Source: Candidatus Iainarchaeum sp. (GTDB lineage Archaea; Iainarchaeota; Iainarchaeia; Iainarchaeales; JAFCCJ01). From it: a stretch of DNA of 10,883 nucleotides. The DNA lies in the NCBI GenBank assembly GCA_043816965.1, contig JBDRHK010000007.1, positions 1 through 10,883 on the forward strand. Direction: 5' to 3'. The translations under genes and the position numbers were made by a program. The notes below the pieces were generated by a model. It searched no databases. It had not been told where the DNA came from and was given only the letters and a program-made list of their open reading frames with translations. Positions 1-10,883 of the stretch are shown here, piece by piece (position 1 is the first letter of the stretch; every line of letters begins with the position of its first letter).

Positions 1-238
1 GTTCCGGCTGCTGGCGCTGCCATTTTTCATGCCCAACCGAAGCGCCGATTTTCCCGCCCGGTTCCTTGGGTTCACGCTTCCTTTTTGTTTTGCTTGGCGG
101 AGTGTGGGCATTCTCATACGCAAGCAGACGGCGCTTCAAACCAGTGTTCTCCTTGTGCAACGCAAGATTCTGCCGTTCCAACTGCGCAACCTTTTTCTCA
201 AGGCGCTCAACCCTGTCCAAAAGCGATTGGGAGTTCAC
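1..238 (-). CDS. IS66-family transposase, N-terminal fragment (partial; not in the ORF track)
   Basis: Manual translation from GTG at 238: MNSQSLLDRVERLEKKVAQLERQNLALHKENTGLKRRLLAYENAHTPPSKTKRKREPKEPGGKIGASVGHEKWQRQQPE. A coiled coil, then NxxxPPS, then a basic tract and GxxxGH is the typical IS66 TnpC N-terminus. Confidence 0.85.
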   Translation of the reverse strand, partial: MNSQSLLDRVERLEKKVAQLERQNLALHKENTGLKRRLLAYENAHTPPSKTKRKREPKEPGGKIGASVGHEKWQRQQPE

Positions 239-293
239 TCAAAACACGAGAAAACGTATGTAAATACTCATATTTCCATTTTTCGGTCAAATC

Positions 294-305
294 GTTAGCA
301 GATAC
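294..305 (-). repeat. IS terminal inverted repeat (IRL), GTATCTGCTAAC on the minus strand
   Basis: The + strand reads gttagcagatac, the exact reverse complement of 10486-10497. Confidence 0.9.
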
Positions 306-328
306 AAAAAAAGCATAAGCATATATAT
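306..328 (+). promoter_or_regulatory. Putative archaeal BRE/TATA promoter for the surface protein gene
   Basis: An A-rich tract is followed by ATATATAT at about 321-328, shortly upstream of the ATGs at 343 and 361. Confidence 0.35.
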
Positions 329-342
329 GATTTAATTGTTAT

Positions 343-3300
343 ATGAACTATGGGAAGTATATGAAGCACCAAAAAATTTTTTTAGTTTTGCTATTGTTTA
401 TGGCCTTGCTTGTGCTCAGCGGCTGCTATAATAATGTCCCTGTTTGCGGAAATGATATATGTGAGATAGGCGAGAATGCGGAAATCTGCCCAGTTGATTG
501 TGATTTTGAAGAAGACCCTCCCGGCAAAGAATGCTTGGTAGCAATGGACTGCGATGACAATGACAGATTCACAGATGACACATGTGAGGGCATGCCAAAA
601 ACCTGCAGAAACAGGCTAATGGCTTGTGGAGAGCTTGATGGAGTTATATGTGGATATGACTCAATTTGTGACAAGGATCTTGTGAATTCTGCTGACAGTG
701 GTAGATGTTGCCCCGGGAATTGCACATATGCGGATAAATGCTCAGCGGATTCTGATTGTGATGATAGCATAGTTTCCACTGAAGATATTTGCATAGGGGA
801 ACCAAAACAATGCATTAACCTTAACATAGAGGACTGCAGAACAGGGGATTCATACTGCCCGCCCAGCTGCAGCTATGGGAATGACAGTGACTGCCCAACA
901 GAGGACCAGTGCAATTATGATTCTGAATGCAATGATTATGATAATTCTACCAGAGATGCCTGTGTTGGAAACCCGAAAAGATGTATAAACACACTTAAAA
1001 CATGCGCCGAAAGGGAGGGTGATATCTGCACTGTTGATGAAAAATGCCTAGAATATTTTATGAGTTCTTTTGACAGCCAAAGGTGCTGTGCAGGCACATG
1101 CATCCTCGAATGCCTTAATGACAGTGAGTGCAATGACCAAAACCCCTCAACAAGAGACAGTTGTGAGGGCAACCCAAAAAGATGCTTCAACGAGACTATA
1201 ACTGAATGCAACAGCAATGATGATTTTTGCCCAAGCGGGTGCAGCTCCGAAAATGACAATGACTGCCCTGAGGGCTGTGATGGTGATGAATGCAATTATT
1301 GCCATAATTACTGCCAGGGAATTCTGGGAGATATTGATGGGGACGGGGTTATAACTGAGGAAGATTACCAACTCGCAATCGACATGTCTCTGGAAATAAT
1401 CGACCCCAATCCATGCGCAGACATTTCCCAGGACTGTGAAATAAATGTCATAGATGTACAGCAGATTGCAAACCTTGTCATAACCCAATCATATTGCTCT
1501 GATTTCAACACCATGTTCCTCGATTCCTGGCAAAAAAGCTGCGGGGATGCATCTTTCGATCCCAGGGCAGATGTTTCAAGCCCAGATGGAACTTCTGATG
1601 GAACTGTCGATGTTTGGGACTTTATGGTTTTCACAGACAATCACAACAATGAGCAATGGTGCGAACAGGCTTTGAATTCAACTAACAACATCTGTGGTCT
1701 CTGCCACACAAACTGCACAGGAAGGTTGGGGGATGTAACTGGCGATGGAATTATCACCCAGCAGGATGTTGACTGGATACAGGAGATGGCTGTTGATTTG
1801 AGGGAAAGGCAGGCATGTGCTGATTTAACAATGGACTGCGAGGTAAACACTGGAGACGCAATCCTGGCACTGCAGGCAATCCAGCGTTATGATTCAGCAA
1901 GTTGCACCAATACATCAATGAAGGGCGATTTAAACGAGGACGGACAAGTTACTGAAAGGGATGCCGCCACAATTCTGGCCATTGCTGTTGGCCTGGTTGC
2001 GGCGCCCTCAAACATCTGCTGTGCAGACATTAACGATGATGGCATGATTAATGCAGGCGATGGAATCCTTGCCCTACAGACAGTTGCTGGGACTAGGGCA
2101 ATTGAGTACTGTGCCACTTCCTCTTTTGAAGGAACTTACAAAGAAGGCGAAATCATTGCACATCTTGATGGTAAGTGCAATTATAATTTGGAGAAATTAA
2201 GTGTTAAACTTGATGCAATATCCCAATCAGGCCCGAATCAACCCTACAATGCTACCCTTTCCCTATATTCTTCCAATGGAACCAAAATCGACACCCAAAC
2301 TATCTCGGCAGGAGCAGACCTAAGCGAAATATTTGTAGACAATTATGGTGATTATCCACTCTTTTCAAGGGTAAGAGTAAGCACTATTACTGTCGGAGCA
2401 ACAACAGGAATCGGCGCTATAGAAGTTTTGGACTATGGAGATAATACAACTACGTGTAGCGCACCACCTCAACCAGATACCCAAACTTACAACGAAGGAG
2501 AAAGCATCACAAATCTTGATGGCATGTGCAACTATAATGGAGAATCACTCAAGGTGGTTGTTGAAGGAATACTGGATACAGGCAGCGGAGTCTACTCCGC
2601 AAGGTTTGCACTCTACCAGTCAGATGGAACCAAAATCGACACCCAAACTGTTTCCACTGGCACAGACCTAAGTCAGGTATTTATCGACAGCAGCGGTAAT
2701 TATACGCTCAAATCTAGAATCACAGTAGACACTATTGCAGTCAATGCAACAACCGTAACCGGCTATGTTGAAGTAACAGACAACGGCGACAGCACAGCCT
2801 CATGTGACGCTTCCCCACAACCGCAAATCCAAGTTTATTACGAAGGCGAAACCATTGCACAGCTTGATGGAATCTGTACTTATGAGGGGCAGAAGGTAAG
2901 CCTTAAACTTGATGGGATAACATCCTCAGGCCCAAACAACCCATATAGTGCAACCCTATCTTTGTACTCTGATACTGGGATTAAAATTGACACAAGATCA
3001 GTTGGCTCAGGAACTGACCTAAGTTTGGAATTTTATGATAATATTGGCGATCCGGCATTGAAATCAATAATTGTGGTTCAGTCAATAGGGGTTGGAGCAA
3101 CAACTGCTTTAGGATTTATTGAAGTAACCGATGAAGGGGACAGCCAATTAGGATGTTCAATTCCCTTGAATGACACAACAATTAAAATTGGAAGGGATGT
3201 TGAGGGTCTTGATTATATTGCAGAAGCAGGAGGCATTTCCTTCAGGGGGGCAGATGACACCCAGCACAACATACCTTTTTACCTCAAACCGACAAACAAT

Positions 3301-4281
3301 GGCTTTACCGGAGGAGCATTCCTTTTTGATGGCAGAACAATCTGGTATAAAATTGATGACGGAAGCTCATACATGAGCGACCTTAATATTACTCTACGGC
3401 CTGGCGATTATCTCAACGAAAACCTGATTTTGTATATCACATACACTGCCCCCAGCAATACAACAGTAACCAGTGGAATTGGCAGCCACAACATAGGCGC
3501 CAATAACACCATCACTATTGATGGAATCTCGTACATAGTTACTGGCGGAATATCGAATGGAAATAATGGCACAGTTTATTTGACGGCGGAGGGATATCTT
3601 GAATTAAGAATGTCCAACAGCACTGGAACTGTAATTTACAATCGGCAGGGAGATACATCTGATGAGTCATACGGAAAATTATACTTCAACCAGAATGAAG
3701 TTGTGGATTTAAGTTCAAACAGGAATATAGGCCTCAGGGGAAATGGCGATAGGAGATTCTATTATGCTTTCAAGTATGCGGGTGATTACAATGCAGCAGC
3801 TCAAGTTTACCTAATGCTGGATGCCGATAAAATGGGTGCAGATGAATCCAATCTTATCCAATATGGCAAAACTTTGGAATTCATGGGAACTGCAGTACCA
3901 AAACATGGAAACATCGGGGGCGAAAGCGAATACATTACACATACTAGCTTCATTCCAAAGGATTGGGATTTCAACACATCAAATATTTACACCGACCCTG
4001 CAGCATATTTCGTTGCGCAAGTAAAGGTTTCTGACCCTCAGGCTAACGGCGATATTACTGCATACATCAACACAGATGATGGAACTCTGCTTGGGCCATT
4101 CCCTAATTCAAATCTGTCTTACTACTATGGGGACCTTATATTCGATGGTGACCCATATTTCAGATTGCTAAGTGGTTCATTCAGTGGGTTCGCACAGGAA
4201 GCTGACACCTATTGGGGCGCTCACCTGAGGATTTACCCTGAAGAAAATGCAGCAATGGCTGAAATAATACTGCCTGAATGA
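343..4281 (+). CDS. Large modular cell-surface lipoprotein (Cys-rich repeats, dockerin-like Ca-binding modules, S-layer-like repeats); true start may be ATG 361
   Basis: 1312-aa ORF with signal peptide and lipobox (MKHQKIFLVLLLFMALLVLSG-C). It contains a CGNxICExGExxxxCPxDC motif, CxxDxD/ECD/NDxxxxTxDxC repeats, GDxxGDGxI/V...ADxxxDxxIN pairs, three ~116-aa repeats and an acidic Gly/Thr/Asn/Ser-rich C-terminus. Confidence 0.9.
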   Translation: MNYGKYMKHQKIFLVLLLFMALLVLSGCYNNVPVCGNDICEIGENAEICPVDCDFEEDPPGKECLVAMDCDDNDRFTDDTCEGMPKTCRNRLMACGELDGVICGYDSICDKDLVNSADSGRCCPGNCTYADKCSADSDCDDSIVSTEDICIGEPKQCINLNIEDCRTGDSYCPPSCSYGNDSDCPTEDQCNYDSECNDYDNSTRDACVGNPKRCINTLKTCAEREGDICTVDEKCLEYFMSSFDSQRCCAGTCILECLNDSECNDQNPSTRDSCEGNPKRCFNETITECNSNDDFCPSGCSSENDNDCPEGCDGDECNYCHNYCQGILGDIDGDGVITEEDYQLAIDMSLEIIDPNPCADISQDCEINVIDVQQIANLVITQSYCSDFNTMFLDSWQKSCGDASFDPRADVSSPDGTSDGTVDVWDFMVFTDNHNNEQWCEQALNSTNNICGLCHTNCTGRLGDVTGDGIITQQDVDWIQEMAVDLRERQACADLTMDCEVNTGDAILALQAIQRYDSASCTNTSMKGDLNEDGQVTERDAATILAIAVGLVAAPSNICCADINDDGMINAGDGILALQTVAGTRAIEYCATSSFEGTYKEGEIIAHLDGKCNYNLEKLSVKLDAISQSGPNQPYNATLSLYSSNGTKIDTQTISAGADLSEIFVDNYGDYPLFSRVRVSTITVGATTGIGAIEVLDYGDNTTTCSAPPQPDTQTYNEGESITNLDGMCNYNGESLKVVVEGILDTGSGVYSARFALYQSDGTKIDTQTVSTGTDLSQVFIDSSGNYTLKSRITVDTIAVNATTVTGYVEVTDNGDSTASCDASPQPQIQVYYEGETIAQLDGICTYEGQKVSLKLDGITSSGPNNPYSATLSLYSDTGIKIDTRSVGSGTDLSLEFYDNIGDPALKSIIVVQSIGVGATTALGFIEVTDEGDSQLGCSIPLNDTTIKIGRDVEGLDYIAEAGGISFRGADDTQHNIPFYLKPTNNGFTGGAFLFDGRTIWYKIDDGSSYMSDLNITLRPGDYLNENLILYITYTAPSNTTVTSGIGSHNIGANNTITIDGISYIVTGGISNGNNGTVYLTAEGYLELRMSNSTGTVIYNRQGDTSDESYGKLYFNQNEVVDLSSNRNIGLRGNGDRRFYYAFKYAGDYNAAAQVYLMLDADKMGADESNLIQYGKTLEFMGTAVPKHGNIGGESEYITHTSFIPKDWDFNTSNIYTDPAAYFVAQVKVSDPQANGDITAYINTDDGTLLGPFPNSNLSYYYGDLIFDGDPYFRLLSGSFSGFAQEADTYWGAHLRIYPEENAAMAEIILPE
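532..1269 (+). repeat. Intragenic Cys-rich tandem duplication (two units of about 120-126 aa, each with two CxxDxxCxDxxxxTxDxCxGxPKxC modules)
   Basis: Units start at 532 (CLVAMDCDDNDRFTDDTCEGMPKTC) and 910 (CNYDSECNDYDNSTRDACVGNPKRC), 378 nt apart. Both contain RCCxGxC and end in CPxxCSxxNDxDCP. Confidence 0.85.
1327..2085 (+). other. Dockerin type I-like domain cluster (three complete pairs plus one half-module)
   Basis: GDIDGDGVITEEDY..ADISQDCEINVID; GDVTGDGIITQQDV..ADLTMDCEVNTGD; GDLNEDGQVTERDA..ADINDDGMINAGD; single module ADVSSPDGTSDGTVDVWDF. Confidence 0.75.
2134..3159 (+). repeat. Three tandem ~116-aa intragenic repeats (S-layer-like beta domain)
   Basis: Each unit reads YxEGExIxxLDGxCxY...LYxxxGxKIDTxxI/VxxGxDLSxxFxDxxGxxxL...IxVxATTxxGxI/VEVxDxGD...C. 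Units start near 2134, 2485 and 2833, and a 26-nt identical block occurs at 2276-2301 and 2624-2649. Confidence 0.9.
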
Positions 4282-4286
4282 GATTG

Positions 4287-4308
4287 AATTGATGGCAAAT
4301 TGATGGCA
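4287..4308. repeat. Perfect 11-bp tandem repeat (AATTGATGGCA)2 in the intergenic region upstream of aspS
   Basis: Read directly at 4287-4297 and 4298-4308. Confidence 0.85.
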
Positions 4309-4319
4309 ATCGGTTATCC

Positions 4320-4326
4320 TTTAAAA
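4320..4326 (+). promoter_or_regulatory. Putative TATA box of the aspS-gatC-gatA operon
   Basis: TTTAAAA ends 32 nt upstream of the aspS ATG, compatible with an archaeal promoter and a short leader. Confidence 0.4.
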
Positions 4327-4357
4327 CAATTGTCCACATTCTTCTAAAGGTATTGAT

Positions 4358-6136
4358 ATGGAGAGAACCCACAATTGCGGCGAATTGACCGGCAAAAACA
4401 CGGGAAAAGAGGCCATTCTCAATGGCTGGGTCTCAAACAGGAGAGACCATGGCGGGCTGATTTTCATTGATTTAAGGGACAGGTATGGGATTACCCAAAT
4501 CACATTTAACCCTGAAGTTTCAAAAGAATTGCATGAAAAGGCAGAGAAATTGCGTTCTGAGTTTGTTGTTGCAGTTAAGGGGAAAGTTAGCAAAAGGCCT
4601 AAAGGAACTGAAAACAAGAAAATTCCTACAGGGGAAATAGAGATCGTCGCAAAGGAACTGGAAATCATCTCCGAGGCAGAAACCCCTCCATTGGAGGTTG
4701 ATGAGCACATTAACGCAAATGAGGATTCAAGGCTGAAATGGAGATATTTGGACCTGCGAAGGCCATCAATGCAGAAGAATATTATTCTCCGCCACAAAAT
4801 GGTGAAGGCGGTAAGGGACTATTATGATTCAAGGGGATTTTTGGAAATTGAAACACCAATTCTTGCAAAATCAACGCCTGAGGGGGCAAGGGATTATCTC
4901 GTGCCTTCCAGAGTAAACCCAGGCAAATTCTTCGCCCTTCCCCAATCACCGCAGATTTTCAAGCAATTACTCATGGTCAGTGGTTTTGACAGATATATGC
5001 AGATTGTGAAATGCTTTCGCGATGAGGACCTAAGGGCGGATCGGCAGCCGGAATTCACACAGATAGATGTTGAGATGAGTTTTGTTGATGAAGAGGACAT
5101 TTACAAGGAACATGAGGGTCTAATGAAATATGTTTTTGAAAAGGTCTTCAAAATAAAACTTAAAACCCCTTTCCCGAGAATGAGCTGGCAAGAGGCGATG
5201 GACAAATATGGGATAGATAAACCTGACACAAGGTTTGGGATGGAAATTTTTAATTTGGATGATGAGGCAAAGGAAAGCGATTTCAATGTTTTCAAGGATG
5301 TTGTTGCAAAAGGGGGAAAAGTGAGAGGGATTTCAGTTCCCGAGGGAGGGGAATTCTCAAAAAAGGAACTGGAAGAATTAACCGAATTTGTAAAAGTGTA
5401 TAAGGCAAAAGGTTTAGCATGGATGAAGGTTGCAAAAGACGGAAAAGCGGAGGGAGGAATCTCAAAATTCTTTTCCGAGAAATTAATTAAAGATATTCTG
5501 AAAAAAATGGGTGCAAAGGAAAATGATTTATTGTTGTTTGTTGCCGATGACTGGAAAATTGTCTGCGACGCGCTTGGAAACCTCCGAAACCACCTCGCAA
5601 AAAAACTGAACCTTATTGACCAGAAAAAATACAATTTCCTCTGGGTTGTTGATTTTCCTATGTTTGAGTGGGATGAAGAGGACCAAAGGCCTAAGGCAAT
5701 GCACCATCCCTTCACTTCCCCGAGAAAGGAGGATTTGGAACTGCTGGAAAGTGAGCCCCTGAAAGTGAGAAGCAATGCGTATGATCTCACTTTGAACGGT
5801 GTTGAGCTGGGAGGGGGAAGCATCAGAATCCACAAAAAGGATTTGCAGAAGCGGGTATTCAAGGCAATGGGAATTTCTGATGAGGAGGCGGAAAACAAAT
5901 TCGGTTTTATGATGAATGCATTCCGGTATGGGGCCCCACCACACGGGGGAATCGCGTTCGGAATGGACAGGTTTGTTATGATAATGGCTGGCGCAGAGTC
6001 GATAAGGGATGTAATCGCATTCCCAAAGAACAAGGCCGCAGTTTCATTGATGGATGAATCCCCTAGTGAAGTGAATGAGAAACAATTGAAAGAGCTGCGC
6101 ATAAAACTGGATATTGAAAAGCCAGCCAAAGAATAG
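4358..6136 (+). CDS. aspS: Aspartate--tRNA ligase, bacterial-type, probably non-discriminating (Asp/Asn)
   Basis: 592 aa with OB-fold RRDHGGLIFIDLRD, motif 1 region STPEGARDYLVPSR, LPQSPQ, motif 2 FRDEDLRADRQPEFTQID, GAD insertion, HHPFT, ELGGGSIRIH and motif 3 GAPPHGGIAFGMDR. Confidence 0.98.
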   Translation: MERTHNCGELTGKNTGKEAILNGWVSNRRDHGGLIFIDLRDRYGITQITFNPEVSKELHEKAEKLRSEFVVAVKGKVSKRPKGTENKKIPTGEIEIVAKELEIISEAETPPLEVDEHINANEDSRLKWRYLDLRRPSMQKNIILRHKMVKAVRDYYDSRGFLEIETPILAKSTPEGARDYLVPSRVNPGKFFALPQSPQIFKQLLMVSGFDRYMQIVKCFRDEDLRADRQPEFTQIDVEMSFVDEEDIYKEHEGLMKYVFEKVFKIKLKTPFPRMSWQEAMDKYGIDKPDTRFGMEIFNLDDEAKESDFNVFKDVVAKGGKVRGISVPEGGEFSKKELEELTEFVKVYKAKGLAWMKVAKDGKAEGGISKFFSEKLIKDILKKMGAKENDLLLFVADDWKIVCDALGNLRNHLAKKLNLIDQKKYNFLWVVDFPMFEWDEEDQRPKAMHHPFTSPRKEDLELLESEPLKVRSNAYDLTLNGVELGGGSIRIHKKDLQKRVFKAMGISDEEAENKFGFMMNAFRYGAPPHGGIAFGMDRFVMIMAGAESIRDVIAFPKNKAAVSLMDESPSEVNEKQLKELRIKLDIEKPAKE

Positions 6137-6146
6137 TTGTGGTTTT

Positions 6147-6437
6147 ATGAATGTAAATGTTGATAAGGAACTGCTTTTAAGGGTCGCCAAAAATGCTAGG
6201 CTTGAGCTTACTGATAAAGAGATAAAGAAATTCCTTCCTGAACTGAAAGAAATTCTGGAATCATTTTCAAAGCTTGATGAGGTGGATGTTTCCAAGGAGA
6301 AACCTTCCTTCCAGCCCATTGAACTCAAAAATGTGATGCGCGAGGATAAAGTGGAGAAGTGCCTAACCCAGGAGGAGGCGCTTTCACTCACCCAGCACAA
6401 AAAGGACGGCTACTTTAAGGGCCCGAAGGTGGTGTGA
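6147..6437 (+). CDS. gatC: Asp-tRNA(Asn)/Glu-tRNA(Gln) amidotransferase subunit C
   Basis: Start revised to ATG 6147 (96 aa). Motifs VAKNARLELTDKE, LDEVDV, NVMREDKV and DGYFKGPKVV; directly upstream of gatA. Confidence 0.93.
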   Translation: MNVNVDKELLLRVAKNARLELTDKEIKKFLPELKEILESFSKLDEVDVSKEKPSFQPIELKNVMREDKVEKCLTQEEALSLTQHKKDGYFKGPKVV

Positions 6438-7871
6438 GTGAGGCTAAAAGATTTCGTGCAGGAAGTGAGGAATGGAAATATTTCTGTTGAGGAGCACACA
6501 AACAAAATTCTCCTTGAGGCCGAAAAATCCAACAGTCAATTTCATCATTTCAACGTAATTTCAAAAGAACTTGCCCTTTCCCAGGCGAAAGAACTGGACA
6601 AAAAAATTAAGAAGAAAGAGGCAAATGGAAAATTGTTGGGTGTAGCGCTCTCCCTGAAAGACGCAATCTGCGTTAAGGGAGTTGAGACAAGGGCTGGCTC
6701 GAAAATCCTTTCTTCCTATCACCCTCTCTATGATGCAACTGTTACTGAAAGGTCAGTGGGTGAAGGGGCAGTTGTAATTGGAAAAACCGCGCAGGATGAA
6801 TTTGGCTTTGGCTCATTTGCAGTTAATGTCGGGGTTGGAATGGAAATTCCGAAAAACCCCCATGATGATGAAAGGGCATGCGGCGGAAGCAGCGGGGGAA
6901 GCGGAGGATTTACTGCACTCACTGACAATATCCATGTTTCTTTAGGTGAAAGTACAGGGGGAAGTATTGCTGCACCTGCATCCTTTTGCGGGGTTGCCGG
7001 CTTATGCCCGACATATGGGCGGGTTTCCCGTTATGGTTTGCTGGATTATGCCTGCTCACTAGATAAGATAGGCCCTATGGGGAAAAGTGTAGAGGATATT
7101 GCTCTGCTTTTAGAGGCAATTTCTGGTCTGGATAAGAGGGAATCCACGACTCTCCCAAAACCCCCAGATAAATACTCAGATTCCGTTGGAAAAGGCGTAA
7201 AAGGGCTCAAAATAGGCATAATAAAGGAATTTTTTGGTGAAGGAACTGATAATGAAGTAGATAAAGTAGTGTTAAATGCCATTTCTGAGCTTGAAAAGGA
7301 GGGTGTGAAAACAAAAGAAATCTCACTCCCTCTGAACAGCAAATATGCAGTCCCTGCATATTACCTAATTTCCACATCCGAGGCGTCGACAAATCTGGCC
7401 AAGTACTGCGGAATGCGCTATGGGGCTGAGGAAAAATTAGAGGGAACATTTGACCAATACTTCACCAAGGTGAGAAGCAGCAATTTCGGCGAGGAGGCAA
7501 AGAGAAGGATAATTCTCGGAACCTTTGCAAGGATGTCTGGATTCAGGGATGCATATTACCTTCGCGCAATGAAAATCCGCACTCTTTTGATTAATGAATA
7601 CAAAAAACTGTTTAGGGAATTTGATGCCTTGGTCTCCCCAACAATGCCATACATTGCTCCAAAATTTAAAGAGATTGAAAAGCTAACTCCCTTGCAGCAC
7701 TATATGTCCGACCTCATGACAATTCCCCCAAATCTTGCAGGAATGCCGCATATTTCGGTCAATGCAGGTTCATCAAAAGGAATGCCTGTAGGAATTCTTT
7801 TCACCGCAGACCATCTGCAGGAATCAAAACTGCTTCAGTTAGGGAGTGCAGTGGAGAAGGTGAGCAAATGA
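6438..7871 (+). CDS. gatA: Asp-tRNA(Asn)/Glu-tRNA(Gln) amidotransferase subunit A
   Basis: Amidase signature: catalytic K in LKDAI, GGSSGGS, TGGSI, PTYGRVSRYGL, SLDKIGP, EASTNLAKY, EAKRRIILG and D..T.P.NLAG. The GTG start abuts the gatC stop. Confidence 0.96.
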   Translation: MRLKDFVQEVRNGNISVEEHTNKILLEAEKSNSQFHHFNVISKELALSQAKELDKKIKKKEANGKLLGVALSLKDAICVKGVETRAGSKILSSYHPLYDATVTERSVGEGAVVIGKTAQDEFGFGSFAVNVGVGMEIPKNPHDDERACGGSSGGSGGFTALTDNIHVSLGESTGGSIAAPASFCGVAGLCPTYGRVSRYGLLDYACSLDKIGPMGKSVEDIALLLEAISGLDKRESTTLPKPPDKYSDSVGKGVKGLKIGIIKEFFGEGTDNEVDKVVLNAISELEKEGVKTKEISLPLNSKYAVPAYYLISTSEASTNLAKYCGMRYGAEEKLEGTFDQYFTKVRSSNFGEEAKRRIILGTFARMSGFRDAYYLRAMKIRTLLINEYKKLFREFDALVSPTMPYIAPKFKEIEKLTPLQHYMSDLMTIPPNLAGMPHISVNAGSSKGMPVGILFTADHLQESKLLQLGSAVEKVSK

Positions 7872-8638
7872 ACACAAAAGAGGCAGCAGTAAACGCCGCG
7901 CTTAAAGCAGGGAAGATAATTATGGAATACTACCAAAAACCAAAAACAATTGAGCACAAGGGAATTATTGATTTGGTTACAGAGGCAGACAAGCTTTCTG
8001 AGAAGAAAATAATTTCAGAAATCAAGAAAGAATTTCCTGACCATGGTTTTGTCGGGGAAGAAGGGGAAGCAATAGAATCCAGCTCAGATTATAAATGGAT
8101 TATTGACCCAATTGATGGGACAACAAACTTTGCACACAACATACCTTTCTTCTGTGTTTCAATAGCCCTGCAGAAAAAGAATGAACTTATTTTAGGGGTA
8201 GTTTTAAATCCTGTGACCAATGATTTGTATGTTGCGGAGAAAGGGAGGTGGGCAACATTAAATAATAAAAAAATCAATGTTTCAAAAACCGACAAACTTA
8301 TTGATTCTATAATTGTTTTTGGATTTCCCTATGTCGGTGATGAGAAAATCCGCAAAATAATTGATGACCAGCATAAACTCCACGGTAAAATTCAGGCAGG
8401 CAGGAGGTTTGGCGCCGCGGCCCTTGACCTGTGTTATGTTGCCTCTGGTTTGGCAGAGGGATTTTATGAATACTCCCTTAAACCATGGGATGTTGCCGCT
8501 GGCTCCCTGATTGTGAAAGAGGCAGGGGGAAAGGTTACTGATTTTAGGGGAGATTCAAAAGAAATCGCAACCGATATTGTGGCCTCCAATGGGAAAATCC
8601 ACGGGCAATTGATGGAATTAATTGGTGAGAGGGAATGA
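7868..8638 (+). CDS. suhB: Inositol monophosphatase family protein (SuhB-like)
   Basis: DLVTEAD, GEEG, WIIDPIDGTTNFAH, GAAALDLCYVASG and PWDVAAG motifs; ATGA overlap with gatA. Confidence 0.93.
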   Translation: MNTKEAAVNAALKAGKIIMEYYQKPKTIEHKGIIDLVTEADKLSEKKIISEIKKEFPDHGFVGEEGEAIESSSDYKWIIDPIDGTTNFAHNIPFFCVSIALQKKNELILGVVLNPVTNDLYVAEKGRWATLNNKKINVSKTDKLIDSIIVFGFPYVGDEKIRKIIDDQHKLHGKIQAGRRFGAAALDLCYVASGLAEGFYEYSLKPWDVAAGSLIVKEAGGKVTDFRGDSKEIATDIVASNGKIHGQLMELIGERE

Positions 8639-9126
8639 GTAAGACCAAAAGAGCGCTAGGCTCAATTTTAAAACGTATTAGTAAAAAATTGCCTGAATCT
8701 AGTAGAATGCGAAATATAATTGATGACAGGAGATACATGTCTTCAAAAGAAATTGGAGACTCCCATTTTGTAAATTTGTTTTTACCTGAGAATGCAGGTT
8801 TAATGTTAAAGGTACAAAGAGAAATATTTAGCAAAGGTGGTTATTCATTCGAACAATTAGAGAAAGACCATCCAGAACTTGTTCAAAGGGCAACTGAGTT
8901 AGTGGCTAAATATTATATCGAGGGTGGGCGTAAATCACACGAAATTATTGAAGAAATGCAAAAAGAGGGAACTTCTCAGAATAGGAAGTCAGAATTAAAT
9001 AATGAATATCGCGAGGAATTCAATAGATTTATGGAGGAGTATCATAGGGCGCCAAGCCCCACATTATATGAATTATATTTGATATTAAGGAAGAAAGGGT
9101 TGAAAAATAAACCCATAATAGGGTAG
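8635..9126 (+). CDS. Hypothetical protein, 163 aa, charged and probably helical
   Basis: ATGA overlap with the upstream gene, preceded by GGTGAGAGGGA; no recognised motif. Confidence 0.7.
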   Translation: MSKTKRALGSILKRISKKLPESSRMRNIIDDRRYMSSKEIGDSHFVNLFLPENAGLMLKVQREIFSKGGYSFEQLEKDHPELVQRATELVAKYYIEGGRKSHEIIEEMQKEGTSQNRKSELNNEYREEFNRFMEEYHRAPSPTLYELYLILRKKGLKNKPIIG

Positions 9127-9127
9127 A

Positions 9128-9134
9128 TTTTTTT
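9128..9134 (+). terminator. Possible archaeal oligo(T) terminator
   Basis: T7 run starting 2 nt after the TAG at 9126. Confidence 0.35.
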
Positions 9135-9153
9135 GAGGTAATTGGTGAGAAAG

Positions 9154-9759
9154 ATGGGCCTTAGTGGTTGGATAGTTTGTCTAATTTCAAACTTTTTGAG
9201 TTGGTTAGTTAACATAGCAATAAATTTCTTCAATATACTAAAGAACCCTAAAGAAATGGCTAATTTGATAATACAATTTATTTTATTGGGCATAATCCTG
9301 TCAATAATTACCAGCACAGTAATTATTCCTGCGTTAACTCCAAAAACTAATATTGATGTTTACATAGATAAACAAAAAGACGAGTTTATTTCAGTAACTT
9401 TTTACAACAATGCTGATTTTGCAGGGGATGATTTTAAAATAGAATTTGATGGCTTAAATTACACATATTATTCATATGACGCATTTTCGCCAGCCACTCT
9501 TTGTAAAACAGATATGTTGAAAGCTAGTAAGACTCAGGAGTTCCTTATTGGTTTCCAAGTTCAATGTAACTACATTCCTCCAAAATCAAAAATAGTTCTT
9601 AAGTTCATACCACAAAAAATAATGTGGAACGTAGAAGAGCATCCAGATCGTGAAAACTTTTTCCATATAAATTATTGGAGTAAAACAACCCCTCAAACTA
9701 AACTGATTTGCAATAATGTGACTTTTGAATGTACTCAGAATCAATTTGATGCGAATTAG
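9154..9759 (+). CDS. Hypothetical membrane-anchored protein (start ATG 9154 or TTG 9142)
   Basis: Hydrophobic segments (WIVCLISNFLSWLVNIAINFF; LIIQFILLGIILSIITSTVIIPAL) precede a beta-like Cys-containing domain. GGTGA lies before ATG 9154. AT-rich (17/60 G+C counted at 9241-9300). Confidence 0.7.
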   Translation: MGLSGWIVCLISNFLSWLVNIAINFFNILKNPKEMANLIIQFILLGIILSIITSTVIIPALTPKTNIDVYIDKQKDEFISVTFYNNADFAGDDFKIEFDGLNYTYYSYDAFSPATLCKTDMLKASKTQEFLIGFQVQCNYIPPKSKIVLKFIPQKIMWNVEEHPDRENFFHINYWSKTTPQTKLICNNVTFECTQNQFDAN

Positions 9760-9770
9760 ATTTTCCCCCC

Positions 9771-9920
9771 ACCACCTCCAATCTTCGAATTTTTTCCTAC
9801 GACTGGGTGTTTCTCGGCTTAAATCTTTGCACGCCTAAATTCAGCCTACTGGTACAAAGAATTTAATGCCTCCAAACACCCTAACCGTCTTCAGAAAAAA
9901 TTCACTTTTTTGGAGGTGGT
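9771..9920. repeat. ~150-nt imperfect palindrome / rod-like hairpin (candidate structured RNA or ssDNA element)
   Basis: Nested complementary blocks: 9771-9781/9910-9920 (11 bp), 9787-9796/9894-9903 (10 bp), ACG/CGT, 9805-9812/9874-9881 (8 bp), GGC/GCC, TTAAAT/ATTTAA, CTTTG/CAAAG and AC/GT, giving 48 Watson-Crick pairs by hand. Confidence 0.9.
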
Positions 9921-9927
9921 TCGGTTG

Positions 9928-10062
9928 ATGAAAAATCAACTCAATATTCAACTTCCCACAAGGGAAGAGATTAGAATGGCTGAGGAATTGGCCCAAACAG
10001 ATCCAGAGAACTTAACAGATAGGGAACTCTGGATTCTGAGAGACATCGGAGGGGATTTCTGA
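9928..10062 (+). CDS. Small acidic protein or leader peptide, 44 aa (below the ORF-track cutoff)
   Basis: Strong SD GGAGGTG at 9912-9918; MKNQLNIQLPTREEIRMAEELAQTDPENLTDRELWILRDIGGDF*. Confidence 0.6.
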   Translation: MKNQLNIQLPTREEIRMAEELAQTDPENLTDRELWILRDIGGDF

Positions 10063-10082
10063 TGTTTCTCTTTTTCTTTTTT
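10038..10082 (+). terminator. Terminator-like hairpin plus T tract, overlapping the junction of the two small ORFs
   Basis: GAGAGACATCGGAG (10038-10051) pairs with TTCTGATGTTTCTC (10057-10070): 14 bp with three G-U pairs on the + strand. It is followed by TTTTTCTTTTTT. Confidence 0.5.
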
Positions 10083-10214
10083 GTCATCAATTACTTCTGC
10101 TTTGTTTCCGTGCTTCTTCTATTCACTTATGGATTCAAAGAACAATCCTACAAATTAGCGAAGTATCTGCTTGCGTTCTTTCTTGGAATGCTCGCTATGG
10201 AGTTGATTCTGTGA
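10062..10214 (+). CDS. Small hydrophobic peptide, 50 aa, two predicted membrane helices
   Basis: TGATG overlap with the 44-aa ORF and GGAGGGG at 10048-10054; MFLFFFFVINYFCFVSVLLLFTYGFKEQSYKLAKYLLAFFLGMLAMELIL*. Confidence 0.5.
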   Translation: MFLFFFFVINYFCFVSVLLLFTYGFKEQSYKLAKYLLAFFLGMLAMELIL

Positions 10215-10273
10215 GTTCTGGCACCGGAAGCCTACCCCCGAAACGAAATAAAAACGCGGAAAACTCATTTATT

Positions 10274-10485
10274 ATGAATAATATGGATTTGGATTATTTG
10301 CAAGACAAGATTAAAAAGAACCCAGTAAGCCCCATTGACTTTCATTCCTTTTCATTTCTAATGAAAGACTTGAACTTAATTGAGGGCAAAGAAGCAATCA
10401 CTTTCCTATACTCCTTATACTGTTTATTTACAAAGAAGAAGATTGAAGGAATCAATAAGGGTTTTGTTTACCATTTCGCAAAAGA
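10274..10485 (+). pseudogene. Hypothetical gene interrupted by the IS66 element
   Basis: The frame from ATG 10274/10283 (MNNMDLDYLQDKIKK...GFVYHFAKE) has no stop before the IS terminus at 10486. The last residues of track ORF 10211-10528 are read-through into the IS. Confidence 0.55.
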
Positions 10486-10497
10486 GTATCTGCTAAC
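10486..10497 (+). repeat. IS terminal inverted repeat (IRR), GTATCTGCTAAC
   Basis: Exact inverted match to 294-305; contains the transposase TAG stop. Confidence 0.9.
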
Positions 10498-10883
10498 AAC
10501 TTATGGCTGTTTTGAGGGTCTGGAATAGGGGTTTTTCTTGTTGTTTCCAGGTGGCAAGCATCGTGTTCACGATGCCCATTGTGTCCGCCCCGTGCTCCGC
10601 CCGCAGCCCGCCTATTATTTTGCGCTGAACTATCAGCTCGCGGAGTGCGCGTTCCGCCCTGTTGTTTGTTGGCTCAACAAATAAGTGTTCAATGCAGGTA
10701 AACCATGCATTCAAGCCGTTGCCTAGTTTGATTGCAAGCCCTCTGAACAGATTGTGCGATTCAAGCACATCAATGAGTTCCTGCATACGCTGTTCAAGGC
10801 CTTGTTTGAGTTGCAGCCGCTTTTTTAATGGCGGCGGTTTTTGCTGAATGCGTTTTATCTGCGAGAACATGCGCTTGAGTTTT
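10493..10883 (-). CDS. IS66-family transposase, C-terminal fragment (partial, open beyond the window end)
   Basis: VEPTNNRAERALRELIVQRKIIGGLR...TMLATWKQQ is the IS66 DDE C-terminal PxNNxAERxLR motif. The frame stays open upstream of Met 10870 (KLKR). Confidence 0.93.
   Translation of the reverse strand, partial: KLKRMFSQIKRIQQKPPPLKKRLQLKQGLEQRMQELIDVLESHNLFRGLAIKLGNGLNAWFTCIEHLFVEPTNNRAERALRELIVQRKIIGGLRAEHGADTMGIVNTMLATWKQQEKPLFQTLKTAISC

Follow-up and report, generated by a model that had tools for sequence, protein, structure and literature searches.

The hairpin at positions 9771–9920 (plus strand) is 150 nt long and marks the left end of a gene cassette, as indicated by its folding, its further copies in the genome and the covariation within its family. 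It is a multi-copy element linked to genes of LAGLIDADG homing endonucleases. With a probability of about 0.45, the hairpin acts as the cis-acting front module of a free-standing LAGLIDADG cassette, which it would serve on the plus strand as a self-contained insulator and leader. Its most likely effect is to keep the cassette genes untranslated on stray transcripts.

The window, i.e., the whole stretch of DNA that was analysed, is a complete contig of 10,883 bp. The upstream genes are ordinary chromosomal genes, those of a dockerin-containing surface protein of 1312 aa, of AspRS, of a GatA-type amidase and of an inositol monophosphatase, together with two ORFs without a family. An upstream ORF of 205 aa ends with its stop at 9759. 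On the right side, the end of an IS66-family element (10480–10883, minus strand; DDE_Tnp_IS66 match, 6e-07) lies outside the cassette and ends the contig. This element is 97.9–99.3% identical to the ends of contigs C88, C84, C85, C44, C76 and C5, the repeat beginning at 10480–10486, and it breaks the cassette of the window at about 10480.

The segment 9771–9920 folds into a single rod-like hairpin with five helices, about 50 bp and conserved internal loops. As RNA, the plus strand reaches −54.2 kcal/mol (z = −9.71) and the minus strand −65.0 kcal/mol (z = −8.73), and on each strand 0 of 200 dinucleotide shuffles were as good. DNA parameters lead to −30.9 (z = −8.17) on the plus strand and to −35.0 (z = −7.95) on the minus strand. 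The minimum free energy (MFE) structures contain 49 pairs on the plus strand and 55 on the minus strand, as counted by eye from the brackets. The first-pass annotation had placed a hairpin at exactly these coordinates and had described its outer helix as pairing with the Shine-Dalgarno (SD) sequence of a 44-aa ORF; both statements are correct, with z-scores of about −9 on both strands and the motif GGAGGTG lying within helix 1.

Helix 1, the outer helix, consists of an anti-Shine-Dalgarno-like 5′ strand, ACCACCTCCAA, at 9771–9781 and a 3′ strand, TTGGAGGTGGT, at 9910–9920, which contains GGAGGTG at 9912–9918, ten bases 5′ of the ATG at 9928. Helix 2 has the 5′ strand GAATTTTTTC at 9787–9796, which includes a run of six T (T6) and pairs with GAAAAAATTC at 9894–9903. 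Further inward, a 3x3 internal loop is formed by CTC at 9813–9815 on the 5′ side and TCC at 9871–9873 on the other, which read GGA/GAG on the minus strand. The 3′ arm also carries a box resembling an archaeal BRE/TATA promoter, CAAAGAATTTAAT, at 9855–9867, with TTTAAT at 9862–9867.

The hairpin occurs 8 times in this 1.34-Mb, 109-contig DPANN genome, with 76–82% identity among copies that are dispersed over 7 contigs. In an alignment of the 8 copies with their flanks, the homology begins sharply at the 5′ arm, a few bases 5′ of CACCACCTCC, and every copy runs on into a leader ORF and a large ORF. The homology itself extends across the hairpin and the 44-codon ORF, in three copies (that of the window among them) also across a hydrophobic 50-codon ORF, and on to a 22-nt motif. 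A covariance model built from these 8 copies matched 56 of 151 genomes in a sample of the order (33 of 66 genera) at E ≤ 0.001 and 61 of 151 genomes in a phylum-wide sample at E ≤ 1e-6; it had no match in 11 genomes of five families that are absent from the order sample. Several distinct loci are found per genome, five being listed for one of them (G086). Echoes on the reverse strand scored about 90–140 bits lower, so the model is strand-specific in sequence. The first-pass annotation could not match the hairpin to an RNA family, which holds as far as Rfam is concerned: no match over the hairpin was obtained in the window at E up to 1, and the loci of the seven other copies gave tRNAs only and no group I intron at E up to 0.1. 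An exact-pattern scan of viral contigs for the hairpin core gave no match either.

Several copies are pressed against conserved genes. tRNA genes adjoin 4 of the 8 copies, the copy on contig C5 stands directly before metRS, and the copy C15a lies between the halves of a split-intein lonB, where a C-terminal intein end is seen. In the same-genus genome G001, the left flank is separated from metRS by about 60 nt, compared with about 1484 nt in contig C5 of G000. This empty site indicates that the cassette is an insertion.

The order within the cassette is the hairpin, an ORF of about 44 codons and the gene of a LAGLIDADG homing endonuclease. In the window, the leader ORF sORF1 (9928–10062, plus strand; 44 codons, MKNQ...LTDRELWILRDIGGDF) is conserved in the 7 other copies and behaves like a coding sequence, with differences distributed 54/54/94 over the codon positions and with 75 synonymous versus 79 non-synonymous codon differences. 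It is followed by the hydrophobic sORF2 (10062–10214, plus strand; 50 codons), whose start overlaps the stop of sORF1 (TGATG). sORF2 is optional: tblastn found it only in C7, C26 and C66 (3 of 8 copies, that of the window included), and it is deleted in C5, C86, C15a and C25. Neither small ORF has a Pfam match, and sORF1 is also without a usable Atlas match. A 5′ fragment of the large ORF, starting with MNNMDLDYLQ, occupies 10274–10485 (plus strand), the position of the LAGLIDADG gene in other copies, and is cut by the IS66-family insertion.

In the complete copies of this genome, the large ORF is 273–377 aa long, and 5 of 6 tested match Pfam LAGLIDADG_3. Among 41 loci compared across the order, the large downstream ORF is a LAGLIDADG protein by Pfam in 22 and by similarity to those ORFs in 10 more, one of which (L003) matches through a shared N-terminal stretch only. 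For the large ORF of 8 of the 41 loci there is no LAGLIDADG evidence, and that of the window is truncated. In 32 of the 41 loci, the hairpin end and the start of an ORF of at least 25 aa are no more than about 25 nt apart. Two unrelated types of leader ORF occur, ...LTDRELWIL..GGDF and MSFS..NPFGDGFSFDELLKNMK; L040, L044 and L062 have no leader ORF, their large ORF beginning at the hairpin end. In many relatives, the stop of the leader ORF overlaps the start of the large ORF. The endonucleases share less than 30% identity, while long stretches of both hairpin arms are near-invariant across the order.

A second 5′ element is shared by the endonuclease genes. It is a 22-nt motif, CACCGGAAGCCTACCCCCGAAA, located in the window at 10222–10243 (plus strand) and followed by an A/T-rich box. 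The motif has 22 sites in the genome versus 0 for the reversed control, and each site has a TATA-like box directly after it and an ATG about 25–35 nt later. Of the 22 sites, at least 11 stand before LAGLIDADG genes, five of these loci being without a hairpin, and the idea that the motif (CACCGGAARCCYACYCCCGAAA) is a plain host promoter motif was dropped for this reason. Several endonuclease ORFs of this genome thus own a promoter-like element, placed 3′ of the hairpin-leader module. The hairpin is missing from about half of the LAGLIDADG loci of free-standing size in the genome.

The pairing within the hairpin is strongly selected. For this analysis, 41 non-redundant loci (8 from this genome and 33 from other genomes, the best-scoring among well over 100 plus-strand matches) were aligned to the model. 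Standard pairs fill 96.4% of the 2004 cells versus 87.4% in shuffles, double-sided changes occur at 36 of 50 pairs, and 0 of 500 shuffles reach any of the observed measures; the alignment was fitted to the covariance model, which favours structure, yet the effect is a large one, and blocks of compensatory change can be recognised by eye. One such block reads GGGTGTTT/AAACACCC in the window versus CTGATTTT/AAAATCAG in other copies. When the partner is slid by 1–3 columns, pairing drops to 39–53% and the covariation score, 0.253 before, to about 0.05. The earlier suggestion that the structure is under selection is therefore borne out by the covariation of the family.

The helices differ in how they vary. 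In helix 1, 93.7% of cells are paired, and double-sided changes occur at 11 of 11 pairs, on both sides of the SD core. Where it is mispaired, the deviant base lies mostly on the 5′ arm (23 versus 10), the SD-bearing arm being the more conserved. Helix 2 is the least variable, with 98.8% of cells paired and 3 of 10 pairs without any variation, and helices 1, 3, 4 and 5 together show double-sided changes at 31 of 40 pairs. In one relative (L014), helix 2 is gone from both arms, and the anti-SD/SD pairing is kept together with the rest of the hairpin. Overall, the two arms are equally conserved (entropy 0.490 versus 0.479), and the SD arm is more constrained in helix 1 only. Unpaired bases are more conserved than many paired ones. 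The 3x3 loop is near-invariant (on the CTC side, T in 41/41 and C in 39/41; in the TCC partner, T in 41/41, C in 41/41 and C in 39/41), and one bulged T is likewise invariant or nearly so in the 41 copies. The length of the apical spacer differs by about 30 nt among copies.

The promoter-like box has a fixed place in the 3′ arm, which reads AAAGG(A)TTTAATGCC. TTTAAT is present in 38 of 39 measured copies, 31–33 nt 5′ of the G of GAAAAAATTC and 48–54 nt 5′ of GGAGG. Genome-wide, TATA-like hexamers peak at 30, 29 and 28 nt before the ATG (43, 38 and 23 of 980 upstream regions, over a background mostly below 13), which points to many leaderless mRNAs and to a distance of 28–30 nt between TATA box and transcription start; SD-like motifs peak at 9–14 nt before the ATG. 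The hairpin box agrees with the distance of 28–30 nt and with the pattern AAAGG[N]TTTAA[AT], which elsewhere in the genome stands before tRNA-Ile and leaderless ATGs; similar boxes precede many tRNA genes. On this spacing, 28–30 nt past the first T of TTTAAT, the cassette's own transcription start is predicted at about 9891–9894 (plus strand), where the 3′ strand of helix 2 begins. A transcript starting there would have a leader of about 35 nt in which the SD is free and the 5′ arm is absent. Furthermore, owing to two conserved single-base bulges, the rightward box reads TTTAAT and its mirror on the opposite strand TTTAAG, a difference that would fit a functional rightward promoter.

These observations suggest a mechanism by which the hairpin could act as insulator and translational silencer. 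The 3′ arm would supply the BRE/TATA promoter, the 5′ UTR and the Shine-Dalgarno sequence, and transcripts from this promoter would begin near 9893, without the 5′ arm, and would be translatable. Read-through RNA from a neighbouring host gene would contain both arms and would either stop at the T6 run or form the 50-bp rod, with the anti-SD-like 5′ end paired to the ribosome-binding site (RBS) of the first ORF. Since the endonuclease ORF is usually coupled to the first ORF, the whole cassette would stay silent. Oligo-T tracts terminate archaeal RNA polymerase and the T6 run is terminator-like in this sense; the T6 tracts present on both strands may accordingly serve as terminators, a role assigned to them from general knowledge of archaeal termination. 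Several observations count against a silencer. No conserved promoter was found upstream of the hairpin, where there is a loose T-run/A-run only, so a complete plus-strand hairpin RNA would depend on read-through. The nearest upstream gene is co-oriented in 18 of 41 loci, in opposite orientation in 18 and absent within 400 nt in 5, and much of the read-through should already end at the T6 run of the 5′ arm. To hide an SD, a far shorter hairpin would suffice, and simple SD masking does not explain the invariant loop bases; the invariant loops and the equal conservation of the arms are both unfavourable to the silencer. The same holds for the second promoter-like element of the endonuclease ORFs and for the LAGLIDADG loci that have no hairpin. 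Finally, G:U pairs are not favoured over A:C oppositions, which is unusual for a selected RNA helix.

The last point concerns the strand that folds. The first-pass annotation had described the hairpin as folding better on the minus strand, on which the C-A oppositions of the plus strand become G-U pairs. In raw energy the minus strand is indeed lower, in the window copy (−65.0 versus −54.2) as well as in 34 of 41 copies (means −59.7 versus −55.9). The z-scores, however, are equal (mean −7.6 on the plus and −7.5 on the minus strand, the plus strand being more extreme in 22 of 41 copies), which means that the difference in raw energy reflects composition, and against composition-matched shuffles the plus strand of the window copy is slightly more unusual than the minus strand. 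The change from C-A to G-U is true for the window copy, whose minus strand has the lower raw energy because of it, but it is peculiar to that copy and fails as an argument for the minus strand. Across the 2004 cells of the 41 copies, 1898 are Watson-Crick, 34 are G:T (wobble on the plus strand) and 30 are A:C (wobble on the minus strand); the family has no strand bias from wobbles and little tolerance of either mispair, and the wobble test for the folded strand is uninformative. A third element of the earlier description, the loop that reads GGA/GAG on the minus strand with possible tandem G-A pairs, fares better, as this loop is invariant or nearly so in the 41 copies. Family-wide, it would place tandem G-A/A-G beside GGC/GCC on the minus strand.

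These features of the minus strand bring in the first alternative, an archaeal single-stranded DNA promoter. The single-strand DNA promoters Frpo/ssi of conjugative plasmids were reportedly described by Masai and Arai in 1997. In an archaeal analogue, the minus strand, when single after DNA uptake, resection or strand displacement during homing or recombinational copying, would fold, and the stem would rebuild a duplex BRE/TATA promoter, from which the host polymerase would transcribe the leader ORF and the endonuclease gene before the complementary strand exists. The lower MFE of the minus strand in most copies, the invariant loop as tandem G-A/A-G and mispairs without an RNA-type wobble bias would all suit a folded DNA strand, and by geometry the plus-sense genes would be templated by the minus strand only. 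Such a promoter would melt in the stretch from about 10 to 1 nt 5′ of the predicted start; this stretch contains the weak helix 3 of 4 bp and a conserved bulge of 6–7 nt, CA(G)AG(A/C)C, which would leave it open. According to one report on Frpo (PMC11541004), that element is likewise a long imperfect hairpin with promoter boxes facing their complements; here GGCTTAAACCTTT of the 5′ arm lies opposite the AAAGG-TTTAAT box of the 3′ arm. Both also stand directly 5′ of mobile-element genes that benefit from early expression, and they differ in that Frpo has bacterial −35/−10 boxes on the transferred strand of a plasmid, whereas the element here is chromosomal, has archaeal boxes rather than boxes of the sigma-70 type, and its stem also covers the RBS. 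We consider the single-stranded promoter unlikely. It leaves unexplained the SD-centred outer helix, which covaries around the SD and is kept when helix 2 is lost. In addition, a duplex promoter would function anyway, no single-stranded stage is known for chromosomal cassettes, the duplex is not continuous next to the TATA core, where the two conserved single-base bulges lie, the z-scores are equal on both strands and the viral contigs that were scanned gave no match. To our knowledge, there is no single-stranded DNA promoter described in archaea.

Insulation might also be achieved at the level of DNA. In this case, oligo-T terminators on both strands would shield the cassette and its neighbours from each other's transcription, and the pairing of the arms would be a by-product or would matter at the DNA level only. 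Helix 2 (GAATTTTTTC/GAAAAAATTC), with T6 on both strands, is the most invariant part, about half of the copies have a loose T-run and then an A-run 5–17 nt left of the hairpin, and cassettes are found in both orientations relative to their neighbours, all of which would suit a bidirectional insulator. Terminator tracts need no pairing, however, yet the other four helices covary, and L014 keeps the remaining hairpin without helix 2. We regard a purely DNA-level insulator as improbable.

A recognition site for a protein, either a folded structure or a duplex palindrome, would turn the invariant loop bases into contacts of a regulator encoded by the leader ORF, of the endonuclease or of a host factor. 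The high conservation of unpaired bases agrees with such a site, as does the near-invariance of both arms across the order while the endonucleases have diverged below 30% identity. Two of the candidate partners fit poorly. The leader peptide is unlikely to be the one, as the same hairpin stands before two unrelated leader-ORF types and before cassettes without a leader; for sORF1, moreover, no family could be detected. The endonucleases are too diverse for one common site. An apical spacer that varies by about 30 nt is also ill-suited to a dimer on duplex DNA, and this reading seems to us equally improbable.

An antisense RNA from the minus strand, the first option named in the first-pass annotation, covering the SD and the start of the leader ORF and perhaps controlling the hydrophobic sORF2 in the manner of a type I toxin-antitoxin system, is very unlikely. 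It would draw on the lower raw energy of the minus strand, on the coupling of a hydrophobic 50-codon ORF to the leader ORF in some copies, including that of the window, and on a short T-run that, in the minus-strand direction, follows the hairpin in about half of the copies. Since the two leader-ORF types are unrelated, there is no conserved minus-strand promoter to the right of the hairpin; T6 meets the polymerase at the hairpin entry on the minus strand as well, sORF2 is limited to the 3 of 8 copies found by tblastn and the wobbles show no bias toward that strand.

Other identities were rejected. A MITE or palindrome-associated element (PATE), which would be a short non-coding unit moving by itself and flanked by target-site duplications, does not agree with 8 copies that all continue into the leader and large ORFs, and a flanking direct repeat of at least 12 nt was found in 1 of 8 only, being a tRNA 5′ stump. 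Integron attC sites belong to tandem cassette arrays and have core sites of the GTTRRRY type at the hairpin base, where CACCTCC/GGAGGTG is seen here by inspection, and the copies are dispersed over 7 contigs. The archaeal bulge-helix-bulge intron, with two 3-nt bulges on opposite strands and a 4-bp helix between them, is by inspection not matched by the 4-bp helix 3, which is flanked by 3x2 and 1x7 loops. An intron or gene split in metRS is not supported, as the metRS start is intact just 3′ of the C5 cassette (with one apparent frameshift) and the corresponding site in G001 is empty. A group I intron was dismissed for lack of an Rfam match in the seven other loci.

The insulator and translational silencer that we favour resembles, as a functional class, hairpins of phage endonuclease genes. 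According to two reports, RBS-sequestering hairpins with a promoter inside the hairpin belong to T4 I-TevI, I-TevII, I-TevIII, segB and Aeh1 mobE (PMC2988022, PMC2677866). In T4-type phages, as set out in the first report, a stable hairpin hides the RBS on upstream transcripts, and an internal promoter gives translatable ones (PMC2988022); the second ascribes the same design to endonuclease genes of marine 'fractured genes' (PMC2677866). Like these hairpins, the element here lies directly 5′ of a free-standing endonuclease gene or its coupled leader ORF, has the RBS in its stem and contains a promoter-like element, so that the cassette's own transcripts would lack the 5′ arm. The C15a copy between the split-intein lonB halves has the same arrangement as those fractured genes.

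There are also clear differences from the phage hairpins. The host is a cellular archaeon, and the endonuclease is of the LAGLIDADG type and not GIY-YIG, HNH or Vsr-like. The stem is not short but has about 50 bp in five helices with invariant loops. A single homologous hairpin family is combined with unrelated endonuclease genes across an order, and the likeness to the phage hairpins is one of functional class. The putative promoter belongs to the archaeal BRE/TATA type, hairpin and endonuclease gene are usually separated by a leader ORF, and the regulation proposed here is deduced from sequence.

Free-standing homing endonuclease genes are also known for 'intronless homing', as in the Seg and Mob genes of T4. 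The cassettes described here are similar in being pressed against conserved genes (tRNAs in 4 of 8 copies, and the metRS start) and in having an empty site in a close relative. This likeness concerns the whole cassette, not the hairpin, and homing itself would be a prediction from the sequence. The regulatory idea is known from phages, while for the element itself, with its size, conservation and archaeal promoter, our literature search found no description of such an archaeal hairpin leader.

The usual description of homing-endonuclease genes is that of bare selfish ORFs. In the present set, diverse endonuclease genes with less than 30% identity carry one covarying 150-nt module, order-wide and several times per genome. 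These loci form a large, natural and alignable set for asking how archaeal selfish genes insulate themselves from host transcription, how translation initiation is controlled in organisms that mix leaderless and SD-led mRNAs, and whether single-stranded DNA drives expression outside bacteria. The hairpin is a practical marker in the search for these cassettes, and for libraries of the Rfam type it is a candidate for a new family of RNA/DNA motifs. If the single-stranded promoter were true, the endonuclease would be expressed from incoming or newly copied DNA before the duplex is formed and would cut the resident chromosome while the repair template is present.

In addition to the hairpin, the window contains a 22-nt motif, CACCGGAARCCYACYCCCGAAA, at positions 10222-10243; it occurs at 22 sites in the genome to which the window belongs, versus 0 for the reversed control. 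Further sites in this genome include, among others, positions 1072 and 30201 of contig C22, 28878 of C31, 9267 of C81 (minus strand) and 15347 of C103 (minus strand). Every site is followed downstream by a TATA-like box and then by an ATG, and LAGLIDADG genes lie downstream of at least 11 of the 22, whether the hairpin is present or absent. The motif is a second 5' element common to the endonuclease cassettes.

Directly 5' of seven of the CACCGGAARCCYACYCCCGAAA sites, a GC-rich repeat of about 60-100 nt containing ...GTCGTGTCAACTG.GATAGCAGTT... was observed (same genome; C5:7822-8000, C21 at ~4680, C22 at ~18820 and ~19700, C50 at ~9170, C38 at ~30600 and C57 at ~1870). Three tRNA genes have this repeat immediately before their 5' ends as well: tRNA-Ser(cga) on C19, tRNA-Ser(tga) on C70 and tRNA-Cys on C90. 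Possible identities for this GC-rich sequence are a structured leader and a small mobile repeat.

The hairpin itself varies in one relative's genome (G026 C1:267356-267515, locus L014), where helix 2 (T6/A6) has been lost from both arms together, while the anti-SD/SD helix, helices 3-5 and the TTTAAT box are retained. In about half of the 41 loci, the hairpin is preceded, 5-17 nt to its left, by a loose run of T and then of A (TTTTTnAAAA). This sequence may be the cassette's own bidirectional oligo-T terminator, or it may be a feature of the sites at which cassettes insert.

In the window's own genome, the C66 cassette (locus L008) is bounded by a 16-nt direct repeat, GGTACCGAAGCGGTCT, at 208-224 and 1685-1701 of the locus. 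On the right, the repeat forms the 5' part of a tRNA gene that contains an intron, and the endonuclease ORF extends into this gene; on the left, it resembles an orphan tRNA stump. The metRS gene adjoining the C5 cassette carries an apparent frameshift in its first 20 codons, near the HIGH-motif region (C5:9790-9900, corresponding to about 2970-3080 of locus L020), attributable either to an error in the assembly or to a genuine defect of the gene.

In the window, the endonuclease ORF of the cassette is broken by an IS66-family element on the minus strand (10480-10883), which terminates the contig. The same IS66 sequence, at 97.9-99.3% identity, is found at the ends of contigs C88, C84, C85, C44, C76 and C5; this IS is therefore one of the main causes of assembly breaks.

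Elsewhere in the window, an AspRS gene (4358-6136) adjoining a GatA-type amidase encodes a GAD insertion domain, which is typical of bacterial-type AspRS and is found here in an archaeal genome. The 1312-aa ORF at 343-4281, which has a dockerin type I domain as well as three tandem repeats of about 350 nt (2133-3144), probably encodes a repetitive surface protein.

Follow-up and report, generated by a model that had tools for sequence, protein, structure and literature searches.

A long covarying hairpin and overlapping small genes as the probable 5' control module of a LAGLIDADG-type cassette in a DPANN archaeal order

Toward the right end of the 10,883-nucleotide stretch of archaeal DNA analysed here (the window), a long inverted repeat is followed by two very small open reading frames (ORFs) that overlap by their stop and start codons. 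The locus raises the question of what such an arrangement controls. A reading made from the sequence alone (the sequence-only reading) suggested that it could be an RNA-regulated small-protein module comparable to the hok/mok/Sok loci. Its description of the anatomy stands, and the comparison of copies presented below leads to another function. The hairpin and the small ORFs are probably the 5' control module of a mobile cassette of the LAGLIDADG homing-endonuclease type, built as a relay of masked starts and found in one DPANN archaeal order. The features of the window on which the argument depends are the following.

9771..9920, plus strand: long imperfect hairpin (leader RNA) of about 150 nt with five helices
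9771..9781, plus strand: 5' arm of the outer stem, anti-Shine-Dalgarno (anti-SD) mimic ACCACCTCCAA, 100% complementary to 9910-9920
9787..9796, plus strand: invariant stem arm GAATTTTTTC with a run of six Ts (T6, 9790-9795), partner 9894-9903
9854..9875, plus strand: promoter-like site in the 3' half of the hairpin, hexamer TTTAAT at 9862-9867
9912..9919, plus strand: Shine-Dalgarno (SD) sequence of ORF1, GGAGGTGG, inside the 3' arm of the outer stem (direct sequence reading)
9922..9940, plus strand: small stem-loop over the ATG of ORF1, 9922-9928 against 9934-9940 (minimum free energy fold)
9928..10062, plus strand: ORF1, 44 aa, acidic two-helix protein (type A leader ORF), ATG at 9928, stop at 10060-10062
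10038..10070, plus strand: second hairpin, over part of the ORF2 SD and the TGATG start, a 14-bp stem (10038-10051 against 10057-10070)
10062..10214, plus strand: ORF2, 50 aa, hydrophobic two-helix peptide, an optional gene of the cassette
10211..10244, plus strand: GTG start overlapping the ORF2 stop (GTGA, 10211-10214), then a conserved nucleotide motif
10222-10230, plus strand: the conserved motif CACCGGAAG, which runs to GAAAC at 10240-10244
10274..10486, plus strand: third cassette gene, in the position of the nuclease; its first 71 codons remain, in frame with the GTG at 10211
10480..10883, minus strand: terminal part of an IS66-family element, which cuts the cassette short

The hairpin is a strong structure in the window and a conserved one outside it. 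The minimum free energy (MFE) of 9755-9945 is -61.5 kcal/mol (z -7.75), a value that none of 200 shuffled sequences equals, and the minus strand of this copy folds even more strongly (-74.3 kcal/mol). The outer stem pairs the SD of the 44-aa ORF, as the sequence-only reading had described, and the SD is paired with a probability of at least 0.9 in 37 of 44 loci. That reading also placed the ATG of ORF1 in a small stem of its own, which is correct for the window but peculiar to this copy: just 5 of 44 loci pair the start codon at P ≥ 0.9, and the ATG stem is not conserved.

An RNAalifold consensus of the eight copies of the hairpin in the window's own genome contains 50 pairs, five of them with compensatory changes. 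When 39 loci are aligned, standard pairs make up 96.8% of the cells and 25 of the 50 pairs have changed on both sides, in an alignment that was fitted to a covariance model and is biased toward structure. None of 500 column shuffles of this alignment reaches the observed covariation, and a control in which the partners were slid gives 36-56% pairing and only 4-9 pairs with both-sided changes. The compensatory changes are visible in a plain MAFFT alignment too. They are most frequent in helix 1, the outer stem that holds the SD, where 9 of 11 pairs have them (39 loci). In helix 2, 7 of 10 pairs lack any variation (38-39 loci). Two stems are invariant among the 39 loci, namely GAAUUUUUUC/GAAAAAAUUC (in DNA GAATTTTTTC/GAAAAAATTC) and the apical UUAAA/UUUAA (TTAAA/TTTAA), while neighbouring pairs covary. 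That these two stems never vary points to sequence-specific constraints beyond pairing. Oligo-T is a stop signal for archaeal RNA polymerase, and the T6 run in the 5' arm of the hairpin could terminate host transcripts. The strand on which the fold is selected is not decided by the wobble cells (30 G-U versus 26 A-C).

The hairpin matches no family of Rfam 15. Only one match anywhere in the window reaches E ≤ 1, and it is unrelated and weak (sR4 at 4697-4741, 19.7 bits against a gathering score of 50), and a tRNA search of the hairpin region found none. Two familiar kinds of inverted repeat were rejected. The repeat is not a MITE, since it always accompanies ORFs and its copies are 72-82% alike rather than near-identical. 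Nor does it look like a bulge-helix-bulge intron, since the internal loops of the consensus, inspected by eye, lack the two 3-nt bulges across a 4-bp helix.

The hairpin does not occur singly. The window's own genome (G000, 1.34 Mb) has eight diverged copies, the window included, with 72-82% identity. A covariance model built from these eight copies was searched against a sample of 151 genomes of the order, many of them incomplete, and matches in 56 of them, with up to nine matches per genome. Distinct hairpin places number 119 at 59 bits or more, with 14 weaker ones. The distribution follows families: the hairpin is present in all 16 genomes of one family, in 12 of 16 of another and in none of 16 of a third. 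In the own genome an ORF of 273-377 aa follows each hairpin copy and matches LAGLIDADG_3 at or above the Pfam cut-off in 5 of 7 cases; the remaining two have one weak LAGLIDADG_3 match and none. The downstream ORFs of relatives (31 loci) match LAGLIDADG_3 at or above the cut-off in 16 cases and at E ≤ 0.01 in 19, and have no LAGLIDADG match by Pfam in 12. All of the loci compared here are relatives and not independent samples.

The unit from hairpin to nuclease gene is about 1.3-1.5 kb in length. Homologous sequence of the copies starts about 10 nt 5' of the hairpin, and the DNA that flanks them is unrelated. The cassettes lie about 10-20 nt after host stop codons; in the window, the stop of a 205-aa ORF is at 9759. 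Several cassette flanks resemble the ends of tRNA genes. The same-genus genome G001 has a single hairpin locus compared to the eight of G000, and two cassettes of G000 are absent from the syntenic place in G001. One of them (C25) adjoins the 3' end of an intron-bearing tRNA gene and is flanked by an 11-nt near-repeat. The other (C5), 1.45 kb long, was inserted in front of a methionyl-tRNA synthetase gene in place of about 60 nt and shows no target duplication. The two missing copies indicate that the hairpin-to-nuclease unit is mobile or at least variably present. For the window copy, synteny with G001 ends at 8638. No recombinase lies within the cassette in the loci inspected.

Downstream of the hairpin, ORF1 is a genuine small gene. 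It has 44 codons from the ATG at 9928, and a program-made list of ORFs extends it to 50 aa from a TTG at 9910. Nonsynonymous change is rarer than synonymous change (pN < pS) in 91 of 91 pairs of ORF1 sequences, with a median dN/dS of 0.29 over pairs that are not independent. Searched against 1.84 billion proteins, a profile of 21 ORF1 sequences retrieves 88 cluster representatives at E ≤ 1e-3. Their lengths are almost all within 34-92 aa, and three long matches look spurious. AlphaFold2 predicts a two-helix hairpin (helices 12-24 and 31-39, pLDDT 82). ORF1 has no Pfam or NCBIfam match, and a fold search against the PDB gave no match at E ≤ 0.001. At other loci the same hairpin is followed by a second type of leader ORF, type B, of 32-34 aa, which has no profile similarity to type A (hhalign probability 0.3%).

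The stop of ORF1 overlaps the ATG of ORF2 as TGATG, and the coupling to a 50-aa two-helix hydrophobic peptide that had been noticed in the sequence is borne out by AlphaFold2, which predicts helices 3-22 and 26-49 for ORF2 (mean pLDDT 88). The twelve intact versions of ORF2 have 47-52 codons. pN is below pS in 65 of 66 pairs, and the orthologues of G000 and G001 differ by a dN of 0.088 and a dS of 0.841. The substitution analysis that the sequence-only reading had proposed thus came out in favour of both peptides; judged by these substitutions, ORF1 and ORF2 are under purifying selection. ORF2 belongs to no Pfam or NCBIfam family, Hok/Gef included; the best match is ECF_trnsprt at 15 bits against a cut-off of 30.7. 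In the ESM Atlas the top score for ORF2 is 0.83, under the level where matches carry meaning. A profile search among 5.8 billion proteins recovers only seven, none with a Pfam domain. One of the seven is labelled Candidatus Diapherotrites by its source, which agrees with the archaeal host suspected earlier.

ORF2 keeps company with the hairpin, but the hairpin mostly does without ORF2. The 151 genomes hold 14 ORF2 matches at E ≤ 1e-4, and 12 of these sit 110-260 nt 3' of a hairpin. Of the remaining two, one belongs to a cassette whose hairpin has decayed and the other stands alone. Three weaker ORF2 matches are likewise located 3' of hairpins. Of the hairpin loci in the 151 genomes, at least 119 in number, only about 15 include ORF2; most have the hairpin and ORF1 without it, and a stand-alone small-protein module is not what these loci describe. 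In the own genome ORF2 is intact in two of eight copies (the window and C26) and decayed in two others, of which one (C66) is fused by a deletion and one (C15b) is shortened to 30 codons. These counts show that the regulatory RNA is not dedicated to ORF2. ORF2 is found with both types of leader ORF and with unrelated downstream genes, which makes it a separable module.

Wherever ORF2 occurs, its start is itself structured. The stem seen in the window over the SD and start of the 50-aa ORF has an equivalent in 12 of 12 ORF2-bearing loci (MFE folds from -45 to +35 around the start), with SD pairing probabilities of 0.51-1.00. The folds reach z ≤ -2 in 9 of the 12 loci, and the stem arms vary in sequence and register. 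The pair registers differ between loci, so that folds of each locus together with a genome control replace a covariation test on fixed columns. In the control, 90 ordinary overlapping junctions of the own genome, the median z is 0.18 and 3% are at z ≤ -2. Median SD pairing is 0.86 at the ORF2 starts of cassettes and 0.53 at the control junctions; the 12 loci are related, and rank tests against the control overstate the difference. The 5' arm of the second stem lies within the last codons of ORF1, so that a ribosome terminating there would open the stem.

The third junction repeats the pattern. In the loci inspected, the last small ORF, which is ORF2 or in its absence ORF1, has a stop that overlaps the next start as ATGA, GTGA, TTGA or TGATG. 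The nucleotide motif that follows in the window recurs in 44 of 45 loci. The loci use three different frames across it, and its conservation is therefore at the level of nucleotides. In 35 of 44 loci no stop codon interrupts the frame between the motif and the long ORF; the window was scored as closed in this count because IS66 cuts its ORF. In copies that lack ORF2, the motif is the 3' arm of a stem of about 10 bp over the stop/start overlap. The first clear ATG of the third gene of the window is at 10274, with an A/T-rich box (10246-10254) about 27 nt upstream. What is left of this gene has no Pfam or NCBIfam family. Its single homologue in the 151 genomes (40% identity) lies behind hairpin, ORF1 and ORF2 in genome G068 and is itself truncated, and no longer relatives were found. 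From 10480/10486 onward, the window is 98-100% identical to six other contigs, and the ORF at 10493..10882 matches the IS66 transposase model NF033517 (E 1.1e-18), below the curated cut-off because the ORF is partial. The cassette of the window is dead at its 3' end through the insertion of IS66, and ORF1 and ORF2 are intact.

Promoter-like sites offer a possible view of where transcripts begin. In the own genome, TATA-like hexamers are sharply concentrated 28-31 nt before the ATG of long ORFs, a sign of leaderless mRNAs. A weight matrix derived from the upstream regions of 108 such leaderless genes is dominated by the A/T hexamer and is weak evidence. In a scan of 9700-10330 it gives two matches on the plus strand and none on the minus strand. 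The one within the hairpin scores 8.3, in the top 0.09% of genome positions, and a match is found at the same place of the hairpin in 40 of 45 loci with this crude, A/T-dominated matrix. A start about 29 nt after 9862 (about 9890-9895) would yield an RNA without the masking arm. No conserved promoter was found upstream of the hairpin in the loci compared, and the minus strand opposite ORF1 and ORF2 has no conserved promoter-like match in 45 loci with the same crude matrix. After the conserved motif, a TATA-like hexamer with an ATG 27-31 nt downstream is present in 21 of 45 loci. The spacing agrees with the genome-wide peak at -31 to -28, and it suggests a separate leaderless promoter for the nuclease gene.

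From the observed structures and their covariation, the coding status of the small ORFs, the architecture of the cassettes and their insertion polymorphism, we infer how translation may be blocked, how the genes may be coupled and where transcripts may start. In transcripts that read through from host genes, the hairpin would pair the anti-SD mimic with the strong SD of ORF1 and leave the cassette untranslated. The stop of ORF1 overlaps the next start, which is itself in a local stem, so that only ribosomes finishing ORF1 would translate the next gene; this is the optional ORF2 or else directly the nuclease gene. The same masked overlap would be repeated at the junction to the nuclease gene, where the conserved nucleotide motif is predicted to form part of the stem. 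The hairpin is probably bypassed by means of a promoter in its 3' half, which would produce transcripts without the masking arm, as in phage T4, and the nuclease gene may also have a leaderless promoter of its own.

Other functions of the hairpin and the peptide have to be weighed against this relay. ORF2 could be a membrane toxin that two RNA gates and the leader ORF keep from being made, its antidote being an antisense RNA or the RNA of the hairpin, in a type I-like toxin-antitoxin or addiction module that stabilises the cassette, an archaeal counterpart of hok/mok-type post-segregational killers. A conserved two-helix hydrophobic peptide of 47-52 aa under purifying selection is what such a module would contain, its double gating (the long hairpin on ORF1 and the stem on its own SD) matches the mok-to-hok logic (PMC9841398), and a selfish element would profit from an addiction function. 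However, the peptide is optional and the hairpin mostly exists without it, ORF2-like peptides exist outside cassettes as well, and where ORF2 has decayed (C66 and C15b) the cassette persists instead of being lost. The strand opposite has no conserved promoter-like site in 45 loci and the peptide has no Hok/Gef, Pfam or NCBIfam match, and we consider the toxin unlikely. The claim of a hok/mok/Sok-like module therefore stands in its anatomy, the sequestration of the SD and the coupling, and falls with respect to autonomy and a constant peptide, the whole being the leader of a LAGLIDADG cassette of about 1.3-1.5 kb.

The invariance of GAATTTTTTC/GAAAAAATTC and of the apical TTAAA/TTTAA stem amid covarying neighbours is also what might be expected if the hairpin acted mainly on transcription, as a two-way terminator or insulator (T6 on either strand) with an internal promoter, and if the pairing of the SD were a side effect of the palindrome. 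The location of the cassettes about 10-20 nt past host stop codons and the promoter-like match inside the hairpin (40 of 45 loci) point the same way. This reading is nonetheless quite improbable as the main function, since the outer stem, which bears the SD, has the most compensatory changes (9 of 11 pairs), as expected if the pairing of the SD is selected; transcriptional and SD-masking functions of the hairpin are not mutually exclusive. The inverted repeat might instead act as DNA, either folded at the left border into a site for recombination or recognition, comparable to integron attC sites or the ends of IS200/IS605 elements, or as a binding site for the nuclease. The hairpin does begin about 10 nt from the border of the cassette, both strands fold well and the wobble counts favour neither strand. 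Yet every copy has in its 3' arm a perfect SD, correctly spaced from an ORF that is conserved and under selection. The sequence is also far more conserved than attC sites are, and the cassette has no recombinase in the loci inspected, which leaves a function as DNA very improbable. The relay of masked starts is retained as the probable function.

The hairpin is a strongly covarying structured RNA that lies outside the RNA family libraries and is widespread, with matches in 56 of the 151 genomes sampled from its order. In the smallest archaeal genomes, selfish nuclease genes may stay silent within host operons by a relay of masked starts and not by a single hairpin. The cassette also provides a concrete case for SD-dependent translational control and coupling in DPANN archaea, most genes of which are apparently leaderless. 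ORF1 and ORF2 are two new conserved small-protein families, one of them a membrane peptide that, from its anatomy, would be under unusually tight control. Should the peptide be toxic, RNA-gated toxin logic would be extended to archaea, in which we know of no type I-like toxin system shown so far. For annotation, the small ORFs of the cassette are mostly missed by gene callers, as illustrated by the mere seven relatives of ORF2 among 5.8 billion predicted proteins.

No description of the element was found in the openly accessible literature, judged by titles and the openings of abstracts. The closest known systems are nuclease genes of phage T4 and its relatives. In I-TevI, I-TevII, I-TevIII, segB and Aeh1 mobE, a hairpin hides the ribosome-binding site on read-through transcripts, and a promoter inside the structure frees it; I-TevI represses its own promoter (PMC2988022). 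The archaeal cassette shares with these leaders a selfish nuclease gene embedded in host transcription units, a stable RNA structure that is here predicted to hide an SD on read-through transcripts, a proposed promoter within the structure for translatable transcripts, and a possible operator beside the nuclease promoter. In contrast to the T4 leaders, the host is an archaeon and not a phage, the structure has five helices in about 150 nt and is conserved in sequence across families, and the nuclease is of the LAGLIDADG type instead of GIY-YIG or HNH. The masked SD is that of the small ORF1, the nuclease being reached by way of one or two stop/start overlaps, and one or two extra masked junctions of this kind follow the hairpin.

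The second relative in logic is hok/mok/Sok of plasmid R1, where a leader ORF has its SD locked away by long-range pairing and must be translated before a membrane peptide of about 50 aa can be (PMC9841398). The sequestered leader SD is common to both, the anatomy of the cassette (the stop/start overlap and the stem arm within ORF1) fits a leader-dependent membrane peptide of similar size, and both are present in multiple copies per genome. Unlike hok/mok/Sok, the cassette has no evident antisense RNA gene, its leader and peptide ORFs overlap by just 1-4 nt, ORF2 is a two-helix peptide without similarity to Hok, the peptide is optional while hairpin and leader are constant, and the module sits within a nuclease cassette. 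The cassette resembles the phage T4 nuclease leaders, and in part hok/mok, in its logic and is a member of neither family. Masking the start sites of selfish nuclease genes is in itself an established form of control, to which the archaeal cassette adds the membrane peptide and the proposed relay.

The contig that carries the cassette is bounded by insertion sequence fragments, and four regions of the window were noted:

1-312, minus strand: fragment of an IS66-family element at the left end of the contig
343-4281: 1312-aa protein, secreted-looking
8639-9759: two ORFs of 163 aa and 205 aa, neither with a family match
10480-10883, minus strand: fragment of an IS66-family element at the right end of the contig

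The left-hand IS66 piece encodes the N-terminal 79 aa and the right-hand piece the C-terminal 129 aa. The IS66 repeats at the contig ends are common to several other contigs, and therefore the contig represents the unique DNA lying between two copies of the IS. Of these, the one on the right cuts the third gene of the cassette, which is the ORF in the nuclease position. The two ORFs at 8639-9759, the larger of which has a membrane segment at its N-terminus, lie in DNA with a GC content of 0.31-0.37 compared with about 0.43 elsewhere, and the syntenic position of the same-genus genome (G001) has no counterpart of this stretch. The stretch, the cassette and the IS in combination look like a variable island. 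The 1312-aa protein contains repeated cysteine-rich modules, three internal repeats of roughly 110 aa and repeated GD..GDG..I motifs that are dockerin/EF-hand-like; an NCBIfam search with this protein returned no match.

The C25 copy in the window's own genome (L057, G000:C25) has an 11-nt near-repeat on both sides (about 2990-3012 and 4270-4290; the place in the same-genus genome is G001:C73, about 49500-49530), and the near-repeat is the sequence found immediately beyond the 3' terminus of a tRNA gene that contains an intron. The ends of tRNA genes adjoin several other cassettes as well. The C15a copy (L059, G000:C15:54700-61200) is placed between two halves of one gene, which has an intein-like C-terminal block at its end.

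In one cassette of another genome of the order (L095, G017:C1:490816-493965, around 1170-1650), the long hairpin and the start of the leader ORF (ORF1) have been replaced or have decayed. The remainder of ORF1 toward its 3' end is retained, as are ORF2, which is intact, the conserved nucleotide motif and a 310-aa downstream ORF. Within ORF1, codons 8-13 (window 9951-9966) specify the conserved residues P-T/S-R-E-E; this segment is self-complementary and, in predicted folds, pairs into a 6-bp stem, as does the same place in other cassette copies.

Two-helix peptides weakly similar to the hydrophobic ORF2 peptide are also encoded with no cassette around them in two further genomes (L079, G027:C42, E 2e-6; L082, G077:C29, E 1e-4). 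Of these two, one carries a promoter-like box of its own and one an in-frame TAA. A host small-protein family may be the origin of the cassette peptide.
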